IMG/VR virus record: IMGVR_UViG_3300011480_000001
Location: 27,263-91,262 of that record
Strand: one strand, 5' to 3'
DNA length: 64,000 bases
From: a virus
Taxonomy: Duplodnaviria > Caudoviricetes
In this document: positions 1-64,000 of the stretch, piece by piece
Position numbering within the stretch: the first letter of the stretch is position 1
Layout: the number at the start of each line of letters is the position of its first letter
Notes under the pieces: model-generated
Seen by the model: the letters and a program-made list of their open reading frames with translations, nothing else
What the model was told of the DNA's origin: nothing
The model's database searches: none
Translations under genes and position numbers: made by a program

Positions 1-93
1 GTTAGTGATACCAACGGTGTTTGGGATTACAATTAGGGAATCGGTACGGTCAACAACTTTACCGGGATTCTGACGATCTAGTACAATAGCCAT
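1..93 (-). CDS. Major capsid protein, N-terminal fragment (runs off the window)
   Basis: Hand translation MAIVLDRQNPGKVVDRTDSLIVIPNTVGITN. Lies directly after portal, protease and decoration genes. Confidence 0.7.
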   Translation of the reverse strand, partial: MAIVLDRQNPGKVVDRTDSLIVIPNTVGITN

Positions 94-117
94 ATTAGTT
101 AATTATCCTTGTTTTAA

Positions 118-582
118 TTAAAGGGTTTTCAGGACTTGGATGCCTTGTGCTTCCAGCAGACCTTTCAGGGTTTCAACCTGAGCGTCAGACAGAGCAGCAC
201 CGCCTTCCAGAACTGGAGACTTAGCAACTTGCTTGATGTAGTATTCTTTCAGTTGCAGAGCACCAGAAGTACCTACAAAACCTACGGCGTTGTACTGATT
301 AGCAGCAATAGCGCGTGGGGTGAATGAAGGGTTGAAGCTATAATGATCGCCATAAACAACAGCGAATTCGTTAGTAGCTACCAGAGGAGCGGCACCGCCG
401 AGTACAGTCCAAGCAGCAGTCAGATCGGCTGATTTAGCACGATATACAACAGTACCAAGTTTAACTGGAACTGAGCCTGGGGTTACGTTAAGGTCACGAC
501 GGCTATAACCAACAGATGGATCTAGTTCGTGAACAACAAGGTCGGAGAAACGAGCTTGATAAGTTTCGGCAACAAATGGCAT
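118..582 (-). CDS. Head decoration / minor capsid protein
   Basis: 154 aa, between scaffold and capsid genes; N-terminal RFSDLVVHELDPSVGYSR is typical of phage head decoration proteins. Confidence 0.65.
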   Translation of the reverse strand: MPFVAETYQARFSDLVVHELDPSVGYSRRDLNVTPGSVPVKLGTVVYRAKSADLTAAWTVLGGAAPLVATNEFAVVYGDHYSFNPSFTPRAIAANQYNAVGFVGTSGALQLKEYYIKQVAKSPVLEGGAALSDAQVETLKGLLEAQGIQVLKTL

Positions 583-604
583 ATTATTATTTTCCTTTGA
601 TTAT

Positions 605-1069
605 TTACTTCAGGCCAAGGCGCTGTTTGATGAGAGCTTCAGTGGATAGACGGGCTTTGTCTTCTTCTTGGGTTTTGGCTTCAGGTTCACCACCTTCACC
701 ACCAAGTTCTTGCATAAGATCAGAAGCTTCTAGGGCTTGTTTCTGTTGAGCAAAGCCAGCCAGAACAGTTTCAAATGCTTCATCACTTAGGGTAGCGAGG
801 CTAGCTTGTACGGCCTCAACTTTGTCAGCAGCCATAACAGCAGATAGTTTATCTGTACGTGCTTGGGCCTTCATTTGTTCTTTAACAGCTTCCATCTGCT
901 TAACTTGATTAAGGGCAGCAGCAAGAGCAGCTTCTTTTTCAGCGAAAGCAGCTTGTAGGGTAGCCATTGCTTCTTTAGTAGAAGCTAGTTCAGCTACAGC
1001 CAGTTGTGCAGTTGATAGCTCAGTGGTTAGAGCCTCAAGCTGTGATTGCATATCTGCAAGTTGGGTCAT
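605..1069 (-). CDS. Probable nested in-frame scaffolding protein (internal start MTQLAD)
   Basis: GAGGA lies 10 nt upstream of an internal ATG at the start of the coiled-coil region; analogous to lambda C/Nu3. Confidence 0.5.
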   Translation of the reverse strand: MTQLADMQSQLEALTTELSTAQLAVAELASTKEAMATLQAAFAEKEAALAAALNQVKQMEAVKEQMKAQARTDKLSAVMAADKVEAVQASLATLSDEAFETVLAGFAQQKQALEASDLMQELGGEGGEPEAKTQEEDKARLSTEALIKQRLGLK

Positions 1070-1975
1070 TTCTGATTTATCCTCAGACTTAGTAAATTTA
1101 AAGATTCGATCTTTCATAGAACTTCCATTAACATTGTTTTGGGCTTCGCCCGATAAGTAAGAGTAGAATTCCTCTTGTGTCATCAACTTATCAGCTAGGC
1201 CCAAGCGAACAGCATCTCCTGCAAGGAAAGTCTTAGCCTGAGTATTCCTAACTGCTTCGACAGAGATGTTACGATGCTCTGCAACATACTCTACGAATTC
1301 TTGGTAAAGCGTATCCACTTTATATTGAAGGTCATCAATGAACTCTTTTCTGAAAGAGCCATCAGCAGCGAATGGAATCTTTTCATCTCCTGCTGTAATG
1401 AAGGTTCGTTCATAACCCTCTTTCTCAAGAGCTTTAGAATCATTCATCAAGCGGATAAGAACACCAATACTGCCAATCTCTGAAGATTTATTTGAAATAA
1501 TTTCATCAGAAATTGCAGTAAGACCATATGCAGCTGAGGCACTGAGGCCGTCGATATATGACACAATCTTTACGCCATTCTCATCAGCAAGACGACGAAG
1601 ATAGTTACCAGTGTCCATCATCCCGTAGGCTTCACCACCACCACTTTCTACAATGAAAGCAATAGTTTTAGCACCTTCTTCTAGAAGAGCTTCAAAGTCT
1701 TCTTTAATACTTTCATAAGATGTTCCACCACAAAAGGCTTCCCATCCTGTAGACTTATTGGTCAGAGGGCCATTAATATTAATAACACCAAGGCCATTAT
1801 CTTTGTAATAAAGAGTGCCATGCATTGAATACTCTTCAGCTGCTTCTTTATTTACTTCAACAGTTCCTTCGCAACGCTTATCTAGATAGTTTAGAATAGA
1901 CTCAAAACTTTTAGTTTCAACGAGCAAAGGAGTATCGAATAGCTTGCTTCTAAGACGAGCAAGTTCATGTGCCAT
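605..1975 (-). CDS. Prohead maturation protease (S49/SppA family) fused to a coiled-coil scaffold
   Basis: ESGGGEAYG, SASAAYG and IGSIGV S49 motifs; Ala/Glu-rich helical C-terminal third. Confidence 0.9.
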   Translation of the reverse strand: MAHELARLRSKLFDTPLLVETKSFESILNYLDKRCEGTVEVNKEAAEEYSMHGTLYYKDNGLGVININGPLTNKSTGWEAFCGGTSYESIKEDFEALLEEGAKTIAFIVESGGGEAYGMMDTGNYLRRLADENGVKIVSYIDGLSASAAYGLTAISDEIISNKSSEIGSIGVLIRLMNDSKALEKEGYERTFITAGDEKIPFAADGSFRKEFIDDLQYKVDTLYQEFVEYVAEHRNISVEAVRNTQAKTFLAGDAVRLGLADKLMTQEEFYSYLSGEAQNNVNGSSMKDRIFKFTKSEDKSEMTQLADMQSQLEALTTELSTAQLAVAELASTKEAMATLQAAFAEKEAALAAALNQVKQMEAVKEQMKAQARTDKLSAVMAADKVEAVQASLATLSDEAFETVLAGFAQQKQALEASDLMQELGGEGGEPEAKTQEEDKARLSTEALIKQRLGLK

Positions 1976-1989
1976 TCATGCACTCCTTA

Positions 1990-3495
1990 CTAGGTATTTT
2001 CATTATTTGATGTTGAGCTATCGCCACTACCGCCTGAAGAAGAACCAGTTCCATTCCCTAGACCAGTCTCCATCCCGTCACCGCTTCTTGAAGTATCTTC
2101 CCCAAGTAAACTATTTAACTCTTCTTGGGACATATCAACAGGAATACGATAAGGGATATCAGCAGTTTCAAGGATCCAGTTAATCGTCTCTCTAACGCGC
2201 GGGAGATTTCCAGTAGCGGAAACACGTTGAATCCACTTACTAACTTCATCTAGTGAAGGCTTGCTAATCTCACCATAAGTGATTTCTGGCATCACATCAG
2301 TAGAGAATCCGTTTAGCTCAAATAACTGGCGAACTAGGTCGTGATTTAGCTGAGACTTAATCTCGTTCAGTTTACTTTCAATCGCCATTTCAATAACAGA
2401 AATCTTAGTTTCTGCAAGAGAGAAAGAACCAGAACCGTTAGATCCAAGTGAAAGGAAATCAGAGAAAAGGCAAGTAAGAATTTCAGAATTATAACGAGCA
2501 ATAATTGCGTTAGTGTCGTAACTCGATTGTCCTGTTACACTTTTAACCTCAAACTCAAACATTTTATTATTGTTATCGTCTGTGATTAATGGAAGAATGA
2601 TGCCTGATTGTTTAGCTTGATGAATGTTTGCAAGAATCTTTTTATACTCTTCAAACACTGCTTTATCCTGCTCTGTTGCATCAGCCTTCATATACTGAGG
2701 GGGTAGGTAAAGGATCTTGAATCCGTTTACATCCTGTGCAACTCTCATTGCCTCTGATTCCATATAAGCTTGTTTATATTTCCAAGCCTGCCAGCAACCA
2801 TTTAAGGAGCTAACCCCTGTAGGAGAATTCTTTAATGGGTTGTTGCGGAAAAGTAAGAACTTTTTACGAGGAATAAACTTACGCTGAGTTTCTTCACTGT
2901 AAACGAAGTCCCAACCTTGGTAGTCTTCTGGTTGACCAGGTACAACTACGTTTTGATAAAGTCCCGCAAGCTCACGTCCTTTGTTTTTCCATTTCCAGCC
3001 GTCAATAGAATCTTGGGAGCGGATAGGTAGCTTCTTGATACCAATCAGTCCATCATTATACTTACTTCCTTTATCTCTCGTTCTGTATCTGTAACATTTT
3101 TCAATGACACAAAAACCGTAACGATTAAAGCTTACGACTTGTTTGATAAAAGATTGCCAATCCTCCTCCATATCGTACATACACTGGCGTAGGAAATTAG
3201 CTTTATCTTTCAATTCATCTTCATAACCTTCGGGGATTTTTACAACCCAAGGTACACGAGCAATCATCATTTCAACAAGTTCAAGGGCAGGTGCCACAGC
3301 ACCGTCTTTAGCCATTTTCTTGTAAGTTTCACCGGCCATCGGCCACCTTAGCTCCCGGCTGCAATCCTCTAGAATTTGACCTCCTAACGTAAGGAGGCCC
3401 ACATACCCTGTCTCTCCTAGAGTAAGAGCAGGGATATCGTTATTTCCAGGGGACAGTTGAACATCCTCTGAAGACTCAATTTCAACTTCAGCCAT
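1990..3495 (-). CDS. Portal protein (DUF935-like)
   Basis: About 500 aa between terminase and protease; YGFCVIEK and GSFSLAETK motifs. Confidence 0.88.
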   Translation of the reverse strand: MAEVEIESSEDVQLSPGNNDIPALTLGETGYVGLLTLGGQILEDCSRELRWPMAGETYKKMAKDGAVAPALELVEMMIARVPWVVKIPEGYEDELKDKANFLRQCMYDMEEDWQSFIKQVVSFNRYGFCVIEKCYRYRTRDKGSKYNDGLIGIKKLPIRSQDSIDGWKWKNKGRELAGLYQNVVVPGQPEDYQGWDFVYSEETQRKFIPRKKFLLFRNNPLKNSPTGVSSLNGCWQAWKYKQAYMESEAMRVAQDVNGFKILYLPPQYMKADATEQDKAVFEEYKKILANIHQAKQSGIILPLITDDNNNKMFEFEVKSVTGQSSYDTNAIIARYNSEILTCLFSDFLSLGSNGSGSFSLAETKISVIEMAIESKLNEIKSQLNHDLVRQLFELNGFSTDVMPEITYGEISKPSLDEVSKWIQRVSATGNLPRVRETINWILETADIPYRIPVDMSQEELNSLLGEDTSRSGDGMETGLGNGTGSSSGGSGDSSTSNNENT

Positions 3496-3497
3496 CA

Positions 3498-4235
3498 CTA
3501 CCCCTCATTAAACTTTACCCACTTACTATCTTGACAAGGAATCCAACCTTCCTTAAATTTCTTAAGTATAGTAAAAATTGAACTTCTAGGGACTTCATCA
3601 CAATACAACTCATTATAGAGTTTAGTGAATCTACGCTCACCCAGTTTATCAGAGTTAATCCAAACTTCATAAAATACTTGTGCATTCTTCCAAAGCAATG
3701 TTAGATAAGGTCTTGCAACTACCTTAGAAGTTTCCCAAGGAGCAAGATTCTTATTCCTAGCGGCTTTTGACATATTCTTTCTTGCGGTTTCTGATCTTTT
3801 TGCGCCAAGATTAGCCATACGGGTACGCTCTATTGACTCAGGAGATTGTTTCCTGCCTTTGCTTGCAGCTCCAGTTTTCAGCTTAGCTTCTTCTGTATGC
3901 TTCTTACCGAAGAAAGGATTGCCCGCGCCCTTATTAGCTGTTGAGGCTACTATTCGGGCCTTTTCAAATTCTCTTGAAGTAGTCTTATAGCTATTACTCA
4001 TAATCCAATACGCTCTTTGGTATTGTTTACAAGACTTATTAGACTTCCACAAAAGTTTATGGGCAAGGAAATGTTCCCTCAAAGTGAGTAACACTAGGTT
4101 TTCTTTCTTGTTTGATCCACCCATACTTCTCAAGACAATATGGTGCTTCTCAGTATAAAAATTTAATTTATTCTTGTTCAGACCTCTAGCCTGCCTTGAG
4201 TAAACAAGTTTGTTGTAAAGATCTAAGTAATTCAA
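3498..4235 (-). CDS. Free-standing HNH homing endonuclease with NUMOD3 repeats
   Basis: EKHHIVLRSMGGSN...NLVLLTLREHFLAH HNH core; NPFFGKKHTEEAK, GRKQSPES and GAKRSET NUMOD3-like repeats. Confidence 0.88.
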   Translation of the reverse strand: MNYLDLYNKLVYSRQARGLNKNKLNFYTEKHHIVLRSMGGSNKKENLVLLTLREHFLAHKLLWKSNKSCKQYQRAYWIMSNSYKTTSREFEKARIVASTANKGAGNPFFGKKHTEEAKLKTGAASKGRKQSPESIERTRMANLGAKRSETARKNMSKAARNKNLAPWETSKVVARPYLTLLWKNAQVFYEVWINSDKLGERRFTKLYNELYCDEVPRSSIFTILKKFKEGWIPCQDSKWVKFNEG

Positions 4236-4257
4236 AATTATTTCCTTATATTAGTTT

Positions 4258-5941
4258 CTATTGTCCTGCACGTTGAAATGGGTTATCAAAGCTTAGTTGA
4301 GAACCTTGAAGCCCTGATAGGAAGTTTGGAATGTTAATTTTCTGAGCTAATGTAATAAATGAATCACTTGAGGCGTCCACTTGGTCATCTTTTACTCTTC
4401 TTGTTCCATCAAAACCTTCAAGTTCTGAGAAATAGGTTTCATTCCAAGGGGCCTCAACGTAGTCAATAAGACCTGCTTGAGCAGCAGCAGCAAAAGGCTG
4501 GAACCTTACCACTTTTGATTTATTAGAGGGCCGCATGCGAGCAGCGAAACCTTCACCCAATAGATCCTTAATCATCATCTGACCAGCAGCTTTACCAGCT
4601 TGTCCTGGCTCTTGTGGAATAATAATCTGAGTTTCCGGGGGATCTGATTTAGCAGTCTCAATAATCTTTTGCATTACTTCGCCAAACCTAGCCCTGAATC
4701 TCACCACATCCACGACTACATACCTCTGATCTTTAGTCTTCGCGATAAGAACACCACAGGTCCAATCGGGGTTGGGCAGGTCATCCGACGGAAGAGAACC
4801 AGCTATATCCCAAGCCCTACAGTAAGATATAATATTTAAATCTACAAAGCTTGTAGCCTTACACCACTCTTTTTTGAAGTAACCGCTTGAAGATTCACGA
4901 ACAAGCCAATTGCCGTCTAAAAGCCTGGACTTTTCTACGCCCTTAAGACCCTTTAACCACGCAACGTACTTTGGGTTAATTCGTTGCACGATTGGGTTAT
5001 CGGTTACGTTGGCACTGATAAAAGTGAAAGAAAGAATATCCTCTAAAAGTACCCCATACTCTTCTGCAATCTCTTCAGGAGAATCACCCCAAACAAAGTC
5101 ACCATCTTGGAAAGTAAAATAACGAAGCAGTCCATCCTTAGTTCTGTCTGGCGTACCATCTTCATGCAGATAAGGTTCTACCCATTTACGTAAAAAATGA
5201 TCATAGGAAGGATTGCACGTAATTTTAAGCTTAGGTTGTACTTCGGGGCAGTTTGGGTTACGCATACGAGACATGATATACTGAATCATATGCTGCGTGA
5301 ATTGCGTGCCCTCATCTACATAGTACAAATTTGCCTCAGCGCCTTGCCAGTCTTCATCGGCATCATCGTTTTCGAAGTGCTTCATGTAGATTTCAGCTTT
5401 GGACTTGAAGAAAACAAATTTCTTATCTTTAGCATACCAACGATATTCGTCTGGTTTATATGCTTTAGAAAATATACGCTTGCACTTAGATAGAAGTCCA
5501 CCTGGACCCATAAGCTGTGGAGTTGTACGTCGAGTCATTACCCCAATAAAGTTGGGAATGTCTGTGTATTGAAGGAAGTCAATGGCTCCGATTTCAGATT
5601 TACCGGAGCCTGCTGCCAATACTGTTATGAAGTTCGCTAAACTTCTCTCAAGTTTCCCTGAGTGTCGGACCAACTCTTAATTCAAAAGAATTCTCTCTGT
5701 TTCGGGAATCGCTTGACCCCTACTCTACTCACTTCCACTTACGTGTGTTTTCGATGGCCTCTACGCACTGTCTTTAAACATTGGCACGGGATTACCCTCA
5801 GCATTGCCTGTTAGGGCTTCCCCGTTTAAGAGAGTTTTAAATGGAGGCGCAGATTTCACCACCATATAGTGTTACATCAGCTTGACTTTGGACGTACATC
5901 AACTGGCGTTGACTACAAGGTCCCGGTAAGTCTTGATTCAT
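4258..5941 (-). CDS. terL: Terminase large subunit, spliced: exon 1 5941-5858 and exon 2 5616-4258 (about 480 aa)
   Basis: Exon 1 MNQDLPGPCSQRQLMYVQSQADVTLYGG joins in frame to AAGSGKS, restoring Walker A GGAAGSGKS. YVDEG Walker B, TCNP, RAWDIA and DDQVDA motifs. AAGGGA RBS upstream of 5941. Confidence 0.93.
5617..5857 (-). ncRNA. Group I self-splicing intron (241 nt, no ORF, IA2-like) in terL
   Basis: 5' exon ends in U and the intron ends in G. IGS GCCUCCAU pairs with exon AUGGUGGU, with U.G at the splice site. CUGC can pair with 3' exon GCAG (P10). P AAACGGGGAAGCCCU, Q GGGUAAUCCCG, P7 GGCCA/UGGUC, P3 CUCUCU/AGAGAG, P8 AAUUC/GAAUU, P9 CUCAGG-GAAA-CUUGAG. Confidence 0.93.
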
Positions 5942-6181
5942 CTTGATCCCTTTTATTAACTATTTTATGTATAGTTGGCTCAGAGACTCCATATTTTATT
6001 GCGGAGTCCCTACAATTTACTCTAGCTAAATAAAACGGGGTGTCCCCCGACAAGCTCGAAAAGGTAAGCGCCCTACCTCACCAACCGTATTACCACAGCC
6101 TCATGTTTGGATTTACGGAACGCTTGTAACTAAATAAAGTAGAGGCCACCGAAGCAACATACTTTCTTAAACTGTCTATAC

Positions 6182-6210
6182 AGTATAATGCGAAGTTGCT
6201 AATTTTGCAA
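6182..6210 (-). promoter_or_regulatory. sigma70-like promoter upstream of the terL leader
   Basis: TTGCAA-N17-TATACT. Confidence 0.55.
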
Positions 6211-6234
6211 CCACTTATAACAAATAATTTTAAA

Positions 6235-6609
6235 TTAATTAGCTTCTTCAGAATCTTCAGAGGATTCTTGTCCAACAGCTTTTAGATATTGGCGGATTAG
6301 TAGATCGCGTGAGCGTCCAGTCAAACCTGTGTCTCTACGAACTACGTGTTTCATGTCGTCCCATTCCATGGCCTCAAGTTGTTCTTTAGTGTACACTTCA
6401 AGGATACGTTGGAACTGGAAACCCGGAGTATTTTCCATAAGCTCTTCAGTCTCAAAGTACATGAATGCTTGATGAGGGAAACGCATGAAAGGAACTTTAC
6501 CCTCTTGAAGAACAGCACCTTTATTAGCAAGAGCTACAACGTTGCGCATAAAATCAAAACCAAGACTGTCTTTGGTTCCAGTGACTAGTACAATATATTT
6601 GTTTGACAT
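6235..6609 (-). CDS. Hypothetical protein (124 aa) between terS and terL
   Basis: Likely start MSNKYIV at 6609; the upstream part of the tracked ORF overlaps a structured non-coding segment. Confidence 0.7.
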   Translation of the reverse strand: MSNKYIVLVTGTKDSLGFDFMRNVVALANKGAVLQEGKVPFMRFPHQAFMYFETEELMENTPGFQFQRILEVYTKEQLEAMEWDDMKHVVRRDTGLTGRSRDLLIRQYLKAVGQESSEDSEEAN

Positions 6610-6888
6610 TTTAAATTCCGAAATGATTGAATAAGATATAAATTGCTTTATCGAACACTCTTTATCAAAGTGCTCTGTACAACAATTTAAGAATAGGTGC
6701 TGAAGGCCACTTATCTTCCTGCCAATCAGCCTGCAAGCACGAAAGTCTGCTCGCCTCTCCACAGACCTCGTTTACGTGAAGTCACTTCGGCCACGTTTCC
6801 ACACGGGCATTAGGAATAAGGGCCTCTAGATTGGTTCTAGAGGCAAACTCACTAGGCAAAGTGAGATACCAAGCACGCAGCTTGATAC

Positions 6889-6963
6889 TGGAGGCAAAGT
6901 TCGGAGTCAAACCGAAGTCACGGCGTTACAAAGGCCGGGTAATGATCACTATACGACAATGCC
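6889..6963 (-). tRNA. Degenerate tRNA-Thr(TGT)
   Basis: Cloverleaf ending in encoded CCA; T-arm TTCGG-TTTGACT-CCGAA; anticodon arm CGGC-CTTTGTAAC-GCCG with a C.C mismatch; two U.U mismatches in the acceptor stem. Confidence 0.65.
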
Positions 6964-6971
6964 AAAACTAT

Positions 6972-7385
6972 TTAATCTTTCTTGCTACCATCCAACATCG
7001 TCAAGCTAAACCTCTTGACGGGAACTTCAGGAACAACTTCTTCCTTTTCTCCCTCTTCGTTGTTATCTTCAGCTAACTCTTTCTTAAGAGTATAGCGAGA
7101 TTTCTCTTCGTTCAACACAGCAGCTTGAGTCGTAACAGCCCTCTCGCAAATCCATCGGGCGATTTGAAGTTGGTCTTTGTCTTGAACAATTGGATCACCA
7201 TTCTCGTCTTGCTTTGCATCAAGAACAGCATCAATGATTTCCATTGCTTTAGGAACACGAGCAAGCAGTTCGTTAGCTAATTCTTTTAGCTTTGAACGAG
7301 GAATACGCTTGCCTCTGATCCCTTTTTGATTTCGGTTCTGAGGGTTTGAACTTAATCCTTGTTTGTTTCCGACTGGTGCTGCCAT
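6972..7385 (-). CDS. terS: Terminase small subunit (probable)
   Basis: MAAPVGNKQGLSSNPQNRN N-terminus typical of TerS; located upstream of terL; GAGG RBS. Confidence 0.65.
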   Translation of the reverse strand: MAAPVGNKQGLSSNPQNRNQKGIRGKRIPRSKLKELANELLARVPKAMEIIDAVLDAKQDENGDPIVQDKDQLQIARWICERAVTTQAAVLNEEKSRYTLKKELAEDNNEEGEKEEVVPEVPVKRFSLTMLDGSKKD

Positions 7386-7451
7386 GAAAAATACCTCTTA
7401 TTATTCTTTACTTTCTTTGTAAAAACTACTCAGAGAATAGGCTTTAGAAAG

Positions 7452-7570
7452 AAGTCTATATGAGAGGAGAAAGACACATATAGACTTGGAAGCGGCTATA
7501 CGAAGGAGGAGAGACAACGTACAGCCAATAGGCGTTCAACTACAAACAAGGAGAGAATCTGTAGTTGAAC
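7452..7570 (-). repeat. Three tandem 9-11 bp hairpins with UCUCCU-containing loops
   Basis: Stems 7452-7462/7477-7487, 7494-7502/7518-7526 and 7534-7544/7560-7570. G.U pairs form only on the minus strand. Confidence 0.85.
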
Positions 7571-7601
7571 ATTCACGCATTACTAAGGAGGATTTTACTT
7601 T

Positions 7602-7895
7602 TTAGCGTGAAGAAGACACTCTAATGAGACCATTATTTTCATACTCAGTTTCGTCGTATTCGTGACTGAATAATTTATAATACACTTCATCAGAAAACTG
7701 TTCAGTTTCAGCTAAGCTGTGTGCAACCATATTAGCTCGACCAACATTAGGAAACTCACCAAGATTTTCGCTAGATGTTGACTGAGACGATTGTGTGTAT
7801 TTCGTCACTACATAACGAGTAACTGGTCTTACTTTATACTCAACCTTGGCGTAAGGCTTTTCTTCTGTTACATTTAAATCTTCAATTTCAATCAT
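7602..7895 (-). CDS. Hypothetical protein
   Basis: 97 aa ORF with GGAG RBS. Confidence 0.7.
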   Translation of the reverse strand: MIEIEDLNVTEEKPYAKVEYKVRPVTRYVVTKYTQSSQSTSSENLGEFPNVGRANMVAHSLAETEQFSDEVYYKLFSHEYDETEYENNGLIRVSSSR

Positions 7896-7992
7896 ATTTA
7901 CTTAACTCCACAGAGTTTTTAAATTTAAAATTACAATCCGCAGATTGTGTTATTAGTTTGTAGTCTTTCCCACTGTCATTTAAAACTTAGGT

Positions 7993-8177
7993 ATTACAGA
8001 GGAAGTCGCACCGTTCTGTTAGCTACGCCCTCAAGGGGACTGGGTCCAGAACATATAGCATTTTAAGCTATATCCGCTTCCAACAGAGAGTGTATTCCTC
8101 TGTCCGTCCAATGACTAATTAAAGTCCAGTGCCGCCTAATACACAACGGTGCTCACTGCTGGTCTTACGTCTGTAAT
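7993..8177 (-). ncRNA. Candidate structured ncRNA (about 185 nt)
   Basis: Nested stems ATTACAGA/TCTGTAAT, GCACCGTT/AACGGTGC, ACTGG/CCAGT, ACAGAG/CTCTGT and ATATAGC/GCTATAT; no ORF. Confidence 0.55.
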
Positions 8178-8180
8178 GTT

Positions 8181-8269
8181 TGGCAACCCGTAGAAGTAAT
8201 GATCTCCGTGACGATCCATCCTCATGTTTTACGTCAAAGGCTTAGAAGACCTCTTGAGGGGTACGGGTT
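8181..8269 (-). ncRNA. Atypical tRNA-like RNA with an Arg(TCT) anticodon loop and no D-arm
   Basis: Acceptor AACCCGTA/TACGGGTT followed by GCCA; arm AGAGGT-CTTCTAA-GCCTTT; 4-bp T-like stem GGAG-ATCATTA-CTTC. Confidence 0.65.
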
Positions 8270-8274
8270 ATATG

Positions 8275-8349
8275 TGGTGGGACCAGCAGAAATTGCATCT
8301 GCATATCTCGTCTTATGAGGACGGTTCATTACTTTTATGATATAGTCCC
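8275..8349 (-). tRNA. tRNA with CAT anticodon (Ile2 or Met)
   Basis: GGGACTA/TGGTCCC acceptor with ACCA; D-arm TCAT/ATGA; anticodon loop CTCATAA; T-arm GCAGA-TGCAATT-TCTGC. Confidence 0.85.
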
Positions 8350-8354
8350 GTAAA

Positions 8355-8764
8355 TTCATTGCACCCTAAAGTCATAAAATCAGGAGTTAAGGAATTACCT
8401 ACATTTCTGTATTCTTTAGGACGACTTTACCAGAATGTGACGTATTCTACTCACTTACCGAAGGTCAAAATAAGCTTTCAAACAGAGCGTCTTCACAGAT
8501 AGCTCATTCTGATTTTTATAATTGCCTTTCGGCCAACAGAATTCCTAGCGTCTGCTAGGCTACGGTGTAATTGGTGTAAACCTACACTATCTCTCACCCT
8601 GTGAATTCGTAGAACTACTAAATCGTATCCGCTCTCGTAGTCGTAGCTCGGATTTAGCATCCCTGTTGGAAGGACTGGTCTACTCGCCAACGTATTACGC
8701 CGCGTATGAACGTAATATCCGTGTTGCTCTTTTAAATTCCCGAAGCCTCTTCGGCTTTCCTGTG
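8355..8764 (-). ncRNA. Candidate large structured ncRNA (about 410 nt)
   Basis: Directly behind a consensus promoter; many hairpins; the only ORF (8493-8771) starts inside the -10 box. Confidence 0.55.
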
Positions 8765-8769
8765 CTGAC

Positions 8770-8797
8770 ATTATACACTATTTATTTATATTGTCAA
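8770..8797 (-). promoter_or_regulatory. Consensus sigma70 promoter for the RNA cluster
   Basis: TTGACA-N16-TATAAT. Confidence 0.85.
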
Positions 8798-9006
8798 CTA
8801 TTTTCGTTATAATCTATCAAATTTAGTGCGTATTCCGTAATATCTCCAAACTGATAGGTCTTTACATCAATATATTCAGAGTTATCTGAAATGAAGATAC
8901 ATGCCGTACACATATCTTCTTCCACGTACATACCTTCAAACTCATCATTGCTTTTATATCGAACCATCCCTGTTAAGGGCGTGTCGCAACATTTACATCT
9001 AGACAT
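8794..9006 (-). CDS. Small zinc-finger protein
   Basis: CKCC...CTAC; 70 aa. Confidence 0.65.
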   Translation of the reverse strand: MSRCKCCDTPLTGMVRYKSNDEFEGMYVEEDMCTACIFISDNSEYIDVKTYQFGDITEYALNLIDYNENS

Positions 9007-9754
9007 TTCTGATAAATCCTATTCCTTTTTCATATTGATTTGGGTCTTTACCAGATTTACTACGATTGCATGTTGGACACAAAAGCTGTAAATTATCAGG
9101 CCAGTGACTTCCACCCTTACACAAAGGCATTATGTGGTCAATATGATAACCTGTGTTATCAAACAAGGCATCACAATAGACACACTGACCTTCTTGATTC
9201 ATGTAAAGGAGTTGAATGTCCGCATTACTAAAATGGCCATCAGCTTCTAATTCACGCTTACGTCTAAGCTGGCTGTAAATCTTAGCCCAAGGTTTGTAAT
9301 TTTCTTTGTTTTCTTTTACACATGCAACGCAAAGTCCTGTCTCAGTAGATCGTTTAGAAAGGTGATTGTTTTTACATGGTAATTTAGTATCATAAAAAGG
9401 CTCATCGAGTTCCTTAGCTATCTCTTTGGTTCTTGGTAAAATATCCAAATCTTCTGAACCAAAGGTGTAGTTCGTCAACAAACCTGTCTTTTCTGTATCT
9501 GAAACTTCTGATAAAGTTTCTCTAATAAACCGCAGAGCTTCTTTTGCTTTCTCTTTCTTGGCAACTCTATTTTCAGCCCGTTCTTCCCATTGGAATGAGT
9601 TTTCAGCTTTATGTTCTTCAAGACATTCACAACATTTGTTTGTAGAAACATACCTATCTGAAATATGACCTTTAATACATGCTTCACCAGTAAAATAGAA
9701 AACTAACCCAAGCTCTTTGGCCTCTTTTCTTGTGATTATTTCCACAATTACCAA
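8999..9754 (-). CDS. HNH endonuclease with two N-terminal Zn-binding repeats
   Basis: CVYC...HIDHIMPLCKGGSHWPDNLQLLCPTCNRSK; duplicated (K)EAKEL...C..(G/N)H.S.R...C..C module. Confidence 0.88.
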   Translation of the reverse strand: MVIVEIITRKEAKELGLVFYFTGEACIKGHISDRYVSTNKCCECLEEHKAENSFQWEERAENRVAKKEKAKEALRFIRETLSEVSDTEKTGLLTNYTFGSEDLDILPRTKEIAKELDEPFYDTKLPCKNNHLSKRSTETGLCVACVKENKENYKPWAKIYSQLRRKRELEADGHFSNADIQLLYMNQEGQCVYCDALFDNTGYHIDHIMPLCKGGSHWPDNLQLLCPTCNRSKSGKDPNQYEKGIGFIRNV

Positions 9755-9828
9755 AGCTCTTGTAACTTAAGAGCACATAGTATATCATGAAAGTCTCAAA
9801 TTACAAGTAGCTTGCTAATAAATTTTAA

Positions 9829-11184
9829 CTATTTCTTATCCACCTTACAAAATGTCTTATCACCTAACACTTCTTCCCAAGCTGAATACATAGCCTCACG
9901 AAGATCGTGTTCAGCAGAAGCTTTTACCAAACAACTATCGTGATACACCAAAACTGTATGATCCTTCTGCACCATCGTTTGAATAATGTTCATCATAATA
10001 TCGGAGTCAACCTTTTGAAGAACAACACCTTTATCTTTGTAGAAGCTTTCAGAAATCAAGTCGTTGTGTTCTTTGATTGCAGACAAAATCCTTTTGACAG
10101 GAATTGTGCCTACGACACCTACAAACAGCTTTTCTTCTTGCTCTTTCTTTTTAGCATCATCCCTCACTTTACCGCTCATAGCACCAACAGCTTGTGCTTC
10201 ATCTACAGAGTTGATACCGATCAGTATAGCAAGCTTTGCAAGATTACGCAAAGGATTGTATGGCTTTCCAATCAGCTTTGATTGTTTTTCAATCTCAAAT
10301 TGATCTACCTGCACAAATGACAAGTCTGCATCATACGGATTGAAACCTTCCCCGAATAAATCGTAAACATTCATCCCATCCTTCAATAGCATCTGATAAC
10401 AAATATTAGGATGTATAGCACTGAAATCCAGTTCAACAACAGGTTCACCATCAATTGTGAGATATTCATTACGTAGACGTTGAGGAAGTAATTGAACACC
10501 TCCACCAGCAGCATAGATACGACCAGCTACATGCATTGTATCTAAGAATACACGTTTGTATTCAACAGTTGCAATCTGCTTACCATTGTATTTAATATCT
10601 GCTTCTTTTAAACTTGAGTTATACGTATCCATCTTTTCTCTTGCCTCTTTAATTCCGATTTTACCGCGAGTACCTAGTTCATCTCCCGTTTTACGATTCC
10701 TCACTTGTACTGAATCATCTACGCGGCACTCAGTAAACAAGTCAACAGGGGGAATGGATGACCAAAGGTCTGTAAGCCTCTTTCTGAAAATCACACAAGA
10801 TGAAATCACATACTCAGGGACTCTCTTACCGTTCTCATATCTCCAAGAGTCAACAAATCCTTTATAGATATGGATATACGCCTTCTCTTCCAAGAATTGA
10901 AGGAGAGCTTTAACACCTCTATACCCAATCTTAGCTTTGTTACCCGTGTAATAACCAGGATCTAAGGATACTCTCATTCCTTCTGCTTTGTTATTAATAG
11001 CTCTTGCCATATTAGATACGAACCACTTAACAGCAATGCTCCATTCTCCTTCTGTGTGAGTTAAGAGAGAGTCAGTGATGTGTTGGTAGTAATCAGACTG
11101 ATGGTAGTGTAGATAGGTATTGGAACAGCTTAAGGATATCCCATGTCTATCTAGTGTACTCATATTACTTAGTTCATAAATCAT
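9829..11184 (-). CDS. Family A polymerase-like protein (palm/fingers, no exonuclease domain seen)
   Basis: GRIY...VQLLP; motif A VELDFSAIHP; motif B-like RNLAK; LQKVDS; motif C YHDS. Confidence 0.65.
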   Translation of the reverse strand: MIYELSNMSTLDRHGISLSCSNTYLHYHQSDYYQHITDSLLTHTEGEWSIAVKWFVSNMARAINNKAEGMRVSLDPGYYTGNKAKIGYRGVKALLQFLEEKAYIHIYKGFVDSWRYENGKRVPEYVISSCVIFRKRLTDLWSSIPPVDLFTECRVDDSVQVRNRKTGDELGTRGKIGIKEAREKMDTYNSSLKEADIKYNGKQIATVEYKRVFLDTMHVAGRIYAAGGGVQLLPQRLRNEYLTIDGEPVVELDFSAIHPNICYQMLLKDGMNVYDLFGEGFNPYDADLSFVQVDQFEIEKQSKLIGKPYNPLRNLAKLAILIGINSVDEAQAVGAMSGKVRDDAKKKEQEEKLFVGVVGTIPVKRILSAIKEHNDLISESFYKDKGVVLQKVDSDIMMNIIQTMVQKDHTVLVYHDSCLVKASAEHDLREAMYSAWEEVLGDKTFCKVDKK

Positions 11185-11363
11185 TGTATCCTCAAGAGAG
11201 ATGTATTGTTATTAGTAAGATAGTAGAGTGATAAGACATATGGTGTATTGTCTAACACGAAAGCCTACACCCCACGTAGCATAAGGGCTACAGAGGAGTT
11301 TCACTTCTCATAGTTCATTTTTTGATCAATTCTAGCTAGCTCTCTAAGCTGCCTTGTCCTATC

Positions 11364-11443
11364 ATTCTACCTGCTTTTTCATCCACGTCAAGCTAAAAAT
11401 TCATAAAAATAAATGTTGCATTCTGGATTCCCCGTGATAGAAT
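11364..11443. promoter_or_regulatory. Divergent sigma70 promoter pair
   Basis: Minus: TTGACG-N16-TAGAAT (11391-11364). Plus: TTGCAT-N16 with extended TGn-TAGAAT (11416-11443). Confidence 0.7.
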
Positions 11444-11474
11444 GACACCATCAACAAACGAATGGAGGTGTTTT

Positions 11475-11639
11475 ATGAATAAGAAAGAATTGCAAAATCT
11501 GTATCAAAAGGCTTGGGAAGAATGGTATCATCGTATTGTACCTAGCGGCGACTGCTCATCTGTACAAGACCAATGGCTTGACAGCTATGACTATGAAGAT
11601 TTCTGTATTGAATATGACACTTATGAAGAGGAGAAATGA
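11475..11639 (+). CDS. Small acidic protein, paralog of 38592-38747
   Basis: GGAGG RBS; QKAWEEWY...PSGD...QWLDSYDY. Confidence 0.7.
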   Translation: MNKKELQNLYQKAWEEWYHRIVPSGDCSSVQDQWLDSYDYEDFCIEYDTYEEEK

Positions 11640-11640
11640 A

Positions 11641-11883
11641 ATGAACATCAAACAATTTATCGAATTCTTGCAAACCCTTCCACAAGATGCTATTGTACAA
11701 GTGCTTTCTCACTACAGAAGCAATAATTACTACGAACAAAGTGGTTACTGTGACGTGGATGAGTTTACTACTGAGTGTAAAGAAGGTAATCAAGGCGACA
11801 AATGGGCTTATGGTGAACATTATGAGCTTACAACAGACAGTGGTGGACAAATGTATCTTCAATTGGGAGTGATGGATAAATGA
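11641..11883 (+). CDS. Hypothetical protein
   Basis: MNIKQFIEFLQTLPQDAIV start; GAGGAG RBS. Confidence 0.65.
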   Translation: MNIKQFIEFLQTLPQDAIVQVLSHYRSNNYYEQSGYCDVDEFTTECKEGNQGDKWAYGEHYELTTDSGGQMYLQLGVMDK

Positions 11884-12425
11884 AAATTACATTGTGCGGT
11901 AGTGCGCGTTTTGAAGAGTATTTCAAGTTTTGGAATGAAATGTTGTCCCTTGCAGGACATACGGTTTACACCTTAAGTGTTTATCCTAGCCAAAAGGAGA
12001 AGGGTAAAGACTGGTACTCAGAAGAAGAGAAGAAAACTCTTGATCAAGTGCATTTAGATAAGATTGCAAATTCTGAGGCTATCTTTGTGATTAATCCGTT
12101 TGCATATATCGGGGAGTCTACTCTGAAAGAAGTACAATTCGCCAGTAATACAGGAAAAACAATATTTTTCCTTGAGTCTTGGGGTAAAGGTAACGGTATC
12201 TATGGTATGCATTACGATCATGTTCAGAAATTGAAGCAGTGGTTCGGTATTGATGAGGGGTATGGTAGTCCAATTGACACCTCAAAAGACCACCTACCAC
12301 ATTCACCTAAACTACTCGGATATGGTGCTAGCAAGATTAGGAGCATGATCTTTACCTGCGAGAAGATGTTTGAGCTTTCTTTATACGATAAAGCAGGTAT
12401 TGAAGTCCCTTTGGATAAACTTTGA
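11880..12425 (+). CDS. Nucleoside 2-deoxyribosyltransferase-like (Rossmann-type) protein
   Basis: ITLCGS...HLDKIANSEAIFVIN...YIGESTLKEVQFA...GKTIFFLE pattern. Confidence 0.55.
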   Translation: MKITLCGSARFEEYFKFWNEMLSLAGHTVYTLSVYPSQKEKGKDWYSEEEKKTLDQVHLDKIANSEAIFVINPFAYIGESTLKEVQFASNTGKTIFFLESWGKGNGIYGMHYDHVQKLKQWFGIDEGYGSPIDTSKDHLPHSPKLLGYGASKIRSMIFTCEKMFELSLYDKAGIEVPLDKL

Positions 12426-13130
12426 GGATGTTAAATCATGAAAACAGTATCTAATACACCGAATGGTTGGGCTTGGTTTGTAGAACAAGTAAAATCAATG
12501 ATGTTGGAATCTGGAAATTCCAATCCACTGGACGCTGATCTATACTCAATCATGATGCGAGAATATTACATTCTTGGGAAAACTCCGCAGGATTTTGTGA
12601 ATAGGGAGAAATGATATGACAGAGACTAAAGATTCAGCCTTCTCAGAATTCTTTCGTAATGCAACAGAGGAAGAGAAACGTAAGGTTTACCAAGAAGTTA
12701 TGGAGAAAGCTACCCAAAGTCAGCTTGACACATTGAAGGAAATAGAAGAGAGTAATAGGGAAAAACAACCTAAATAAATCGTGCAAACACCTAAGCAGTG
12801 GGGTAGGATGGAAAACAAGAGAAGTCGTTTATTTAGGCTGTAAAACACGAGTAAAAGAGGAGATTTTAATGAAAGAACAGATTAAGATCATGATGGAGTC
12901 AGCTCAATATCGTCTTCACATGGCTGAATACAATTATGGAGATAATGAGGACTACTCAGCTTACGACAAGATTCGTCAACTAGAGTACCTTGTGCAGGCA
13001 TTGAACGAAGCTTACAATGCAGCAGTAGCTTTGGAGAATCTTAAATGAAATGGTCTGACCTACTGACAACAAAAGATATTGAAAACCTGTTAAAATTAGC
13101 ATACTATCGTACTTTTAAAGGAGAGAAGAA

Positions 13131-13505
13131 ATGAGCGACGTACAAAAAGTTGTAAATGAGATTAACGAGAAACTGTTCAACGACCCTATATCTGAGACTG
13201 ACTACTTCCGTTACCTTGAATACACAACTACACCTATTGGTGACTTCGTTAAATATATGGGGCACTTCATCTGGGACTCTGAGAATGATTACCGTGAATG
13301 GATTGATGATGAACAAGAACCACTGGAAGGTTATCTAGTCAAACAGATGATTGAAATCAATAAAGTAATTGTTAGCAGTCTTCGTGTTCTTGACAAACGA
13401 TACAAAGCAATTGCCAAAGTAATGGATAACCGCTTGAAAGGTGATGGGTTGCGTGCAAATATTCTAGAACGCACACAAGAATTTGTAGATGGGCAGCGTA
13501 AATGA
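13131..13505 (+). CDS. Hypothetical protein
   Basis: AAGGAG RBS; 124 aa. Confidence 0.7.
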   Translation: MSDVQKVVNEINEKLFNDPISETDYFRYLEYTTTPIGDFVKYMGHFIWDSENDYREWIDDEQEPLEGYLVKQMIEINKVIVSSLRVLDKRYKAIAKVMDNRLKGDGLRANILERTQEFVDGQRK

Positions 13506-13975
13506 AACCTAAGATTAGAAAAGTCAAGTGTATTGTTTACTTCGAACCCGATAAAATTGAAGGTCACACGCCAGTTCCAGGTTATGAGGTTGTGCAAGAA
13601 ACGGAATACGGTTATACTTTATGCGGTCTAGGTAAGACAGTCGAGGAAGCTTGGCAAGATTACCTAGACACTAAACAACATCAAATAGAAGTAGAAGAGG
13701 AGCTTTGGAAATGAGTGGTAAATTTGCAAGCTTGGTAATGGTGGATCGTCAGTCAGATAATCTAGACGAAGAATGGGGTCGTGGTTTTAAAGGCATCACC
13801 CATCTTGAGTTTGAGACAGTACAAGATGCACGACAATTCTTCCTTGAGCAAGACGAAGTTTATCAAGAAGGGATATTTAAAGATACTCGATTTGTACTTG
13901 TTCCATATATGGGTAAAAAATAATGAACGAAGACAAGATCATAAATTTTTATGAAATTAATGGAGGGACCATGGT

Positions 13976-14317
13976 TTGATTTACATTCTAGCTTGGCTAA
14001 TCTGTGGTGTTTGCAGTTTCTATCTACTCAAATCCTTCCTCTATCGCATCACAGAGGAACAAGGAGGTTTATCCCATTGCATTCAAGAGTTGTTTGAGCA
14101 AATGGACAAGGAAGAGATTGAAAAGGGCGGTTTCGCAGACGAAACCTGGAAATTAGCAGATGAAAATACGATGTTGGCTGTCGTTCATACGCTATTTCTT
14201 GTAATGAACCTGATTATTTGGCCATTGGTACTTGCAGCTTTGCTTTATTGGATGTATACTGGTGCTACTTGGGGTGTCTTGGTCTACGACCAGCCTGATT
14301 TACTAGAAGGGGAGTGA
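13976..14317 (+). CDS. Hypothetical membrane protein
   Basis: Two hydrophobic segments; GGAGG RBS. Confidence 0.6.
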   Translation: MIYILAWLICGVCSFYLLKSFLYRITEEQGGLSHCIQELFEQMDKEEIEKGGFADETWKLADENTMLAVVHTLFLVMNLIIWPLVLAALLYWMYTGATWGVLVYDQPDLLEGE

Positions 14318-15050
14318 AAATGTACACAAGACACCACGTAGTTTACGAAATTTATAATCATGAAGAAGGGACTATTACATTCTTTGAACACTATGAAAAT
14401 GTAGAACATTGGGAACAAGATAATGAGAAGAATCCTAATGGTTATCAAGATTATGGTCTTCGAATTACAACATCAGCAGAAACGGATCTTTGGTATAAAT
14501 CGTCTGATAAACAAAACTAATCAAAAGGTAAATTAAAATGCTAAAAATTAAAGAGATTAAACATGGTCAGATTTTCTACGGCATCGACGATAATGGCGAA
14601 CCTTACGGATTCAAAGCTTGGGGTGATGCGACTAGGATTGACGGGGTTTGGACTGTTGAAGGTGAATGTAGGGCTAACTATTCGTACACATTTACAGAAG
14701 AAGATGAACCTATCCTCTTTCTAACTGATAGTTTGGAAGACTGATATGACAAAAGGGGTTAATTAAATGAGTAACGTCCTCAAACATGCTATGTTAACGT
14801 TATACCGCGATAGTCCAGAAATCTTGTATTGTCTTCAACAAATAAGCTATGATACACTGAACGTAAAGTTTCAGAAAGAATTGGACGCTAGGATTGATAG
14901 GAATACGTACAATAAAGTTGAAGAATTCCTTGCAACTGACGATTATTTGAACTATTGTACAGCAATAAGTGAGGCAAGTATGTCAATGACACAAGACATT
15001 GCTAAGCTTCTTGAATTTGTTTTACATCCGAAAGAGGGGGAATTGAACTG

Positions 15051-15413
15051 ATGGCGATGACAGCAATCATAGCAGCAAATAATGCAAGAGAATCAGCTAG
15101 ACGAACAGAGGAATGTAAACTTTATGTTCAAGGATTTGATAGTAAAATAGCGTCGGTTGCTGAACAGAAGCATTATGCGGGTTGTGTTCAAAGATTGAAC
15201 CCAGATCCAGTAAATGAAAGTGAATTGTTAGTAGGTAAAGCTTGTGTGCTGGTACTGCTTGTAGCCTTCATAGCTGGTGTGATATTTGGTTGGAAATCGG
15301 AGGGGAACATTATAGATGCTGTGTTGTGTGGTGCCCTATTCGTAGTAGGTCTTGCTGTAGGTGTGCTTTTGCTAGGACTACTTGTAGCAGGTGTGATGTT
15401 TTTGTTTAGTTAA
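15051..15413 (+). CDS. Hypothetical membrane protein
   Basis: Two C-terminal transmembrane helices. Confidence 0.65.
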   Translation: MAMTAIIAANNARESARRTEECKLYVQGFDSKIASVAEQKHYAGCVQRLNPDPVNESELLVGKACVLVLLVAFIAGVIFGWKSEGNIIDAVLCGALFVVGLAVGVLLLGLLVAGVMFLFS

Positions 15414-15480
15414 GGGTTGACGGCAAGCAAGATTTATGAAACAATGATTCTGCAAGGCTATAATATTTAAGGAGAAAAGA

Positions 15481-15855
15481 ATGATTAAAAAGCTAGCACG
15501 AGTGAGTAAAGCAGGGTTTGAGATTCAAGAACGTGGTATTCTGAATTTCTGGGTGTTTGTAGACTATGAGGAAGGTTGTTCTCAAGGTGTAGGTGGTATT
15601 GTACTTGATGAATGGAATGAAGAAAAGCGTGAACGTGAGGGTACTGCTTATGGTTGTGAAATGATCCGTCAACTTCTCTTGTTCTTTGGTGTAAACAACT
15701 TGACTGACATTAAGAAAGATACTATGGTTTATGTACTTGGTGAGGGAGATGGATTTGGTTTCCAACCCAAGGGTTTTGAACATCTGAATGTGCTTCGTGG
15801 TAATCTTCCAGAACGTATTGTTTTTGAAGAAATTGCTAAAGAGTTTATTAAATAA
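15481..15855 (+). CDS. Hypothetical protein
   Basis: AAGGAG RBS; 124 aa. Confidence 0.7.
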   Translation: MIKKLARVSKAGFEIQERGILNFWVFVDYEEGCSQGVGGIVLDEWNEEKREREGTAYGCEMIRQLLLFFGVNNLTDIKKDTMVYVLGEGDGFGFQPKGFEHLNVLRGNLPERIVFEEIAKEFIK

Positions 15856-15866
15856 GGAATCAAAAT

Positions 15867-16658
15867 ATGGGTAGCAGCCGTGGTCATCTAGTTGTGGTTA
15901 ACGACGAAGAAGTGTTTGTTCCTCGAAATAATACACGGAAAAAGAAAGAAGCAACTGGTAGGGGTAAACCAGAAGTGAAAGAAAAGTTTGAAGAGGAACA
16001 CAAGGCTAAACCAATCGTCGCAAAGAACGAGAACCAAAAGAAGTATCTGCACAGTCTTCAATTCGATACTGTATCAGTAGGGAAAGGAAGTGCAGGTTCA
16101 GGGAAAACTTGGTGTGCTGCTGCTGTAGCCGCTAACAAATACCTAAAAGGTGAGATTAAGCAGATTATTGTGGCTCGTGCTTACGTGACTATGGGCAACA
16201 GTACAGGTTTTTGGCCTGGTACTGTGGAGGAAAAACTTCTGCCGTTTGTTGCACCAATTCTGAACACGATTAAAGAAAGGATTGGTGATGCTAAATATCA
16301 AGCGGAGTTTATGAAAACCATTAAAATTCAACCCCTTGAAGCGATAAGAGGCATGAGTTTTCCAGCAGGAACTTATCTGTTGGTGGATGAATCGCAGAAC
16401 CTAACAGTCGAGGAAGTTCGTTCGATTGTTACGCGCTTGGAGACTGGTTCACAGGTGGCTTTTTGTGGGGACGATAAGCAACGAGATGTAAAAGGTATCT
16501 CGGGTATTGTCTATCTTGCAAATTTGATTAAAAAGCATTCTCTTGAAGGTTGTTCTGTGGTAGAATTTACACCAGCGGATATTGTGCGCTCGGGTCTTAC
16601 AAAGGCGTTTGTGGAAATCTTTGAACAGGAAGGGCCTGCATCAGAGGTTAAGGAGTAG
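15867..16658 (+). CDS. phoH: PhoH-like ATPase
   Basis: GSAGSGKT, GFWPG, IRGMSF, VDESQN, TRL, GDDKQRD and DIVRS motifs. Confidence 0.95.
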   Translation: MGSSRGHLVVVNDEEVFVPRNNTRKKKEATGRGKPEVKEKFEEEHKAKPIVAKNENQKKYLHSLQFDTVSVGKGSAGSGKTWCAAAVAANKYLKGEIKQIIVARAYVTMGNSTGFWPGTVEEKLLPFVAPILNTIKERIGDAKYQAEFMKTIKIQPLEAIRGMSFPAGTYLLVDESQNLTVEEVRSIVTRLETGSQVAFCGDDKQRDVKGISGIVYLANLIKKHSLEGCSVVEFTPADIVRSGLTKAFVEIFEQEGPASEVKE

Positions 16659-16660
16659 AT

Positions 16661-17296
16661 TTGAGAGATTTAACTAATGAAAGATTCGGAATGCTATTAG
16701 TAGAGAGTCGGTCCGAAGAGAAACACAAAAGCGGTAGTATTATTTGGAACTGCATATGTGATTGTGGTAATCAAATTTCACTGCCGTCACCTCGACTAAT
16801 CCATTCGGGTAAAACAGATTGTGGTTGTCAGCCTAGAAAACTGAAAAGTCATGGAATGTACAACACACCTACTTATCGTTCATGGGTAAAACTATGCTGC
16901 CGTACAAGATATGATGAATATGCAGAATGGCACGGTGATGTAGAAGTTTGTGAGAGATGGGATACTAGAAAAGGTGGCAGCTTCGACAATTTCTTAGAAG
17001 ATATGGGAGAACGTCCCGAAGGTAAGACAATTAACAGGATCAACGGTGCTAAGATTTACTCTAAAGAAACGTGTGAATGGGCTGATCTAAGTTTACAAGC
17101 TTTCGACCAGAGGAAAAAGAAAAATAATACTTCAGGTAAATCTGGTGTAAATTGGAATAAGGAAAAATCAAAATGGGAGGTTAGGATACACCAGAATGGT
17201 AAAACTATTCGACTAGGCTACTATGATGATTTTGAACTTGCTTGTTTTGTGCGTGAAGAAGCTGAACTAAAATATTATGGTTTTATCAAGGAGTAA
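16661..17296 (+). CDS. Free-standing HNH/AP2-type homing endonuclease
   Basis: WNCICDCG; FLEDMGERPEGKTINRING; NNTSGKSGVNW AP2-like C-terminus. Confidence 0.85.
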   Translation: MRDLTNERFGMLLVESRSEEKHKSGSIIWNCICDCGNQISLPSPRLIHSGKTDCGCQPRKLKSHGMYNTPTYRSWVKLCCRTRYDEYAEWHGDVEVCERWDTRKGGSFDNFLEDMGERPEGKTINRINGAKIYSKETCEWADLSLQAFDQRKKKNNTSGKSGVNWNKEKSKWEVRIHQNGKTIRLGYYDDFELACFVREEAELKYYGFIKE

Positions 17297-17300
17297 CAAT

Positions 17301-18113
17301 ATGTCAGAAGAATTTATGATGCCAATGCTACAACCACTAGGTTCAAAAACCTTTACTACCGAAGTTCGTGGTCAACAACACACTTACTATCTCACTGGTG
17401 ATGTGACAGAGCCAGATAACTACGTGGATCTTTGCAACCTGCTTCGTTCCTGTTCGCCGCAAGACGAGGTGCTGATCCGAATCAACAGCCGAGGTGGATC
17501 TGTAGCAAGTGAACGAATGATTGTCAACGCGATTCAAGAATGTCAAGGTACCGTAGTTGCTTATATTGAGTATTTCTGTATGAGCGCTGCAACAGGAATC
17601 TTCTTGGCGGCGCACCATCATGCATGGGCTGAACATATTCAATTCATGGTGCATTGCGCATTCTGGGGATCAATCGGTAAAAATCCTGACGTTAAGAGTC
17701 AGACAGAGTTCGGTGTAAAACAACTTGAAGAAGAAATTAACTCGACGTACAAGGGGCTACTCAGCGATGAAGAGCTAATTCAGTGCAACGAGGGGAAAGA
17801 ATTCTGGTTTGGTGCAAAAGAACTAGAAGAACGTATGAAAAGTTTCCTTGAATATCGTAATTCTCTTCCTTGTGATTGCGGGTCGCCTGAATGCCCTCGT
17901 AGCCCTGAGAATATGGCTCTACTTGAAGAGGAAGAAGATTTCGAAGTTCCAACTCTTGAGGATATTATCCAAAAGGCTGTAGAGGAAGGTGTGACCAAAG
18001 CTCTTGCTGAACGTGATCGAAAGGAAGCAAAAAAGAAACCGGTAAAGCCAAAAGAGCCTAAAGTCCGAGTAATTAAAAACGAAAAAGTAATTTCTGGTGG
18101 TATTGAAGAATAA
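17301..18113 (+). CDS. ClpP-like peptidase (S14)
   Basis: INSRGG, CMSAATGIFLA, FMVH and EFWFGAKE motifs. Confidence 0.85.
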   Translation: MSEEFMMPMLQPLGSKTFTTEVRGQQHTYYLTGDVTEPDNYVDLCNLLRSCSPQDEVLIRINSRGGSVASERMIVNAIQECQGTVVAYIEYFCMSAATGIFLAAHHHAWAEHIQFMVHCAFWGSIGKNPDVKSQTEFGVKQLEEEINSTYKGLLSDEELIQCNEGKEFWFGAKELEERMKSFLEYRNSLPCDCGSPECPRSPENMALLEEEEDFEVPTLEDIIQKAVEEGVTKALAERDRKEAKKKPVKPKEPKVRVIKNEKVISGGIEE

Positions 18114-18119
18114 AACCAG

Positions 18120-18148
18120 TTGACAGAAGATAGTGTGTCGCTTAGAAT
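18120..18148 (+). promoter_or_regulatory. sigma70 promoter
   Basis: TTGACA-N17-TAGAAT. Confidence 0.75.
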
Positions 18149-18178
18149 TCAGGGCACACTTGATTGAAAGGAGATATT

Positions 18179-18478
18179 ATGTCTAAAGAAATTAAGACCA
18201 CCCTAGTTAAAGAATCTGAAATTGAAATTTATGATGACGAATCAGGTCAATTTGTTTATAATCAACCTTCAAAGTTTATGATTCAACTTGCAACTGGTGA
18301 TTTACTTTTTATTCATACTCGTGATAGACTTACTGCACAGCGGTTCGCAGATGATACGTTCGGTAAGGGATTTTATTCAGTCAAGCAAGTAAAACAAGGG
18401 ACTGGTTCCGGTGAGTATACAGCCGGAGGCACCACCAGTCGACGGGGTACGGCAAGCCATTTGAAGAAAACTTATTAA
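18179..18478 (+). CDS. Hypothetical protein
   Basis: AAGGAG RBS before MSKEIK. Confidence 0.7.
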   Translation: MSKEIKTTLVKESEIEIYDDESGQFVYNQPSKFMIQLATGDLLFIHTRDRLTAQRFADDTFGKGFYSVKQVKQGTGSGEYTAGGTTSRRGTASHLKKTY

Positions 18479-18759
18479 GGAGAGATTTAATGCGTAACAA
18501 AGACCTAATCAAAAAGCTAAGCATGTTTGATCCAGAAGGGGTTTGCACCTTACGTTACTGGAATCCGCTATCTGGTGGTAATGAGACTGTTTCAATAAAA
18601 GACGTTTCGATTGATGAGGGTGTTGATATTGAAGATTATCAATTTTGGGATTGTTTAAGCGACTATCGAGATATTAGGCAAATGGAAGATTCTCTAGGAG
18701 CTTCTGAAAGCGATCCTTTAGCTTTTGTTAGCCTCATCGTATTGAGCTAGGGGCTTCTA

Positions 18760-19272
18760 ATGGCAGGTACAAAAGGTGTAAATCTAAAGCACGGTATGTC
18801 GCATAGCAGACCTTGGGTAATCTGGACCGACATGAAACGTCGATGCAAAAATCCAGACAGAGCCGGTTTTGAGTTTTACGGTGATAAAGGTATTACATAC
18901 CAAGCTTCTTGGGAAAAGTTTGAAGGATTTTGGGCAGACATGCAGGATGGGTATGCGGATGACCTTACCCTAGAAAGGGTTGATCCTTCTGGTAACTACT
19001 GTAAAGAGAATTGTCGTTGGGCAACTAAGCAAGAACAACCTAAGAATAAAAAGAAATATAAGAACAATAATACAGGTGTTGATGGGACTTATATCACGCT
19101 AAATAAGGGCATTGAAACACTGAAAGCTCACATTTCAGATAATGGTAAGAGATATACTAAGAACTTCTCATTGAATAAATATTCCTTGGAAGAAGCGCTT
19201 GCTTTGGCTAGAGAATGGAGGATTGCTATGAAAGAAAAGTTTAACTATAGTGAATTCCATGGTATAGATTAA
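18760..19272 (+). CDS. Free-standing HNH homing endonuclease
   Basis: WTDMKRRC...TLERVDPSGNYCKENCRWAT. Confidence 0.85.
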   Translation: MAGTKGVNLKHGMSHSRPWVIWTDMKRRCKNPDRAGFEFYGDKGITYQASWEKFEGFWADMQDGYADDLTLERVDPSGNYCKENCRWATKQEQPKNKKKYKNNNTGVDGTYITLNKGIETLKAHISDNGKRYTKNFSLNKYSLEEALALAREWRIAMKEKFNYSEFHGID

Positions 19273-19679
19273 TGAAAGAAAAACACAAGAAAATGTATAT
19301 GGAGATAGCGGAAGCTTTAGCTCGTGCGTCGTGCGGTGTTAGGTTAAAAGTTGGAAGTGTGATAGTGAAGAAAAATAATATCATTAGCACGGGTTATAAC
19401 GCACTTCCTGAACACTTAGATGGACCCTTGGAAGATGAGCAGAATGTAACAAAGCCAGAAGTGAGGCACAGTGAGAAAAATGCTTTAATGGGGCTTATTC
19501 GATCCAACGAGTCTGCTGTTGGTGCAACACTCTTCTGTACGCATGCCTGTTGTAAATTCTGTGCGATTGACATTGTCGATGCTGGTATTACCAAATTCGT
19601 TTACAAGCACACGTATAGGTCAGACGAAGGATTGAAGCATTTAATCGCTGCTGGTCTAGAAATAGAGAAAATCAATTAA
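19272..19679 (+). CDS. dCMP deaminase
   Basis: KVGSVIV, STGYN, HSEKNA and THACCKFC zinc-site motifs. Confidence 0.92.
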   Translation: MKEKHKKMYMEIAEALARASCGVRLKVGSVIVKKNNIISTGYNALPEHLDGPLEDEQNVTKPEVRHSEKNALMGLIRSNESAVGATLFCTHACCKFCAIDIVDAGITKFVYKHTYRSDEGLKHLIAAGLEIEKIN

Positions 19680-20695
19680 CAAATTCTTGCATAGCCTTTA
19701 TTCTTGGTGTACTATTAACACTGTGAGTAAGGGCTATTTTTATTGGAGGAAAGAAATTGGAATGGGAAGCAAACTGGATTAGGATCAATTTAGCGAGATA
19801 TGATTCTCCTATGCACGCTGAAGCTGTTATTAGGAACATAGAGAAAAGGTATTTAATTAATTCTCTACAAAAGAAGATTAATAAACTAGAGGAGGAACTA
19901 GAAAGTGAGGAAGAAATTTACAATCTATCAAAACGGTGTAAAATATAAGCCTTCAAAGGACTGCTTTGTTGTGATGACTAGTGATGGTATTTTCCTGCAT
20001 GTAATGAAAGATTATTATGATTATGTGAGAAAGCTATCAGATGTAATTGGTAATTATGATGTAGTATGGAAAGGAGAATAAGGTGGCGAGTCGTAAGGCT
20101 ATTTTAAAAGACCTAGAGTCAATACTATTGAACGTAGATAGAGCTTGTCGTAAAGCTGAAAGAGTGGCGAGCAAGCTAGATATTCCCAGTCTAGGAGAAT
20201 TGATTCTTATCAAGACTCAACTAGAGGACGTTATCAAGAAAGCTAAGGAGAAAGAATGAACCAAACAACCAAAGACTTTCTAAACAAATTATCATGTCTG
20301 ATGGCTGAATATGAAGCAGATTTTGAGATTGGTAGCACAGGGATTGAAATTGGTGTAGTGAATCCCGAAGAGGGGTATTCTGAATATGTCCGAACTCTCG
20401 GGAAATACATTACGTGCAACGATATTCGAGACATGCTTACAGAGGACGAACCAAAATGAACACACAACAACGTTACGAAGCTCTTATACGCATTCAAAAG
20501 CAAATGATTGAGTGGGCGAGTTATCAGCCAGAACATCACCACAAGCTTTATGGTGGGAAAGAGATTAATGAATGTGTTCAGCTTTGTAAGAAGCTTATTT
20601 CTGATTTACAATATGAATTAGAGCTTGAAGAATCAGCCAAGCTTGAGCTATACTTTGCTGGTGACTCAATCGCTTTACACAACATGGAGTAGATT

Positions 20696-21217
20696 GTGAT
20701 TAACCTAGACGGAATCCGTGACAAGATTGATATTACTAAACTTGAAAAAGAATTTAGCAAAATTAAGAGGCATGAGTTCATGAAAGAGCAAGTAGAAATT
20801 AAAGATACTAAGATTCTGCAAACCCAAAGTGTTGATGCTTTTCTTGTAGAGTTGGGATATAAACGTACCAAGGACGGTAAACGGTATGAATTTGCTTACC
20901 CTGTAAAGACTGGTGAACGTTTTATCAGTATGCGTACAGCAATCGAGCTTCATAACACCGAGTGGATGTACGGGGAAGAATCAAAGTTGTACTACCCTAT
21001 CTACTATTTCAAGGGTTTTAACTCAGATTTTTTGGTTGTAAAGCCAAACGTAGATTCTGTGTTCAAGCTTTCTCCATACGAATACGAGAAAAGCCAATCT
21101 CGTAAAATTGTATCTCGTGTATCTTTGCAGCAAACAAAGAATGGTGTTTTGAAGGTGCAGAAAAATCTTGTCGAATTTATGGCACCGTTTTATTTCGAGC
21201 AATTTTTGGAGGATTGA
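20696..21217 (+). CDS. Hypothetical protein
   Basis: 173 aa; GGAG RBS. Confidence 0.7.
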   Translation: MINLDGIRDKIDITKLEKEFSKIKRHEFMKEQVEIKDTKILQTQSVDAFLVELGYKRTKDGKRYEFAYPVKTGERFISMRTAIELHNTEWMYGEESKLYYPIYYFKGFNSDFLVVKPNVDSVFKLSPYEYEKSQSRKIVSRVSLQQTKNGVLKVQKNLVEFMAPFYFEQFLED

Positions 21218-21383
21218 TCATGATGCCATCTACTGAACGTGAATACAGAGAAAAGATTAAACAAGCAGAACACAAAGCTACAGAGAACTATTTTCTTGGA
21301 CTTCGTAAGGCATTAGGTGTTGTTAATCGTGCTGACTATCTTACAGAAGAACAGAAGCAGAAGCTTGCAGAGGATTTCTTGAA

Positions 21384-21653
21384 ATGATTGAAGAGCTTGA
21401 ACAAAATATTTTACAATTAGAGGGAGTGGACTTCGTTCACATAACAGAAAACAGGAGTTGTGTTTACGATAAAAAGAAAGGACTACCACCTCTAAGCTTT
21501 AAGCTGTATGTTAGGGGCGGTAAGAAGAAAGAAATTGCCGAAATCCTGTGGTTATATAAACCACTTGGTACCTTGTCTATAGGGAATACATCTGTTAAGG
21601 TAAAAGACTGATACGGTTACAAATGGGAAGTGAACTTCGAGAGGCTTTTGTAA
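21384..21653 (+). pseudogene. Baseplate-J-like fragment with an internal TGA (21609-21611)
   Basis: EN...D..GLPP.SF...V.GG...IA..LW..KP.G...GNT.V.VKD*YG...V.F.R. The reading frame continues to a TAATG coupling with the next gene. Confidence 0.55.
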
Positions 21654-22229
21654 TGATTGAGTTAAAACTTGTACCAGAATATGACAACCCTACAGACGAA
21701 GAGCGTAAGGAGATTTTTGAATACTACCGTAGAATCATTGTCAATGCGCAAGAGAATGCACGGGGTGCTATCCTAGATATGTGCGGGAATAAGGTTTGGG
21801 TAGAGACTATTGAAGAGTATGAAGCACGAATGGAGAAAATGAAGAATGACAACCGATAATTTAAAACAAATCCGCCTGACAAACATTAACAATAAACCTG
21901 AACTTTACATTGATGGTCTAATTATCCTTGACAAGATAAATTCAGTATATTTCCAAGACGCTATTTATCGAGCGCGTAATAATGAAATCGTGACAAGTAG
22001 CGGAAGGCAGAGTATCATCAGTCTTGTGCAACGTGGACTACCTGTTTACTATTTGAGTTGAGGGAAGTATGGAAATTACACACATCCCTAGAGGATTTAT
22101 GTGTTGTGTTTGCGAGAAAGCTTTGGAGAATTGTAGTAAGCTTCCTTTCAGTACAATGCAAGTGATTCACGTTTTCAAAGACGATAAAGTTAAAGAAGTG
22201 AAATGTTCTGAATTTAAGGAGAAGAGCGA

Positions 22230-22631
22230 ATGATTAAAGGAACAAGAAATCAGCTGGGGAATCTATCAAACCAATTTCAGACAAAGGCTAAACGTGTGCT
22301 GGCCGTGTGTTCAGCAGGTCTCTTACGTTCTCCCACAACGGCGAATATCCTTCACAAAGAATTTGGCTTCAACACAAGGGCTTGTGGTAATTGTAAGGAA
22401 TTTGCACTAATCCCTATCACTGAAGCTCTTATTCTTTGGGCAGATGAAATTGTTTTTGTAAACCACGACAATTGGTTTGACTTGGATGAGGAAGAACAAA
22501 ACCTAATTCGTGATTTAGAAATTACAGTTCGTATTTTAGATATCCCAGATGAACATTGCTGGGGTGAACCAGAACTTGAACAGGAGATTATTAAACAATG
22601 GAAATCAAGCAAAGCAGCAACAAATCTATGA
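22230..22631 (+). CDS. Low-molecular-weight protein tyrosine phosphatase-like protein
   Basis: VCSAGLLRS CX5R(S) loop, WADEIV and LDIPD. Confidence 0.8.
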   Translation: MIKGTRNQLGNLSNQFQTKAKRVLAVCSAGLLRSPTTANILHKEFGFNTRACGNCKEFALIPITEALILWADEIVFVNHDNWFDLDEEEQNLIRDLEITVRILDIPDEHCWGEPELEQEIIKQWKSSKAATNL

Positions 22632-22721
22632 CTCGTGAAGAGCTAAAAGAGATGTTGAATCGACAGAAAGAAGAAGCACTGTACAAACATCAAGACGAAG
22701 TAGCATCTAGGAGCAGATAAT

Positions 22722-22994
22722 GTGAAAACCCTCATAGCTTTCTCTTTCATAATTGCTTTAACAGCTTGTACACATAATGCACACCAGTAACCACGTCTAA
22801 ACGGATCAGGCACACAGTACCAAATCTGGCAAACACAAATACTAGAAGAATGTGCTAGGAAAGCAGCTACGATTACTGTAGAATTAATGGAAGAGAAGGC
22901 TAGAGAAGGAATTCTTTTGAATCTTGAGCAGGGGCACACGATTAACAGATATATCTTAGAGCTTTGTTATAGGAAGAATGGGATAGTGATATGA
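22722..22994 (+). pseudogene. Lipoprotein gene interrupted by an in-frame TAA (22788-22790)
   Basis: AGGAG RBS; MKTLIAFSFIIALTAC lipobox; frame stays open after the TAA to an ATGA overlap with 22991. Confidence 0.65.
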
Positions 22995-23634
22995 AAAGAG
23001 AATCAGAAACTACAAAATACACTCTCGATGGACAAATCTACAAGCATTACGGTTTATTTGCATGGCAAGAGTGTTTATTCTGTAAGAAAGAGTTTCGTAG
23101 AGAGAATGGTTATCGATTTGTTGCATTCCAAGGTCAATGGTCTTACAGTTGTGGATCGTGTAGTTGTTCAAAATCCCACTGCAATGATAACCTAGGTGTT
23201 ATGTGGGAGAATATCCGTAATAACAGACCAAAAGCGCCTCCCGCACCTCCACCAATGAGGAGTTATAAGAATGACTGAATTTAAAAGCATTAATTTTTGG
23301 CTAGGACTTCTTATCCTAACAGTTCTTGGATTCTTATTATTTACATTAGTGTCAGGGATTGTTTATCTAATTGCGTTAGTGTTCTTGCTAAACAGTTGGT
23401 GGTATATTGTTTTTGGCACATTGCTAGGTATGGCTGCTGTGTTTTTAATTTTGCTTGATTTGCATGATAAGAAGGAGAAGAAAGGATGATAATTGTTCTG
23501 TCAATGAATGTTTTACTTATTTTGTGGGTAGCGTTCTTGGCAATTTCAGGGGCGCCATTTGCATTACTAATCGCACACATTATTGGAGGGGTATTAGGTA
23601 ATGTGTTTGGATATCTTATTTTCGAGGCTTAAGT

Positions 23635-24015
23635 ATGTTAGCTGACATTACACCAGAGCAACGTCAGTTGTACTTAGAACAAGGTCGTATTGCACGACAA
23701 GAGAAAATTAAATGGGCCACTGAAAACCTGGATATGGATTGGGGAGAGGATGAGAAGGAGTGGAAACGCCTTGCTTCCTTATACGAAGTCAAACTTCCTC
23801 AGAAGCATATTCCAAACTATCAATTGAAATATGTAAAACGTATGATGAAAGCTGTTGGTGCTGATGTACAAGAATATGCTGAATCTTGTGGTTGCAAAAA
23901 TCTATTACAGCTTGCTAAACTGAATCCTAGAGAGAATGCACGAGCTTTCTGTGGGCTGTTCCTTGAGTATTGGCATGAATTACAGACAGATCCTGTTGAA
24001 TATGAGGAGGATTGA
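23635..24015 (+). CDS. Hypothetical protein
   Basis: 126 aa ORF in a co-oriented gene string. Confidence 0.7.
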   Translation: MLADITPEQRQLYLEQGRIARQEKIKWATENLDMDWGEDEKEWKRLASLYEVKLPQKHIPNYQLKYVKRMMKAVGADVQEYAESCGCKNLLQLAKLNPRENARAFCGLFLEYWHELQTDPVEYEED

Positions 24016-24413
24016 GAATGTTCGATACCTATGTTAACCGTACAGAGCAAGTAACTCGTGAAGTAATTGTCAAAGAGTACCGAGCACCTACGGATGAAAG
24101 CGTAAAACTGCTCAACGAAATGCAGAAGAAGGCTTTAGATAACATCGTAAGTCAATTCAGTACAAGCAATAACCATTTACAAATGAAGTGCGCTGTAGTA
24201 GAGAATAACTATGAACAAGCAAGGCTGTTCATTTCTAAATTTACACTAAATGGAAAATCTCACAGGTTTGATATTAAAATAAACTCCTTGGATGTACAGA
24301 CAGAGGAGGATCTTATTACATCTGTTTACGAGAGGGTTTGTGCAGAGCTTGCAAAAGAATTCATGCAGCCATTGTTTAATGAGATGAAAAGCTTGTATAT
24401 TCATAGGAAATAA
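24012..24413 (+). CDS. Hypothetical protein
   Basis: 133 aa; GAGGAGG RBS. Confidence 0.7.
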   Translation: MRMFDTYVNRTEQVTREVIVKEYRAPTDESVKLLNEMQKKALDNIVSQFSTSNNHLQMKCAVVENNYEQARLFISKFTLNGKSHRFDIKINSLDVQTEEDLITSVYERVCAELAKEFMQPLFNEMKSLYIHRK

Positions 24414-25527
24414 CGCTAAAAGAATCGACTTCTCTTAGAATGTAGGCTACCCTATGTCTTAGGAGTTAAGTCGATTCTTTATAGTCTAAAACGTGAGGAA
24501 AAGATACATATGAGTTACGATCCGTGGACTAGTGATGAGTTTATTGAAGAATGGGGCACAGAAGAACAAAAGAAACAGCTTGCTGACCGAAGGGAACGGA
24601 TGCAACAGTTCCTAAAAGATATCCAAGTGCTGACTGTTGAAGATGCAATAAAGAGGAGTTTTAATTTTGATTATTTTCAAAACAAGCAATGATCCTGTAA
24701 AGTCTTGTCAACTATACAGGGAATTGGGGTGTAGTCATGTGGACGGAATGTTGTGTGATTTCCCTAAGTGCAGCATGTTGAAAGATTACAAAGAAGTTAA
24801 GGAGAAGAAATAATGTTCTTTTTAGGACTAACAGTTGGGATTATTGTAGCGATAGTTATAGGGATAGCTTTAGTTTATGATACGTTTATGAATAATAAAC
24901 TATGACAAACATTCTTAAATTCCAAACAAAGGAACAGAAAGAAAAATCTGAACGCCTGTCCTTGACAATGCATTTGCAAACAGATATTCTTGATGATGGA
25001 AGTGTTTGGTATAAGATAGGGAGCTTGAATACAAGCAGTACACAAGCTTCTTGGGATAAAGAAATTAGTTGGGATGAATGGAGGAAAATGGATGAAATAT
25101 AGACAACGAGATTGTGACTGGTGCACAAAGGAGTGGGAAGGATACGAAACAAAGCCCGGATACTATCAGTACATTGAAGGTGGGGCTTTTGAAATCTGTG
25201 GAGCTTGCAACGGAACAGCTTTGATTGACGATGTTTGTTATTGCCATGCGCATTATAGCGGAGAGTGTTGCTGTGACTACAGAGGCTGGGATGAATAATG
25301 CCTAAACACGAACGATCAGAATACATGAAAGGCGTCTTGTTCGCTGAAGAGCAGAAAGAGATTGGTTGGGTGTTTAAAGGTGGTAATTATGAAGAACAAA
25401 GCTTAACGTGGGAATATGTCCATAAGAATGGTATTGCTGGTGAGGAAAAGCCAAGACAGATAGTGTTCGCAGAGAATGAATTCTTTGATGGTGTAATTGA
25501 TTATCAAAAGCATATGGAGAGGTTGAA

Positions 25528-25722
25528 ATGAGTAAATTTGTACGAGAAGGGCGTTACATTGTGTTCAAAGTAAGCCACCTAGACAAAGAACAGCTTGAAC
25601 TTCTTGAAAGGGTGCAAAGAGAACTTCCAACACTGCGTGATTGTGTTGTAGTAGAATCTGATTGGCCTGAATATGAAAAGGTTTGGGAGATGATTGAGGA
25701 GCGTGTAAATGAAAAAGTATAA
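25528..25722 (+). CDS. Hypothetical protein, paralog of 35191-35550
   Basis: RYIVFK...DCVVVESDWPEYEKVW. Confidence 0.75.
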   Translation: MSKFVREGRYIVFKVSHLDKEQLELLERVQRELPTLRDCVVVESDWPEYEKVWEMIEERVNEKV

Positions 25723-27344
25723 ACTTGAAATCGAAGCTGTACACACAGAAGATCAACGTATCTACCGGAGTAAAGGCCATTGGTCAGACGAAGAATTTAA
25801 ACAAGCGCTTATTGAGTATGGGATTGACATCGAAGACTACACCAAACCTCAGCACAAACTATGTAAGACGGTGCCTATAAGTAAGCATTCTTTTAATAGT
25901 TGCCTTTATGTATTTGTAGAAGAAGCTGGTCGTGGTGTATATCCTGCAACTTATGTATGGGAGAAGTAAATGTATCGTATTGTAGTTCGTAAGCTAGAAG
26001 ATGGCGACGAACCATTGTTTGTGCAAAAGAAAGTTTTCCTTTGGTTTTGGAAAGATGTATCAGGAACCCCACATGATTATTTAGTTGATGCTGAAACTGA
26101 GATGTGGACTGCAAAAGGAAAAGAGCCTGTCTTTCAAAAGACCTTGAAGATTATAAAATAAAAGGAGCTAGACAATGGATCGTCAAATTGAGTCATCAGT
26201 AACTAAAGAACGAGCTTGGGAAGCTTTGAATGCCAAATTTGGAGAGCACTTTACCATTCCTCCTGCTTGTTATTTCGAATACTGGGCATACCCACAAGTA
26301 TTTGGCAGTACAGCAGGTCCATTTAAGGGTAAGATTGCAGGACAAGCAATGACAACATTTACAATTGAAGCATGGGTTGTAGATGATTTGGCTGTATTGT
26401 TCTGTCAAGGGAAGATTGTTAAAGTGTGTAATGAATGGCAAGGTCCGCAGAGTGTGAGGATTTAGGATGTGGTATTTACATTGCTCGTACTGTAATGAGA
26501 AAGCTTTTCAAACAGAAATAGATCCTAAGCCAAAACATGGGAATGCTTTGATTGCACAAGATTGGAAATATATGAATGGAAGCCAAGTAGAGGTGGGTGA
26601 TCCGTTCTTTTGTAAATATTGTAAATGTGATTTTCAGCCGATGGTTGAGGGAGTAAGTAAAGAATGAGTATTGTAAAACATTTTCAAGAAGAGGGGTCTG
26701 TTGTGTTGTCTGAGAAGCAATATAGCTTAAAGGATTGGCTAGAAGGTGAAAATCTTCCACTGTTTAAGGAAGCACATTCAGGCTGTGTATGTGATTGTGA
26801 GAAGAATTACGGTAAAGGCTGTTTGAATCCTAAAGCTTATTTGAGTGGAGGTTGTAAATGATTGGTACACTAATTTTTGTAATAGCTGTTCAGATATTTA
26901 TAATCGTACACACGGTAATCAGAAACCTGAATTTAATTTTAGAAAAGGACGATCTTATCAAAGAAAGGAATGAAGCTATGGAACAACTGAACAAACTAAA
27001 ACTTTTGAATAAACTAAAGGTAGATCACCAAGGTAGTCCGATTATCTATGAGCCTCTTAATTGAGGCTTTAATTGTTCAGGAGAAATTATGTTTGTGCCT
27101 TACACAGATGCAGTGCTACAGCTTAGAGAAAATAAAGATTATCTTACATACGGCGTAGCTAGAAGGGAGCAAGTAATAGGTTTCGTAGGACCATTGAAAT
27201 ATGAATTTGTACTGGATGACACAGGGAACATCAGATCACATCCAGAGCACCCCTGTGCCAAATATCCAGAAGTGAAGAGACTAGCCTTACAATTCAAAAC
27301 ACTGTGGGGAGATAAACAATTAGAACAGGATGCAAAGAGAGTGA

Positions 27345-27896
27345 ATGAACTTACAAACTAAGACAGATAAGTATGATGGAACATTTGTCTTCGATGAGAA
27401 CACAGGGGAGATTATAGTACATGTACCAAACCCCAATCCAAAGAAGAAAGTGGTTCCTATTGAGAAATACATTGGAGTAGATACAAAATATCCAAGGGAT
27501 TGTATTACGGCTGATAGCCTACTTGATGCTGTGTCTGTGATTGATGGTTATGTAGGTGGAAAGGTTGTAATCTCATCACATGTACTTCTAGAATGTGTTG
27601 TACAAGGACTCCTAACACCACAAGAAGTGAAGCTTCTGAAATACATAATCACTAACTGCGCAGCTTGGAATATTTACATAGGATCTACTAAAGACCTAAC
27701 CCTTTCTGGAATACCTGAGAAGAATTTAACAAGGCTTATAGCTGCTATGACACCAAATATCATAAGAGTCAGAGAAAGGAATAAACCACAAAGAGGTGAT
27801 ATTGTTATTGAGTTTAGTCCCTTCTATGGGTGGAAAGGAGATAATGAAATCAGAACATCAGCACTAAATAAGTGGTATGGAATGGAAGAATCTTGA
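27345..27896 (+). CDS. Putative winged-HTH / RepL-like DNA-binding protein
   Basis: LTPQEVKLLKYI...KNLTRLI...FSPFYGWKG resembles RepL-type HTH proteins; last gene before a non-coding convergence zone. Confidence 0.4.
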   Translation: MNLQTKTDKYDGTFVFDENTGEIIVHVPNPNPKKKVVPIEKYIGVDTKYPRDCITADSLLDAVSVIDGYVGGKVVISSHVLLECVVQGLLTPQEVKLLKYIITNCAAWNIYIGSTKDLTLSGIPEKNLTRLIAAMTPNIIRVRERNKPQRGDIVIEFSPFYGWKGDNEIRTSALNKWYGMEES

Positions 27897-28281
27897 CTTC
27901 TCCGCATTTTTGCGAACGAAACATACCTCAAAGCCTTATAAGATAAGGGTGTTAAAATCTTCTATACATATTAAAGTATAACTTAGAAATATTAACCACA
28001 CTTCCTCTGAGAGAACATGCTTGTTTAGGTGTTCTCTTCTTGTGCTATCTAGAAAATATCCTAGTAGACTTTTCTGATTACTTATCAACTACCAGATCTA
28101 CAGTCATAGGGCTTAACAACTCTACCACCCCACTAATATCCTGTCAATACAATTTCAAAATATCCTTATTGTATATTTCTATCAGAACATTCCAATCAAT
28201 AGCTTGTCTCTTAAACACATCAATTAAGAGTGTCTCTATTAGAACTAATTGGTTAATAGAAGATAGCTATTAGTAGAGACG

Positions 28282-28308
28282 AAAGAAAGCCCTCTCAGTG
28301 AGGGCTAG
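28282..28308 (-). terminator. Rho-independent terminator
   Basis: AGCCCTC-ACTGA-GAGGGCT followed by TTCTTT. Confidence 0.65.
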
Positions 28309-28565
28309 TTTGGAATGGACTTACTTAGAAAGTGTATTCAGAGATAGTCTTCATAGACTTCTCAAGGACATATTTACGATAAGCTGCTACTCGCTTATCA
28401 GAGGACTCTTCGCTATGCCATGCAGCAATGCACTGGTTAGCATAGGAGATTTTGTTTTCAATGTGAGCATCGACAATCTCACCAACAGCTTTAACCAGTT
28501 CGTTGAAGTTAGTCATTTTGAAGTCTCCGATTTGACTTGACTACATGTCTCGTCTTGATGGGTTC

Positions 28566-28594
28566 AGTATAAGAGAACTAGACAAGGCAGTCAA
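28566..28594 (-). promoter_or_regulatory. sigma70 promoter
   Basis: TTGACT-N17-TATACT. Confidence 0.75.
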
Positions 28595-29995
28595 GAAGAA
28601 ATGTAAGAAAGATTGATTAAAAGAATTTATCAGGTAAGAAGCTGTGATTAGTAGGTAATTTCAATGGATATTGATTAATTAATAGGTAAATTTACTGTTA
28701 AAGGGGTTGACTTTTAGGAGAGAATCTTGTTCGTGCTTAGCATCTACTAACGTATCTGCACGCAATCCGAACGTATAAATAGTGACTAAATACTCTTATC
28801 AAGTCACGTTGTAGACCTTACCAGGTAAGGCTTTCACTGTTTAGTTAGGTATTGATAAAGTGTTTGTTTAGTGAAGAATGGAAACAAGAATGCCCGTCTA
28901 ATGACGGGCTATTAATTAAGTGTATTCTTGTTGGTTAGCCAGGGGTAAAAGCGTATTTATCCTCATATTCGCAGTAAAGAGAGCCTGTCTCTAGTACCTT
29001 ACCAAACTCTTTTAGTAGGAAGTGGTTCACGTATTGGTTAACCTTTGAGCCGTAGGGGTTACGGTAGTAATAATCTTTAGTCAAGCTTTTAGACCTAAGT
29101 TGCATTTGCTTGATTTGGTCAAGTCTTTTCTCATACTGATGGACACCGTTATCATCGAGGAAGATTTGATTTCTCTTCCCCTTCAGGTAGTCCTGAACAA
29201 GCATGTAGTTAGGAATCTCAGGAAGAGAGTGCATCATGCTACACGCTCCCAAGCTTGGCCGTTATCTACAAAGAAACGGATTTCACCAGTTAACTCGTTA
29301 AGAACGCGGATATTCTCCCACTTACCGTAGACACGAGAAACGAAGTCTACATATTCGTCTTTGCTCAGACGTTCGCAGTTAGTGAGTTGACCGTTGGAAA
29401 GGACTTTATGGCAAGTGTACATGGTTGAATCTCCGATCAGTCTAGGCTTTTTGCCTTTCGATGGGATTGATTTTACAGACGATCATCTACCTTGTAAAGC
29501 ATTATTTTCACATTCTTTGCAAATAACATCTCGCCATACGCCGTCGTATCCTGGTTTCAACGTATAGCCTTTATCATGACAAGCATCGCAGTTAGGTTCT
29601 ATACCTGTGCCTTCACAGGCCGAGCAGCCGTAGGTATGATCGTCAAACTCTTTAAATCCCCAACCTTTACAGTCGGTGCATTGATTATTTTTCATAAAAC
29701 ATTTTCCTTAGTCTTAATCCTTCTTCACCCACCTTACAAAGGTGAGCCAAGTGTTGTGTTGGTCATTGCCTTTCTCATCAGCCCAAGTCTGACAAAAGTC
29801 TGCTTTGTACTCATCACCATACATCCAGAATTCAGACATTGTTCCGAGTTCGCGTTCTACCATTTCACCGGTCAGTTCGTCTTTGAAGGTAGCAATGATC
29901 GAGTACATGATGTAATCCTTTTGGTTTAACTGATAGCTTTTCTCTCTTTCTGTGTATAATTCTAGCAGACTGAGCCTATAGGTCAAGCACTATTT

Positions 29996-30211
29996 TCAAT
30001 TATTTCGGTATAAGCGAGGTTTTCCATACTCATCTTTCAATACATGGCTATGGAGATTTCTAACGTTCCACTGTGCAACAACAAGATCTAAGTCTTGACT
30101 TGACTTTGTTTTATAACCACAATTTTCACATTCTGCTAAATAACCTGAGTCGGTTTCAAATCCCACAGTAGCGCACCCGCCACAATCACAATGAGGAAGA
30201 CTTTCTGACAT
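29996..30211 (-). CDS. Lar-like zinc-ribbon protein
   Basis: LPHCDCGG...ECENCG...AQWN pattern of the restriction-alleviation Lar family. Confidence 0.5.
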   Translation of the reverse strand: MSESLPHCDCGGCATVGFETDSGYLAECENCGYKTKSSQDLDLVVAQWNVRNLHSHVLKDEYGKPRLYRNN

Positions 30212-30745
30212 TTTCTGTATCTCCTTGTAAGTTTGAATAATTTTCTAATATTCATCAACAACACACTTAAAGCTAGCCTCTAGAATCTCCCCTTCCATAG
30301 CCACCGCTTTATAACGCTCTACAGCATCTTTATACATCTGATCATAGCTCTCATTCTTACTGTCTTGATATTCTTCATACATGCGCTCGATACAATCCTG
30401 GTTAGACAGATCAGAGTCAATGACATATTCCTCACTTTGTACATGAGTAGAAAAGGTAAGGATGAGGGCATAAGTGATCATACTATTATCTCCAATAATG
30501 TAGTACTTGGTTTTCAGATAACTTTTACAGAATCCTTGATTTGTTTTGCATAGCTTTCCCATACCATACGATCAGAGATGCTGTTCTTGTAGAACTCTAC
30601 TTTAGCCATTGCTTCGTCAAGAAGCTTTTGATTCTTAGCATTAACAGCTTTGACAGTGTTGTTCGAAGCTTTGAATTTGATCATTTCGATAATGGATTTC
30701 ATTTGTAAGCTTCCTGTGTTTTATTGTTTGCTTCTGATACGTGTA

Positions 30746-30774
30746 AGCTTAGTGGAAAGCTCTCTGTGTGTCAA
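30746..30774 (-). promoter_or_regulatory. sigma70 promoter
   Basis: TTGACA-N17-TAAGCT. Confidence 0.65.
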
Positions 30775-31335
30775 GGATTATTTGAGAGCTTTCTGTAAAT
30801 TTACTTACCTTAGTATGGTCCGTAATAGTCGTTCCACCGTTTGACATACTCCCAGGCAAGCCACTCCTCCATGCTTAACAGTTGGCAAGCAGAAAGAAGG
30901 CTCAGATCACCCTCCAAGACAACATAGTCGGCAATACCAATGTATTCCTCATCAGAATCCACCAGGCGATCTACCTTGAGAACAAAGGTTTCAGCTACGC
31001 CGGAAGCATCAAAAGCATCGTATGTAAAGATATTATTCATGTTGTTTATCCGGTAGATAACGTTGTGTGTTTCGTTGTTTGGGGGCTTTAAGCCCCCCTT
31101 GTTTGATTACTTAGCAAGGATAAATCTATAACGATCATGTGTTTTGATCCAATCCCATGCTACACCATCAATAATAACTGTACCCAATGGAAGGCCAACC
31201 AGACCGTCCTTTTCGACTTTTAACGGCTTATTGAAAGCCAAATCAATAGCTTCATCAAGGCAGAATACAACCATATCAGAACGAAGAATTTCCATTGTGT
31301 CTCTCCTTAAAGGTTTATTTCGTTTCGTTGGTGTA

Positions 31336-31364
31336 ATTCTAGGTTCTTATAGTGCTTGTGTCAA
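31336..31364 (-). promoter_or_regulatory. sigma70 promoter
   Basis: TTGACA-N17-TAGAAT. Confidence 0.8.
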
Positions 31365-32363
31365 GCTTTATTTTCAAGAATTCTTAAGATTTCTCCAAAA
31401 GCTTTATGGCTGATCCCCTCTTGTAGAGGCTTATTCCAACGGTCATATATCGGCAATTGAGGCACTGAAGAAAGTTCCTGACATTTCTGATACATCTCCT
31501 GAGCGCTGTCAAAACTAGCTTTAAAGCAGATGCTGATCTTCTGGAACGTCCACCATGCCTGGTATGTGCCAGATGTTGCACAATGGCTTGTGTGTAGTGA
31601 TTCAACAGGCAATACTTTACAAGCCTCTAGACAATCTTGTAGCTCGTTCTGGCGGTAATAGTGCTTTCCACTGAAAACCATCTCTTCAATAAACATGTTT
31701 AATTATTCCTGGTTGTCAAAGGCTTTGAACATCTTTTTACACATTGATTGGAAATTACCATCGAGGGGTTGACAATCAGCTGTCTCGCAAGAATTCCATT
31801 GCATAAGCTCATCCTTAAGATAAGAGTATGTAAATGTCTTTTCTTGTTTTAATTCTTGGCTATATGCCTGGATGAATAACCCACGACCAAAGCCCATGAT
31901 AACAAAATTAATTGTAATCACTTCCCATGTGTCGCCAAGATCATCTTCAAAGTGCGGCATGTAATTGAACATGGTGTTTCTCCTTAATTAATCTTCAAAT
32001 GGTATCAAACCGAATTGGCGTATACACAGCATAATCTTCGCTAAGGCTTGTAAACACTTTATTGTATTTAGCTTGCCAATGAGGGACAGTCAACACAACG
32101 TCAACGTCCATAAGCTTTGTGTGTATGAAGACAAGAAGAGATTTCATCTTATGTCAAATCCCGAAACGATGAGTCAGAATGCTATCACGAGCTTTGGGAG
32201 TCATTTTGTTGCCATAGCGATGAGATTCACGGATAGCTGCATGGGCACGTTCTGCATCAGATAAAGAGATTTTGTTATCACGGAATGCTTGTTGAATTCG
32301 TGCATCCAGTTGAGTCATGTTCATAATCTTTCTCCTAAGGGGTTTGTCTTACTTTGTGTGTTC

Positions 32364-32392
32364 ATTATGGACTCAAGGATGAGTCGTGTCAA
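32364..32392 (-). promoter_or_regulatory. sigma70 promoter
   Basis: TTGACA-N17-CATAAT. Confidence 0.75.
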
Positions 32393-32435
32393 AGACTTTT
32401 TGTGTAAAATTGGTAATTTATTTTTGAAATTTGTA

Positions 32436-32464
32436 TTGACAGGGCGGTTATATCTTGCCATAAT
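32436..32464 (+). promoter_or_regulatory. sigma70 promoter firing against the direction of the region
   Basis: TTGACA-N17-CATAAT with extended TGn. Confidence 0.75.
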
Positions 32465-32470
32465 GATCGC

Positions 32471-32560
32471 ACAAGGCGAGGATAGTGGCTCGGAGACAAA
32501 CACCTATCTCGTCTATAGGAAAGCATAAGGGCATAAAAGAAAAGAGCCTTTCGGCTCCTC
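32471..32560 (+). ncRNA. Candidate small RNA
   Basis: Downstream of the 32436 promoter; stem AGGCGA-GATAG/CTATC-TCGTCT; ends at the GAGCC-TTTC-GGCTC hairpin; no usable ORF. Confidence 0.45.
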
Positions 32561-33242
32561 TCCTTATTGCGTCTTTAGAAATCACTATTGTCGTACTGGG
32601 CTTTGGTTGCTTACATCAGAATTCAGTATCAGGACATTTAAGTATCCACTCCTTAACGATGCTGCGCATCTCTTCTTCTGTATAGTCGCCGCTGAGAAAG
32701 CGCTGTTCATCGAAGCTTTCGTACAACGTCATATCGTCTTCAAAGAGTACGGCATTGGTAAGTTCGTCTTTGTTCATATCTTCAACTGCTTTCATGGTGG
32801 TCGCTCCGTTTCTGTTTGGTATGGGTGTAGTATAAACCAATCGAACTCAGTGTCAAGCTTTATTTGTAAGAAAGCTTCCCGCCTTTAAACATAGCTTTAT
32901 GGCGTTCATCTTGCAGTTTCTCGGATTTATGGGCGAAGTATGCCACGATTGCAAAGCCCACTGGGATCGACATAGTAACCAGAGCCAGTACCAATTTGAG
33001 CAGGAGGATGGAGGTCAAGAAGGACATTTGTGTTACTCCGTGGTGTTTGCTTTGTATGGGTTCATTCTACAAAGAATGACACATGCTGTCTACACAAAGA
33101 TTTCTATCGGGTACTCACGCTTAATAGATTTTACCTAATTCCAAATAGCGCCCACAGGCTGCCTCTAGAGTGGCTCCGTAAAATGAGTATAGTAGCCATT
33201 AATCGGAAGAGTCAAGCAATTCTTTAGATTTTCTTCTGGCAT

Positions 33243-33267
33243 AAAGAAAGCGCCCGAAGGCGCTCTT
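33243..33267 (-). terminator. Rho-independent terminator (UUCG loop)
   Basis: GAGCGCC-TTCG-GGCGCTT-TCTTT; near-identical copy at 34029-34053. Confidence 0.8.
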
Positions 33268-33746
33268 AAGTAGCGATATGGTTTTACTCGGCTAACCCTG
33301 CTTCGATAATAGCCTGACGCATTGCATGACGTTTCATCACTACGTCAATACTTTCGGATGCCCTGGCACCAACAATCTTGCGCAATTCCATGTGTTGCTG
33401 CATGGTGCGGTACTGAGCCTTGATTGTTTTCAGGTTAGCTTCGGCTTTAGTGTTCAGTTCTTGGCGAGTCATGGCTGTTTTCCTGTGACAGTTGTTTTGC
33501 TTCGTTGATGTAATTATCATCCGAAACGAATACTTGTGCAAGCTTTTTCTTCAATTCTTTTTGGTTACAATCTCAGCCTTAGCTTCAACAGGATAACCAA
33601 GACGTTCTAGTAGCATCAAGACGGCACTATAGTTCATGAAGCTAGCTACCTTCTCAGTGCCGATTATTTTACCTTCGTGGATGATTTTGTAAGTTTTCAT
33701 GTCTTATCTCCAGTTTGTCAGGACATTTTGTCCTTTCTTGAGGCTA

Positions 33747-33775
33747 ATTTTAGAGTGGAGCGGATGTGTTGTCAA
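33747..33775 (-). promoter_or_regulatory. sigma70 promoter
   Basis: TTGACA-N17-TAAAAT. Confidence 0.75.
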
Positions 33776-34028
33776 GCATCTTTTTAGCTTTTCTTTTCTC
33801 TATTTTCTCTTTGATCCGAAGCTTCGCCTCTTCTCGTTGCTGCCCTTGAGATGGGAGCATTAGACGTAGTGACAGGAACTCTGTGGCCTCTTCCTGGGTC
33901 ATCCACAGGATACCAGCATATTGCAGATGTGGATTGTGCGGCGCTTGATTCATTCGAGATTCAGACAAGGCGCCTAATTCATCCATTCTTGCAATTATTT
34001 CTTGTTGTGTCATTTTCTCAATTCTCAT

Positions 34029-34053
34029 AAAGAAAGCGCCCGGAGGCGCTCTT
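34029..34053 (-). terminator. Rho-independent terminator
   Basis: GAGCGCC-TCCG-GGCGCTT-TCTTT. Confidence 0.8.
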
Positions 34054-34341
34054 GTTAAACTGTGTTTACTTCCAAAGACGACCTGCATTAGCCTCGTCTG
34101 CACAATGTTGAGCAGCCTTAACCATAAGCTTGGCCACTTGCTCAATTACTTTAGGCACTTCCATCTCAAAGGCTTTACGAGCCAAGTTAACAGACTGACC
34201 ATTTGCTTTGGCTACTACTTGCAAGGCATCTTCAAGGGCGATCTTAACGAAAGCTGGCGAGGACATGAAAGCTTGAGCGGTGTAGTTGGTCATGATCTTT
34301 TCTCTTGGTTGCGGGTAGCTGTTTGCTTCCCTATGGCTGAC

Positions 34342-34370
34342 ATTCTAAGCTTCCTCATTCTCTGTGTCAA
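34342..34370 (-). promoter_or_regulatory. sigma70 promoter
   Basis: TTGACA-N17-TAGAAT. Confidence 0.8.
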
Positions 34371-35190
34371 CGCCTTTTTGCAAAAATTCTAGTAATTCCT
34401 CTTCACTGGTGTCTGTGTGGTCATGCCAATCTCGATATAACACTTTGTGTTCAATAGGGTGAATCCACCTGGCGCATTGCTTATCTGGACTGATGCAGAA
34501 TCGAAATCCTTGCTCTCTCAGGCTCATTCCTCAATCTCCATAGAATCCGCTGTAGTCTACTAAAGGCTGTTTCCTACTTTCCCAAACATCTTCACTACTG
34601 AGATTACTAAATCCATATTCTGTATCAACTTTCTCATACCCAAAAGAAGACCACTTATACAAACGTTCTGTCTTCCTGTCATATCTATAGCATGAATCAG
34701 AATTAGAGAGCCATACAGTATTGCTTTCGATGTATGAGATTGTTAATAGAATGTAGTTGTACTGATCTAAAAAGAGTCGGTATTGTTCGCCTTCTTTAAA
34801 GTTTTTCATTGTTTTCAGCATCCTTCATAATTTCTCTTACACACCTTGCAGCAGCTTGATAGCTAATGGTGCCTTCAATGTGTCGAGACAAAACAGAGGC
34901 TTCAATAGGATCTACACTTTCAAACAAAGGTTTGACAAGTTTTTCAATCTCATAGATCAAATCATTGATTTCTTTTGATTCAATACGACCATATTTATCT
35001 AGATGCTTCATCACACACTCTCCCAAGCTATACGTTTAAAACCCCTTACAACATTATTCTTACGCTTATTTGTCTTTTTAGGGTTAGACACTTCTTCTTG
35101 TTTCTGTTTAGCCGAACGTTTAATAGCTTCAAAAGAGATGTGTGCTTCATTCATGTTGTGAAGAGATGTATAGTTGATTTTCATTTATTT

Positions 35191-35550
35191 TTACTCAGTA
35201 ACCTTTTTAATAGCTTCAATAACAGCACATTGAATCTGTGCTTTAAGTTGGACTTCACCACCTCGCCAGTCTGCATCTAGAATGTACATAATCCTTTTCA
35301 TGCAGTCTAAGGCAACTTGGTCAGTATTAGGCGCTGTATTTGCCACTCGCTTCTCAATCATTTTCCAAACCTTTTCATATTCAGGCCAATCAGATTCTAC
35401 AACAACACAATCTACAAACGCATGCCCAGCCAACTTCTCAATTTCAGCCTCGACAGAATAGCCCACGAAAGCGCCTGTGTATGGTTTCTTCTGTGCTAGC
35501 TTTGAAAGCTTAATTACAATGTAGCGTTGTTCTTTATTAAAGTTGCTCAT
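35191..35550 (-). CDS. Hypothetical protein, paralog of 25528-25722 with a C-terminal extension
   Basis: GGAG RBS before MSNFNK; shared DCVVVESDWPEYEKVW. Confidence 0.75.
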   Translation of the reverse strand: MSNFNKEQRYIVIKLSKLAQKKPYTGAFVGYSVEAEIEKLAGHAFVDCVVVESDWPEYEKVWKMIEKRVANTAPNTDQVALDCMKRIMYILDADWRGGEVQLKAQIQCAVIEAIKKVTE

Positions 35551-36008
35551 TCTCAATTCTCCACAATACGAGAGCTTGTGTAAACACAAGCAAGCCACAC
35601 GCCATTTTCCCGCCAAAGCTTGTAGCTCTGTTTTATGTTGCTTGCTTCTGCAAGCTGTTGCCAAGTTTGAATGTTTTGTAATGCTATGTCAAGAGAATTC
35701 ATGATTATTCTTCCTCTGGATACAAATCATATTTCTTGCAAATCTCGTCAATGTCTAGACGACCTTTGAATGTCTGAATCATACCATCATAAACAAATGA
35801 TTGAAACAGATATTTCTGCCCTTTTACAATCTTCCAGCCATCTTGCTGGGCAGACTCAATAACTTTCCATTCATCTGGCGTTACATCTTGTTCACCATAG
35901 TTTGATCTATCCCACCAGTAGCAGGCGTCACAACGATGTTCTTTATTTGCTTTTCGGATTTGTTCAATAAGGATTTGCATAGTGCTCTCTCAGAAAATAA
36001 GTTTTACT

Positions 36009-36635
36009 TTAAAACACAAGTTTCGCCGCTGTTAAAGCTATTGTGCTGCAAACCACGAAGTATGTAAATTGATGATTATTAATCCAATCTGCCACTTTCG
36101 ATAGCTTTGATCTATCACAAGAGATAGCAGGCTTTTTAGCTGCTTTAAAACGATTTCCCTCTGTAGCAATACGTTTGCTTGTCTTAAAGCTTTTCTCGCT
36201 TTTTACATGTGTTTTTCCCAAAGAAATAGCTTCTTCCTCTTCGATTTCAAATGGAGCGCGTACAGATTTTGCTTTAGCTAATAGAGCTTCAGCTCTTGAG
36301 CGCTTATTTGCAAGGACAGAAAGGAGCATAGAATACTCATCAATGTCAATGTTTCCAGCTTTGTACTCAGCTACCAAGTCTCTCATTTGATTTGTAAGCG
36401 TAGTGACACGGCGTTGCTGTGGTAGAATCCGATCTTGGATGCTGACAGAGGATTTCTTCTTAGGTTTACGGGCTTCGATAGCTTCATCACTGAAACCTTG
36501 AAAGTTCGGTTTACCATTACGATCAAAAGTAGGAACTTCGGTAGAAGTTGCGTTTCTTCCTCCTGCCTGTTGTCCATTGTATTCAGGTTCATTCTCATGG
36601 CTTCCTACCCATGTTTGGATTGCATAATAGCGCAT
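36009..36635 (-). CDS. Hypothetical protein with a C-terminal membrane anchor
   Basis: 208 aa; own promoter at 36672-36700 (TTGACA-N17-TAAGAT). Confidence 0.7.
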   Translation of the reverse strand: MRYYAIQTWVGSHENEPEYNGQQAGGRNATSTEVPTFDRNGKPNFQGFSDEAIEARKPKKKSSVSIQDRILPQQRRVTTLTNQMRDLVAEYKAGNIDIDEYSMLLSVLANKRSRAEALLAKAKSVRAPFEIEEEEAISLGKTHVKSEKSFKTSKRIATEGNRFKAAKKPAISCDRSKLSKVADWINNHQFTYFVVCSTIALTAAKLVF

Positions 36636-36706
36636 AGCAAAAATCCCCTAAAACCTTACCTGTTGAGTAGAATCTTAGGGGATTTTGGATAGCGTGTCAA
36701 GCCTTT

Positions 36707-37135
36707 TTACAGAGCTTTTCCTTCGACTTTTGGTGTTTCTTTCGTTTCGGGTGCTTTCAGAGCCTCGTCAATCTTCTGTTCCAACAGATCAACAGCTTTA
36801 CCACCGATGCGTTTACCTGTCTCGCTGGTCAAGACATTGTAGGTTACACCAGACCCTACAATAATTGCTAGTTCTTTCTGTGATGGCAGGAAATGCCCAA
36901 TCGTACCGAATACAAAACCAATTGGCATAAGCCATTTACAGGCAGATTTAATGAATTTAGAAACCACATGATTCCAAGTTTCTTCGAACTCATCGTCTGC
37001 AATGCCTGAGATTACAGAAATAATCGTTAACAGTCCAAGTGCAATACCGGGAATCCAGAACAAAGCCCATGCTGTTGACAAAGCTACTGCAAACTTTTCA
37101 ATACAAACAAACAGATAAATTAACAGCCATTCCAT
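36707..37135 (-). CDS. Hypothetical membrane protein
   Basis: Several transmembrane segments. Confidence 0.7.
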   Translation of the reverse strand: MEWLLIYLFVCIEKFAVALSTAWALFWIPGIALGLLTIISVISGIADDEFEETWNHVVSKFIKSACKWLMPIGFVFGTIGHFLPSQKELAIIVGSGVTYNVLTSETGKRIGGKAVDLLEQKIDEALKAPETKETPKVEGKAL

Positions 37136-37145
37136 ACCTTGCTCC

Positions 37146-37568
37146 TTATTTCAAAGATTTTGGTGTAACAGCATCCAAAGCAGCACCACCATCAGCTTTA
37201 ACGTCAATATCAGGCAGGATGGTTTGTGGTTTGAAGATTACACGATAGTGATAAACACTAACATCTGATCCTTCAAGCTGCTCACTAAAATAAGTTACAT
37301 TGTCACTAAGGCCAAGAGAATGTTTCTTGTACTCCCGAGGACCAACTTTGCAAGTTACATCAAGCTTTCGTGCTGTGCTTGCATCAAACGAGCAACGACC
37401 TTCAAGAGATAGCATATAATCACCTGTAATTCCGTTATAGAACACAATGCGACGACTTACTTCAAAGTTATCAGCGGCTTGTGATAGATTTCGTGAAGCA
37501 ACACGAGCATCGTTATCACAACCAGCCAACAGAGCAAAGCATGCAGCAATAATAGTAAACTTTTTCAT
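37146..37568 (-). CDS. Phage lipoprotein
   Basis: LAGC lipobox; ADNFEVSRRIVFYNGITG and KKHSLGLSDNVTYF are typical of a widespread phage lipoprotein family. Confidence 0.8.
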   Translation of the reverse strand: MKKFTIIAACFALLAGCDNDARVASRNLSQAADNFEVSRRIVFYNGITGDYMLSLEGRCSFDASTARKLDVTCKVGPREYKKHSLGLSDNVTYFSEQLEGSDVSVYHYRVIFKPQTILPDIDVKADGGAALDAVTPKSLK

Positions 37569-38591
37569 TTATTTCTCCTTATTTAAATACTTCCACGTAC
37601 ATCTGAGCTTCTTTATCGAACGTCCAGCTTCGCCCCATTACTGTGTAATCAGCTTTATTATTTGCGAAAGCTTTAGCACCAACACCACAAGCTTTACGAA
37701 GTTCTAGAATCTCTCGTTCTGGATAGCCACCATTGTAGCCTTTACGTTCTACCTCTTGAGCACACACATTGAAATAACTATTAAACAAAGCTTCCTTTTG
37801 TTTTGTATGTGCTGTATATCGGTCATATACTTGTACAGATGCGAGGACGACAGATCCAACAGCAATATGCACTGTTGCCACTCCAAGTAAGATTGATATG
37901 AATTTATTCATTTGAAATAGCTCTCCGCTTTCAGCTTTTCTTGTTTATACTGGTTAGAAACTTTTTCTACTTCTTTTCGTTGCATCGCTTCTACCGAAGC
38001 TTTGTGTGACTTTACATCACGTTGCATTTCAGTGATAGCTTCATTAAGCGCTTTATCCCAAGCACCACTTTCAAACTTGTCTGGATTATGACCATAGCCC
38101 GATTGTTTCCAATAGGTTGCAGAGATGATTTCAAAGGGCTTTTCATCAGTCAAAATGTAAGCCCTTACCGAATTTCCTGTATCGTGGCAATGCACTTGGA
38201 AGGCGAATCGACCTTTCACCACAGCATAAGTGTGGTATGGAAAATGACAGCCTTTCAAACTAGATTCAGCTGATTTGCAGCAACTAAGTCCGTTTCGTTG
38301 CATATAGGCCAGAATTACATCCAAACTGTCTTGTCCGTTACTATTCATCTCAAATCTCCTAATTTAAATTAATTTAGCCTTTCAGCTTGTCTGCCATCAC
38401 ATTGTAGACTGCTTCAATCTCTTTTGCAAGCTCTATTTCATCTGCTTGACTGATTGTTCTGTCCATAATCCAAGCTTCTGTGAGACTCAAGCTTCTTTGA
38501 TAAGCGGCATACAGAAACTCATGTGAGCTTTGTTTGAGCATCAATCCATAGCTGTTACGGATGTAAGCTATTTTCTCTGATGTTGTCATGA

Positions 38592-38747
38592 TTAATCTTC
38601 CGAATCTTCAAACAGGTCTAGGTAATCAGAGCTTTCTAGCCACTGCCTCTCTACATCGTCAACATCCCCACTAGGATCGGTCCTGTAATACCAATTTTCC
38701 CATGCTTTTTGAAAAAGATCAGCCATCTCTTGCATTTTATCGCTCAT
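38592..38747 (-). CDS. Small acidic protein (51 aa), not in the ORF track
   Basis: MSDKMQEMADLFQKAWENWYYRTDPSGDVDDVERQWLESSDYLDLFEDSED; paralog of 11475-11639. Confidence 0.7.
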   Translation of the reverse strand: MSDKMQEMADLFQKAWENWYYRTDPSGDVDDVERQWLESSDYLDLFEDSED

Positions 38748-39184
38748 TTCAAATCCTCTTTGTTTACATATACTTTAACCCAAGACTGTTCGCCGTTGGC
38801 GATAGCCAACATCCCAGACGCATAAAGCTTCCCTGATGCTGTTGCGTAGCCATATAGACTGAAGTCTGTAGGTTCTTGCTGGTTCAGATGCCATGCTACA
38901 GCAGCACACCAATTCGTTGTGCCTCGAAGATAGCGATGCGAATGATTGTCTGCATAGTCATAAGCTTTCAGTACTTGATCGAGCGTAATCATTCTTCCAA
39001 CCTCACAACCTGAGCAATAAAGTAATCTTCACGAGAATAGCCCTCTTCGACCATCCAGTCAATAAAGGTTTCAGCCTTTTCTTTTGTGTCAAATTCTGCT
39101 GCGCTTTCGGCGCTGAAGTCCAGGCAGATAGATGGAATTTTGTAGTCGTCGTTCTGAATCATCACAATATAACAAATCATTTTC

Positions 39185-39475
39185 TTATTCCTCATCGAAA
39201 TTATAAGATTTTCCATTGACTTTACAAGCTTTCAGCGTATTTAAACTGATCGCCCTAAACTCACCCTTAGCCATATCTACAGCCAGATAGTATCCAGGCT
39301 TGTTAGCGAACGGAGAAGGCTTCGCATTAGCGCTTCCATGACTGAAAGCAGATTCGATCCACTTCTTGCAGTTCATATGACGTACCGAGCCGTCTTTCTT
39401 TACGAAATCTACAGAGAAGAAGGTAGAACCTGCCGCGTCCAGAATCTTACGTTTGTCTTCGTTTGAGTATTTCAT
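39185..39475 (-). CDS. SH3/WYL-like beta-barrel protein (DUF2693-like)
   Basis: FFSVDFVKKDGSVRHM...DMAKGEFRAI. Confidence 0.55.
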   Translation of the reverse strand: MKYSNEDKRKILDAAGSTFFSVDFVKKDGSVRHMNCKKWIESAFSHGSANAKPSPFANKPGYYLAVDMAKGEFRAISLNTLKACKVNGKSYNFDEE

Positions 39476-39510
39476 GACTTTCATCCTGTGTGTTTTGCTT
39501 TGATGTAGGA

Positions 39511-39539
39511 ATCATAGCTTCATCAGCTTAGCATGTCAA
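39511..39539 (-). promoter_or_regulatory. sigma70 promoter
   Basis: TTGACA-N17-TATGAT. Confidence 0.75.
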
Positions 39540-39551
39540 CACATTTTTCAA

Positions 39552-39583
39552 AAATAAAAATAGGGGCACGAAGCCCCTATTAT
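39552..39583 (-). terminator. Rho-independent terminator
   Basis: AATAGGGGC-TTCGT-GCCCCTATT followed by TTTATTTTT. Confidence 0.8.
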
Positions 39584-39809
39584 TCAGTTGTTAATCCAAT
39601 GCTTTGCTGTCTGAAAAGCATCAGCCAAATCGTCTGTGTAATAGGTAGCACCGATTAGGAACTTATTATCTTCATAGAACCAAACACGATATTCTTCCCA
39701 CTCTTCGTTAAATTTTACTACTGCTTTCTTATTACCATTTACGTAGCTAGTAGGATAGGTGTTCATTCTCAACATCCTCACTTTTTGGTTTGTTGAGATA
39801 ATCTTAGTT

Positions 39810-40706
39810 TCAGTCAGTCTCTGTGTCAAGAAGATTTTTGAAAATTTCTTGCACGGCGCCTACCGTCCAGGCATTGCCAATTGCTTTGTATCGCTCCGAT
39901 GTTCTGACCATAGACGTATAATTATCAGGAAGCATTTGCAACCGTTCATACTCGACAGGAGTAAGGCGTGTAATCTGCCCATCTCTTGTAACATAGTTAC
40001 TATTCCAACTGGCATCAGATCGTGCTGTGAGGCAATTGGCCTTAATAGGATCAAGTACAGCATATCGTTTATCGAAACATTGCTGACCTTTCTCACTAAC
40101 CACCCACTTAGCTCGACCAGGTGTCAGGATGGATTCTTCTGGAACACCCTTTTCTAGAATGTCCTTGAGTACAACACCTTTATCTACTGGAAGCTCAAAA
40201 GGAATGTTTGTCCAATAGTAGCGTGCTCGATTTTGAGCAGAAACTAGGTTACTATTAAACAACTTCTCTTTTACACCCATCTCATTTGAGATTGCCGCAA
40301 TGCTTTTCTTATTACCCACTACATTCTCTAGAAGAAATTTAAGACTTGGGTTTTCTGCCTGGATTTCATGTTTAATACGAAGATATTGGTAAAATAAACC
40401 GCTCTTGCCATCTAAGCCAGAACCATCTCCTAGATTTGAAATCGATTGGCAGGGACTTCCTCCGATAAGTAAGTCAATCTTTCCTACTTGATACCCTCCA
40501 TTTTCAGTTGTCAGAATTCCATCTTTATAAAAGACTTTAGTTACATCTCCAATAGGGATCAATTCTTTGTGATTAGTAGTAGCAACTTTGATTGCATGTT
40601 TATCAATCTCAGCAGCGTAGTAATTATCTACAGCGATACCAAGATTCTTTAGTGCAACGAATCCGCAAGAAATCCCATCAAACAAACTCAATACATTAAT
40701 ACCCAT
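39810..40706 (-). CDS. DNA (cytosine-5) methyltransferase
   Basis: SLFDG, EID, GGSPCQ, LLENV, QNRAR, LTPVEYERLQ and YKAIGNAW motifs. Confidence 0.95.
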   Translation of the reverse strand: MGINVLSLFDGISCGFVALKNLGIAVDNYYAAEIDKHAIKVATTNHKELIPIGDVTKVFYKDGILTTENGGYQVGKIDLLIGGSPCQSISNLGDGSGLDGKSGLFYQYLRIKHEIQAENPSLKFLLENVVGNKKSIAAISNEMGVKEKLFNSNLVSAQNRARYYWTNIPFELPVDKGVVLKDILEKGVPEESILTPGRAKWVVSEKGQQCFDKRYAVLDPIKANCLTARSDASWNSNYVTRDGQITRLTPVEYERLQMLPDNYTSMVRTSERYKAIGNAWTVGAVQEIFKNLLDTETD

Positions 40707-41173
40707 TAAACTACTCCTTATTCCATATCATCAAAAATTCCAGCTTCTACCAACGTTTTGTGACTATTGTGTAACGCTATCCAATATTCCTTTGTGTCTT
40801 GATTGCCGTGTTCAGGAATGTCAGACCATATATCTAAATGAGAACTGTATGCGATTAGTGCAAGATTCAGTGCGTACCTAAGATCGTCTGCGGCCAGCCG
40901 AGCATTTTCGTTCTGTTCTGACTGAACAATGTCATCAAGAATTTGTAAAGCTTTTTGCTTATCGTAACTACTCATCTTTGTATTTCCTTGGCGCATCCAA
41001 AATCAGTTTATATCGGTCGTGGAAAACAATACCCAACGTCTTTGCTTTCAAGGCAAGTCTATTATAATCTTTTCTTGTAAACATAGAAATCTTTGCCATT
41101 GCTAAGAACATTTCCCAATCTGCGTACCAGCGCTCAAGGGCTGCTCTTGCTTCTAATTCATGCCACATCATAA

Positions 41174-41548
41174 TCATTCTCCAATAGTTACTTGAACACT
41201 TGTAATAAACTTTGCTTCGGCGATGGCTAGTCTACAGGATAAACAAGGCCAAGCATCCATTTTCTGTCCTTTACTACCAACTCTTGCTACATATAATGTA
41301 CAATCTTTCGGATTCATTTTAGCAGCTTTAATAATTGATCCTAGCTCACTATGAAGGTAGCAACGTTCTGGATCAAATCCAGCCTTCACACTGTAATGCT
41401 TTTGTAGTGTGTGACTTTTCTCATACAGATTTTGGCTTTCACTAAGGATTTTACCACGCTTAGAAACGATTAGTGAGTATACCCTTGCCCTTCCCTTGAT
41501 GTAAGGAATTGAACGTGCTTTATCTGTGCAGAGCTGTATAAAAGACAT
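41174..41548 (-). CDS. Cytidine/deoxycytidylate deaminase-fold protein
   Basis: LHSE...LYVAR...WPCLSC zinc motif. Confidence 0.7.
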   Translation of the reverse strand: MSFIQLCTDKARSIPYIKGRARVYSLIVSKRGKILSESQNLYEKSHTLQKHYSVKAGFDPERCYLHSELGSIIKAAKMNPKDCTLYVARVGSKGQKMDAWPCLSCRLAIAEAKFITSVQVTIGE

Positions 41549-42554
41549 TTCAAATCTCATAACTTCTATTGCAGAATCCACCAATAAAAGAGTTGAACGG
41601 CATAACCAACCAAGCAACATCATAGTATGTGCTGCCTTCCGGCACAGAATCTAAAACCTCCTTGAGAATTGCGTTTACAACATCAATTACTTTAGGATCA
41701 TCTGTTAGTTGAATACGAAGGTCGTGTGAAATCTGTTCAATATATTTATAACTACCGTCGTCCTGCAATTGTACAAGAGTTCCAGGCTGATCATAATCAT
41801 CAAGAATAATTTCTGTAATTTGCAAGTTGTCCAACGAAAACAATTTGAACTCTTTATGCGATACAACAAATAGATTTTTCACGGTACTTCTCCTCAATTG
41901 AATCCAAATTCTTTAGCAGCCTTAGACAATAGATCCCCCAACGCACGAGACTGCATCAAATAACCTTTCTCATTCCTAACACAAGCTTGAGACGAATACA
42001 ATTGCCATTGACTAAGTTTATCACATTTATGCAATACAAATCCTACTTCAATGAGGGATTGTTTAATTGTGGCTGCAAATGTTTTCACAGATTAACACCT
42101 TTACCCGCTAGAAATGCAAGGAAAGCACACTCAACAAACTCATCTTCATATGTAAGGCTGCATCCCCACCAAGGAGCTTTGAAGTCATCTTCCCCATTTT
42201 CATTATATCCAGACTTACGGAACCAAGCTTCAAACTCATTTTTAAAATCGTTCTTATTACCCATTTTCTTTCTCCTTTGCTCAATTGAGCTTCTGTGTTT
42301 TGTTGAGACAACTATTGCACACAAAAAGAAAGCCCGTCAACTGTAGAGCCTATTAAAAGATTCTATAGCTAATGGGCTTTTGATAACTTCACTCTATCAG
42401 TACAACTTCATAGTAATATCGATTCTCAGGAAATTCATTTTGAAGTGTTTCCACTTCTGTAATTGCTTCTAGTTCACAAGTGATGTGATCCGAACAAAGG
42501 TAGACATCTCCTTTAGGATCTTCATACATGATTTCATAAATCCAATCTTTAAAT

Positions 42555-42734
42555 TCACTCACTATCTTCCCCTAATTGACTAAGACGCTCTCCCAGCAAA
42601 ATCCTAGCCCTCACTTTCTCTTTATCAATGCAAACAATATCAGCAATTTGAGATAATGTAAACCCCTCTTGCCTAAGATTGTAGCAACGAATTGCTTGAG
42701 CGCGTGAGCGTTTCTGTGCTCCTGATCCTGACAT
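42555..42734 (-). CDS. Small HTH protein (sigma70 region-4-like), not in the ORF track
   Basis: MSGSGAQKRSRAQAIRCYNLRQEGFTLSQIADIVCIDKEKVRARILLGERLSQLGEDSE. Confidence 0.55.
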   Translation of the reverse strand: MSGSGAQKRSRAQAIRCYNLRQEGFTLSQIADIVCIDKEKVRARILLGERLSQLGEDSE

Positions 42735-42979
42735 TATACGTCATTCCATCCGTTATAATCAGTCCAACCTTGAACTAACACTTGGTATTCATGGCCAGTC
42801 TTGTAGACATTGTAAGGAATCGTCGGAGTCTCTTTAATCAGTGCGTAACACTCTTCCGTTTCGTGCTTGATGAAATAATAATGGTGTTCCGCTATCTCCT
42901 GATAATTCCAATCGTTCACTAAAGAATATTTATTAGAGTAAAGCCAATTATCAAACTCATATTTATTCATCTCAGCCAC
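42734..42979 (-). CDS. Hypothetical protein, paralog of 44526-44777
   Basis: NDWNYQEI...YALIKE...GHEY...WTDYNGWN shared. Confidence 0.75.
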   Translation of the reverse strand: MAEMNKYEFDNWLYSNKYSLVNDWNYQEIAEHHYYFIKHETEECYALIKETPTIPYNVYKTGHEYQVLVQGWTDYNGWNDV

Positions 42980-43176
42980 TCAACTGTAAACAAAACGTTG
43001 GCCACGTACTAGTTTCTCAGCTTCAAGAAGATAGAAGCCTTTAATTTCCTGTGTGCATGGGTCATAGAAAGCGTACTCAAAACCTGTCGTATCCTTGATG
43101 GCTTCCTGTCCTGCTTTCCAGTCATAGAATTCTTCTTGAGATTTGGTTTTACCACAATTTTGCATAATCACTTGTT

Positions 43177-43398
43177 TCATTTCACACCTCCAAAACGGTT
43201 AATACGAAGCTGAAGACACTTCGAATAATTCTCCATGATCCCTGACTGCAATTGTAGCAAAGCTTTGTCAACCTCGTCAAGAGACCCAATAAATTTAGGG
43301 TTTGAAAGGAAAGCGTTCAACTTCTCTAGTTTGGAGTCTAATTCTTTCTTTTCTTCTAGCACTCGTAGTTCGTGGGGTTGCATTTCATTATTCCTCAT
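43177..43398 (-). CDS. Small coiled-coil phage protein (crAss001_48-like)
   Basis: QPHELRVLEEKKELDSKLEKL..F...LLQLQSGIMENY..CL..RI. Confidence 0.6.
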   Translation of the reverse strand: MRNNEMQPHELRVLEEKKELDSKLEKLNAFLSNPKFIGSLDEVDKALLQLQSGIMENYSKCLQLRINRFGGVK

Positions 43399-44525
43399 TC
43401 AGGCTTCTCGAACGAATAATTCAAAAAGCTATCACAGCCATATTGATCAAATGTGTTATTAAATTCTGCATAATAATCATCCTGTCTTTCTACAAGCTCA
43501 TTAAACAGAGATGAAAGTTCTACAGGAATAAGGAAGTTATGTCCATCATCATCTTGCTTGAAACACCAACGTTGCGTCACTACCTCATATTCATCAGGGA
43601 TCATATACCAAATAGAACCGTCCTTGGCAATGAAAGCTAGAGAATCTTCAATCTCATAATCAAACTGTGATTCGTGTCGTTCTACGATTTCTCCAAGATC
43701 AAAATCATGTCCTGTAAGGTGAGCAATAACTTTAACTTTAGTACCTTGTTTCATAATTATCCCCTATAACACCTATCCCAAACAACATTAGGATCTTCAC
43801 AAACTTTTGATGTTAAGTACATAGCTGTACCTCCGAATATAAACACAAATACCATCAGAACACAAGAGATATTCTCCCAAATCCTTTGCTTTCTGTAAAG
43901 CCATGCAGCCTCAGCAATTGATGCACTGATTAAGGATGTTGCAAAAGATATTGCACAAAGAATCCACAATGTATCAATCATTTACTGCCAGCCTCTATCA
44001 TACTCACTCGGTCATGCCAAACAAGACTGGCTTTGTATTGATGCAGCAAGTCATGTGCATAATCATCAGATTCCTCTTCTGTCATTACTTTATCAAAAGT
44101 TTTCAGAAGATCTGCATTATTATTATAGATTTCAAATCGCCACCACTCTACTTTAGACATTTTTCAAATACTCCTTAGCTACCAATTCAAGAATATCCAT
44201 AGCCATGCTCTGTTGATCCGAAAACTCATACTGACCAAAATACTTATAATCAATCTCTTTCAAAGCCCATTCAACTTCATCTTTAGTGAAATGTGTAGGT
44301 TGTGCGTCTACAGAAAGACGAGCTAACCAGAATTGATTGTATGTCCAGCTATTGAAAATCATTTAAAATCTTCTCCATATTCAAAAGAAATCTTCTTGTC
44401 ATCAAGATAACACGTTTCACAGCAATATCCAACATCTTTCCATCGTTTGTACATTCCTTTAGGCTTTACAGCTTTACGGATGACGTAGGATTCTTGTATG
44501 TTGTCTTTGCAGTAGTGACATTGCA

Positions 44526-44777
44526 TTAGATTTCATTCCATCCATTATAATCTGTCCAGTTTTCAATCAATACCTCATACTCGTGCCCAATACCTTCCAT
44601 ATTATAGGGTGTTGCAGGCAACTCTTTGATCAGCGCATATCTATCCATGTTATTATTCTTAATGAAATAGAAATGATATCCATCAATTTCCTGATAATTC
44701 CAGTCGTTTGAGATATCATATTCTTTGGTTTTCAACCAAGCATCAAATTTATTTTTGTTCATACCTTTCTCCAGCAA
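44526..44777 (-). CDS. Hypothetical protein, paralog of 42734-42979
   Basis: Shared NDWNYQEI and WTDYNGWN motifs. Confidence 0.75.
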   Translation of the reverse strand: MLEKGMNKNKFDAWLKTKEYDISNDWNYQEIDGYHFYFIKNNNMDRYALIKELPATPYNMEGIGHEYEVLIENWTDYNGWNEI

Positions 44778-46033
44778 TTACAAGGATAGCCTTTCTTGTT
44801 GAAAGTGCCGCACTTATCGCACTCACGCTTCCCGTGCCTTACTAAACACGTCATTAGCTTGTTTAGTTTCTGGTCTATAAATTTAATCAGCATAATAGAA
44901 TTCAGAACCTTGGAGTTCTTTTAAAACCCGAGTACTCCACATCTCCTCATTACCAATCAAGTCAAAACAACGTGAATCTAGAACAAGACATTTGGTCTTA
45001 TGTTGACCAACTTCTAAAATCTTGAGTTTGAATACAACGTTACCACTGCTGCTGTCCACTTGTTCTATAATATCACCGATTTTCATCATTCACCCCAATT
45101 CGTAGGATTCTCATCATCTTGAGCCTCATAAACAACAAACTCATCACCTTGCCAATATCCTAATCCACGTTCCTCAAGGCTGTCAATAGCTTTCAGAAGA
45201 TTTTCGTAAGCTGAATAGGAAACGTATTGCCCAAACTCCTCTTCAACACGAATGACAGAAGCGTTCCCCCATTCCTCAGATTGTGCTTTGAAGTTGTAGC
45301 GTTTAGGGTTGTTCATTATTTCCAACCCTTGTACTTAGCAAATTCGGATAACCACACACCGGACGGGATGCCTAACAGGAAGCCCATAAACAATCCAACA
45401 GCAAGAAGAATATCACCTTCTGTCATAATCAATCTCTCCCTAAATGTTTATCATTTGTTGAGCACATAATACATAGAACCATGATTGGATACAAGAGAAA
45501 ACAAAAGATCAGAAACACTTAATCCTCCTTCCAGTATCGAAGTATGTAAGCATCTTCATTAGTTAAAAAGCTAATGATTTCATATTTAATTCCTGGGAGA
45601 TTATAAACATCTGAACAACCCCAAGTAGTATCAAACTCATTTTTAAGCCATTCAGTTTCTCTCGCTTCTCTACAACGGAATTGCAGGAATTTACGAAGAT
45701 TATCTGTTAGCTCTGATTCCTCTACTTCAATCCACATTACCTAGTTCTCCGGATTCTGTTCATTCCAATCTTTAATGTATTTCTCAGGATTATCAATCCA
45801 ATGATGCACAAGAGAATCTTCAAGAAGCTTCAGCCAACGGTCTGTACGAGCTTCTGCCTTATCAAAGGCTTCTAGTTCAGCTTGTGCTGCTAGAATTTTC
45901 TTTTCAAGTTTCTTCCTCTTAGCTTCAGGACCACCATTCAATTGACGGTTGAAAGTAATCATTTCTAGTTCATCACGACGATCAAGTTCGTGACAGCGGA
46001 GTGGACAACTACTGAACATTATTTCTTCTCCTA

Positions 46034-46471
46034 TTATACATATATCTCTTTTATACTCATCCCTTTGGTGAATAGCCTTCCTTGATGTACTGTAGTGCAA
46101 CGCCAAAACCTTGTCAAGATAATTTTAAGATTTTCTTCTAGCTCTGGAGTCAAGGAACCCCTGTAATCCCCTTCCCAACCTAGGAAAGAGTATCCAAAGA
46201 GTGACGCCCTTCGCTGTAGTATTAATTCCGCCTGCCAATCTTCCCAATATACAGCTTTCGCGCAACCACAAGGTTTCATTCCTTTAAGATACTGCCTCTC
46301 TGTTGTTTGGAATAAACAAGTTCTATATAACTCTTTATCATTACAATTTGAACATGATACAACTAATTGATTTCTATAGTTCTCTCTAAAACTACCAATA
46401 ACTTTTAAATGAAGGTTTGTATCTGTTTCATAATTATTTAATGTGTCTGTACTGCCGTAATATATTTTCAT
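46034..46471 (-). pseudogene. Truncated homing-endonuclease-associated Zn-domain gene
   Basis: CSNC...PCGC..GYSFLGWEGDY N-terminal module, then runs into a promoter (46089-46117) and the next gene; no nuclease domain seen. Confidence 0.45.
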
Positions 46472-46599
46472 GTCTAACTTTACTAAAAGATAATAATGTT
46501 TATATAACTCCTAAATCAGTTCAGGAAGATACTGGGTAGAGCTACCCTATACAATCCCAAACAGTTAAAAGAAAAGATACTAGATAATATCTTGTTCCT

Positions 46600-46947
46600 T
46601 TGTCAACCCTTCGGCTAACACTGCATAAGAGATCGTATAGGCTCATACCCGACCTTCCCTATCCTATGGAAATCCTCTACAATAGAGGCTCCTAAATTCA
46701 GACGAGGTTAGATGCTTGCAATGTAGGCAAGCCACAAGACACCATAGGAGAATGCCTTGCGCTGGGGAACAGATCATGGTAAGCTGCTGTTCCTATCTGT
46801 CATTCCCTCCTTACACGAGGGCCAGTACACCGATTTCAGATTTCGAGCTACGGTTGTGTCTAGTACCATTCCTTTTACACACATCTACATAAGGCCAAGC
46901 GTTGTAGTCCCGACAAACCCTATGCACTACGCCATAAAACAACGTAG
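46600..46947 (-). ncRNA. Candidate large structured ncRNA (about 350 nt)
   Basis: Promoter TTGTAT-N16 with TGn-TAGAAT (46981-46954); closing stem TGCATAGGG/TCTTATGCA; internal stems; G.U pairs favour the minus strand. Confidence 0.6.
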
Positions 46948-47075
46948 GCATCTATTCTATCACGAATCACCTAGAATACAAGAGAGAAATACTCTTTTTA
47001 TTCAGCCTTTAGGAGATAGATTCTCTCTTATTTACACAACCTATCAACCCTACAACATCCTATTGAAAATCTTAA

Positions 47076-47104
47076 TTGGCTTCCTAAGCCAAGAGGTGTA
47101 GAAT
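47076..47104 (+). promoter_or_regulatory. sigma70 promoter for the replication arm
   Basis: TTGGCT-N17-TAGAAT. Confidence 0.6.
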
Positions 47105-47138
47105 AGAACGTATCAAAAACACAAATGGAGATACACAG

Positions 47139-47561
47139 ATGGGAATGTACACTGAAATTTATGTAAAACTGTCCTTGAAAGACGACACACCACAGGAAGT
47201 CATTGAAATCCTTAAGCATATGATGGGACAAGATGCTGAAATTCCTAATGGGAAGCTTCCAGAACATGAACTGTTCACGAAAGGTCGTTGGAAATTTATG
47301 CTGCGCTGTTCGTCCTATTATCACATTCCATCTTGTGTAGGCAAGCTCTGGTATGATGAAATTGCAAAGCAGTGGTTCTTGGTGAATCGTAGTGACTTGA
47401 AGAATTATGAAGGTGAGATTGAATCTTTCTTTGATTGGATTTATCCTTATGCTGAGCAGGACTATGACAAACAGTTCCTTGGTTATGAATTGTATGAAGA
47501 AGAGCAAGAGCCAACAATGTACTACAAGACCGATAACGGATTGCAGATCAAAATGCCTTGA
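47139..47561 (+). CDS. Hypothetical protein
   Basis: GGAG RBS; MGMYTE N-terminus common in phage proteins. Confidence 0.75.
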   Translation: MGMYTEIYVKLSLKDDTPQEVIEILKHMMGQDAEIPNGKLPEHELFTKGRWKFMLRCSSYYHIPSCVGKLWYDEIAKQWFLVNRSDLKNYEGEIESFFDWIYPYAEQDYDKQFLGYELYEEEQEPTMYYKTDNGLQIKMP

Positions 47562-49858
47562 TTTATAGGCTTTTACACCCCAAATAATCGTTTTAACACA
47601 CAAGACATACATAGGTTGCGCTTAGAGAAGAAACGCGCTAGAATGTGTGAAAAACGTATAGAAAAGGAGGTTTAAAGTGAGCTATCTAGAAATGAGTGAA
47701 GAAGAAATCCACAATCTTGTTGAACGTGGTGGATTGGATGATGATATGTTTTTTAGTCTACACGAAGAGGCGATTAATGCACTGAACAAGACTGAGGCAG
47801 CTTACAATGCAGTCATCAGCTACATGCTCGGTAAAGGCTATACAGAAGAACCTCTTGAATTTCTACGTTGCTGGAATGAAGGTAATTTTGATGCTTTGCG
47901 TGAAGAGTGGCCCGATGCACCAAAAGAAATTTACTAAGCTGACCCTTTGTACAAAGGTGAATAAGGAGAATTAAGATGAGTGTTTTAACCTACCAACCAA
48001 GCCCAGAGCTTGGGGAAGTGAAAGTCGGAGATATGGTCAGCACACACGATAGTCAAGGGTTCTTGATGGAAATGGTTCGTGTGACTAAAGTGGCTAAGCG
48101 TTACATTAAGACAGAATGTGGTCGTCAGTGGACTGTTGATTATGGCGAGTGGATTGCTTGCTTCCATGGCAACAAACCGGAGAGCTATCCATTCCCAAGC
48201 ATTCGTAAAGTATAAAGGAGATAAACGATGAGTAAAATTACACTGTTGTACTTCAAGCCTAGTGGTAAATGGGGCTACGAAGGGACCTTGGAATTCTCTG
48301 ATGAGGGGAATATGTATGAATTGCAAGATTTGGTTAAGTCGTTGGATGACCAACGTAAACTTCCCGGTCTTGCTTCTGGTTCGTGGGATGGTCCAATCTA
48401 CATTGATTCTTCTTTACATCCCAAAGGCTTTCCACAATTGATTCTGTGAACGCTTGACACAGACCACAGAATGGTGTTTAATAAGCTCTAACGGAACGAA
48501 TCAGGAAGCAGCCTCATGAGACACGAAATAGCTATCGACAACATCACTCTGACCTGTGACATTCATAGCTACATCAAGAAGTCACCAGATTTCAATTCGT
48601 GGGAGTCAGATGTTGATTACTACGGGCATGAAGAGCTAGAATTTACTGTTGAAAGTGCTCTTGAGCTTGACGAAGACGGAATCCTCTATGACCTATCTTC
48701 GACTGAGATTGACAAGTTGATGTCTGATGAATGGTTTGTGAAGCTTGTTGAGAAAGAGTTGATTAAAATTATTGAAGCTGAAAAGGAGAGTGAAGAATGA
48801 ATAAAGAAGAAATGCTTAAGAAGCTAAAAGTGTCTGTGAAGAGCAGTGCAGAAAAAGCCCGAATGAATGCAGGCTATGCCGGTTCATGGGGTGATGGTGG
48901 AGCACATGAAATGGAGAAAAAGCTTGAAGCTTTCCTTGATGGTTATGAATTCGCTTTGACTGGTAAAACTAAAGTGTATGCTAAATTCTTCGAAGAGTTG
49001 GACAAAGAACAAGATCCTGATTATCAGAAGTACCTTGAACTGAAAGGGAAGTTTGGAGAATGATGAAAATTGTAGATTGGTTCTTCAATAATTGGTGGGG
49101 TGGTGTTATTCTAGCTGCTCTTGTATGCACAACAAGCGACATTATTATGTTTGGTGATAAAGTGGAGTTTGCTAACACATACATCGAAGGCATTAAGCTT
49201 TGTGAGGAAGATAGTAAGTCACAATGTCTGTTGATGGTGGTGCCGATGGGCACCCTTAAAGGAGTTGAATGATGAGTGAAGTAAAAATTAATGTAAAACG
49301 CCTAAAACAACTTGAGCGAGCAGCGTCAAAACTAAGCGCACTGGAAGCTGGAGGGGTTGATAATTGGGAATGGTACGGAGAGAGCCTTAAAGAATGGAAC
49401 CGAGAAAATCAACTTGAGGAAATTCTAGAAGAGGTTGTACAAAATATTCATGATATTATGGTAGATGGTGTAGATTATGATTTCCCTGCGGGACGTGAGG
49501 CTGGTATTAGTCTCAACCTAAATGAAGAAGGTGAGTCAGCAATTAAAAGGATTTTCTTGAAACTCGTTGAAGAGTATGTTGAACTTATGGAAGATAAAGA
49601 ATGACATTCAAAGTAAACATCGAGAATGGCACAAGTCTTTACACAACAGATGAGCTTATTTCCTATGGGCTTTCTGGCTGCCTTTATGCTGGAGACACAG
49701 ATTTGACAGCATTTGTCGAACAGATAGTGTCACATTATGAAACTAAGATTGAGCAAGCAAGCGGATCACGCTATATTGATGATGCTGAGGAAGAAGGTTA
49801 TCAACGCGGGCGTAGTGAATTGCTAGATGAGATTAAGAATTATTTGGAGAATATTTAA

Positions 49859-50443
49859 ATGAGTGAGATTAATATTACATTACAGCAAGCAGTAGCAGAC
49901 AATATCCTATCAAAAATTCGTTTGGTGGACCCTGGAGCAATTCTTGCCGGTGGAGCGCCGCGTGATTGGTATTTAGGTTATACTGCTAATGACCTCGACT
50001 TCTACTTTTGCTCTACTGGAATGACAGCAGGTGCAGTTAAAAAGCAATTGAAAGCAGTTGGTGTTGAAAATGTAGAGGCTTCAAGCGACTTCCATACAAC
50101 AGAGCTTTATAGTACAATGGAAGGACTTGTACGAATCTGGAACACGGAAGTTTCTGGAACTAAGGTCCAATTGATTCAACTAGACACTCCACAGAACCGT
50201 TGGCAAGTTGTAGATCGAATGGATGTATCTGTTTGTAAAGTTTGGTATTTGAATGGCCATATTAATCTTCACTCAGATTTCAAACTCACACTAGCTTCTG
50301 GTGTTATGTTCTTGTCTGATAAATACTGTTGGGTGAATAAACACGGTCAGAAGATGCTAGAGCGCTTTAAGGGTAAATTTGTGGCTGGTACTAAAGAGCA
50401 GGCCAAAACAGCTATTGTGAATAAAGCTTTGCTGGAGATTTAA
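49859..50443 (+). CDS. Nucleotidyltransferase (CCA-adding / poly(A) polymerase head domain)
   Basis: AGGAPRD...NDLDF catalytic motif. Confidence 0.75.
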   Translation: MSEINITLQQAVADNILSKIRLVDPGAILAGGAPRDWYLGYTANDLDFYFCSTGMTAGAVKKQLKAVGVENVEASSDFHTTELYSTMEGLVRIWNTEVSGTKVQLIQLDTPQNRWQVVDRMDVSVCKVWYLNGHINLHSDFKLTLASGVMFLSDKYCWVNKHGQKMLERFKGKFVAGTKEQAKTAIVNKALLEI

Positions 50444-50613
50444 ATGAACGTGACAAAACATTCTAGTAAGACAAGTCTGTTGAAAGAATTGAAAAAGCAA
50501 ATTCAATTAGGAGCAACACAAGTGGCTATTACGTTAGTAGATGAGAATGAGACGTATGAGTTGGTTGTGTTTGGAGAGGCTTTGGGACAAAGCCAAACGA
50601 AGGTGGAAGGTGA

Positions 50614-52365
50614 ATGACTGAGAAAGTCGATGGGGAATTGCTTTACCACGCAGAATGTATTGAGGAAGACTGCACATCATCCGATGGGATGGCCGTATAT
50701 CAAAAAGAGATTGATGGTGAAAAGATTCTTGATGCGTACTGTTTCGTGTGCCAGAATTATTTCAAGCACGATCAACTTGAAGAAGTTGGTGTGAAAATTA
50801 AAGATGGGAGGAAGAAAGTGTCAGAAGTAGTAGACTTTAGCGAAATCCAAAAGATTGATTTCCGAGGCTGGAAAGAACGCGGTATTGGACAACCGGTATC
50901 AGCAAAGTACGGCGTTCATACTGAGATTGTAAATGAATTTGATGTAGCTGCCCGCTACTATCCATCTACTGTTGATGGTGAAATTGTAGGCTTCAAGAAA
51001 AGAATTGTACCCAAAGACTTTGCAGGTATCGGGAGTACGAAAGCAACGAATCAGTTGTTTGGTCAATCAGTATTTGAAGCTGGGCAAAAGTATCTTGTGA
51101 TCGTGACTGGTGAGGAGGACGCCCTAGCATTTGCACAAGCGCTTTATTCAAAGCGGGATGGAGCAGAGTATTGGACACCTTGCGTTAGTGTGACTTGCGG
51201 TGATGGAAGTATTGTCAAACAGTTTAAGGCTAACTTTGAATATATCAATTCATTTGAAAAGGTGATTCTTGCCTTTGATAACGATGAATCGGCGCAGAAA
51301 CACGTAGAAGAAGCGGCACGTATCCTAGCTCCAGGGAAAGCATTTATTGCTAAGTTCCCGCAAGGAGTTAAAGACGCATCCGACATGTTAAAAGCTGGGC
51401 GATCTGCTGAGCTTAAGCAAATCTTCTGGAAAGCTGTTCCCTTTAGCCGAGTTGATGTACTGCACCTTAGTCAAATGTGGGAAGATTTTGAGAGCGAAGA
51501 CAATAATGTAAAAATTCCATTCCCTAGCTCATGGTCACATCTGAATGAAATGATGAACGGGGGTATGGAAAAAGGTGAAATTACTATTATTGGAGCCTTG
51601 ACTTCTATCGGTAAATCATCCATCATTAACAATGTGGTTTTCCATCTTATCGAAAATACCCGATTTAAGGTTGGCGCCATGTATTTGGAAGGTACAAAGC
51701 GGGAAGTTGTTCGGGATCTATTGTCGCTGGATACTGGAATGAACTTGCGAACAATCAATCGTGATTTGGTAGATATTAATTCTCTGAAACATCGGTTCTT
51801 TGAAAACCTTGCAAAGAAAGATCAGTTTGTTTATGTGGATCATCAAGGTAGTATTTCAACCACAGAGATTTTTGATAAACTGAACTATCTGGCTAAGGCT
51901 GAAAATTGTGATGTAATCATTATCGACCCTGTTCAGGCTGGTGTGAATAGTAGCGATAATGGCGCGATCATTGAGTTTATGGATACGCTCTTGAAGTTTG
52001 CAAAGGAAACAGATACGTGCGTGGTTGCTGTATCACACATGCGTAAACCGTCTGAGGATAATCCACACGCTGTGACGGAATACCAATTAATGGGTTCCTC
52101 AAGTCTGAACCAGATTGCATTCAATACGATCCTAATCAGTCGAGACAAGATGAATGAATGCCCGATTAAAAAATCGGCAACTAAGTTGCAATTGGTAAAA
52201 TGTCGTCGCACTGGTAATACGGGCGAAGCTGGATGGTTGCGTTATGATTCTGCAACAACACATATGTTCGCTACATCTGATCCATATGCTGAGGAAGGTT
52301 TACTATTAGAAGAACCACCATCAGTAGAAAATCTTGAAGTACCCGCACACATGGTTGACTTTTAA
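50614..52365 (+). CDS. DNA primase-helicase (T7 gp4-like)
   Basis: N-terminal Zn ribbon (C...SSDG...YCFVC); TOPRIM GEEDA, FDND and KDASD; helicase GALTSIGKS, IIIDP, VSHMRK and KCRRTG. Confidence 0.93.
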   Translation: MTEKVDGELLYHAECIEEDCTSSDGMAVYQKEIDGEKILDAYCFVCQNYFKHDQLEEVGVKIKDGRKKVSEVVDFSEIQKIDFRGWKERGIGQPVSAKYGVHTEIVNEFDVAARYYPSTVDGEIVGFKKRIVPKDFAGIGSTKATNQLFGQSVFEAGQKYLVIVTGEEDALAFAQALYSKRDGAEYWTPCVSVTCGDGSIVKQFKANFEYINSFEKVILAFDNDESAQKHVEEAARILAPGKAFIAKFPQGVKDASDMLKAGRSAELKQIFWKAVPFSRVDVLHLSQMWEDFESEDNNVKIPFPSSWSHLNEMMNGGMEKGEITIIGALTSIGKSSIINNVVFHLIENTRFKVGAMYLEGTKREVVRDLLSLDTGMNLRTINRDLVDINSLKHRFFENLAKKDQFVYVDHQGSISTTEIFDKLNYLAKAENCDVIIIDPVQAGVNSSDNGAIIEFMDTLLKFAKETDTCVVAVSHMRKPSEDNPHAVTEYQLMGSSSLNQIAFNTILISRDKMNECPIKKSATKLQLVKCRRTGNTGEAGWLRYDSATTHMFATSDPYAEEGLLLEEPPSVENLEVPAHMVDF

Positions 52366-52410
52366 AACATAGAGGGCTAACATCCTCTAGATAATTTAGG
52401 AGATTTTAGC

Positions 52411-54597
52411 TTGGAAAAGAAATGGTTTGAAGGGGATTGGGTTTTTGATATTGAAACCTACCCCAACTGCTTTACGTTCGCTACTATGTATTCAAACGGT
52501 AAAGGAATGCGAGCTTTTGAAATCAGTGATCGTAAGAATGAAGTAGAAGAATTACTTGATTTCTTCCGCAAGGTGAAAGGTGCCGGTCACAGGTTCGTAG
52601 GGTTTAATAACAATAACTTTGACTATCCAGTAATTCACCACATTTTGCAGAAAGCCCGTAAAGTGCATGGAACTGAAAAGAAGCTGAAAGTCACAGCAAA
52701 AGAGTTGTATGATGTAGCAATGAAGCTGATTAATTCAAGCAAAGAAAACAAGTTTGGCTCTGCTATTAAAGAAAAAGATGTGATTATTCCTCAAGTGGAT
52801 TTGTTTAAAGTCCATCACTTTGATAACAAAGCTCGGGCTACTTCATTGAAAATGCTTGAATACAATATGCGTTCCAATGACATTGAGGATCTACCATTTC
52901 CTGTCGGGATGACACTAAATGATGAACAGAAAGACATCTTAATCAAATACAACAAACACGACGTCAGTGAAACACTAAAGTTTTATTGGTATTCGTTTGA
53001 AAATCTAAAGCTTCGCAAGGATCTGACGGAGCAGTTTGGTTTTGATTGCACCAATTTCAACGACACAAAGATTGGTAAAGAGTTGTTTATCCGTACACTG
53101 GAAAAGGAAGCTCCGGGCTGTTGCTACACTAAAACTGAATTTGGTAGAGAAGTACGACAAACCAAACGTGACAAGATTGTAATTAAAGAGTGTCTTTTTC
53201 CTTACATTAAGTTTGATCGACCAGAGTTCCAAGCTGTTCATAAATGGTTTCAGAATCAAGTTATCACTGAGACTAAAGGCGTATTCAGTGATTTGATGGA
53301 ACACCAACTTGGTGATGTAGCTAAATACGCTGAAATGGTCGTAAAAAAGAAAAAGCTGTCTGATCCAGTTGATAAGAAAAATAAGCGTTATGTACCAAGC
53401 GAAGAAGTGATTGCGGAACGCAGGAAAGAACAACCACTAGGTTGGCTTGAGGAAAAGGAACTAAAATCACCAAAGGGAGCTAAAAGCTATTACTGGTGTT
53501 GGAATGTAGCTGAGACACTGAACGTTTTGATCAATGGTTTCCGTTATGATTATGGTGTTGGTGGTATTCATGGGGCAACTCAAGGAACTATCCGAAGCAC
53601 TAACAGTCGAAAGATACGGACGCTCGACGTTGCGAGCTACTATCCCAACATGGCGATTGCAAATGAGATTTACCCGAAGCACCTTGGTAAGACTTTCTGT
53701 AAAGTGTATGCTGATTTGTATGAGCAACGTAAAGCAACACCGAAAGGATCAGCCGCTAACGCAGCATTGAAGCTTGCCCTTAATGGGGTCTACGGTGATT
53801 CAAATAACGAGTTCAGTCCACTGCTTGATCCAGCTTACACAATGTCGATTACGATTGGTGGACAGCTTTCACTTTGTATGTTGATGGAAAAGTTGATTGA
53901 TCATTGCAACGCTCGAATCATTATGTGTAACACCGATGGTTTTGAGTATGTAATTGATATTGATAAGTTTGAAGAAGCAGATAAGTGGGTTAAATGGTGG
54001 GAGGATTTGACTAAACTTCAAATGGAAGGTGACACTTACAAGCAAATGTTCATTCGTGACGTTAACAACTACATCAGTATTACAGAATCGGGTAAAGTGA
54101 AGCTTAAAGGTGCCTATGAGTTTATGGATTTTGATAAGCTCGGATGGCATAAAAACCACAGCGCAATGGTAATTCCAATGGCTGTGAAAGCACACTTGGT
54201 TGATGGTATTGATTACGAAGAATTTATTCGTCTACATGAGAATAAGTTTGACTTCATGCTCCGCACTAAAGTACCACGTAGCAGTAAGCTTGTGCTTGTG
54301 GTTGATGAAGAAGATGTACCGCTTCAAAACATTTGCCGTTACTATCCAGCAAAGGAAGGTGGTGGTAAGCTGATTAAAATCATGCCACCATTGGTTGAAG
54401 GTGGTGAGGATCGTCGTCTAGGGATTGACACTGAGTGGAACGTGAAGCCATGCAACAACATTAACGACTTCTCTTGGGGAGTTGACTATAAATATTACAT
54501 CGATCAAGCAGCAAAACTAATCGAAGCTGTCTCGGAGGATGTTACTGATAAGCAAGGTAAGAATTGTGAAAGAACTATGGAAACCGATCCTGATTGA
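52411..54597 (+). CDS. DNA polymerase, family B
   Basis: ExoI DIET, ExoII FNNNNFD, ExoIII YNKHD; polymerase motifs DVASYYP, KLALNGVYG and NTDG. Confidence 0.93.
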   Translation: MEKKWFEGDWVFDIETYPNCFTFATMYSNGKGMRAFEISDRKNEVEELLDFFRKVKGAGHRFVGFNNNNFDYPVIHHILQKARKVHGTEKKLKVTAKELYDVAMKLINSSKENKFGSAIKEKDVIIPQVDLFKVHHFDNKARATSLKMLEYNMRSNDIEDLPFPVGMTLNDEQKDILIKYNKHDVSETLKFYWYSFENLKLRKDLTEQFGFDCTNFNDTKIGKELFIRTLEKEAPGCCYTKTEFGREVRQTKRDKIVIKECLFPYIKFDRPEFQAVHKWFQNQVITETKGVFSDLMEHQLGDVAKYAEMVVKKKKLSDPVDKKNKRYVPSEEVIAERRKEQPLGWLEEKELKSPKGAKSYYWCWNVAETLNVLINGFRYDYGVGGIHGATQGTIRSTNSRKIRTLDVASYYPNMAIANEIYPKHLGKTFCKVYADLYEQRKATPKGSAANAALKLALNGVYGDSNNEFSPLLDPAYTMSITIGGQLSLCMLMEKLIDHCNARIIMCNTDGFEYVIDIDKFEEADKWVKWWEDLTKLQMEGDTYKQMFIRDVNNYISITESGKVKLKGAYEFMDFDKLGWHKNHSAMVIPMAVKAHLVDGIDYEEFIRLHENKFDFMLRTKVPRSSKLVLVVDEEDVPLQNICRYYPAKEGGGKLIKIMPPLVEGGEDRRLGIDTEWNVKPCNNINDFSWGVDYKYYIDQAAKLIEAVSEDVTDKQGKNCERTMETDPD

Positions 54598-55123
54598 TGT
54601 GGTACAGGATCGTTATGCTGTTAGCTCAGAAGGCCGTGTATTCGATTTACAAAACCAGAAGTATTTGAATATCAACGATAATGGATCTGGCTATAAGATC
54701 GTAGGATTACAACGGAAAGATAAAAGTAATGTAGCAATTCGTTATGTTCATAGGTTAGTTGCTTGTGCTTTCCTTGAGAATCCGTTAAACTTACCCCAAG
54801 TTGCTCATGGCGACCACAATAGGGAAAATAACAAGCTTTCAAATTTAAAGTGGTCTAACCAAAGAGATAACACAGCGGATGGTATTGCGGCAGGTAGGAT
54901 CAATGCAAACAGACCTAAGAAGAATCGAAGAGTTACTGAGGATTTGATTTGTCAAATTGCCTTGCTTGAGCATCAAGGGTTTGGTGTAAATGAGATTGCT
55001 GTAAAGCTTGACTTTCCACGAACAACGATATCTAGTGTGTTCAATGGTCGTAGCAACCGGGAGCTTTTCGAGTTTGTGAGAAGCGAACTGAAAATAATCC
55101 AAAATAAAGCTTGCACACACTGA
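54539..55123 (+). CDS. HNH homing endonuclease (NUMOD4-HNH-HTH)
   Basis: WKPI..RYAVSSEGRV; VHRLVACAF...VAHGDHNRENNKLSNLKW; overlaps the polymerase 3' end. Confidence 0.88.
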   Translation: MLLISKVRIVKELWKPILIDVVQDRYAVSSEGRVFDLQNQKYLNINDNGSGYKIVGLQRKDKSNVAIRYVHRLVACAFLENPLNLPQVAHGDHNRENNKLSNLKWSNQRDNTADGIAAGRINANRPKKNRRVTEDLICQIALLEHQGFGVNEIAVKLDFPRTTISSVFNGRSNRELFEFVRSELKIIQNKACTH

Positions 55124-55139
55124 AAAATAGGTATAAAAT
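55111..55139 (+). promoter_or_regulatory. sigma70 promoter
   Basis: TTGCAC-N17-TAAAAT. Confidence 0.6.
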
Positions 55140-56340
55140 ATTACCAACGTTTTAAAAATCAAAGGAGAAACGTGATGTACAAAGCAAAAACTGAGCTAGA
55201 CCACATTATCTGCGACAAGCTATCTGAAGGCGATCTTGCAGACATTCAATTTAAGCACTATCCGGCACTGATTGATTTTGTAAAGACTTTTGCAATGGAC
55301 TGTATTCACGATAGTGAACTTCAAGATATGCTGTTTGAAGACCTTTCAGGAATTGAAGAAATTGCAATTGAAACAGAAGCAAGTAAACTTGCTGGTGAAG
55401 ATGGAGCAACCTACTGGAATGCTTACTTTATCCCACAGCTTGGAGTGATTCTTCAAGTAACTGCAACCGATGAACAAGATGCGCAACAAGCATATGAAGC
55501 TTATGTAAAGGAAAATGTAAAATGAAATCAGAAGAAAAGCTTGATTTGGTAGACAAGCTAGATTATTATGAACGGCTTCTAGATTTCCTAGATGATGTGG
55601 TTCCATGTTTGGATGAGTTGATTGCACAATTTGACGAGGATGAAGAATAATGAAAGTAACAAATGAACAAGCACGAGAGCTTCTAGAACTGTTCCGTGTT
55701 GGGGACAACACTTTAAATTGGGAGGATTTCCCAGTAAAAGTTGAGTTGATTCAGGAAGAGCTAATTGATACAAGTCGTTGGAGCCACATTCACGAACGTA
55801 TTTACAAAGACCTTGAATCTGGTAAATTCTACGCAACCACCTACTCAACAGGTGCTACTGAATGTCAAGATGAAACACCCTATGAATACGATGGCGAAAT
55901 CATCGAGTTTGATGAAGTCGTACCAGTAGAAGTTGTTAAAATTGAATACCACGCTGTAAAATAAACAGGAGAAACAAAATGGCTAAAACAATTTACACCT
56001 ACGAAATCGTTGCAAATAACACTGCAATCGTAACTGATCTTGAATCGCGTAGCCTTGCCCGCGAAGAGCTTCAATTGGTAAAGAAACAAGGTTATCCAAA
56101 AGCTAAGATTATTCAGCGGCAATATCAGCTTGTTAAAGAGGCTCAAGTGCGATGAAAACAGATAAGGAGCTTCAACAGATTGCCGAAGAGTGGCTTGAAG
56201 CTACAGTTGATGCATGGTTTTGGGAATACGGCTCATGGGATGATCTTATCATGGATGGGGTTATTACCGAGGAAGAACTAGAACAAATTCAATCTAAGGT
56301 TCGCTTCACACACAAAAGCTATATTAAATAAGGAGATAAA

Positions 56341-56640
56341 ATGAAAGCACTAGCAGTTATTGGTATCGTTCTCGGGGCAATTACAGCAATCGCACTGTTT
56401 GCAATTTACAATGCTTGGGTGTTGAGTATTTTGTGGGGATGGTTTATTGCCCCGCTTGGAGTAAAATCGTTGAGCATTGCTCACGCATATGGTGTTACAC
56501 TTGTAGCTGGTTTGTTCTTGAGTACTCGTGGTATCAAAGAAAACAAGAATCAAGATGATTGGATTTCAAGTCTTATCACTTGGCTGATTCTACCGCTTGC
56601 AGCACTCTTTCTAGGCTGGATTGCTGTTGGCTTTATGTAA
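56341..56640 (+). CDS. Hypothetical membrane protein
   Basis: Three hydrophobic segments. Confidence 0.7.
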   Translation: MKALAVIGIVLGAITAIALFAIYNAWVLSILWGWFIAPLGVKSLSIAHAYGVTLVAGLFLSTRGIKENKNQDDWISSLITWLILPLAALFLGWIAVGFM

Positions 56641-56722
56641 AGAATTCTAGCGAAAGCTTGAATAATAGCCTCAACAAAGTAATGTGACTAAATAATACAC
56701 ACGTAAATAGAGAGAAATAAAT

Positions 56723-57427
56723 ATGACTAAGAAAGCTCAACTGAAAACTGAAGTGATTGTCCGTGATCTGCCGAAGAAAGGTGATTTTGAAACTTTGAAT
56801 ATCTACCTGAAGAATGTTCCTGTATTCTATCCGGTGGTTCATGAAGTTAAGAAGAAATACCAATCAGAAGAACGTGAATATAGCTGCACCGTCTTCGTGG
56901 ACGAAGAAGCTAAAGACAAACTTCTGGATGAAGTGATGCTGAATAAAACCTTTGCCCTAGTCGGCAAGGATAAGACCAGCAAACCACCACGTCGCATCAA
57001 ATTTCCCCTGTCTTCGCAAGTAGAAGAAGGTAAGATTCATTACGATGCAGTTGATGGTATGTATGGTTTCAGTGTTGCCAAGCCTGAATTCAGCAAGCAA
57101 GGTAACAAGATGGTTGTAAACGTTATCGACACCGAAGGTAAACCATTTACTGAGAACGTGGGTAACGAAAGTGTTGTAAACCTGAAGCTGTTTGGCTACC
57201 GTAACAAAGAAGGTCAAGTTGTTGTAACGCTTGACACCATGCAAGTAGTTGAGCATGTACCATTTGAAAGTAAGGGTGCTGCTGATTCTATTCAGGATGA
57301 TGTTTTTGGGGTGAGTTACAGCGTTAAGAAGGCTGATAAGCCAGCGGTGGAACAACAACAAGTTCCTGCTAACAAGGGTCCAGCTTTTGAAAGTCAAGAC
57401 GAACTAGACGACAGCTTGCCGTTCTGA
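56723..57427 (+). CDS. Single-stranded DNA-binding protein (T7 gp2.5-like)
   Basis: VGNESVVNL OB-fold segment; acidic tail ending DDSLPF; located in the replication module. Confidence 0.7.
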   Translation: MTKKAQLKTEVIVRDLPKKGDFETLNIYLKNVPVFYPVVHEVKKKYQSEEREYSCTVFVDEEAKDKLLDEVMLNKTFALVGKDKTSKPPRRIKFPLSSQVEEGKIHYDAVDGMYGFSVAKPEFSKQGNKMVVNVIDTEGKPFTENVGNESVVNLKLFGYRNKEGQVVVTLDTMQVVEHVPFESKGAADSIQDDVFGVSYSVKKADKPAVEQQQVPANKGPAFESQDELDDSLPF

Positions 57428-57874
57428 TCTAATTACAAAAGCACACGGATGTGCATTATTTAAAGGAGAAACACATGGGTACTGTAGTGCGACAAGAAAC
57501 AAACGAGTACGGATCAACACTTCTAAGCTTTGAAAACTATCAAGACTTCCTTGATTATCAAAAGAAAGAACGTGAGCAAGATGCTTTAGATGTAGCAGAG
57601 GCAGCTAATAAACGAAACGATATGGTTTCAAAATTCATGGATGCTTTTAATGCCCCACGTAGTGAATATCGACTTGAACTATCAGAAGAAGAGTATTACT
57701 ATCTGTCTTGCATTCTAGGGCATCTAGTCCCTGCTGGTGATATTAGTAAGAGTTTGCTGGATAAAGTAGGCTTGGATGATTTGGATGTGAATGATTTTGA
57801 TAAGGTAAAATTTAATCAATGTCCAAATTACCCACAAATTGAACTGAACGAAAATAAGTAAGGAGAAATAAATA

Positions 57875-58132
57875 ATGATTACTGAAAAAGAACTGTTCGA
57901 CCGTCTAGCTGACCTTGAATCACAAAAGCTAACTCTGTCTGAGGACATCCGTCAGCTAAAGTCGGATAGTAAGTATAATGAAGATGAGAATCCGAAGGGT
58001 ATCAGTTCAGAAGATATTAAGCTGATTGCAGCAGCAGCTAAACTTTACGCGACTTCTAAGTTTGAAGAGAAGCAAGATGAAGCTAACGAAGTCTTCAAAA
58101 AATATAAAGAGTTGACTGATTACGATGAGTAG
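57875..58132 (+). CDS. Small dsDNA-binding protein (GapR/DsbA-like)
   Basis: RLADLESQKLTLSEDIRQLK coiled-coil pattern. Confidence 0.45.
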   Translation: MITEKELFDRLADLESQKLTLSEDIRQLKSDSKYNEDENPKGISSEDIKLIAAAAKLYATSKFEEKQDEANEVFKKYKELTDYDE

Positions 58133-58796
58133 GAGAATAGATATATCTGGTAAAATTTTCTCTAGGCTTACAGCAATAGAGTGTGTAGGTTCAGATTCAC
58201 GACAAGAGTCTATTTGGAAGTGTCTGTGCGAATGTGGCAATATTACCAATGTCCGATCTAGCTCTTTGCGGAACGGCTCCACTCAATCTTGCGGTTGCCT
58301 AAACAAAGAGTTGGCTGCTGGAAGGGCAATCAAGCACGGACACACTGACAATGGTTATCAAAGCGGGACGTACCAGTCTTGGGCTTCCATGAAAAAGCGC
58401 TGTTACGACCCAGCACAACATAACTATGAACGGTACGGTGGTTCTGGTATTGATGTCTGCGAAAGTTGGCTCAATTCTTTTGAAAATTTCCTTCAGGACA
58501 TGGGAGAACGGCCAGATGGAACCAGTCTAGATAGGATTGATAGTACGAAAGGCTACTACCCTGAAAATTGTCGTTGGGCTAATTTAAATATTCAGGCATA
58601 TAACCAAAGACAACAAAATAACAACACATCCGGTAGGACTGGAGTGTACTTCAGGGAAGAGCGTAGACTACCATGGCAAGCCAGTATTTCTGTTGGGGGT
58701 AAACAAATGGCACTGGGCTCTTTTCTTACTTACGAGGAAGCTTGCGAAGCTCGACAAGAAGCTGAAATTAAATATTACGGTTTCACTAAGGAGTGA
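58125..58796 (+). CDS. Free-standing HNH/AP2-type homing endonuclease
   Basis: WKCLCECG, MKKRC, SLDRIDSTKGYYPENCRWA and NNTSGRTGV. Confidence 0.9.
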   Translation: MSRRIDISGKIFSRLTAIECVGSDSRQESIWKCLCECGNITNVRSSSLRNGSTQSCGCLNKELAAGRAIKHGHTDNGYQSGTYQSWASMKKRCYDPAQHNYERYGGSGIDVCESWLNSFENFLQDMGERPDGTSLDRIDSTKGYYPENCRWANLNIQAYNQRQQNNNTSGRTGVYFREERRLPWQASISVGGKQMALGSFLTYEEACEARQEAEIKYYGFTKE

Positions 58797-58798
58797 AT

Positions 58799-58882
58799 AT
58801 GAAGGCTGATTTTGAAGAGAAGAAAGAAGCTGCATCTGCTGTGTTTAAGAAGTATGAAGAACTGACTCAATATAACGATTAA
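58799..58882 (+). pseudogene. Displaced duplicate of the 3' end of gene 57875-58132
   Basis: MKADFEEKKEAASAVFKKYEELTQYND versus FEEKQDEANEVFKKYKELTDYDE (14/23 identical). Confidence 0.8.
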
Positions 58883-59249
58883 GGAGTTATCATGGGCGTA
58901 GAAGTTACTGCTTACACTTACATTGGTGTTTACACAGAAGATGCTGAACAATACCTAATTGAGAAAGGCCTTCTGAAACAAGATCAGCTTCACGAAGAAT
59001 ATGATGGGGATATTCAGGGTCTCTATGAATACTATGACTTCCCACTTCAAGTACAGAAAGTCAGTTATTATTCTGATCAGGGTGCTTACGTTGGCTTTGA
59101 AGTGGAGCCAAGTAATTACAAAGACTTTGATGGTTTGATTGCTAAATTTAAAGAAATTACTAGTGATGATGCTGAAGTGGTTACGTTTGAACAATGGCAT
59201 TGATTGAATACTAGGGAGCTTTTAGCTCCCTTTTTACTAAGAGGGATAA

Positions 59250-60182
59250 ATGGAGAAGCTATTAGTAATCGATACGGATACAATCTTATATTCGTCGGCG
59301 GCCATGCACCAAGAGAATAACTGCAATGTGATCCACAAAGCATCCGGCAGGGAAAAACTCTTCGTCTCAAAGACTGCCTTCAACGATTGGATCAAATCTC
59401 AAGACAAGTGGTCTAAAGATGAGTTTGATTTCCAGACAGTTAGTAAGGTAGTCGGTGAACCTAGATTTGCTTTTCAATCAATCAAACAAAAAATTGAAAA
59501 TGTAATTGAAGCAACAGGTATCAGTGATTTCAAGATTTGTATTGAGGGGGAAGGAAACTTCAGGAAAGATTTTAAGTCTGAATTCGTGCAGTATAAATCC
59601 CACCGCCCACCTAAGCCTTTGTTGTTTGATGAGTGTCGTGAGTTCTTGGTGAAGAAGTATAAAAAACAACTTGTAGAAGCAGTAGGTCGTGAAACAGATG
59701 ATAATTGCAATATCTTTGCTTGGGAGAGTTACAACAAAGGGTTGACTAAAAGAAGTCGAGAAGCCTCTGATGTTGTTTTGGCTTATGTGGATAAAGATTT
59801 AGCCGCCAATAGTCGTGGTTGGATGTTCAACTACTTTAAACCAGAGCAAGGTGTTTTTTGGAATGACGGCCTTACCCAGTCCTATAATTTTGCTACGCAG
59901 ATGTTGACTGGCGACGGTGCAGATGCAATCCCAGGAATTGAGAAGTTATCTGATGAGATACGAGAGAAGTATAAGATCAAAACTAAAGGGGTTGGTCCAG
60001 CAACAGCAGAAAAGCTTTTAGCTGATTGCAAGACAGAGCAAGAGATTGCACAAAGAGTCAAAGAGTGCTATGAATCTGCTTGGGAAGGTAATTGGGCTAA
60101 GCGAATGAATGAGAATGGATTCTTCCTATACCTTCTTCGCAGTGATCAGGATAGTTGGAACATGGAGAGGTATTTACAATGA
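59250..60182 (+). CDS. 5'-3' exonuclease (T7 gp6/FEN-like)
   Basis: IDTD, NFR...YKSHR, ETDD, DKD and GDGADAIPG motifs. Confidence 0.9.
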   Translation: MEKLLVIDTDTILYSSAAMHQENNCNVIHKASGREKLFVSKTAFNDWIKSQDKWSKDEFDFQTVSKVVGEPRFAFQSIKQKIENVIEATGISDFKICIEGEGNFRKDFKSEFVQYKSHRPPKPLLFDECREFLVKKYKKQLVEAVGRETDDNCNIFAWESYNKGLTKRSREASDVVLAYVDKDLAANSRGWMFNYFKPEQGVFWNDGLTQSYNFATQMLTGDGADAIPGIEKLSDEIREKYKIKTKGVGPATAEKLLADCKTEQEIAQRVKECYESAWEGNWAKRMNENGFFLYLLRSDQDSWNMERYLQ

Positions 60183-60739
60183 ATCCTTGGGAAGAGGCGC
60201 CACATATCTGGCCTACTAAATCTAGCTTTTTTACCTTCCTGCGTGGAGCACTGCGGCGAGCTATTTGGGAGAAATGGCCACTTAAGATTGAGTTTAAAAA
60301 CGAAGTGTGTGATGTTCCGCCAGAAGGCTACAAAGGCCGTGCAAAATCTGGTGCATATTGTGCCTTATCTGGTGAATGGGTAGGTAAATCAGCTTCGGAA
60401 ATAGACCATATTCTTGGCAATGTCTCTTTGAAAGATTGGGAGGACGTACTACCTTTCATCTTGCACCTCTGTGCATCCAAAGATAATATGCAACTGGTGT
60501 CAAAGGAAGCACACAAAATTAAGAGCTACGCTGAAAAAATGGGAATTAGTTTCGAAGAGGCCTCTTATGTCAAAGAGGCAATTGCTTTAGTAAAAGATAA
60601 AAAAGATGTTGCGTGGATTAAAGAGAAAGGTTATACTCCTGCTACGTCTAGTGCTAAAAGGCGTTTACAAATAGTGGAAATTCTTAAAAGAGAAGCCGAA
60701 AAGGTTTCAGGAGAACAAGAAGATGCAGAAGCTAACTAA
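60179..60739 (+). CDS. HNH-fold endonuclease
   Basis: CALSG...EIDH...NMQLVSKEAHKIKS. Confidence 0.65.
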   Translation: MNPWEEAPHIWPTKSSFFTFLRGALRRAIWEKWPLKIEFKNEVCDVPPEGYKGRAKSGAYCALSGEWVGKSASEIDHILGNVSLKDWEDVLPFILHLCASKDNMQLVSKEAHKIKSYAEKMGISFEEASYVKEAIALVKDKKDVAWIKEKGYTPATSSAKRRLQIVEILKREAEKVSGEQEDAEAN

Positions 60740-61292
60740 AGAAAATATGTTGACGCAGTTGATGATTAAACTTGATCAAATCGAATACAAGATTGAAACG
60801 CTACAAAGTGAATTCAAAGTGTTTATGGAGAGTCATGAAACAATTCCAGAACCACCAAAGCCTTTCCTTGATTTGAACAGTGTAGTTTTTAACTGCCAAG
60901 ATGTAACGCCACATTGTGTTGATGGTACTGGACCTTGCAAATGCTCGGGTGTAATGACAAACCAAGAGTTCGATGAGGAGATGAAATGAAAGATTATTTC
61001 ACAAACGTATTGATTGCTGATGTGTTGGAATATGCAACTTTCTTTTACGTCTTCTGTAACCAGATTGGTATTTAAATATGGCAGAGATTATTGATTTGTT
61101 CCCGAAAGCAGAAAAGAAATTCTTATGTTCTGATAAATTAAATGATCATGACATTCAAAAGTTTCTAGATGTTCTTGATGAAAGCTTGGAAACGTTCTTC
61201 GATCTGTCCCCACACCAAAAGTTTTCACTATATAAAGCACTCGTTGATTTTACCCATACCTCACTCGGGGTATTTATGAAAGGAGAAGAAGT

Positions 61293-62060
61293 TTGAGTAA
61301 ACACCTAATTGTAGCAGATACTCAATGTAAGCCAGGTCATGATCTTAGTTATATGTCTGCTATTGGTCAGTATATTGCCGCTAAGCGGCCAGATGTTATT
61401 GTACACATTGGCGACCATTATGACTTTGAAAGCCTAAGTTCTTATGATCGTGGTAAAAAATCGTTTGAGGGCCGTCGTCTGATTGCTGATATTGAAGCTG
61501 GTAACAAAGGCATGGAGCTTATGATGAAACCAATTTGGGATCTTCAACGAGCACAACGACGATATAAGAAAAAGGTTTATAATCCACGACTTGTATTTTG
61601 TGTTGGGAACCATGAAGCCCGCTTTGATCGTGTTGCAAACGATATGCCAGAGTTTGAAGGCTTTGTAGGCACAGAGACGTTGCACCTAGAACGTTATGGT
61701 TTTGAAGTACATGATTTCTTGCTTCCTGTAGAGATTGATGGTATCTTCTATGTACATTATCTGGCTAACCCGTTCACAGGTAAGCCTTATGGTGGTACGG
61801 CAATGAGTCAGCTTAAAACCGTAGGTCGTTCGTTTGTGGTTGGACACAAGCAGTGTCTTGATATTGCAATTCGCCCAAGTCTTGATGGTAAAATGCAAAT
61901 TGGTATTATCAACGGTGCATGCTATCCGCACGAGGAGGCTTATAAAGGTTACCAAGGAAACAATCATTTCCGTGGCCTTACAATGCTACACGATGTAAAA
62001 GATGGGTTTGGTAATCCGATGATGGTAAGTTTAGATTATTTGATGGAGAAATATAATTGA
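61293..62060 (+). CDS. Calcineurin-like metallophosphoesterase
   Basis: ADTQ, HIGDHYD, GNHE, VH and GHKQ motifs. Confidence 0.9.
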   Translation: MSKHLIVADTQCKPGHDLSYMSAIGQYIAAKRPDVIVHIGDHYDFESLSSYDRGKKSFEGRRLIADIEAGNKGMELMMKPIWDLQRAQRRYKKKVYNPRLVFCVGNHEARFDRVANDMPEFEGFVGTETLHLERYGFEVHDFLLPVEIDGIFYVHYLANPFTGKPYGGTAMSQLKTVGRSFVVGHKQCLDIAIRPSLDGKMQIGIINGACYPHEEAYKGYQGNNHFRGLTMLHDVKDGFGNPMMVSLDYLMEKYN

Positions 62061-62505
62061 GCATTCACAGCCGATTAAACGAAGCCTACAAAAACCAAGT
62101 CCTAGATGATTTTGAACAGTGCGGATTCTATCCAAACACAGCAGAAGGTCTTTTAGATTTCATTAGGGAATATGATGATTACGTCATTTATCATCGAAAA
62201 GATCCTTATGACAAAACTACTGTTCTTCAACGTTTAAACACTTTATGGGTTGTCCCAACATGGTTTGTCATTTCACCCTTCTTGTGGATTACTACAGGTA
62301 AAGCAGGATTCAGTCAACACAGTAAAATAGGTAAATGGCTGGCTAAGATTACAGGACTTTAAATGGAAAACTACAAGCTAATTAAAACAGTTGACAAGCT
62401 TGAGAAAGATGTGATTGAATTGCAGAAAGATTTGGTTCTACTTAAACAACAGAACCAAGAGCTTATTGATATGTTGCGTTTGAAGAGCGAAAAGAAGGAG
62501 GAGAA

Positions 62506-62913
62506 ATGAGCGAATATTATCCAGAACATGAGTCGGACTGGTGGGAGGAAGGTAGGCAAGAACCTAAAAACATTGCGAAACCAATCCTAGAAGAACGTAA
62601 GACTGGTAAAGTAAAGATGCAACTCTTCGATGAGGGATTTCCTAATGCTGTAATGGAAATTGCTAAGGTAATGAGTTGGGCAGAACAGAACAAAGGCTAT
62701 AAACCTAATGATTTCAAGAATCTTCCTAATGCTGATGTAGAATTTTCAGCAGCAGCTAGTCGTCATAAGATTAAAGGATTGATTCAGAAAGATGCAGGCT
62801 TGCCACCACTAGAACGTGTTGATGAAGAAAGTGGTATTGTCCACTTGGCGCACCAAGCTTTCAATATCTTGGCTGAACTTGAGCTTGTATTGACTGGACG
62901 TATTAAAGAATGA
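62506..62913 (+). CDS. dATP/dGTP diphosphohydrolase-like protein (DUF5664)
   Basis: AASRH...DEESGIVHLAHQAFN. Confidence 0.7.
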   Translation: MSEYYPEHESDWWEEGRQEPKNIAKPILEERKTGKVKMQLFDEGFPNAVMEIAKVMSWAEQNKGYKPNDFKNLPNADVEFSAAASRHKIKGLIQKDAGLPPLERVDEESGIVHLAHQAFNILAELELVLTGRIKE

Positions 62914-63443
62914 GAATCTTATTAGTAGATGTAGATCTGACTGTAGCACCCTCTGACGAGGGTTGGAGGGAATACCTCGGAGAACGGTTCGGTTATGTGA
63001 AAACTCCGATGGTTGAATATAACTGGGCTTGCTACTACCCTGGGAAACCCGTTTATGAATATTGGAAAGACTTAGATTATTTTTCAATGCAACCTTTGGT
63101 TGGCTCGTTTGATAAACTGAAAGCCTTGAGTCAATATTTCCATATTGTTTTCGTAAGTGCTGAACGTTGCGGCTATAGCTCAAAGAACAAGAAAAGCTGG
63201 CTAAAAGAACACTTCCCGTTCATGTCCGGGTATATTCAAACAGAAGAGAAATGGATTGTTGATAGTGAAAAAGTTGTAGCAATTATTGATGATCGTATGG
63301 ACAACCTAAGTCGTTTCTGTAATAATAAAAGGGTGTTATTCAAAACTCCATATAAACAAAGTATTGATTGCTCTATAAACATGGTGATTGACAGCTGGAA
63401 AGATTTTGATGCAGCTAAATTTTGTAAGGAGTATTTGAAGTGA
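62910..63443 (+). CDS. 5'(3')-deoxyribonucleotidase (HAD)
   Basis: DVDLTV, K..WL.EHFP and IIDDR motifs. Confidence 0.85.
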   Translation: MRILLVDVDLTVAPSDEGWREYLGERFGYVKTPMVEYNWACYYPGKPVYEYWKDLDYFSMQPLVGSFDKLKALSQYFHIVFVSAERCGYSSKNKKSWLKEHFPFMSGYIQTEEKWIVDSEKVVAIIDDRMDNLSRFCNNKRVLFKTPYKQSIDCSINMVIDSWKDFDAAKFCKEYLK

Positions 63444-63598
63444 ACAAGTTTGACAAAGATGATTTATATTTAATCGTAGATTTCCTTGAAGAACAGATTG
63501 AACTGCACTATGATATGTATGGTGATGAGTTTGAGGAAGATAAAGAAATGTTTAGTAAAACCTGTGAAGTAATTAAAAGTCTAATTAAGGAGTAAAAC

Positions 63599-64000
63599 TT
63601 GAAAGTCAAAGTAAAACGTCTGTATGAATCCGCTAAACTACCAACTTACGCAACTGAAGGTAGTGGTTGTTTTGATATTTACACGATGCTAAATGGTGAC
63701 GTTGAAGACAACGATCCTCATGTATTTTCTACTGGGTTAGCTTTTGAAATTCCAGAAGATCATGTTATGCTTGTGCTTAGTCGTAGTGGTCATGGATTTA
63801 AACATGACGTTCGTTTGAGTAATTGCGTTGGTGTGATTGATTCAGACTATCGTGGTGAGCTTAAAGTAAAGCTTACTTGTGATAAGCTCAATTGGGGTCT
63901 TGATATTGCAGCAGGAGAACGAGTTGCACAAGGTATGATTATCCCAATTGAAAAAGTAGAATTTGAAGAAGTTCGAGAGTTGTCAGAAACTGTACGTGGT
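63599..64000 (+). CDS. dut: Trimeric dUTPase (partial, runs off the window)
   Basis: LPTYATEGSGCFD, SRSG, GVIDSDYRGE, GERVAQ and TVRG motifs; TTG start after AAGGAG. Confidence 0.93.
   Translation, partial: MKVKVKRLYESAKLPTYATEGSGCFDIYTMLNGDVEDNDPHVFSTGLAFEIPEDHVMLVLSRSGHGFKHDVRLSNCVGVIDSDYRGELKVKLTCDKLNWGLDIAAGERVAQGMIIPIEKVEFEEVRELSETVRG

Follow-up and report, generated by a model that had tools for sequence, protein, structure and literature searches.

A conserved array of RNA hairpins with CU-rich loops upstream of the large terminase gene in a clade of uncultured phages

Why would a tailed phage keep a row of hairpins that have their loop core in common and stems that are unrelated to each other? 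The question is raised by a gap of 216 nt that separates two minus-strand ORFs, one of 97 aa (7602-7895) and one of 137 aa (6972-7385), in the 64,000-nt stretch of DNA analysed here (the window). The window is part of an IMG/VR virus record of 91,262 bp. The terminal repeat of this record (104 nt) is an assembly overlap, as are the terminal repeats of 77-127 nt of the genomes compared, so the physical genome ends are not readable from these records. The gap holds a real and uncatalogued RNA family that most likely regulates translation, a function that we infer from its anatomy and context.

The clade to which this phage belongs is uncultured, has genomes of 85-93 kb and counts Felix O1 and Pakpunavirus-type phages among its distant relatives. 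The closest cultured matches of the large terminase (terL) are those of Pakpunavirus-type Pseudomonas phages (~52%), and the DNA polymerase is 50-58% identical to those of Pseudomonas and Acinetobacter phages; the closest cultured relatives by these two genes infect Pseudomonas and Acinetobacter. Among cultured phages there was no tblastn match to the 137-aa protein and no DNA match to the array, and the Acinetobacter phage BS46 has the same gene order without the array.

Anatomy and surroundings of the array

The main features of the region follow in RNA order.

8770-8797, minus strand: perfect sigma-70 consensus promoter (TTGACA-16-TATAAT), 1.15 kb upstream of the array
8278-8349, minus strand: tRNA-like gene between promoter and array (Rfam tRNA, 50.3 bits)
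7586-7615, minus strand: conserved 5' edge of the module, a block nearly identical in the relative L002
7573-7610, minus strand: hairpin H0, with a 6-bp stem UCACGC/GCGUGA (7573-7578/7605-7610) and a 26-nt loop
7584-7593, minus strand: motif AUCCUCCUUA in the H0 loop, which includes CCUCCUUA, the 3' end of 16S rRNA
7534-7570, minus strand: first CU-loop hairpin (arms 7534-7547/7557-7570), with eleven Watson-Crick pairs plus a wobble extension and the loop core UCUCUCCUU at 7548-7556
7494-7526, minus strand: second CU-loop hairpin (arms 7494-7502/7518-7526), with nine pairs, one of them G.U, and the loop UUGUCUCUCCUCCUU at 7503-7517
7452-7487, minus strand: third CU-loop hairpin (hairpin C of the family; arms 7452-7462/7477-7487), with eleven pairs and the loop UGUCUUUCUCCUCU at 7463-7476
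7411-7451, minus strand: long imperfect hairpin D, CUUUCUAAAG...CAAAGAAAG, which closes the array immediately behind the third CU-loop hairpin
6972-7385, minus strand: 137-aa gene, with a weak Shine-Dalgarno sequence (SD) AAGAGGU at 7393-7399
6892-6963, minus strand: second tRNA-like gene, just after the 137-aa gene (Rfam tRNA, 38.3 bits)

The module (7411-7616, minus strand) is composed of a large-loop hairpin with the motif that includes the 16S end, then three hairpins whose loops have the UCUCCU core and, last, the long hairpin D. An earlier note on this DNA, in which the three CU-loop hairpins were numbered 3, 2 and 1 in the order listed above, had described them as consecutive, with near-identical loops on unrelated stems, and they are placed exactly as claimed. 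They are 33-37 nt long (H0 has 38 nt) and share the loop core. TRF found no tandem repeat in the array, and the direct repeats are confined to the loop regions, from which we conclude that the stems are truly unrelated. An array of the type III antitoxin kind (ToxI-like) was rejected on the same grounds, since it would need tandem direct repeats. The fourth motif that had been proposed does include the 16S 3' end but, instead of standing free, it is located inside the loop of a fourth hairpin, H0.

The minus strand of 7386-7601 folds with -58.9 kcal/mol, versus -33.2 +/- 3.8 for shuffled sequences (z -6.75; 0 of 200 shuffles as good). When the whole 64-kb window was scanned for hairpins with CU-rich CUCC loops, 14 matches appeared; the three of the array are among the longest-stemmed and form the only adjacent group. 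The pairing is also sensitive to the strand, as had been pointed out from the G.U pairs: that of the second hairpin becomes a C.A mismatch when the plus strand is read, and this hairpin is absent from the fold of that strand. No intrinsic terminator was found by a scan of 7386-7616, where the loops are 9-26 nt long and have no U run behind them. Within the array GGAGA is found at 7466, 7508 and 7550, a spacing of 42 nt. This is merely the usual unit length, the units of relatives being spaced 32-118 nt apart, and helical phasing of the boxes was discarded given that the 42-bp period is lost there.

Public-run contigs helped to delimit the module. One of them, from an RNA library, matches 7392-7597 at 95% identity and has unlike flanks. 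Another variant, which differs from it in hairpin C/D and in the flanks, is present in the same runs; the depth of these contigs reflects a strain mixture, and they were used for the borders only. Contigs of 95% identity come from the transcriptome of a 'synthetic metagenome' (runs X18 and X19), a hint that a relative may be in culture. The borders were set at ~7392 and ~7616, beyond which relatives diverge or join other DNA. In a close relative 7616 is joined to 8353, and the piece 7617-8352, with an ORF and a tRNA-like gene, is missing. This piece may be an inserted cassette, or the 97-aa ORF (7602-7895, minus strand) may be no gene at all; this ORF, for which no family was matched, shares 15 nt with the 5' edge of the module. 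Two homing-endonuclease genes (both minus strand) were noted in the surroundings. One, at 3498-4235 and of a LAGLIDADG/HNH-type PHROG, separates the portal gene from terL; the other, at 8999-9754 and of the endonuclease VII/HNH type, precedes the tRNA/ncRNA unit. The relative L013 has a duplicated N-terminal fragment of the 137-aa gene ~0.9 kb upstream, which suggests insertion events in the region.

The sigma-70 site at 8770-8797 is probably the promoter of the tRNA/ncRNA unit. In nine genomes there are only 3-9 sites per genome that match the consensus at 11/12 positions or better, and in six of the nine such sites are found on the same strand 169-1199 nt upstream of the array. The perfect consensus suggests expression by the host polymerase, of the type seen in stable RNAs, and not a late promoter. 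ARAGORN made no call for either of the tRNA-like genes (8278-8349 and 6892-6963), which may be unusual tRNAs. In L002 a tRNA-Thr occupies the place of 6892-6963 and a tRNA-Arg adjoins the 5' edge of the module. A tRNA adjoins this edge in L007 as well, and in a relative from the public run X15 (3' end of the tRNA at 7616). In two other loci (L028 and L029) the tRNA lies between hairpin D and the 137-aa gene, where its processing would separate the array from the 137-aa mRNA.

A second conserved non-coding element was observed at 8604-8725 (minus strand), just downstream of the promoter, in an ORF-poor stretch (7900-8770). It has homologs in the genomes G014 (L082:11545-11740) and G005 (L064:17995-18200), with no shared ORF, and RNAalifold gave compensatory changes at 13 of its 38 pairs from three sequences only. 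No match to this element was found in Rfam, ROOL and GOLLD included.

Downstream of the array, on the same strand, the 137-aa gene is followed by the large terminase, portal and head protease genes. The array had been described as standing upstream of terS. It does precede the 137-aa gene, but this is terS by position only, the protein having no PHROG, Pfam or PDB profile match. Its AF2 model consists of two long helices (pLDDT 70), in which Foldseek recognised no more than a two-helix hairpin. When 5.8 billion proteins were searched, the family proved to have at least 335 metagenomic members, all of them "hypothetical" and many on contigs of ~88-93 kb. Given this number of relatives of the linked protein on contigs of ~90 kb, the RNA family appears to be large.

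Conservation and covariation in related viruses

Relatives were gathered via terL and via a four-sequence alignment of the 137-aa protein family; a seven-sequence alignment of the same family was too divergent for the locus scan, and by the 137-aa protein alone no close relatives were found. The same design, with 2-6 CU-loop hairpins and behind them a long hairpin that co-varies, is present in more than 20 related viral contigs, and each of nine complete genomes has one clear array. In 19 of the 27 loci found through the 137-aa protein, the 600 nt before its gene contain 2-5 CU-loop hairpins, and such hairpins number 49 on the sense strand versus 4 on the antisense strand. In the seemingly negative loci the array is located further upstream, at 1-3.6 kb (G011, G012, G014 and G015). 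In every case the 137-aa gene and the terL block lie downstream of the array and run in the same direction. From the array to the ATG of the 137-aa gene there are 68-470 nt where the two are adjacent, and 68 nt to 3.6 kb overall. The kilobases in these four genomes, together with the tRNA found in between in L028 and L029, indicate that the array is not tied to the downstream start codon.

The array of L002, whose terL is 91% identical, can be aligned with that of the window, and here the loops are kept and the stems have been rebuilt by compensatory changes. The counterpart of 7534-7570 has had its stem replaced in this manner and retains UUCUCCUU in the loop, the counterpart of 7494-7526 has a conserved loop on a changed stem, and H0 is also present. 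More distant genomes are alignable only at the loops and a few linker words. From 5' to 3' the family is made up of a single-stranded CU motif, hairpin A (GCUG...CAGC), a linker ACUUAAAGA and hairpins B, C and D, with CCUCUCCU as the loop of hairpin C and the long hairpin D closed by UUUCU.A/U.AGAAA.

MAFFT was unable to align hairpins A-C structurally, and the pairing was counted by custom scripts instead. At hairpin C, 15 loci have 15 different stems; the arms are 35% identical among loci and pair at 100% within a locus versus 46% across loci. All 15 loops contain CUCC, and 11 of them CUCUCC. Over 36 loops, the core UCUCCU was found in 25 and CUCUCC in 21. In hairpin D, 10 of the 15 pairs show compensatory changes (RNAalifold; 16 relatives). 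Loop sequence and stem pairing are therefore kept and the stem sequence is free, which bears out the selection on the loops that had been argued from the window. The earlier note had set loop conservation in relatives as a test, and both L002 and the 15 loci at hairpin C gave the expected pattern of kept loops on co-varying stems.

Inside the array stems, G.U exceeds A.C by 42:17 on the gene-sense strand, while control pseudo-hairpins in coding DNA give 418:406. This excess and the covariation of the stems indicate that the selected structure is an RNA on the gene-sense strand. We consider it very probable that 7411-7616 is a selected RNA structure on the minus strand. The comparison of sequences describes the family as a previously uncatalogued structured non-coding RNA of ~200 nt that belongs to an uncultured phage clade.

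The same two observations argue against a cruciform, against a protein site on double-stranded DNA and against a plus-strand CsrA sponge. The exact 42-bp spacing in the window (four helical turns) and the position just upstream of the small gene preceding terL would suit a DNA packaging site, in which GGAGA/TCTCC boxes bind the small terminase as in lambda cosB or SPP1 pac. Neither stem covariation nor a strand-specific G.U excess is predicted by double-stranded DNA recognition, however, and with a spacing of 32-118 nt in relatives, an array that may be as far as 3.6 kb from the gene and a 137-aa gene without terminase match, we regard such a site as very unlikely. A plus-strand RNA with GGA loops acting as a CsrA/RsmA sponge, the alternative offered in the earlier note, is less probable still. 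The reverse complement of every loop does carry GGA in a hairpin loop, but this strand is antisense to all the neighbours (genes, tRNAs and consensus promoter), the G.U bias points the opposite way, the second hairpin is lost in the plus-strand fold, and none of CsrB, CsrC, RsmX, RsmY and RsmZ was matched when both strands were searched with Rfam at permissive E values, up to 10 for the window and up to 1 for 13 relatives.

One further member of the family was seen at L084:3240-4000 (GCA_052274385.1). It has four CU-loop hairpins, two single-stranded CCUCC motifs, one of which is CCUCCUUA, and a structured leader of ~400 nt behind a TTGACA promoter. The contig is filed under Pseudomonas sp. 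and looks like a binned phage contig; its G+C content of 39% makes the Pseudomonas label doubtful.

Ribosome-binding sites and possible modes of action

The loop core UCUCC(U) is the complement of the commonest ribosome-binding site (RBS) of the clade, the consensus of which is UAAGGAGAA, with an A after GGAG in ~55-60% of cases. UCUCCU had been noted as complementary to AGGAGA, an RBS said to be common here, and this stands: AGGAGA was found in 29 of the 198 ORF upstream regions of this genome and GGAGAA in 26 of 198, GGAGG being rare. The RBSs of the structural block, downstream of the array, contain GGAGA in 1 of 34 genes, versus 49 of 164 among the other genes of this genome (p 4e-4). The figures for G005 are 1/30 and 33/133, and those pooled over nine related genomes 41/279 (15%) and 340/1301 (26%); taken singly, the contrast is non-significant in seven of the nine, six of which go in the predicted direction while G014 lacks it. 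Late genes of T4 avoid GGAG, and the scarcity of GGAGA in the structural block of this genome (G000) and of G005 recalls that. The idea that early or host translation could be shut off at the late switch thus keeps in its favour that the structural genes here are nearly devoid of GGAGA, but the contrast is weak in most relatives and the promoter is a sigma-70 consensus, more in keeping with constitutive or early expression than with a late switch.

The best reading, which we hold tentatively, is that of a trans-acting sRNA with several anti-SD seeds. As predicted from the fold, the RNA of ~200 nt displays one CCUCCUUA and three UCUCCU-core motifs in hairpin loops, followed by the long closing hairpin. 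It would probably be made within a tRNA-containing transcript that starts at the consensus sigma-70 promoter, and then be cut out by tRNA and RNA processing enzymes. By analogy with the cuckoo/alpha-r14 sRNAs discussed below, each exposed loop would be an anti-Shine-Dalgarno seed, redundant with the others, for pairing in trans with AGGAGA-type RBSs, and this pairing would block translation initiation and perhaps also trigger decay. Such a mechanism fits the anatomy and has, in an analogous RNA, a tested precedent in NfeR1 (PMC10746234). A strongly expressed RNA of this kind would also strike the phage's own genes, since the loop core pairs with their commonest RBS. Two counterpoints are that the best duplexes predicted in nine genomes share no orthologous target beyond close relatives, and that the invariant CUCUCC differs from the 16S anti-SD (CCUCC); its strict conservation could equally mark a protein-binding site.

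A more ambitious version, which we find distinctly improbable, makes this RNA a phage-made, RNA-only counterpart of T4 RegB that silences GGAGA-type non-structural and host mRNAs and spares the packaging and structural genes. A search for RegB (PF10715) gave no match in the phage, the control genomes being equally silent. If this version were true, global translational reprogramming by a virulent phage would become testable with a single 200-nt RNA.

Instead of pairing with mRNAs, the pyrimidine-rich loops of the minus-strand RNA could titrate a CU-binding protein, as a sponge or decoy for ribosomal protein S1, a cold-shock-domain protein, a KH-domain protein (Era) or a phage or defence protein. 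S1, Csp and KH proteins may have a preference for such a CU motif, and Era is a KH-domain protein that binds the 16S 3' end. The CUCUCC(U) core is almost invariant across divergent genomes, when a bare anti-SD needs only CUCC or CCUCC. Several copies per RNA, their display on stable stems and a strong promoter of the stable-RNA type correspond to the layout of known sponges such as CsrB, and no conserved mRNA target emerged, the best predicted loop-RBS duplexes in nine genomes containing no recurrent orthologous target beyond close relatives. On the other hand, no candidate binding protein is conserved beside the array, the sole conserved neighbour being the 137-aa helical protein, without match to an RNA-binding fold, and we consider a sponge rather unlikely. 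The same low probability is given to an element acting in cis, with CU motifs that would mask the SDs of packaging and structural genes on read-through transcripts, or that would contribute to the processing or stability of the tRNA operon. The constant position and orientation with respect to the 137-aa gene and the terL block are in its favour, and in the MFE fold of the window AAAAUCCUC, part of the fourth motif, is base-paired to GAGGUAUUUU in the SD region of the 137-aa gene. The long hairpin D may resemble an RNase III-type processing site, and short CT-rich motifs, which are reported in a preprint to insulate downstream genes from read-through (bioRxiv 10.1101/086108), count on the same side. 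Against a cis element, the array is separated from the gene by a tRNA (L028, L029) or by 1-3.6 kb (G011, G012, G014, G015), its distance to the ATG varies even where the two are adjacent (68-470 nt), and the long-range SD pairing of the window is not recoverable in divergent relatives. Moreover, a single SD would call for no more than one anti-SD, and the arrays keep 3-6.

Comparison with known systems

No Rfam family fits the array. The only match, a weak one, was to ar14, and there was none in 13 relatives or in the ORF-free stretch upstream. The literature searched yielded no account of a phage RNA with several CU-loop hairpins, and to our knowledge a function has been established for only a few of the regulatory RNAs of virulent phages.

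Abundant small RNAs in or beside tRNA clusters, with unexplained function, have been described in phages, namely the band C/D RNAs of T4 and sRNA1 and sRNA2 of PAK_P3 (PMC4933390). PAK_P3 belongs to the phage group with the closest cultured terL (~52%), but its sRNAs have ~100 nt, are characterised by a T-loop-like 11-mer and not by arrays of CU loops, and are transcribed late (PMC4933390). The likeness to CsrB, RsmY and RsmZ is in the many hairpins that repeat one short loop motif, carried in their case by an abundantly transcribed RNA, whereas the motif on the gene-sense strand is here CUCC, not GGA, and none of their models matches. Among the Firmicutes, RsaE/RoxS and LhrC1-5 of Listeria have exposed CU-rich loop motifs that pair with the SD regions of several mRNAs. 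The exposed UCCC loop motifs of RNAIII of S. aureus do likewise, according to the summary given in PMC4615179. Motif, architecture and organisms differ from those of the phage array, with no similarity in sequence or model.

The closest parallel in design is the cuckoo/alpha-r14 family of Alphaproteobacteria (RSs0680/CcsR1-4, SmelC397 and NfeR1; Rfam RF02344). These sRNAs have 2-4 adjacent hairpins with an identical anti-SD loop motif on highly variable stems, the changes in the stems are mainly compensatory, and outside the loops sequence conservation is low (PMC4615179). In reporter assays, the three motifs of NfeR1 redundantly silence mRNAs at the RBS (PMC10746234). The phage array follows the same plan: the hairpins of the window (33-38 nt) fall in the cuckoo range of 24-50 nt, their stems vary and a loop core is shared, and the adjacent hairpins number 2-4 there and 2-6 here. 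However, the loop motif is CCUCCUCCC there and (C)CUCUCCU here; CCUCCUCCC occurs in none of the loops of the window and in a single hairpin of one relative (L009). The match to the RF02344 model (7418-7533, minus strand) has 21.3 bits and an E value of 0.28, for a gathering threshold of 58.8 bits. The cuckoo RNAs are encoded in alphaproteobacterial chromosomes behind a DUF1127 gene; the phage array lies in a virulent-type phage, among tRNA genes and downstream of a sigma-70 consensus promoter, and has in addition the conserved closing hairpin D and the conserved ACUUAAAGA linker. As motif, model score and context all fail, we take the phage array for an analogue and not a member of the cuckoo family, and the likeness is probably convergent.

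The anatomy of this conserved RNA module, with several exposed anti-SD-like loops, points to a mechanism that can be tested. Were its partner a protein, the RNA would represent a new type of sponge, and either way it is a compact part that could serve for controlling translation. Should it act instead on ribosome-binding sites, the phage would have in it a means to reprogram translation, and the cuckoo design would have been reinvented independently.

Follow-up and report, generated by a model that had tools for sequence, protein, structure and literature searches.

The phage genome segment analysed here carries, within an array of small RNA genes, an element that looks like a tRNA for arginine at its anticodon and like no ordinary tRNA at its core, and it raises the question whether such an RNA is a tRNA in decay, a mimic, or a working tRNA of a different build. 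The segment, hereafter the window, is the final stretch of 64,000 nucleotides in a virus record that spans 91,262 bp and has direct terminal repeats, and its genes include those for terminase, portal protein, an S49 protease and homing endonucleases. The element occupies positions 8181–8269 on the minus strand (read from 8269 to 8181) and comprises 89 nt including an encoded CCA; it is elsewhere counted as 85 nt plus CCA.

Detection and fold of the element

As a prior sequence-only reading had anticipated, the tRNA finders applied pass over the element: ARAGORN made no call for it at its default setting or with -ps85, -mt or -mtmam, and Rfam assigned no family at E ≤ 10 in a 1.3-kb stretch in which the adjacent tRNA scores 50 bits. 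At its default setting, ARAGORN reported no tRNA anywhere in the 64-kb window. When pieces of 1–2 kb were submitted to Rfam, tRNAs were returned at 50.3 and 38.3 bits (the family threshold of RF00005 being 29 bits) along with a group I intron at 33.6 bits; a search with the whole 64-kb window returned nothing in either gathering or E-value mode. Since even the 50-bit tRNA was missed in that search, and since speed filters hide AT-rich atypical RNAs, whole-window Rfam negatives are unreliable here. If the element keeps the dimensions of a tRNA with a different core topology, phage tRNA inventories would prove to be undercounted, since it escapes the standard finders that were tried. The group I intron match (5646–5867, minus strand; below the gathering score) is located at the 5'-end of the gene for the terminase large subunit, and a NUMOD3 endonuclease gene is found at 3498–4235.

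Read from 5' to 3', the element consists of the acceptor strand AACCCGUA (8262–8269), CC, the 5'-strand CCUCA (8255–8259) of a helix that we denote H2, a single A, and an anticodon-like arm (8237–8253) with the 5-bp stem GAGGU/GCCUU and the 7-nt loop CUUCUAA, in which UCU occupies 8244–8246. There follow the 5'-strand UGACG (8232–8236) of a helix H3, a 7-nt linker UAAAACA (8225–8231) that is A-rich in every member of the family described below, the 3'-strand UGAGG of H2 (8220–8224), a loop AUGGAU (8214–8219), the 3'-strand CGUCA of H3 (8209–8213), and a C. The T-arm (8193–8207) combines the 4-bp stem GGAG/CUUC with the loop AUCAUUA, an atypical T-loop, and leads into the 3'-acceptor strand UACGGGUU (8185–8192), which pairs with 8262–8269, and finally into the discriminator G and the encoded CCA (8181–8184), all on the minus strand.

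The encoded CCA, the 8-bp acceptor stem abutting a 4-bp T-stem and the CU-UCU-AA loop that the sequence-only reading had listed are all present on the minus strand. It had also been claimed that the D-arm is missing, and only 8 nt do in fact separate the acceptor stem from the anticodon stem, five of which pair with the variable region; the covariation of H2 in seven sequences agrees with this assignment. The insert reported to follow the anticodon arm exists as well, but spans 29 nt between the anticodon stem and the T-stem (from the UGACG of H3 to the C preceding the T-stem) rather than 26 nt.

The homologue search that had been proposed at the outset yielded six further members in which the fold is kept by compensatory changes. 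These were found by exact-pattern scans with the anticodon-arm core together with a covariance model, and the family now comprises seven distinct sequences: that of the window, those of two viral contigs (L014 and L016), and those of four metagenome contigs (L017, L020, L028 and L031); the metagenome sequence L018 belongs to the same phage as L016 and was not counted as a separate member. The homologues differ from one another at 13–40% of positions, and all of them match the covariance model over their full length (43–110 bits with R1, 72–99 bits with R2), the window element itself scoring 110 bits (R1) and 86 bits (R2). Each genome carries a single copy. Eleven other metagenome pattern matches comprise the core only, some within ORFs, and were rejected both as family members and as tRNAs; a score of 29 bits was reached by L027, but this match is located inside an ORF.

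Other searches returned little. Patterns that were free of, or neutral towards, the anticodon recovered only L016 and chance matches rejected by the covariance model, an exact scan using the 3'-end of the element gave no match, and blastn of positions 7900–8800 against 50,697 GenBank phage records gave zero matches. Representative prokaryote genomes contained just three chance matches, to the core only, and hence no prophage copy. Among relatives identified by TerL (13 loci and five whole genomes), neither blastn nor the covariance model located a copy of the element; the interval from the polA-like gene to terL is a variable one.

The alignment of the seven sequences provides the central evidence for the fold. 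Standard pairs are formed by 96.3% of the stem cells, compared with 37–52% when the partners are slid, and 15 of the 27 pairs exhibit changes on both sides. In the acceptor stem, compensatory changes affect seven of eight pairs and 100% of the cells pair; in H2, they affect all five pairs, with CCUCA/UGAGG of the window being replaced elsewhere by CCCCU/AGGGG, CCACC/GGUGG, CCUCUC/GAGAGG or UCCAC/GUGGA. The T-stem covaries among GGAG, GAGG and AGAG. Four pairs of H3 (UGACG/CGUCA) are invariant and formed in six of the seven members, and the innermost fifth pair is GC, AU, CG or GU; in L017 the helix is weak, with two of its five pairs kept. H3 crosses H2 and was left out of the covariance model. 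RNAalifold arrived at the same nested structure from the model-guided alignment and from a plain MAFFT alignment. Taken together, covariation and the agreement of RNAalifold indicate that both pairings are real, as the sequence-only reading had supposed when it proposed CCUCA/UGAGG and (U)GACG/CGUC(A) as a pseudoknot-like core. The predicted helices H2 and H3 are an H-type pseudoknot that harbors the anticodon hairpin inside its first loop. The CUUCUAA loop is invariant in all seven members, but since the arm itself served as the search pattern, its conservation is subject to ascertainment bias and constitutes no evidence. Alternative cloverleaves were considered and rejected, e.g., with the UCU hairpin taken as the D-arm, or as implied by ARAGORN at -ps80, which called Gly or Stop; these differ from one member to the next and cannot be reconciled with the covariation of H2. 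On the strength of the comparative analysis, we thus have very high confidence that the seven sequences represent a conserved family of tRNA-shaped RNAs with a pseudoknotted core in place of the D-arm.

This pattern leaves the notion of a decaying tRNA-Arg pseudogene, or of a chance fold, barely credible. Single-sequence folding of the element alone does give an unremarkable energy (z = -0.82), and the window T-loop departs from the norm. However, the family does not have the appearance of a normal tRNA-Arg that decays at random: in all seven members, numerous compensatory changes preserve one and the same non-cloverleaf fold, one copy is present per genome, and nothing outside the loop is similar to canonical phage tRNA-Arg(UCU) genes. 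A tRNA fragment of the attP type was rejected as well, given that the 5'- and 3'-acceptor strands covary and the 3'-half is not that of a normal tRNA-Arg.

How closely might the fold approach the shape of a tRNA? As covariation shows, the 8-bp acceptor stem stacked on the 4-bp T-stem gives a standard 12-bp acceptor branch, and a second branch is built from H2 (5 bp) followed by the 5-bp anticodon stem presenting C32-U33-U-C-U-A37-A38. The lengths of these branches (8+4 bp and 5+1+5 layers) are those of a normal tRNA; six members exhibit the 8/4 arrangement, and L028 fits either 9/3 or 7/4. The same covariation shows that, with the D-arm hairpin absent, the partner strand of H2 is supplied by the 29-nt variable region, which also provides the 4–5-bp pseudoknot helix H3. 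H3 begins immediately behind the anticodon stem and leaves 1 nt up to the T-stem, the place of a class II V-arm. The 5'-strand of H2 appears topologically similar to D-stem positions 22–25, with the single A resembling position 26, and since this strand enters the anticodon stem via one nucleotide, the 3'-strand of H2 would correspond to positions 10–13. Finally, the AUGGAU loop appears to resemble G18-G19-A20 of a D-loop, its GG being kept in six of the seven members and the A20-like base being absent in two.

Two covariations of tertiary type bear on the elbow. Canonical T-loops are found in four of the seven members (UUCGAUU, UUCAAAU and UUCAAUU occur elsewhere in the family), and T-loop positions 1 and 5, which correspond to a 54:58-like pair, read U..A in five members but A..U in the other two. 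A G19:C56-like pair, which can be drawn between the third base of the T-loop and the second G of the GG loop, is G:C in six members and A:U in L028, where GA replaces GG along with a C-to-U change in the T-loop. Each of these is a single event, and the two are no more than suggestive of an elbow contact in which the GG loop of the variable region would dock on the T-loop, much as G18 and G19 of the D-loop do in ordinary tRNAs.

The base at position -1 can pair with the discriminator in six of the seven members (UG, UA, UA, AU, UA, GU), as opposed to one of seven for a slid -2:73 control, and because of this pairing capacity the mature 5'-end may be at -1, with a 13-bp rather than a 12-bp branch. 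Such a pair (involving position 8270 in the window) could extend the acceptor stem to nine pairs, as is the case in tRNA-His, and the RNase P site would move accordingly; a preference for U(-1) together with A73 is an alternative explanation. The discriminator varies across the family between G, A and U, and is mostly A.

Genomic setting and processing

A tRNA-CAU gene with CCA (8275–8349, minus strand; body 8278–8349, CCA to 8275; RF00005, 50.3 bits) precedes the element. The 5-nt gap between the two had been noted correctly, but the description of this neighbour as a normal tRNA was generous, since ARAGORN misses it by default and calls it at -ps85 only. The tRNA is unusual in having a D-loop AAAAGUA without GG and the T-loop UGCAAUU. 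A homologous tRNA-CAU (L014 820–894, plus strand; T-loop AGCGUUA) is located beside the element copy in L014, with the order reversed, and the element and the tRNA-CAU genes may travel together.

The RNA array of the window is headed by a sigma70-type promoter (TTGACA-16-TATAAT at 8770–8797, minus strand; 12 of 12 matches) about 500 nt upstream of the element, with no strong terminator between the two. In L014, the element is located directly behind a promoter and ahead of tRNA-CAU; in L017 it follows tRNAs for Tyr, Lys and Leu and a canonical tRNA-Arg(UCU), the last of these 44 nt upstream; and in L031 it is embedded in a cluster of at least eight tRNAs. The tRNA clusters of the window, L014, L017 and L031 thus hold the element on the same strand, which supports its co-transcription with tRNAs. 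We infer that the array would be transcribed from the strong promoter at 8797–8770 as a multi-RNA unit, from which the element would be cut out like the adjacent tRNAs. CCA is encoded in six of the seven members, as it is in most of the adjacent tRNAs, and is missing only in L028; the CCA status of the element hence tracks that of the neighbouring genes, as expected for an RNA matured by the tRNA-processing machinery.

In L028, the element is located 4 nt downstream of a divergent tmRNA gene (5363–5696, minus strand), which scores 47.2 bits with Rfam, just at the threshold, and has no encoded CCA and the T-loop UCGAUGC. This tmRNA may be phage-borne; the contig also encodes a class I ribonucleotide reductase and a DUF1559/N-methyl protein typical of Planctomycetes. 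In the window, an RNA of about 185 nt (7993–8177, minus strand) follows directly after the CCA of the element, and ARAGORN at -ps85 places in it a weak 84-nt 'tRNA-Thr(agt)' (8065–8148). Although this call is probably spurious, a further tRNA-like module may be present in the stretch.

Genes of homing-endonuclease type are found directly upstream of the RNA array both in the window (an HNH gene at 8999–9754, minus strand) and in genome G007 (T5orf172/MUG113 and HNH_3 genes at L037 196–726 and 1386–1973, plus strand), where the element begins within the stop codon of the HNH_3 gene. Such neighbours fit the cassette-like variability of the region. A variable cassette rich in homing endonuclease genes, with uncatalogued RNAs adjoining the element, could also accommodate a structured RNA outside tRNA biology, e.g., a scaffold for array processing, a regulator, or an element of the homing-endonuclease cassette itself, whose likeness to tRNA serves only for its release by RNase P. 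However, the anticodon-loop signature, the T-loop, the elbow candidates and the dimensions of a tRNA are kept across distant phages, and we consider a role of this kind rather improbable.

The tRNA-Arg(UCU) slot and the function of the element

In the nearest relative, L001 (TerL 91% identical), a canonical tRNA-Arg(UCU) ends 1 nt ahead of a segment with homology to window positions 7615–7489; the element of the window belongs to the same array but lies slightly more upstream. In G007, the element heads a region of anti-SD hairpins, as does the canonical tRNA-Arg(UCU) of L001, a correspondence judged visually from hairpins whose pyrimidine-rich loops are of anti-SD type in both sequences, and not by alignment. 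The few tRNA genes detected in G000 and G007 (both complete) and in G001 (62% complete) comprise CAU, Thr(UGU), Trp and Gly; a canonical UCU tRNA was not among them. A set of CAU, Thr(UGU) and Arg(UCU) is typical of phages with few tRNAs (cf. T4). AGA and AGG together account for 40% of the Arg codons of the phage, and the use of AGR is not clearly higher than in relatives without any UCU gene.

The tRNA-Arg(UCU) of L001 (2028–2104, plus strand) has the D-loop AACUGAACA, which is devoid of GG, and the T-loop UUUGAGU, with an elbow of A19:U56 type. The tRNA-Thr of the window (6889–6963) has an elbow of the same type, and the phage group of L001 and the window seems to favour altered elbow pairs.

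The sequence-only reading had offered two functions, a decoy for anticodon nucleases and a non-canonical adaptor. Comparative evidence, that is, the occupation of the tRNA-Arg(UCU) slot, the status of the element as sole UCU gene in complete carriers, and its tRNA dimensions, leans towards an adaptor, and we give an even chance to the proposal that the element is a working, structurally rewired, Arg-accepting adaptor for AGA and AGG. The arginyl-tRNA synthetase of the host would charge it, and AGA and AGG would be decoded in place of the canonical tRNA-Arg(UCU) of the sister phage. A20 and the discriminator are identity elements for E. coli ArgRS. Several features count against an adaptor: the varying discriminator, the loss of the A20-like base in two of the seven members, the weak H3 of L017, the atypical T-loop of the window, and the lack of a phage ArgRS, the carrier phages encoding neither this enzyme nor a CCA-adding enzyme. 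EF-Tu, the ribosome and HisRS of E. coli accept an engineered D-armless tRNA (PMC11551756).

The codon data bear on a related proposal, in which the V-arm-like H3 would turn the element into a substrate of seryl-tRNA synthetase, and hence into a missense or recoding adaptor through which AGA and AGG are read as Ser. In its 8/4 branch and in having H3 at the place of a V-arm, the element resembles allo-tRNAs, which are charged with Ser whatever their anticodon and of which some with a 9/3 branch match AGA/AGG (PMC5389517). Yet at the AGA and AGG positions of conserved proteins, relatives most often have R (66 and 82 cases), followed by K, and S only 0–1 times, which makes a Ser-inserting, allo-tRNA-like role unlikely. 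Moreover, the loop of H3 is tied into the pseudoknot such that there is no free V-arm, and the discriminator is mostly A; all in all, we regard a Ser adaptor as very improbable.

The main rival to the Arg adaptor is a non-decoding tRNA mimic that bears the anticodon arm of tRNA-Arg(UCU), undergoes the processing of a tRNA, and functions as decoy or sponge towards an anticodon nuclease of the host or towards another tRNA-binding defence or modification enzyme. Defences that cleave tRNA are widespread (PMC10264068, PMC13056530, PMC12445682), and the decoy stays alive because in L017 the element coexists with a canonical tRNA-Arg(UCU), which implies that the two are not simply redundant. It is further favoured by (i) the non-canonical core, with the possible -1:73 pair that may give a 13-bp branch, (ii) the finding that anticodon-free and anticodon-neutral scans, which are low-power tests, never revealed a member with another anticodon, and (iii) an RNA ligase domain (PF09414, scoring 62 bits) within an open frame of 328 aa, encoded outside the window at G000:C1:6402-6908 (plus strand), which may be relevant to tRNA repair and hints at tRNA-damage warfare. 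On the other hand, this ligase is absent from G007 and G001, and a decoy needs neither tRNA-like branches (12 bp; about 10–11 layers) nor U33, A37 and an encoded CCA beyond the demands of processing. Furthermore, a real tRNA-Arg(UCU) fills the slot in sister phages, the complete carriers are without any other UCU tRNA, and we know of no defence nuclease that is specific for tRNA-Arg(UCU). A decoy thus appears unlikely, albeit by no means far-fetched.

If the element is instead an Arg adaptor, its unusual core might confer an advantage. Many defences cut the anticodon loop or stem, the variable loop or the 3'-tail of tRNAs, and phage tRNAs act as nuclease-resistant replacements (PMC10264068, PMC11464382, PMC12445682, PMC12851939). 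One may speculate that the core renders the element a poor substrate for tRNA-cleaving defences of the host; nuclease resistance of a rewired tRNA-Arg(UCU) is a matter of conjecture. We tentatively put forward that the element may be a natural, translation-active, non-cloverleaf phage tRNA, in which the pseudoknot replacing the D-arm would allow an Arg(UCU) adaptor to function and at the same time to escape host enzymes that recognise or cut ordinary tRNAs.

Comparison with known tRNA architectures

If the dimensions of a tRNA are kept with a different core topology, the family would represent a new class of structure among tRNAs or tRNA mimics, and it could offer a natural scaffold for the engineering of orthogonal tRNAs. 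Resistance to tRNA-cleaving defences, if present, would represent a new tactic in the arms race over tRNA between phage and host, and even a decoy would be the first one to be defined by covariation. To our knowledge, non-cloverleaf tRNAs are otherwise known from animal mitochondria. In the full-text literature that was covered, with most subscription journals outside its scope, no phage or bacterial tRNA-like RNA of this topology is described, and neither phages nor pseudoknots come up in a review of non-canonical tRNAs.

With canonical tRNAs (RF00005), the element shares (i) a 7-nt loop with U33 and a purine at 37, (ii) a T-arm, (iii) a 12-bp stack, and (iv) a 3'-CCA in six of seven members. 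A canonical cloverleaf was nevertheless rejected, since there is no D-arm hairpin, only 8 nt being available for it with five covarying pairs to the variable region, and since neither RF00005 nor ARAGORN detects the element. Bacterial tRNA-Sec (UCA, 8/5, 6-bp D-stem) was discounted in view of the UCU triplet, the 4-bp T-stem, the absence of a D hairpin and the lack of an RF01852 match. The tRNA-like domain of tmRNA is characterized by G3:U70, a tag frame and the absence of an anticodon arm; the element has such an arm, its 3:70 pair is C-G, G-C or U-A, and there is no tmRNA match. T4 rnaC and rnaD are stable non-tRNA RNAs of 119–139 nt that are co-transcribed and co-processed with tRNAs. Neither of them is known to have an anticodon arm; it is their setting, that of stable RNAs in a phage tRNA cluster, which resembles that of the element.

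Phage replacements for cleaved host tRNAs include the tRNA-Lys of T5, which acts against PARIS (PMC11464382), a tRNA-Thr(UGU) acting against P2-OLD (PMC12445682), and mycobacteriophage tRNAs (PMC10264068). The window phage, with CAU, Thr(UGU) and the UCU gene, has a typical set. Such tRNAs, however, carry point changes in the anticodon loop or stem of a normal cloverleaf, whereas in the element the whole core is rebuilt and resistance is conjectural.

The allo-tRNAs and the (8/4) tRNA-Ser and tRNA-His of bacteria and phages (PMC5389517) have in common with the element the 12-bp branch split 8/4 (possibly 9/3 in L028). Like the element, they occur in phage tRNA clusters, are missed or mis-scored by standard finders, and in some cases have anticodons matching AGA/AGG (PMC5389517). 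The allo-tRNA analogy of the sequence-only reading accordingly holds for the branch but not for the remainder, such as the D hairpin and the free V-arm: allo-tRNAs are nested cloverleaves that occur with many anticodons and have a tRNA-Sec-like D-arm, made up of a long stem and a tetraloop, as well as a long V-arm that is free, whereas the element has been seen with UCU only. The element was rejected as an allo-tRNA even though the branch is 8/4 or 9/3, since a D hairpin has no room and the 17–18-nt loop of H3 pairs with the 5'-region.

D-armless mitochondrial tRNA-Ser(AGY/AGN) (PMC9427863) resembles the element in having no D-arm hairpin and an anticodon that reads AGN, and the engineered D-armless 'mini HisT' (PMC11551756), which can be used by the bacterial translation machinery, likewise has no D-arm hairpin. 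A mitochondrial D-armless tRNA-Ser was rejected as an identity for the element, since the 29-nt variable region of the element forms H2 and H3 and the mitochondrial modes of ARAGORN find nothing. Both of these D-armless RNAs are truncated forms in which the connectors are short and no D-loop contributes to an elbow contact, whereas the element is full-size, natural and phage-borne, with a D-stem-like helix and a GG loop that appear to have been rebuilt from an enlarged variable region.

Follow-up and report, generated by a model that had tools for sequence, protein, structure and literature searches.

That the tRNA regions of phages carry extra stable RNAs with obscure roles has been recognized for fifty years, the classic case being rnaC and rnaD of T4. 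T4 rnaC (species 1, 139 nt) and rnaD (species 2, 119 nt) are non-tRNA RNAs that lie within the phage tRNA array, are co-transcribed with the tRNAs and adjoin the SegB homing endonuclease gene. GOLLD (RF01998) and ROOL (RF03087) are likewise structured, often phage-borne and often found beside tRNA genes; they are ornate and several hundred nucleotides long. Other structured RNAs that follow a promoter include the HK022 put elements, which are two stem-loops of ~70 nt at the head of an operon, and RsmY, RsmZ and CsrB, which are promoter-driven, multi-hairpin non-coding RNAs defined by GGA-in-loop repeats. The cutting of phage transcripts into units by hammerhead ribozymes has also been documented (Perreault et al. 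2011, PMC3088659).

The DNA analysed here, which we refer to as the window, was a stretch of 64,000 nucleotides, the final 64 kb of an IMG/VR phage record that is 91,262 bp long and has direct terminal repeats. The large terminase had ~51% identity to its counterparts in Pseudomonas phage phiK7A1 and the PAK_P1 group of Pseudomonas phages, and many Felix O1-type matches were also found; the carrier is an uncultured, Felix O1-related, Ounavirinae-like phage. The genes around the flagged stretch were all on the minus strand, in the order HNH endonuclease (8999–9754; PF01844, E = 7e-12), a 70-aa ORF (8794–9006) directly upstream of the RNA array, the flagged stretch itself, a 97-aa gene downstream of the array (7602–7895, with its ATG at 7895) and small genes. 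The same minus-strand order continued beyond these with terminase, a homing endonuclease and portal. The HNH gene and the 70-aa ORF lie outside the RNA and are given as context. The best cultured match of the 451-aa gene upstream of the region was 31% identical and came from Pseudomonas phage vB_PsaM_M1, an 89-kb Ounavirinae member that has three ordinary tRNA genes at the syntenic site. The distant relatives L002–L005 (~50% amino-acid identity) had ordinary small genes at the position of the array, and in L003 (53% identity) both the HNH gene and the RNA array were missing from the syntenic site. No match was obtained when the region was compared by BLASTN with 50,697 phage records; closer relatives were reached through the 97-aa protein and exact motifs.

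Several other features of the phage were recorded. Two homing-type endonuclease genes flanked the packaging region, the HNH gene (in the 8794–9754 minus-strand segment) and a NUMOD3-containing gene (3498–4235, minus strand) that sits between terminase and portal. An RNA ligase family protein (PF09414, 62 bits) was encoded outside the window (G000:C1:6402-6908), and vB_PsaM_M1 has an annotated RNA ligase a few genes from its 451-aa homologue and tRNA genes. Members of the RtcB, Ro60/TROVE and CCA-adding enzyme families were not found in the phage genome. ARAGORN at a lowered threshold placed a tRNA-Thr(UGU) between 6889 and 6963 on the minus strand, between genes of 137 aa and 175 aa, and L006 had an Infernal tRNA match (38 bits) at what is, by gene order, its apparent counterpart. 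In the gap after the 97-aa gene (7418–7533, minus strand) there was a weak, sub-threshold match of 21 bits to ar14, an alphaproteobacterial sRNA. Matches to this model were also obtained in L008 (33 bits) and, with 24 bits, in L042; as gene order apparently puts them at the corresponding place, a conserved structured element may sit at 7418–7533.

The sequence-only reading of this DNA had placed a perfect sigma-70 promoter at the head of a ~410-nt non-coding RNA, and the promoter was confirmed. TTGACA-N16-TATAAT was found on the minus strand at 8797–8770 and scored 12/12, with the −35 box at 8797–8792, a 16-nt spacer and the −10 box at 8775–8770; this spacing predicts a transcription start near 8763. 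It was the sole 12/12 sigma-70 match in the whole 91-kb genome. Ten sites in the genome scored at least 11/12, compared with 4.2 ± 1.7 in shuffles, and all ten had a perfect −35. Judged by these matches, the phage clearly appears to use host-type promoters, of which 8797–8770 is its best.

From ~8763 down to the ATG at 7895 the sequence formed an ORF-free run of ~870 nt rather than 410 nt, and the earlier view that it contains no credible ORF was borne out. A small protein, encoded either by the 92-aa frame at 8493–8771 or by the antisense 47-aa frame at 8359–8502, is scarcely credible. Both frames are open in the window, but family matches were absent for both (zero for the 92-aa frame against Pfam and PHROG), and the 92-aa frame starts within the −10 box, has no ribosome-binding site and has a 5′ half without a counterpart in relatives that keep the 3′ half. 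Indels of 1–2 nt and a 19-nt deletion shift the frames in the homologues, where the stretches left open, on either strand, are in differing frames and would give unrelated peptides; this excludes coding. Alternative genetic codes (table 4, TAG=Q) gave no convincing ORF.

Homology between the window and its relatives began and ended at different points, which shows the stretch to be an array of cassettes. Read from sequence, the region between 8763 and 7921 on the minus strand is a putative polycistronic array of RNA genes in the order 5′ hairpin, A1, A2a, A2 core, tRNA(CAU), tRNA-Arg(UCU)-like unit, RNA C and a weak terminator, and these cassettes appear to recombine independently between phages. 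In L006 and L017 homology to the window started at ~8605–8613 and continued downwards. In the contig group G001 (L023/L042) it started from 8735, at ~95% identity, and the promoter and HNH gene fell in sequence missing from G001. G003 (L025/L043) shared 8518–8350 only. L007 shared the tRNAs and the sequence downstream, including RNA C; it was missing A2, and a promoter of its own preceded the tRNA by 30 nt. L008 and L009 had only the last 80 nt in common and carried four canonical tRNAs instead. This mosaic divides the flagged 410 nt into A1 plus A2. The single ~410-nt class proposed by the sequence-only reading was not upheld, in that 8605–8350 was common to most relatives, 8518–8350 to the most distant one and 8735–8606 to one other contig. 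What stood was a new structured non-coding RNA before tRNA genes, in the form of A2. On comparative evidence A2, and its 169-nt core in particular, is the one part of the 410 nt that is a conserved RNA with a structure supported by covariation, and it would represent a new family.

Among sequencing runs that were mostly wastewater metagenomes, all in the form of contigs, one RNA library had a contig that spanned 8353–8537 at a depth of 67, compared with 2–17 beside it. The same breaks were present in what is probably a DNA run, so that the step marks a cassette boundary rather than an RNA species and gives no basis for a claim of expression. Other cassettes were seen in the relatives. A conserved one of ~85 nt replaced A1 in L017 (1–125), L021 (~1740–1835) and L041 (upstream of 1410); it had a 7-bp closing stem and three hairpins in a cloverleaf-like arrangement and did not score with tRNA models. 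In L006 (~3000–3300) an extended −10 promoter was followed by ~300 nt of additional tRNA-like sequence leading up to A2a; this sequence included an arm with the odd T-loop of the window's tRNA(CAU).

The A2 core was located between 8350 and 8518 on the minus strand. Its covariance model, R1, recovered exactly nine copies (seven full and two truncated) at 74–188 bits, and none besides, in 298 kb of window and loci; these nine represent ~four lineages, mostly of one phage group. In their alignment 96% of cells were paired, compared with 33–49% when the 3′ partners were slid, a figure inflated by counting in an alignment that was fitted to the model, with the structure drawn from the same sequences. 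Double changes were present in 13 of 34 pairs, compared with 1–5 when slid, and the observed covariation was reached by none of 500 shuffles. In the fold, P1, a P2 hairpin and a P4–P3 arm meet at a three-way junction, which is followed by P5 and a 3′ tail. A C-G pair in P1 was changed to U-A. The P2 loop was a GNRA loop (GUGA or GUAA), and the P4–P3 arm had stems in four or five differing sequences that enclosed an AGUA/GAA internal loop; the likeness of this loop to loop E was judged by eye alone. P5 was a 10-bp invariant helix with a variable insert, and the 3′ tail that followed was single-stranded and also invariant. Together P5 and the tail (~35 nt) were identical in all nine copies, compared with ~70% identity between lineages in the remainder. 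As they never vary, the pairing of P5 is without covariation support and the segment is conserved as sequence; it could alternatively be a cis processing signal.

Folding energy was ordinary throughout (z = −1.5 for the whole stretch, −1.6 for 8350–8518 and −0.6 for 8606–8763), so that the case for structure must come from comparison. By that comparison the A2 core is, we conclude, a genuine conserved structured RNA. The hairpins listed in the earlier reading were present in the sequence, their folding energy was unremarkable and two proposed long-range pairings were contradicted. CUGUGAA, which had been given a long-range partner, belongs to a local covarying hairpin with a GUGA loop; the register UAAAGUCGU/AUGACUUUA was broken in L025, and CCUAAAG/CUUUAGG was kept. 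An Rfam scan of the A2 core region gave no match. Bacterial and archaeal genomes, scanned for the exact pattern of the invariant 3′ motif of A2, gave no match. When viral contigs were scanned less strictly, with a 15-mer, 18 matches were obtained, of which, by R1 and inspection, only the three known A2 loci were real. A 9-nt identity to 16S rRNA was attributed to chance.

The 5′ domain of A2, designated A2a, occupied 8519–8605 on the minus strand and had, on a smaller scale, signs of the kind seen in the core. Its closing stem had a U-A to C-G change, and a variable capped hairpin had three unrelated stem sequences among the copies. A further hairpin, of 6 bp and closed by AGAC, was invariant; the last, capped by GAAA, was optional, being deleted in L017 and swapped for a larger insert in L021. 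A2a was missing from G003/L025. The hairpin-rich A1 (8606–8735, minus strand) was lineage-specific, being found, ~95% identical, in the window and G001/L042 only; its position was filled by other modules in L006, L017, L021 and L024. With this one near-identical relative and ordinary folding energy (z = −0.6), A1 was without independent support for structure or function and may be a mere spacer. The 5′ hairpin (8743–8757, minus strand) had a 5-bp stem and a GAAGA loop; a hairpin at the matching place in G001 differed by a C-G to U-A double change, which is one pair in one comparison.

Downstream of A2 lay an atypical tRNA with a CAU anticodon and an encoded CCA end (8275–8349, minus strand), to which the Infernal tRNA model gave 50.3 bits at 8278–8349. 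Its T-loop was non-canonical and its D-loop lacked GG. ARAGORN at default settings reported no tRNA in the whole window and found this one only at a lowered threshold, and a fast Rfam pass also missed it. The CAU tRNAs of the relatives had other odd T-loops, some with a long variable arm. The next unit (8181–8269, minus strand) resembled a tRNA-Arg(UCU), with an acceptor-like stem followed by G-CCA. It had an aberrant body without an ordinary D-arm, was scored by no tRNA model and contained a long insert that may form a pseudoknot. The anticodon loop of this unit was invariant. In L007 its acceptor stem was wholly different yet complementary; in L017 a near-canonical tRNA-Arg(UCU) was present at the same place. 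The tRNA cluster that had been reported earlier consists, then, of one atypical tRNA and one tRNA-like unit and is weaker than was stated. No cloverleaf was found between 8350 and 8765 with tRNA models.

RNA C, a second structured RNA (7993–8177, minus strand), was always the last cassette of the array, before the terminator. It was supported by covariation among seven distinct copies, with double changes in 9 pairs compared with 0–2 when slid and 96.7% of cells paired. Its structure comprised a closing stem, several covarying hairpins and long invariant joining segments, with a possible pseudoknot of GGAAG with CUUCC. An Rfam scan of RNA C was empty. In L014/G001 a canonical tRNA preceded RNA C; L010–L013, considered as further carriers, were rejected as chance matches in the scan. 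At the end of the array, just ahead of the 97-aa gene's ribosome-binding site, stood a terminator-like hairpin (7921–7948, minus strand) of 6 bp, capped by UGCG and trailed by a stretch rich in U. This hairpin was kept in L006, L007, L008, L017 and others; since it fell below the scan criteria, the terminator is considered weak.

The 3′ boundary of A2 was sharp, as the invariant tail stopped exactly where unrelated sequence began. In seven copies (window, L006, L015, L017, L019, L021 and L024) the tail abutted the first base of tRNA(CAU). RNase P cleaves at the 5′ end of tRNAs. In the other context, a hairpin and a hammerhead core started ~20 nt downstream of A2 in G003, and a hammerhead core was found ~65 nt downstream in G001. 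By inspection, the candidate type I hammerheads of G001 (L042) and G003 (L043) had the full core (CUGAUGA, GAAA and cleavage triplet, GUC in G001) and three stems. Rfam HH9 gave the G003 motif 21 bits, compared with a gathering score of 52, and gave G001 none, and these hammerheads therefore remain candidates. No hammerhead was found in the window itself. In G003 the A2 core alone was present, ~55 nt behind its own promoter, TTGCAA-N17-TACAAT (9/12), and the flanks had almost no proteins in common with this phage; A2 was absent from three complete related genomes and vB_PsaM_M1. From its own promoter and unrelated flanks in G003 and its absence from relatives, A2 appears to behave as a self-contained, mobile, accessory RNA gene.

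Comparison with the known systems places A2 closest to T4 rnaC and rnaD. A2 is a non-tRNA RNA embedded in a phage tRNA array, the same context was found in eight relatives, and the array adjoins an HNH gene as the T4 RNAs adjoin that of SegB. The promoter, A2, tRNA(CAU), tRNA-like unit, RNA C and terminator lie on one strand in ORF-free sequence and would be co-transcribed. A2 differs from the T4 RNAs in that it is at the head of the array rather than its end, is larger and is differently folded. A search of the T4 tRNA region with R1, filters off, gave a best score of 11 bits, outside rnaC and rnaD, so that the likeness is one of analogy and not of homology. The earlier comparison with GOLLD and ROOL did not hold, as their models gave no match at gathering score in the window, nor at E ≤ 10 in 7400–9100 and 8345–8770, and the conserved unit here is far smaller (169–255 nt), the 410 nt being a composite of independent cassettes. 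The candidate hammerheads downstream of A2 in G001 and G003 fit the cutting of phage transcripts into units described previously (PMC3088659), the difference being that the window has a tRNA 5′ end in the hammerhead's place. Unlike HK022 put, A2 is found at widely varying distances from its promoter. Across all 4227 Rfam models, including RNase P, tmRNA, 6S, Y RNA, riboswitches and group I introns, only chance matches (E > 2) were obtained, and the whole 410-nt stretch matched no family, as the sequence-only reading had proposed to check. At gathering and permissive thresholds, scans of the window, its sub-regions and the relatives gave only tRNAs and one weak hammerhead match. A split or miniature RNase P RNA, suggested by a loose likeness to conserved segments, and a group I intron were both dropped because no model supported them and A2 and C occur independently.

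We consider it probable that A2, once released, is a processed, stable RNA acting in trans, and we read the whole array in this way. The primary transcript would be cut into units by the host tRNA-processing machinery, with the 3′ end of A2 made by an RNase P cut at the 5′ end of the adjoining tRNA, and in G001 and G003 the downstream hammerhead ribozyme would do the job of RNase P. Once free, A2 would be a stable, compact molecule at work in trans, and a conserved partner, which may be a protein or a host or phage RNA, would be bound by the invariant P5 helix and 3′ tail. In favour of this are the absence of coding, the promoter, the modular make-up, the covarying core, the discreteness of the unit, with an invariant tail that ends at unrelated sequence, its accessory and mobile nature and the precedent of T4, in which two small stable RNAs come from the tRNA region beside a homing endonuclease gene. 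Against it, the basis is assembled contigs of an uncultured phage, the nine copies amount to ~four lineages, mostly of one phage group, in a model-fitted alignment, and the pairing of P5 and the tail is without covariation support. When the phage genome was searched for sequence complementary to A1, A2 or C, the matches were limited to 10–13 nt, at chance level, so that a complementary target longer than chance is absent there. A2 is also always upstream of tRNAs, which a cis-acting leader would fit equally well. Such a leader, folding co-transcriptionally at the head of the array and without a role once cut off, is the main rival and is possible, at a distinctly lower probability. It might modify RNA polymerase in put-type antitermination, protect the 5′ end or present the atypical tRNA to RNase P. 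Wherever the context is visible A2 is upstream of all tRNAs and one or two cassettes from the promoter, in seven copies it abuts an atypical tRNA(CAU), which RNase P might cut poorly because of its altered elbow, and the invariant tail of A2 doubles as the tRNA 5′ leader. A leader of this kind is harder to reconcile with a promoter distance that ranges from ~55 nt to >500 nt with differing cassettes between, with G001 and G003, in which a hammerhead motif intervenes and no tRNA directly adjoins, and with L007 and L008, which have equivalent arrays without A2. The three-way junction, GNRA loop and AGUA/GAA loop are also more elaborate than known put or nut elements.

The remaining explanations are less probable still. 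One ~410-nt structured RNA, a large new class comparable to GOLLD or ROOL, would agree with a single ORF-free run behind one promoter with tRNAs adjoining, and the window and G001 do keep 8735–8350 together at ~95% identity; it is nonetheless improbable, given that A1, A2a and the A2 core are found separately in other phages, that GOLLD and ROOL do not match even at E ≤ 10, that A1 is without structural support and that the conserved unit is only 170–255 nt. A sponge that titrates the host regulator RsmA/CsrA through repeated GGA, which had been suggested earlier, is very unlikely. The nearest cultured relatives do infect Pseudomonas, and A1 has five GGA triplets, mostly predicted to be single-stranded. 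GGA was, however, not enriched in the stretch (6 observed, 7.4 expected), being at chance in A1 (5 compared with 3.5, P = 0.26) and below chance in the conserved A2 (1 compared with 3.9), which holds a single GGA, and the idea of an RsmA sponge is thus unsupported. The defining repeats of RsmY, RsmZ and CsrB are likewise not mirrored here. Nor was any Rfam model matched, the Csr/Rsm families included, and A1, which has five of the six GGA triplets, is the least conserved module. Equally slight is the chance that the region is non-functional debris, in which tRNA genes have decayed and the traffic of homing endonucleases through a tRNA hot spot has left scars of recombination. The hot spot itself, the adjoining HNH gene, the variable content, the aberrant tRNA-like units and the ordinary folding energies agree with debris, and for A1 this may well hold. 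It does not account for an A2 core that keeps 96% pairing through 13 doubly changed pairs, for a 35-nt 3′ part that is invariant across sequences otherwise ~70% identical or for the presence of the core in a phage with unrelated flanks.

Going beyond a trans-acting A2, it is conceivable, but rather unlikely, that A2 and, separately, RNA C belong to a new class of phage effector RNAs. The cassettes would travel between tRNA arrays and be excised by RNase P or a hammerhead, and the invariant helix and tail would capture a conserved host factor, for example an enzyme of RNA processing or a defence nuclease directed at tRNAs. Together with the RNA ligase of the phage, the atypical tRNA(CAU) and the molecules that resemble tRNA-Arg(UCU), A2 might then make up a counter-defence kit based on RNA. 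The family is small and its carriers are uncultured, which limits the yield. To the stable RNAs of phage tRNA regions this locus adds two families supported by covariation, A2 and C, as mobile cassettes with defined ends, at a tRNA 5′ end or a hammerhead, and in one case with a promoter of their own. As clonable units of 170–255 nt (A2) and 185 nt (C), each with a predicted structure and invariant surfaces, they lend themselves to pull-down and processing studies.

Follow-up and report, generated by a model that had tools for sequence, protein, structure and literature searches.

A divPolA2 polymerase beside a family B replicase

The window analysed here, a 64-kb stretch of a 91-kb phage genome, carries on its minus strand (9829..11184) an open reading frame of 451 aa that encodes a divPolA2-family polymerase (PHROG 4756, E 1.4e-83). 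The gene heads a minus-strand structural block of 31 kb, which runs on to TerL (4258-5673), the portal (1990-3498) and the head protease (605-1975), and a divergent intergenic region of 351 bp (11185..11535, as delimited by script ORF calling) separates this block from a plus-strand block of small genes. An alternative 65-aa open reading frame within the divergent region starts at 11442, and the open reading frame adjoining the polymerase gene encodes an HNH endonuclease. A first-pass annotation of this DNA had the gene leading into an RNA cluster and the head genes; the latter part is borne out by the TerL, portal and protease genes, whereas the RNA cluster is not, as neither tRNAs (ARAGORN) nor RNA families (Rfam) were detected anywhere in the 64-kb window. 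A tRNA cluster occupies the equivalent place in a relative, Pseudomonas phage vB_PsaM_M1.

The phage encodes its replicative DNA polymerase elsewhere, on the plus strand at 52411..54597 (phrog_1252, E 1.8e-181), which agrees with the complete PolB recorded earlier at 52.4 kb. Family-B-type motifs (DVASYYPN, KLALNGVYG and NTDG) and the ExoI-III motifs of a 3'-5' exonuclease can be read directly in this protein, which has an RNase_H_2 N-terminus and lies near an atlas cluster in which 11% of the members carry PF00136. Because this separate PolB, complete with exonuclease, adjoins the gene for a Toprim primase-helicase (50614-52365), the 451-aa enzyme is not expected to be the replicase.

A homology search returned 107 homologues of the 451-aa protein, and by tblastn it matches 115 records of Rheinheimera Barba phages (E 7e-10) over residues 31-437, or 90% of the query. 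These phages are the founders of divPolA2, a family named in 2024 by Yutin, Tolstoy, Mutz, Wolf, Krupovic and Koonin (Virol J 21:200, PMC11348598), and the gene itself is thus not new. Besides this homology, the palm and fingers of the protein are PolA-like, motifs A, B and C are present and the catalytic residues are conserved; it has no 3'-5' exonuclease, a globular domain at its N-terminus stands in for the canonical thumb, and the phage encodes a separate replicative polymerase as well. We therefore consider it almost certain that the gene is a divPolA2 that combines a catalytically intact core of the Pol I/T7-RNAP superfamily, devoid of exonuclease and canonical thumb, with a fused winged-helix-like N-terminal domain, beside a family B replicase. 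The first-pass annotation had offered a minimal RNA polymerase, a priming or initiator enzyme or an RNA-associated polymerase, and did not include the 2024 description. One copy was found in the 91-kb genome, and one in each of the five related genomes that were searched. Some phages among the tblastn matches show two matching places, and some phages carry two to three divPolA2 paralogues (PMC11348598).

A profile search ties the protein to 7,185 representatives of clusters built at 50% identity. No Pfam family, DNA_pol_A included, matches the query at E <= 10 or any of 52 distant members at E <= 0.01, NCBIfam holds no match, PDB sequences give none by phmmer or with two profiles, and in the protein atlas the 451-aa protein falls with unnamed clusters only. 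Alignment of the family profile by hhalign gives a probability of 0.3% for T7 RNAP, with no sequence-level similarity, and of 0.14% for T7 DNAP (gp5). That so large a family should be entirely unannotated, matching neither Pfam nor NCBIfam, could speak for some other use of the polymerase core, be it synthesis of a counter-defence decoy or signalling nucleic acid, template-independent transfer, or a role mainly as an autoregulated DNA- or RNA-binding regulator.

Predicted fold and active site

The AF2 model of the protein (pLDDT 92.5) is predicted to adopt the right-hand fold of a family-A/T7-RNAP polymerase domain. Together with the invariance of the acidic residues in homologues, this supports the initial view of a second, stand-alone family-A-like polymerase. 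The polymerase domain (residues ~149-451, 9829..10740, minus strand) contains, in the order first read by eye, GRIY (G221-Y224), DFSAIHP (D253-P259), RNLAK (R313-K317) and YHDS (Y414-S417). The GRxY β-hairpin, made of strands 209-214 and 220-225, supplies G221 and R222; motif A supplies D253, H258 and P259; the O-helix motif B supplies R313, K317, L321 and N325; and motif C supplies H415, D416 and S417. Across 115 sequences (63 close and 52 distant homologues, down to 22% identity), no or almost no variation is seen at G221, R222, D253, H258, R313, K317, H415 and D416.

Residues 1-148 (10741..11184, minus strand) form a separate, winged-helix-like domain with a four-stranded extended β-wing. 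In the predicted structure this domain matches solely winged-helix DNA-binding folds, with weak scores, and it stands where the canonical thumb and exonuclease region would be; it may well bind DNA. Neither exonuclease motifs nor exonuclease fold matches were found in the 451-aa protein, in line with the earlier reading.

The active site departs from both relatives. The absence of a motif-B Tyr-Gly, already remarked upon, is confirmed: the motif terminates in N325-S326. By correspondence of motif pattern and secondary structure, N325 (113 of 115 sequences) occupies the motif-B Tyr position, and the invariant H258, at D+5, that of the Pol I steric-gate Glu; the T7 segments used for comparison were taken from NC_001604 and were equated in the same manner rather than by residue-level superposition. 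The catalytic Asp pair lies 163 residues apart, which indicates compact fingers, nearer to Pol I than to T7 RNAP. At the position that we take, from the T7 and Klenow motifs, to align with T7 RNAP H784, column counts give Gln, as in DNA polymerases. The sugar specificity of the product may be set by an active site of this H258/N325 type, and its uniqueness means that chemistry beyond the known range is possible.

These residues bear on two further explanations. The protein could be a specialised single-subunit RNA polymerase, made early and transcribing part of the phage genes (those of the middle or late class, or a single long operon, for instance the structural block), with the winged-helix domain as a promoter-recognition module in place of the T7-type N-terminal domain. 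GRIYA resembles the GRVYA of T7 RNAP rather than the GRATH of T7 DNAP, motif C is HDS as in T7 RNAP and not HDE as in T7 DNAP, and the Pol I steric-gate Glu has given way to an invariant His; on the other hand, an invariant Asn stands at the position of the T7 RNAP motif-B Tyr, Y639, and both the Gln at the position aligned with H784 and the compact fingers are at odds with such an enzyme. Poor processivity, which is to be expected of a core without a thumb, would likewise suit a transcriptase badly. Alternatively, the protein could be an accessory DNA polymerase that repairs DNA, fills gaps, matures Okazaki fragments or bypasses lesions, complementing a PolB replicase that has no such activity, which is the first option put forward by Yutin et al. 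(PMC11348598). Its motif A (D-[YF]-S-x-I) and motif B (R-x-x-A-K) fit the DNA polymerase pattern, as do the compact fingers, and enzymes devoid of thumb and exonuclease are typically distributive, which should suit short patches. Yet all three Pol I hallmarks of dNTP selection and catalysis, namely the Glu of the steric gate, the Tyr of motif B and the Glu that ends HDE, are swapped for other invariant residues, and the failure to match DNA_pol_A even at E 10, or T7 DNAP with an hhalign probability of even 1%, also counts against a repair polymerase.

The divergent region and its conserved leader

The position of the gene is conserved. In 44 of 44 loci, drawn from several phage groups and flanked by a variety of modules, primase-helicase blocks among them, a divergent strand switch lies upstream at a distance of at most 2.2 kb. 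In 25 of the 44 the gene is the first open reading frame past the switch. Genome-wide, the minimum of the cumulative GC skew falls at 38 kb of the genome (window ~10.7-11.7 kb) and coincides with the divergent region. Within 11185-11535 there are no iterons, just short two-copy matches, and no obvious AT-rich unwinding element.

Directly 5' of the gene, and always in the same orientation, lies a conserved leader element (11242..11310, minus strand) of the form …CTGTAGCCC-11 nt-GGGGTGTAG…GTGTTAGACAATACA, 58-126 nt upstream of the ATG. It gives a single nhmmer match in the 91-kb genome and one per related locus (21 loci, E < 1e-3). Between this element and the ribosome-binding site runs a G-poor C/T/A tract (11194..11243, minus strand; 2% G), and across 19 loci such tracts of 34-74 nt average 3.9% G, against 20.6% in the genome. 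A second copy of ACAATACA at 11202-11209, inside the tract, makes a direct repeat with the copies 42 nt apart. The conservation of the leader is at the level of sequence, with no conserved hairpin. A structured RNA element was rejected because three tests were all negative: RNAalifold gives no consensus structure, a hairpin drawn by eye pairs less well than shuffles do on average (56.6% of cells, one compensatory change), and the leader has no folding advantage over shuffles (z -0.64).

The sigma70 promoter claimed for the gene in the first-pass annotation corresponds to TTGACG-16-TAGAAT (11391-11364, minus strand), ~180 nt upstream; it is present, but the region has no more promoter-like sites than shuffles have (17 observed, 17.5 expected), and we treat it as a consensus match only. 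Apart from the terminal repeat, the 91-kb genome holds no exact repeats of at least 14 nt. Among intergenic 10-mers with one mismatch allowed, the best is AAGATTATTT, present in 13 of 54 regions where shuffles reach 9 at most; it was discarded as a multi-copy promoter candidate, its flanks being incoherent. No multi-copy phage promoter emerged from these k-mer and one-mismatch intergenic searches, which short or degenerate promoters would escape.

For a dedicated RNA polymerase, a location at the head of the 31-kb structural block would be apt, and paralogues might provide separate promoter specificities where several exist. The lack of a repeated promoter-like sequence among exact repeats and 10-mers argues the other way, as does the finding that the sole conserved non-coding element occurs once per genome. 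A repair polymerase, for its part, would need neither a DNA-binding domain of the sequence-specific type nor a place at the divergent region nor a single-copy cis element. The leader could serve as an autoregulatory operator, which would fit a regulator built on the polymerase core. We nevertheless judge a use of this other sort, whether regulatory, counter-defensive or transferase-like, to be highly improbable: the position of the gene is fixed and core-genome-like even between distant phage groups, and not within variable accessory islands, no defence or anti-defence genes were seen among its neighbours, and a purely regulatory role is disfavoured by the invariance of the full catalytic residue set.

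The ICP1 homologue and a proposed initiator role

No public sequencing run matches above 29% of the words sampled, and none of the runs listed is of RNA. A homologue is available in ICP1 of Vibrio cholerae, where ORF100 matches with a profile E of 2.2e-103. ORF100 reaches 12.9-33k reads at 4 min and is down by 16 min, and the ICP1 DNA polymerase, ORF58, does not rise before 8 min. Such early expression recalls T7 gene 1 and would be in keeping with an RNA polymerase, a reading that we regard, all evidence considered, as unlikely but worth keeping in mind. Expression ahead of the replicase is harder to reconcile with repair. Gap filling would moreover be redundant in ICP1, as a full Pol I-type replicase coexists there with ORF100, and we hold an accessory repair enzyme to be quite unlikely.

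The peak of the early bidirectional origin of ICP1 has been placed 'near the 60 kb position'. In the reference of the origin-mapping laboratory ORF100 occupies 56.0-57.7 kb, at a distance of 2-4 kb; this proximity is weak evidence, because the origin was mapped in 1-kb bins and is described approximately. Neither a finer mapping nor a mention of ORF100 was found in the literature. We know of no origin initiator for ICP1.

The reading that we prefer, and which we put forward as plausible though short of probable, is that divPolA2 is an early-expressed, site-specific initiator polymerase. Host RNA polymerase would transcribe the gene from the divergent control region immediately after infection. 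The winged-helix domain would then put the enzyme at one DNA site, most plausibly within or close to the region upstream of its own gene, where the thumb-less, poorly processive core might yield just a short RNA or DNA chain. Extension of this chain by the PolB/primase-helicase replisome would begin theta replication. A site-specific rather than a general role is suggested by the exclusively winged-helix matches, the absence of a multi-copy promoter from the k-mer and one-mismatch searches and the once-per-genome leader element. The strand-switch position, with the GC-skew minimum at that point in this genome, and the early expression and origin proximity of ORF100 also speak for an initiator; low processivity, de novo initiation and the link to an origin are what we infer for the enzyme. 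The proposed role may be likened to those of T7 RNAP at the T7 primary origin, of the mitochondrial RNAP that primes mtDNA, and of the A-family primase CCPol-MP.

Several considerations weigh against an initiator. GC skew and strand switches follow the direction of transcription as well as that of replication, any early gene would be expected first past a divergent promoter region, and the conserved leader might simply control translation or transcription of the divPolA2 gene. The phage already has a Toprim primase-helicase, the upstream region offers neither iterons nor an obvious AT-rich unwinding element, and the two to three paralogues of some phages are awkward for an enzyme that serves a single origin.

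A bolder form of the initiator proposal, which we consider doubtful, is that in virulent phages divPolA2 forms a third class of enzymes that start replication, next to the DnaG-type and archaeo-eukaryotic primases. Guided by its winged helix, the thumb-less enzyme would recognise a unique site within its own leader or adjacent to it and make the first leading-strand primer at a theta origin, its His steric gate and O-helix Asn would decide the type of chain made, and ORF100 would be the missing initiator of ICP1.

The family is very large and is present in phages as well studied as ICP1. Should divPolA2 start replication or drive a transcription programme, a gap in the biology of Felix O1-like, Barba-like and ICP1-like phages would be filled, given that no origin initiator is known to us for ICP1, and the enzyme repertoire would gain a minimal, possibly site-specific polymerase of ~300 catalytic residues. 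Early expression, a fixed position at a divergent region and a single cis element make the role directly testable in ICP1, for which genetics, marker-frequency DNA-seq and RNA-seq are established.

Comparison with known polymerases

Several observations go beyond the original account of the family (PMC11348598). That account describes a variable neighbourhood, whereas the gene is always found here just downstream of a divergent strand switch (44/44 loci); it describes the N-terminal domain as unlike known domains, whereas we see a weak winged-helix likeness. The dedicated, single-copy leader element with its G-poor tract, the negative outcome of the multi-copy promoter searches, and the timing and position of the ICP1 homologue are further additions.

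Relative to T7 RNAP, mitochondrial RNAP, N4 RNAPII and vRNAP, divPolA2 is about half the size and lacks the T7-type N-terminal promoter-binding domain. Aligned by pattern, its motif A has His for G542 of T7 RNAP (D537...G542) and its motif B has Asn for the rNTP-selecting Y639, while the T/DxxGR motif (AGRIYA versus RGRVYA) and the HDS of motif C (YHDS versus IHDS) are shared. Unlike Klenow, Taq, T7 gp5 and the apicoplast polymerase, divPolA2 has neither exonuclease nor canonical thumb, and in pattern-based alignment with family A DNA polymerases it shows Glu to His258, Tyr-Gly to Asn325-Ser326 and HDE to HDS (S417), each invariant or nearly so.

A further comparison is with TV-Pol and CCPol-MP of SCCmec (Iyer et al. 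2008, PMC2579912; Bebel et al. 2020, PMC7581432). TV-Pols retain a coiled-coil thumb (PMC2579912), in contrast to divPolA2. CCPol keeps the ribonucleotide-discriminating Glu of Pol I, where divPolA2 has His, and uses dNTPs; it also depends on a small protein partner, MP, and works together with a helicase (PMC7581432), whereas divPolA2 has no conserved adjacent partner. No conserved open reading frame abuts the divPolA2 gene (the best adjacent cluster occurs in 6 loci only), and linkage to a D5-type/Cch2 helicase or a small MP-like protein was not seen at divPolA2 loci. The likeness resides in the minimal A-superfamily core without proofreading, defined by a β-hairpin Arg, two catalytic Asp and an RxxxK motif (PMC2579912), for which divPolA2 offers R222 in its hairpin, D253, D416 and R313-x3-K317. 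TV-Pols are likewise found in mobile elements and viruses, and some bear an uncharacterised N-terminal globular domain (PMC2579912). As CCPol-MP is an A-family polymerase that has been shown experimentally to act as a primase (PMC7581432), it provides a functional precedent for the initiator role that we propose for divPolA2.

A divPolA2 polymerase in a phage with its own PolB

The open frame at window 9829-11184 (minus strand) encodes 451 aa, with a GAGGA ribosome-binding site four bases 5' of the ATG and an N terminus, MIYEL, common to homologues in a 63-homologue alignment. The four motifs read in the first-pass annotation are all found in the order it gave, GRIY (residues 221-224), DFSAIHP (253-259), RNLAK (313-317) and YHDS (414-417); it was also right that exonuclease motifs and the motif-B Tyr-Gly are missing, for the protein has no exonuclease domain and its motif B terminates in Asn-Ser. 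Ten residues, G221, R222, D253, H258, P259, R313, K317, N325, H415 and D416, are invariant in the 63 homologues (33-94% identity), and R222, D253, H258, R313, K317, H415 and D416 are still invariant in 52 more distant members (22-44% identity), 50 of which also retain N325. Both acidic residues, D253 and D416, are therefore unchanged in the close and the distant set alike, and motif conservation of this kind is, as judged from the alignments, well beyond chance motif matching.

The sole match by a sequence method was PHROG 4756, of unknown function. Searches of Pfam (up to E 10), NCBIfam and PDB sequences (phmmer and profiles), and hhalign against T7 RNA polymerase (RNAP) and T7 DNA polymerase (DNAP), returned nothing, and no sequence method tried ties the protein to a named family. 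An AlphaFold2 model made from the 63-sequence alignment (mean pLDDT 92.5, pTM 0.88) matched Pol I/T7 RNAP-type structures, as the annotation had anticipated. The top Foldseek matches in the PDB were all Pol I-type DNA polymerases (E 3e-7). A second, independent structure aligner placed residues ~148-451 on the apicoplast DNA polymerase (score 13.3; 251 residues aligned, rmsd 4.4), Aquifex Pol I (12.8), yeast mitochondrial RNAP (12.3), Pol nu (11.3), T7 DNAP and Klenow (both 11.1), T7 RNAP (10.9), N4 mini-vRNAP (8.3) and N4 RNAPII (6.8). The modelled secondary structure agrees with the canonical motifs: a beta-strand that leads into a helix has D253 at its end, one long helix (the O-helix) holds R313-N325, and a beta-hairpin turn carries H415-D416.

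The divPolA2 family came to light in 110 Rheinheimera Barba phages, whose 80-85-kb genomes encode PolB as well; its members have an active palm and an N-terminal globular domain but lack an exonuclease and a canonical thumb (Yutin et al. 2024, PMC11348598). Since every defining feature is present here, we regard the divPolA2 identity as secure. With tblastn, 115 Barba-phage records matched across 90% of the query; the closest annotated relative is an Ounavirinae phage, which falls in a clade treated in the same study (PMC11348598). A profile search recovered 7,185 cluster representatives (E <= 1e-3), of which 4,658 also passed E <= 1e-10, and our literature search did not find the name divPolA2 in any later paper. 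The family, described in 2024, is thus not new; the gene adds a member to it, and the observations on position and leader are new here.

A complete replicative polymerase at 52411-54597 (plus strand) was correctly reported; it matches phrog_1252 'DNA polymerase' (E 1.8e-181), its N terminus is RNase H-like, and a Toprim/DnaB primase-helicase gene (50614-52365) precedes it. Exonuclease motifs (ExoI FDIET, ExoII NNNNFDYPV, ExoIII YNKHD) and family-B-type motifs (A DVASYYPN, B KLALNGVYG, C NTDG) can be read directly. Because motif C is NTDG rather than the usual family-B DTD(S/G), and searches of Pfam DNA_pol_B, NCBIfam and PDB sequences were all without match, we consider this enzyme a very divergent family-B polymerase.

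Position at a divergent control region

The window belongs to a complete 91,262-bp genome with short direct terminal repeats, in which the divPolA2 gene is single-copy. Judging by shared 14-mers at genome 1/91159 and 67/91225, the repeat is apparently just ~104 bp long (window 63897-64000 and genome 1-104); its first 14 nt recur a third time at genome 89117 (window 61855). As first noted, the gene heads the block leading into the head genes, being the first of a ~31-kb minus-strand block of packaging, head and further structural genes. The 'RNA cluster' also placed there was not recovered, ARAGORN and Rfam giving no RNA gene within the 64-kb window; a relative has a tRNA cluster at the equivalent place. 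A plus-strand small-gene block diverges across a 351-bp intergenic region (11185-11535), which also coincides with the cumulative GC-skew minimum.

In five relatives (80-39% identity) and in Pseudomonas phage vB_PsaM_M1 the gene again lies close after a divergent strand switch, while the flanking modules vary, two of the relatives having a primase-helicase in the divergent block. Across 44 loci (Ounavirinae-like, ICP1-like and other phages), crude ORF calling puts a divergent switch <=2.2 kb upstream every time, and in 25 of them no other ORF intervenes between switch and gene. No conserved small partner gene adjoining it was found.

Downstream, two homing-type endonuclease genes break up the minus-strand block. 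One, of HNH/EndoVII type (8999-9754, minus), sits immediately after the polymerase gene, at a place occupied by small ORFs in relatives; the other, containing NUMOD3 (3498-4235, minus), lies between TerL and portal, and phage M1 likewise has a homing endonuclease beside its terminase. Of the genes downstream, the one most widely shared (16 loci) lies just before TerL (6972-7385, minus); its product, a basic protein of 137 aa, is a candidate small terminase subunit, and the counterpart in one relative weakly matches DUF5681. A 70-aa Cys-rich protein (8794-9006, minus) with CxxC…CxxC, common to 10 loci at variable distance downstream, is probably a zinc ribbon; such a protein is annotated in the same stretch of M1.

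A conserved leader element

A ~70-nt nhmmer model, …CTGTAGCCC-11 nt-GGGGTGTAG…GTGTTAGACAATACA, captures a conserved leader 5' of the gene (11242-11310, minus). The model has a single match in the whole genome and one in each of 21 related loci (E < 1e-3), invariably immediately upstream of the polymerase gene and in its orientation. A conserved RNA hairpin was considered and rejected, the element being conserved instead as sequence and composition. It is followed by an almost G-free tract of 34-74 nt, variable in sequence between loci (mean 3.9% G in 19 loci versus 20.6% for the genome; 2% for the copy at 11194-11243, minus); the two together span 11194-11310 (minus), and ACAATACA occurs twice in the window leader, 42 nt apart. 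Candidate roles are an operator, a translational enhancer, an initiation site or an origin component.

The gene's proposed sigma70 promoter is present as TTGACG-16-TAGAAT at 11391-11364, although only as a consensus match of a kind equally frequent in shuffles. A genome-wide search for a repeated phage promoter gave nothing convincing. Allowing one mismatch, the 10-mer AAGATTATTT is present in 13 of 54 intergenic regions (window ~20000-47000), where shuffles reached <=9. Most copies precede small genes by 23-105 nt and share their orientation; a promoter class serving the small-gene blocks may include it, but its flanks show no clear consensus.

Product and possible function

Comparison with the T7 enzymes (NC_001604) used correspondences from motif pattern and secondary structure rather than residue-level superposition. 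The GR hairpin (GRIYA; GRVYA in T7 RNAP, GRATH in T7 DNAP) and motif C (HDS, as in T7 RNAP; HDE in T7 DNAP/Pol I) are RNAP-like, and a specialised RNAP is a possible, if rather unlikely, reading. DNAP-like, as in T7 DNAP/Pol I, are the motif A pattern D-[YF]-S-x-I, the motif B pattern R-x-x-A-K and the compact fingers; a repair or gap-filling DNAP is an unlikely reading. The conserved Q390 presumably aligns with Klenow Q849 and T7 RNAP H784, which would also be DNAP-like. Two positions resemble neither: His258 at the steric gate (Gly in T7 RNAP, Glu in T7 DNAP/Pol I) and Asn325 at the O-helix position that is Tyr both in T7 RNAP and in T7 DNAP/Pol I. With all three kinds of position together, sugar specificity is not callable from sequence.

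The homologue in the Vibrio cholerae phage ICP1, ORF100 (58951-60618 of ICP1_2006_E MH310934; profile E 2.2e-103), is annotated as hypothetical and has a divergent strand switch ~1.3 kb upstream. In a published triplicate RNA-seq time course (PMC7567579), its reads numbered 12,916, 13,474 and 33,422 at 4 min, 20,238, 41,302 and 30,740 at 8 min, and 16,752, 10,834 and 10,888 at 16 min; those of the DNA polymerase ORF58 rose from 7,126, 6,349 and 26,313 at 4 min to 58,704, 110,442 and 110,512 at 8 min. ORF100 is therefore an early gene, on before the replicase. By marker-frequency sequencing, the same laboratory found that theta replication at 8 min proceeds in both directions from one origin 'near the 60 kb position' (PMC7145576), and ORF100 lies at 56,043-57,710 in that laboratory's engineered reference; given 1-kb bins and the approximate wording, the relation is one of proximity, not coincidence. 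Our literature search found neither an initiator for this origin nor any comment on ORF100.

We tentatively favour a polymerase that acts early and at a specific site, as an initiator or in making primers, because its front domain (residues 1-148) is of a probable DNA-binding type, the thumb is lost, the genome search gave no promoter family, one cis element is dedicated to the gene, its place at the divergent control region is fixed, and the ICP1 homologue is expressed early and lies near a mapped origin. Roles other than these three seem improbable. CCPol-MP, an A-family enzyme that acts as a primase, gives a precedent for an initiator or primer-making role; it retains the Glu and uses dNTPs, whereas the polymerase described here has His258.

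Follow-up and report, generated by a model that had tools for sequence, protein, structure and literature searches.

A candidate family of large pseudoknotted phage RNAs with duplicated same-sense motifs and exchangeable homing endonuclease neighbors

The DNA stretch analyzed here, referred to as the window, comprises 64 kb and forms the end of a phage record of 91,262 bp that has direct terminal repeats. The DNA polymerase of this phage shares 56-58% identity with those of the Pseudomonas phages phiPMW and SYP and about 50% with its counterparts in Acinetobacter phages. An RNA gene of about 440 nt was located on the minus strand at ~46947-46508, the point of divergence between a leftward block of small genes and a rightward block leading toward primase and polymerase; all RNA features given below lie on this strand. 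The G+C content of the region 46500-46950 is 0.43-0.48 as compared to ~0.36-0.39 in its surroundings. A small ORF in the rightward arm (47976-48215, plus strand) showed a weak match to a phage ProQ C-terminal-like domain (E 0.0046) and is possibly an RNA chaperone gene near the RNA gene. ARAGORN detected neither tRNA nor tmRNA genes in the window.

Eleven further distinct copies of the element were identified, which are 72-83% identical to the window over ~420 nt and bring the total to 12 (window, L040, L046, L047, L048, L049, L052, L054, L055, L059, L060, and L061). The first relative was recognized by an exact 28-mer match in an otherwise dissimilar contig; more copies were obtained with conserved blocks as search patterns against viral and metagenome collections, and three further ones from other archives with an antisense plus-strand ORF as protein query. 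The copies reside in uncultured phage contigs and in one integrase-bearing island, and their flanking DNA is otherwise dissimilar. Each of the seven genome records searched (G000-G006) contains a single copy. No DNA match to window 46000-47600 was found in phage isolate genomes, and an exact-pattern search of GTDB genomes gave no match. Furthermore, none of 36 loci with the neighboring rightward gene (phrog_4334) contained the RNA or DNA resembling 46000-47140; the element is therefore not simply part of a conserved intergenic region. Extra pattern scanning of sequence collections returned the known copies only, plus L058, which was discarded as a chance match in high-GC coding DNA. A candidate from the protein search, P0002, was an unrelated repetitive protein. 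With 12 copies, the RNA family is rare in current databases.

In L060, an ENA scaffold of 91,105 bp, the RNA lies beside a PhoH/ClpP block, whereas in the window the PhoH/ClpP genes are 30 kb away; thus, the position of the element is not kept even among phages of similar size. In L054 (metagenome contig Ga0213820_1000049, 138 kb) the RNA is located within 6205-10468 between a tyrosine integrase gene (DUF6538 and Phage_integrase) and a DUF5906/VapE primase-type gene, and a tRNA-Ser is found nearby at 492-581. This locus looks like an integrative satellite-like island.

The sequence-only reading of this DNA, which had preceded our analysis, proposed a structured ncRNA of about 350 nt with its limit at 46600. 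Comparison among the copies revealed a sharp onset of homology at 46925 and its end at ~46508. A structured RNA on the minus strand is thus borne out by the comparative evidence, but its length is ~440 nt and its 3' end lies about 90 nt past 46600. The MFE z-score was -1.54 for the minus strand and 0 for the plus strand, which is weak support if thermodynamics is taken alone; the structured RNA was accepted because the comparative evidence is decisive and folding energy by itself says little.

A structure model was built from stacks of covarying columns in combination with RNAalifold, and base pairs were counted on tool-made alignments. In the 98-pair model, 96.3% of 1168 cells were paired across 12 sequences; smaller alignments gave 95.6% with 9 and 96.5% with 10 sequences. 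As controls with 12 sequences, shuffled partners left 81.0% of the cells paired and partners slid by 1-3 columns left 35-44%. Both sides had changed in 59 of the 98 pairs, and none of 500 shuffles reached any of the measures. The model was derived from the first nine of the twelve sequences, so that the slid control is biased in its favor; hence, L059, which was found after the model had been fixed, served as held-out test. This copy kept 87 of the 98 pairs, 28 of them via double changes relative to the window. Many G-U pairs fit the minus strand only. Furthermore, about 130 bases in loops and junctions have remained nearly invariant, in contrast to the drifting helices. The homolog search and covariation analysis suggested as a check by the sequence-only reading therefore turned out in favor of an RNA, with 12 copies and strong covariation.

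According to the model, the RNA would fold into two linked domains held by a loop-loop kiss and two pseudoknots. The 5' domain is predicted to consist of five hairpins joined by the loop-loop kiss and one pseudoknot, the 3' domain of a 135-nt branched arm, and the second pseudoknot would link both domains. The predicted transcript begins with a non-conserved 5' leader containing a small hairpin (CUACG...CGUAG, 46927-46947); the leader is variable among copies in both sequence and length and is almost absent from L060. Helix 1 follows at 46888-46924 (CAUAGGGUU/GGCCUUAUG) with an almost invariant 19-nt loop, UGUCGGGACUACAACGCUU; seven of its nine pairs are double-changed and it is 100% paired in the 12 sequences. 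A helix UGCAUAGGG/UCUUAUGCA had been thought to close the ends of the molecule; this pairing had to be abandoned, its 5' strand being engaged instead with CCUUAUG in the local hairpin of helix 1 (9 bp, 7 pairs covary). Positions 46829-46881 are taken up by helices 2 and 3, the loops of which are conserved. The loop of helix 3 carries copy 1 of the motif GUAGCUC (46845-46851) and the sequence AUCUG, which forms a pseudoknot with CAGAU at 46795-46799; in L060, the two strands read AUCCG and CGGAU. Hairpins H4 (CCCUC/GAGGG) and H5 (GGAACAG/CUGUUCC) are located at 46766-46821, with three of five and seven of seven pairs covarying, respectively. Their loops kiss each other, joining 46809-46813 to 46780-46784 in the window, through a pairing that differs by copy: GUAAG/CUUAC, GCAAG/CUUGC, GUAGGU/ACCUAC, UUGCAG/CUGCAA, or GUAUG/CAUAC.

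Hairpin H6 (CGCAAGGC/GUCUUGUG) and then H8 (GCUUGC/GCAAGC) extend over 46714-46761; six of eight and six of six pairs covary. The H6 loop CCUAUG forms the second pseudoknot with CAUAGG at 46663-46668, 70 nt downstream, and four of these six pairs covary. Compensatory changes support all four of the internal pairings listed by the sequence-only reading, CCCUC/GAGGG, GGAACAG/CUGUUCC, CCUAUGG/CCAUAGG, and GCUUGC/GCAAGC. At 46689-46713 a 19-nt single-stranded block, AUCUAACCUCGUCUGAAUU, and a variable octamer, UUUAGGAG, constitute repeat M1; the block is identical in 10 of the 12 copies and varies in L059 and L060. Next, at 46662-46688, come the variable hairpin H9 (CCUCUA-UUG-UAGAGG) and the CAUAGG strand of the second pseudoknot. 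This hairpin had also been noticed before, and every copy has a differing hairpin at that position, some with GAAA or UUCG loops, which aligns poorly across copies. The branched 135-nt arm (46524-46658) contains the hairpin GUUAGCC-GAAG-GGUUGAC, a variable sub-hairpin, and copy 2 of GUAGCUC (46539-46545); its G-U pairs are compatible with the minus strand only, and L060 turns GAG/CUC into GAC/GUC. The stem UGUUAGCC-GAAG-GGUUGACA, recognized from the sequence beforehand, is a covarying hairpin within this arm. In total, compensatory changes support six of the seven helices proposed by the sequence-only reading, H9 included. In the alignment of copies, the last conserved bases are the 3' tail UGAACUGAUU and a second UUUAGGAG, which make up repeat M2 (46508-46523).

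An extended -10 promoter, as proposed earlier, is present in the sequence at 46981-46954 (TTGTAT-16-TGATAGAAT); it was missing from a promoter scan because its -35 hexamer matches at 3/6 positions only. At the corresponding place, other copies carry stronger promoters of sigma-70-like type (TTGACT-17-TACAAT, TTGCAA-18-TATAGT, and TTGACA-17-TATATT), and an alternative promoter-like site, TTGATA-16-GAGAAT, lies farther upstream of the window RNA at 47047-47020. Transcription would start near 46947. In the window and in four other copies, scanning of the element and of the DNA behind it revealed nothing resembling a terminator. What had been taken as a terminator, a hairpin plus U-tract near 46570, is the internal, covarying, variable sub-hairpin of the arm (46524-46658), in which the U-run pairs with an A-rich strand. 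We infer the promoter, the RNA ends, and read-through from the sequence.

A promoter-like arrangement, TTGACA-17/18-TAnnnT, is present inside the element in the window, L040, L052, and L055. An internal promoter was rejected as a family feature because about half of the copies lack the -10 hexamer; TTGACA is conserved since it is part of the covarying arm hairpin and held by base pairing. Just behind the RNA, an A+T-rich near-palindrome, TACTTATAAGTA, and variants thereof were observed in L040 (6935-6960), L048 (~4500-4520), and L055 (3' of M2). This sequence may serve as operator, nuclease site, or promoter element.

The ORF at 46471-46034 (minus strand) starts 36 nt behind the RNA and is a remnant of a T5orf172-type homing endonuclease with the DNA-binding CapR domain only (Pfam CapR 1.2e-10; phrog_681, N-terminal part, 101-195 of 576), in agreement with the endonuclease-like remnant described from the sequence alone. 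Behind the CapR fragment, at 45519-46106 (minus strand), two ORFs of 121 and 72 aa without family were noted, the 121-aa ORF overlapping the end of the 145-aa ORF; both may be decayed remains of the same endonuclease gene. No relatives of the CapR-type ORF were found in viral contigs. A 457-aa protein of L002 was considered as the intact form of the remnant and showed no real similarity.

Examination of the gene neighborhoods revealed homing-endonuclease genes behind the RNA, at a distance of 36-82 nt, in six copies and none in the other six; at least three families are represented. T5orf172/MUG113 genes are present in L040 and L052, a phrog_314 (GIY-YIG-like) homing endonuclease in L047 and a fragment of the same in L048, and an endonuclease-VII-like gene (phrog_1035) in L046; no nuclease follows the RNA in L049/L061, L055, L054, L059, and L060. 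The gap between RNA and nuclease gene is 36-43 nt in four copies and 82 nt in one. In four copies (window, L046, L052, L040), nuclease genes of three unrelated families begin 36-43 nt behind the last conserved base, which suggests one preferred insertion point. Pairing of the RNA with the ribosome-binding regions of five nuclease genes was no better than with shuffled sequences in five of five nuclease-bearing copies. The genes behind the RNA are always co-directional with it and vary in identity, and no protein family was consistently linked to the RNA among the element-bearing loci. A small protein encoded 1.2-2.5 kb downstream of the RNA (window 45086-45325, minus strand; L046; L048) represents the only ORF family common to three element loci.

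The sequence-only reading had considered the nuclease as possibly once partnered with the RNA and had recommended a survey of gene neighborhoods. The partnership is not supported by this survey: three nuclease kinds occur across the copies, 6 of 12 copies have none, and no protein gene is consistently linked to the RNA. Judged from these neighborhoods, the nuclease is probably a hitch-hiker. The homing-endonuclease genes would be interchangeable selfish tenants, settled 36-82 nt behind DNA that is unusually conserved among co-infecting phages, and the nuclease gene in the window would have decayed since settling.

Two pairs of same-sense repeats were found in the RNA. Both M1 (46689-46701) and M2 (46508-46519) consist of CUGA(A)UU followed by a variable element X, for which five variants occur: UAGGAG, AGGAAG, GGAAUG, GGGAUG, and GGGAAG. 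The GGA core is kept in every variant. The octamers of M1 and M2 are identical within 11 of the 12 RNAs and one base apart in the twelfth, and none of 100,000 permutations was as good. The second pair is GUAGCUC, with one copy in the helix 3 loop and the other on the 3' side of the arm, where its partner UGAGCC is visible. In L060 both copies read GUAGGUC and the arm partner has changed from UGAGCC to CGACCC, a co-change known from this one sequence. The repeat motif was also considered as a genome-wide promoter or operator; it has no other copy in the window.

A covarying antisense partner of X was searched for in the 5' leader, the 3' flank, and the arm, and by column-wise covariation, and none was found. 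Complementarity of the 5' leader to X is confined to four of nine copies, L060 having almost no leader, and the 3' flank does not fit as partner. The arm segment YUCUAAGCAG is complementary to X in all copies without tracking the type (-9.3 kcal/mol with its own X and -8.7 kcal/mol with others), and the invariant CUUCCUGAA before M2 is likewise complementary to all X variants and does not track the variant. The exact complement of the window X octamer, CTCCTAAA, occurs at 47008-47015 on the minus strand, 85 nt upstream of the conserved RNA, where it follows the promoter-like site at 47047-47020; similar leader complements were seen in L040, L049, and L054 only. That the two copies of a repeat are the same rather than complementary would be expected if both pair in turn with one partner.

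It is very probable, on comparative grounds, that the element specifies a real, strand-specific, and functional structured RNA. The best explanation as a whole, which we favor with moderate confidence, is a self-contained RNA gene with the nuclease as tenant and the RNA as switch or leader; the switch or leader mechanism itself is a tentative proposal. A sigma-70-type early promoter would give rise to a non-coding RNA of ~440 nt that acts as RNA and is neither a coding-gene remnant nor a partner of the nuclease; transcription is presumably early. No terminator was found behind the RNA and it always heads a co-directional block; therefore, it would also be the leader of whatever lies downstream, with read-through from the RNA into the downstream genes. 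The CUGA(A)UU+X pair and the GUAGCUC pair would be rival strands competing for one complementary partner each, so that the RNA could act as a conformational switch on its own transcript, perhaps also in trans. A bolder version of this proposal, which we consider unlikely as it stands, would make the family a new large phage RNA class operating by strand competition. Here, a duplicated 'address' (CUGA(A)UU+X) and the GUAGCUC segments would alternate on single partners, flip the 440-nt fold, and set read-through into the early operon or build RNA-only oligomers; the X variants would then be specificity types, and related phages and the satellite-like island would share an immunity or compatibility code made of RNA only.

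Several other explanations were considered. The conservation might stem from a small plus-strand protein or from DNA sites such as nuclease targets or operators instead of an RNA. The ORF 46757-47101 (plus strand), which the sequence-only reading had left as a possible conserved translated gene, is open over 45-138 codons in the copies checked, and conserved DNA would be a plausible nuclease target; however, the ORF is open by accident, only because the sequence is conserved, and is not a gene. Variable sites per codon position (0.54/0.50/0.42) show no third-position excess or other codon periodicity, start and stop differ among copies, no Pfam or PHROG family matched, and the only 'relatives' obtained from databases were the corresponding antisense ORFs of further copies of the element. 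Moreover, 59 compensated pairs and minus-specific G-U pairs are impossible from protein or duplex-DNA constraints, and the motifs of the element were found nowhere else in the window; this explanation is extremely improbable. The RNA might also be a leader of the nuclease gene whose fold keeps synthesis low until a promoter inside the leader gives a shorter transcript, as in T-even hairpins. The nuclease genes close behind half of the copies and the internal TTGACA-17/18-TAnnnT in four copies would fit, but the other half has no nuclease to control, the ribosome-binding regions do not pair with the element better than shuffles, TTGACA is explained by pairing with its -10 often missing, and 440 nt with tertiary contacts are far beyond the need of such control. 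We regard a nuclease leader as improbable. In its size, its pseudoknotted core, and its proximity to homing endonucleases, the element is reminiscent of group I introns, and one internal guide could read identical sequences at two sites. A self-processing ribozyme or degenerate self-splicing intron could cut or join behind the X element of M1 and that of M2, where the last base is usually G, and thereby free the 3' arm or make the 5' end of a downstream mRNA. This is nevertheless very improbable: the Rfam group I and II models gave no match with E values up to 10 allowed, an internal guide sequence was not detected, and the stretch between M1 and M2 is anchored to the 5' domain by a pseudoknot and hence is not a separable insert. 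The element also does not interrupt a host gene; a promoter (in several copies also a divergent gene) lies upstream, no ORF is split, and the UvrD-type helicase downstream in L040 is intact and begins at its own N-terminus.

The main rival is a decoy or sequestering RNA acting in trans, which would be produced early in large amounts and would bind or mimic a conserved host macromolecule such as a defense sensor, RNA polymerase, RNA chaperone, or ribonuclease, with the repeat pairs as twin sites for a dimeric factor. The nearly invariant loop and junction bases within drifting helices fit binding of a host factor at least as well as they fit a switch. In favor of such a role are also the promoter of the RNA itself and its place at the front of early arms, its occurrence in differing genomic contexts including the integrase/primase island, the lack of a linked protein gene among the loci compared, and the GGA core kept by all X variants. 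However, a host factor leaves unexplained why X has five forms that are identical within each RNA, and no terminator defines a discrete RNA. A decoy is possible although doubtful in our view; decoy and switch are not mutually exclusive.

Returning to the self-contained RNA gene, its relation to known RNA classes was analyzed. None of the 4227 Rfam 15 models matched anywhere in the window at the gathering score; with E values up to 10 allowed, the window region gave snoRNA-type noise only, and the element in six other copies gave no match. The sequence-only reading had called the element an early ncRNA belonging to no recognizable class. This description has held up, as Rfam contains no credible match, covariation is strong, and the RNA has its own promoter and is situated at the head of the leftward early arm. 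A literature search yielded neither an account of this fold nor one of an RNA associated with T5orf172-type genes. We would rate the family as a new RNA class on this basis. Bacterial and phage RNAs of such size and tertiary structure are few, namely ribozymes, tmRNA, OLE, GOLLD, ROOL, and HEARO, and to our knowledge every understood RNA of that kind has revealed an unusual mechanism. The family offers a ready structural model that passed a held-out test, a clear and cheap genetic handle in its concerted same-sense repeats, and natural variation comprising five repeat types, copies with and without nuclease neighbor, and occurrence in phages and in an integrative island.

Group I introns carrying homing endonuclease genes are likewise pseudoknotted phage RNAs of a few hundred nucleotides with interchangeable endonuclease genes. 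In contrast, the RNA described here lacks exons and a host gene, is preceded by a promoter of its own, and is followed by the nuclease gene instead of containing it in a loop. For the group I catalytic core (P3-P9, guanosine-binding P7), no Intron_gpI match was obtained at E up to 10, and the order of helices differs. A group II intron (domain V/VI, reverse transcriptase) matched neither in Rfam nor through a reverse-transcriptase domain in the neighbors scanned. HEARO/omega RNA of IscB-TnpB gave no Rfam match either, and the neighbors are T5orf172, CapR, GIY-YIG-like, or endonuclease-VII-like genes, or none. The leader hairpins of T-even nuclease genes resemble the present case as structured RNA ahead of nuclease genes, but here the nuclease is absent from half of the copies and the ribosome-binding site is not paired. 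In the stable-RNA regions of T-even phages and T5, free-standing homing endonucleases are found next to conserved RNA genes (SegB in T4; a T5orf172-type enzyme in the T5 tRNA region). As in these clusters, nuclease genes of several families adjoin a conserved RNA gene without functional tie; the difference is that the RNA is a single pseudoknotted molecule of ~440 nt from an uncatalogued family and not a tRNA or known stable RNA. A recurring pair of folded RNA and homing endonuclease in phages can thus be mere tenancy beside conserved DNA, which matters when RNA-nuclease pairs are proposed as RNA-guided systems.

The P4 CI RNA pairs with seqA and seqC, same-sense targets on either side of it, in the leader of a phage satellite (PMC4825925), and so sets a precedent for like sequences that pair with one partner. 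The element shares with P4 CI RNA and P1/P7 c4 RNA (Rfam C4, RF01695) the promoter-proximal place in an untranslated leader at the head of an operon and two same-sense sequences flanking a segment able to pair with both; furthermore, the L054 RNA lies between integrase and primase-type gene, the place of the RNA-based immunity leader in P4. Unlike these RNAs, it is several times larger, has no RF01695 match, and is found mostly in lytic-looking phages, and the segment between its repeats is complementary in all copies and does not track the repeat type. In GOLLD and ROOL, prominent kissing loops build homo-oligomers (10.1101/2024.12.08.627333). Large size, intricate folding, and kissing loops are common to GOLLD, ROOL, OLE, and the present RNA, and GOLLD and ROOL are often phage-borne; the present RNA is smaller, has no sequence or structure match to them, and is not located near tRNA genes, of which the window has none. 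By analogy, the RNA would therefore resemble seg-type stable-RNA genes in its genomic logic, the P4 and P1 leaders in its position and repeats, and the large orphan RNAs in its size and tertiary complexity.
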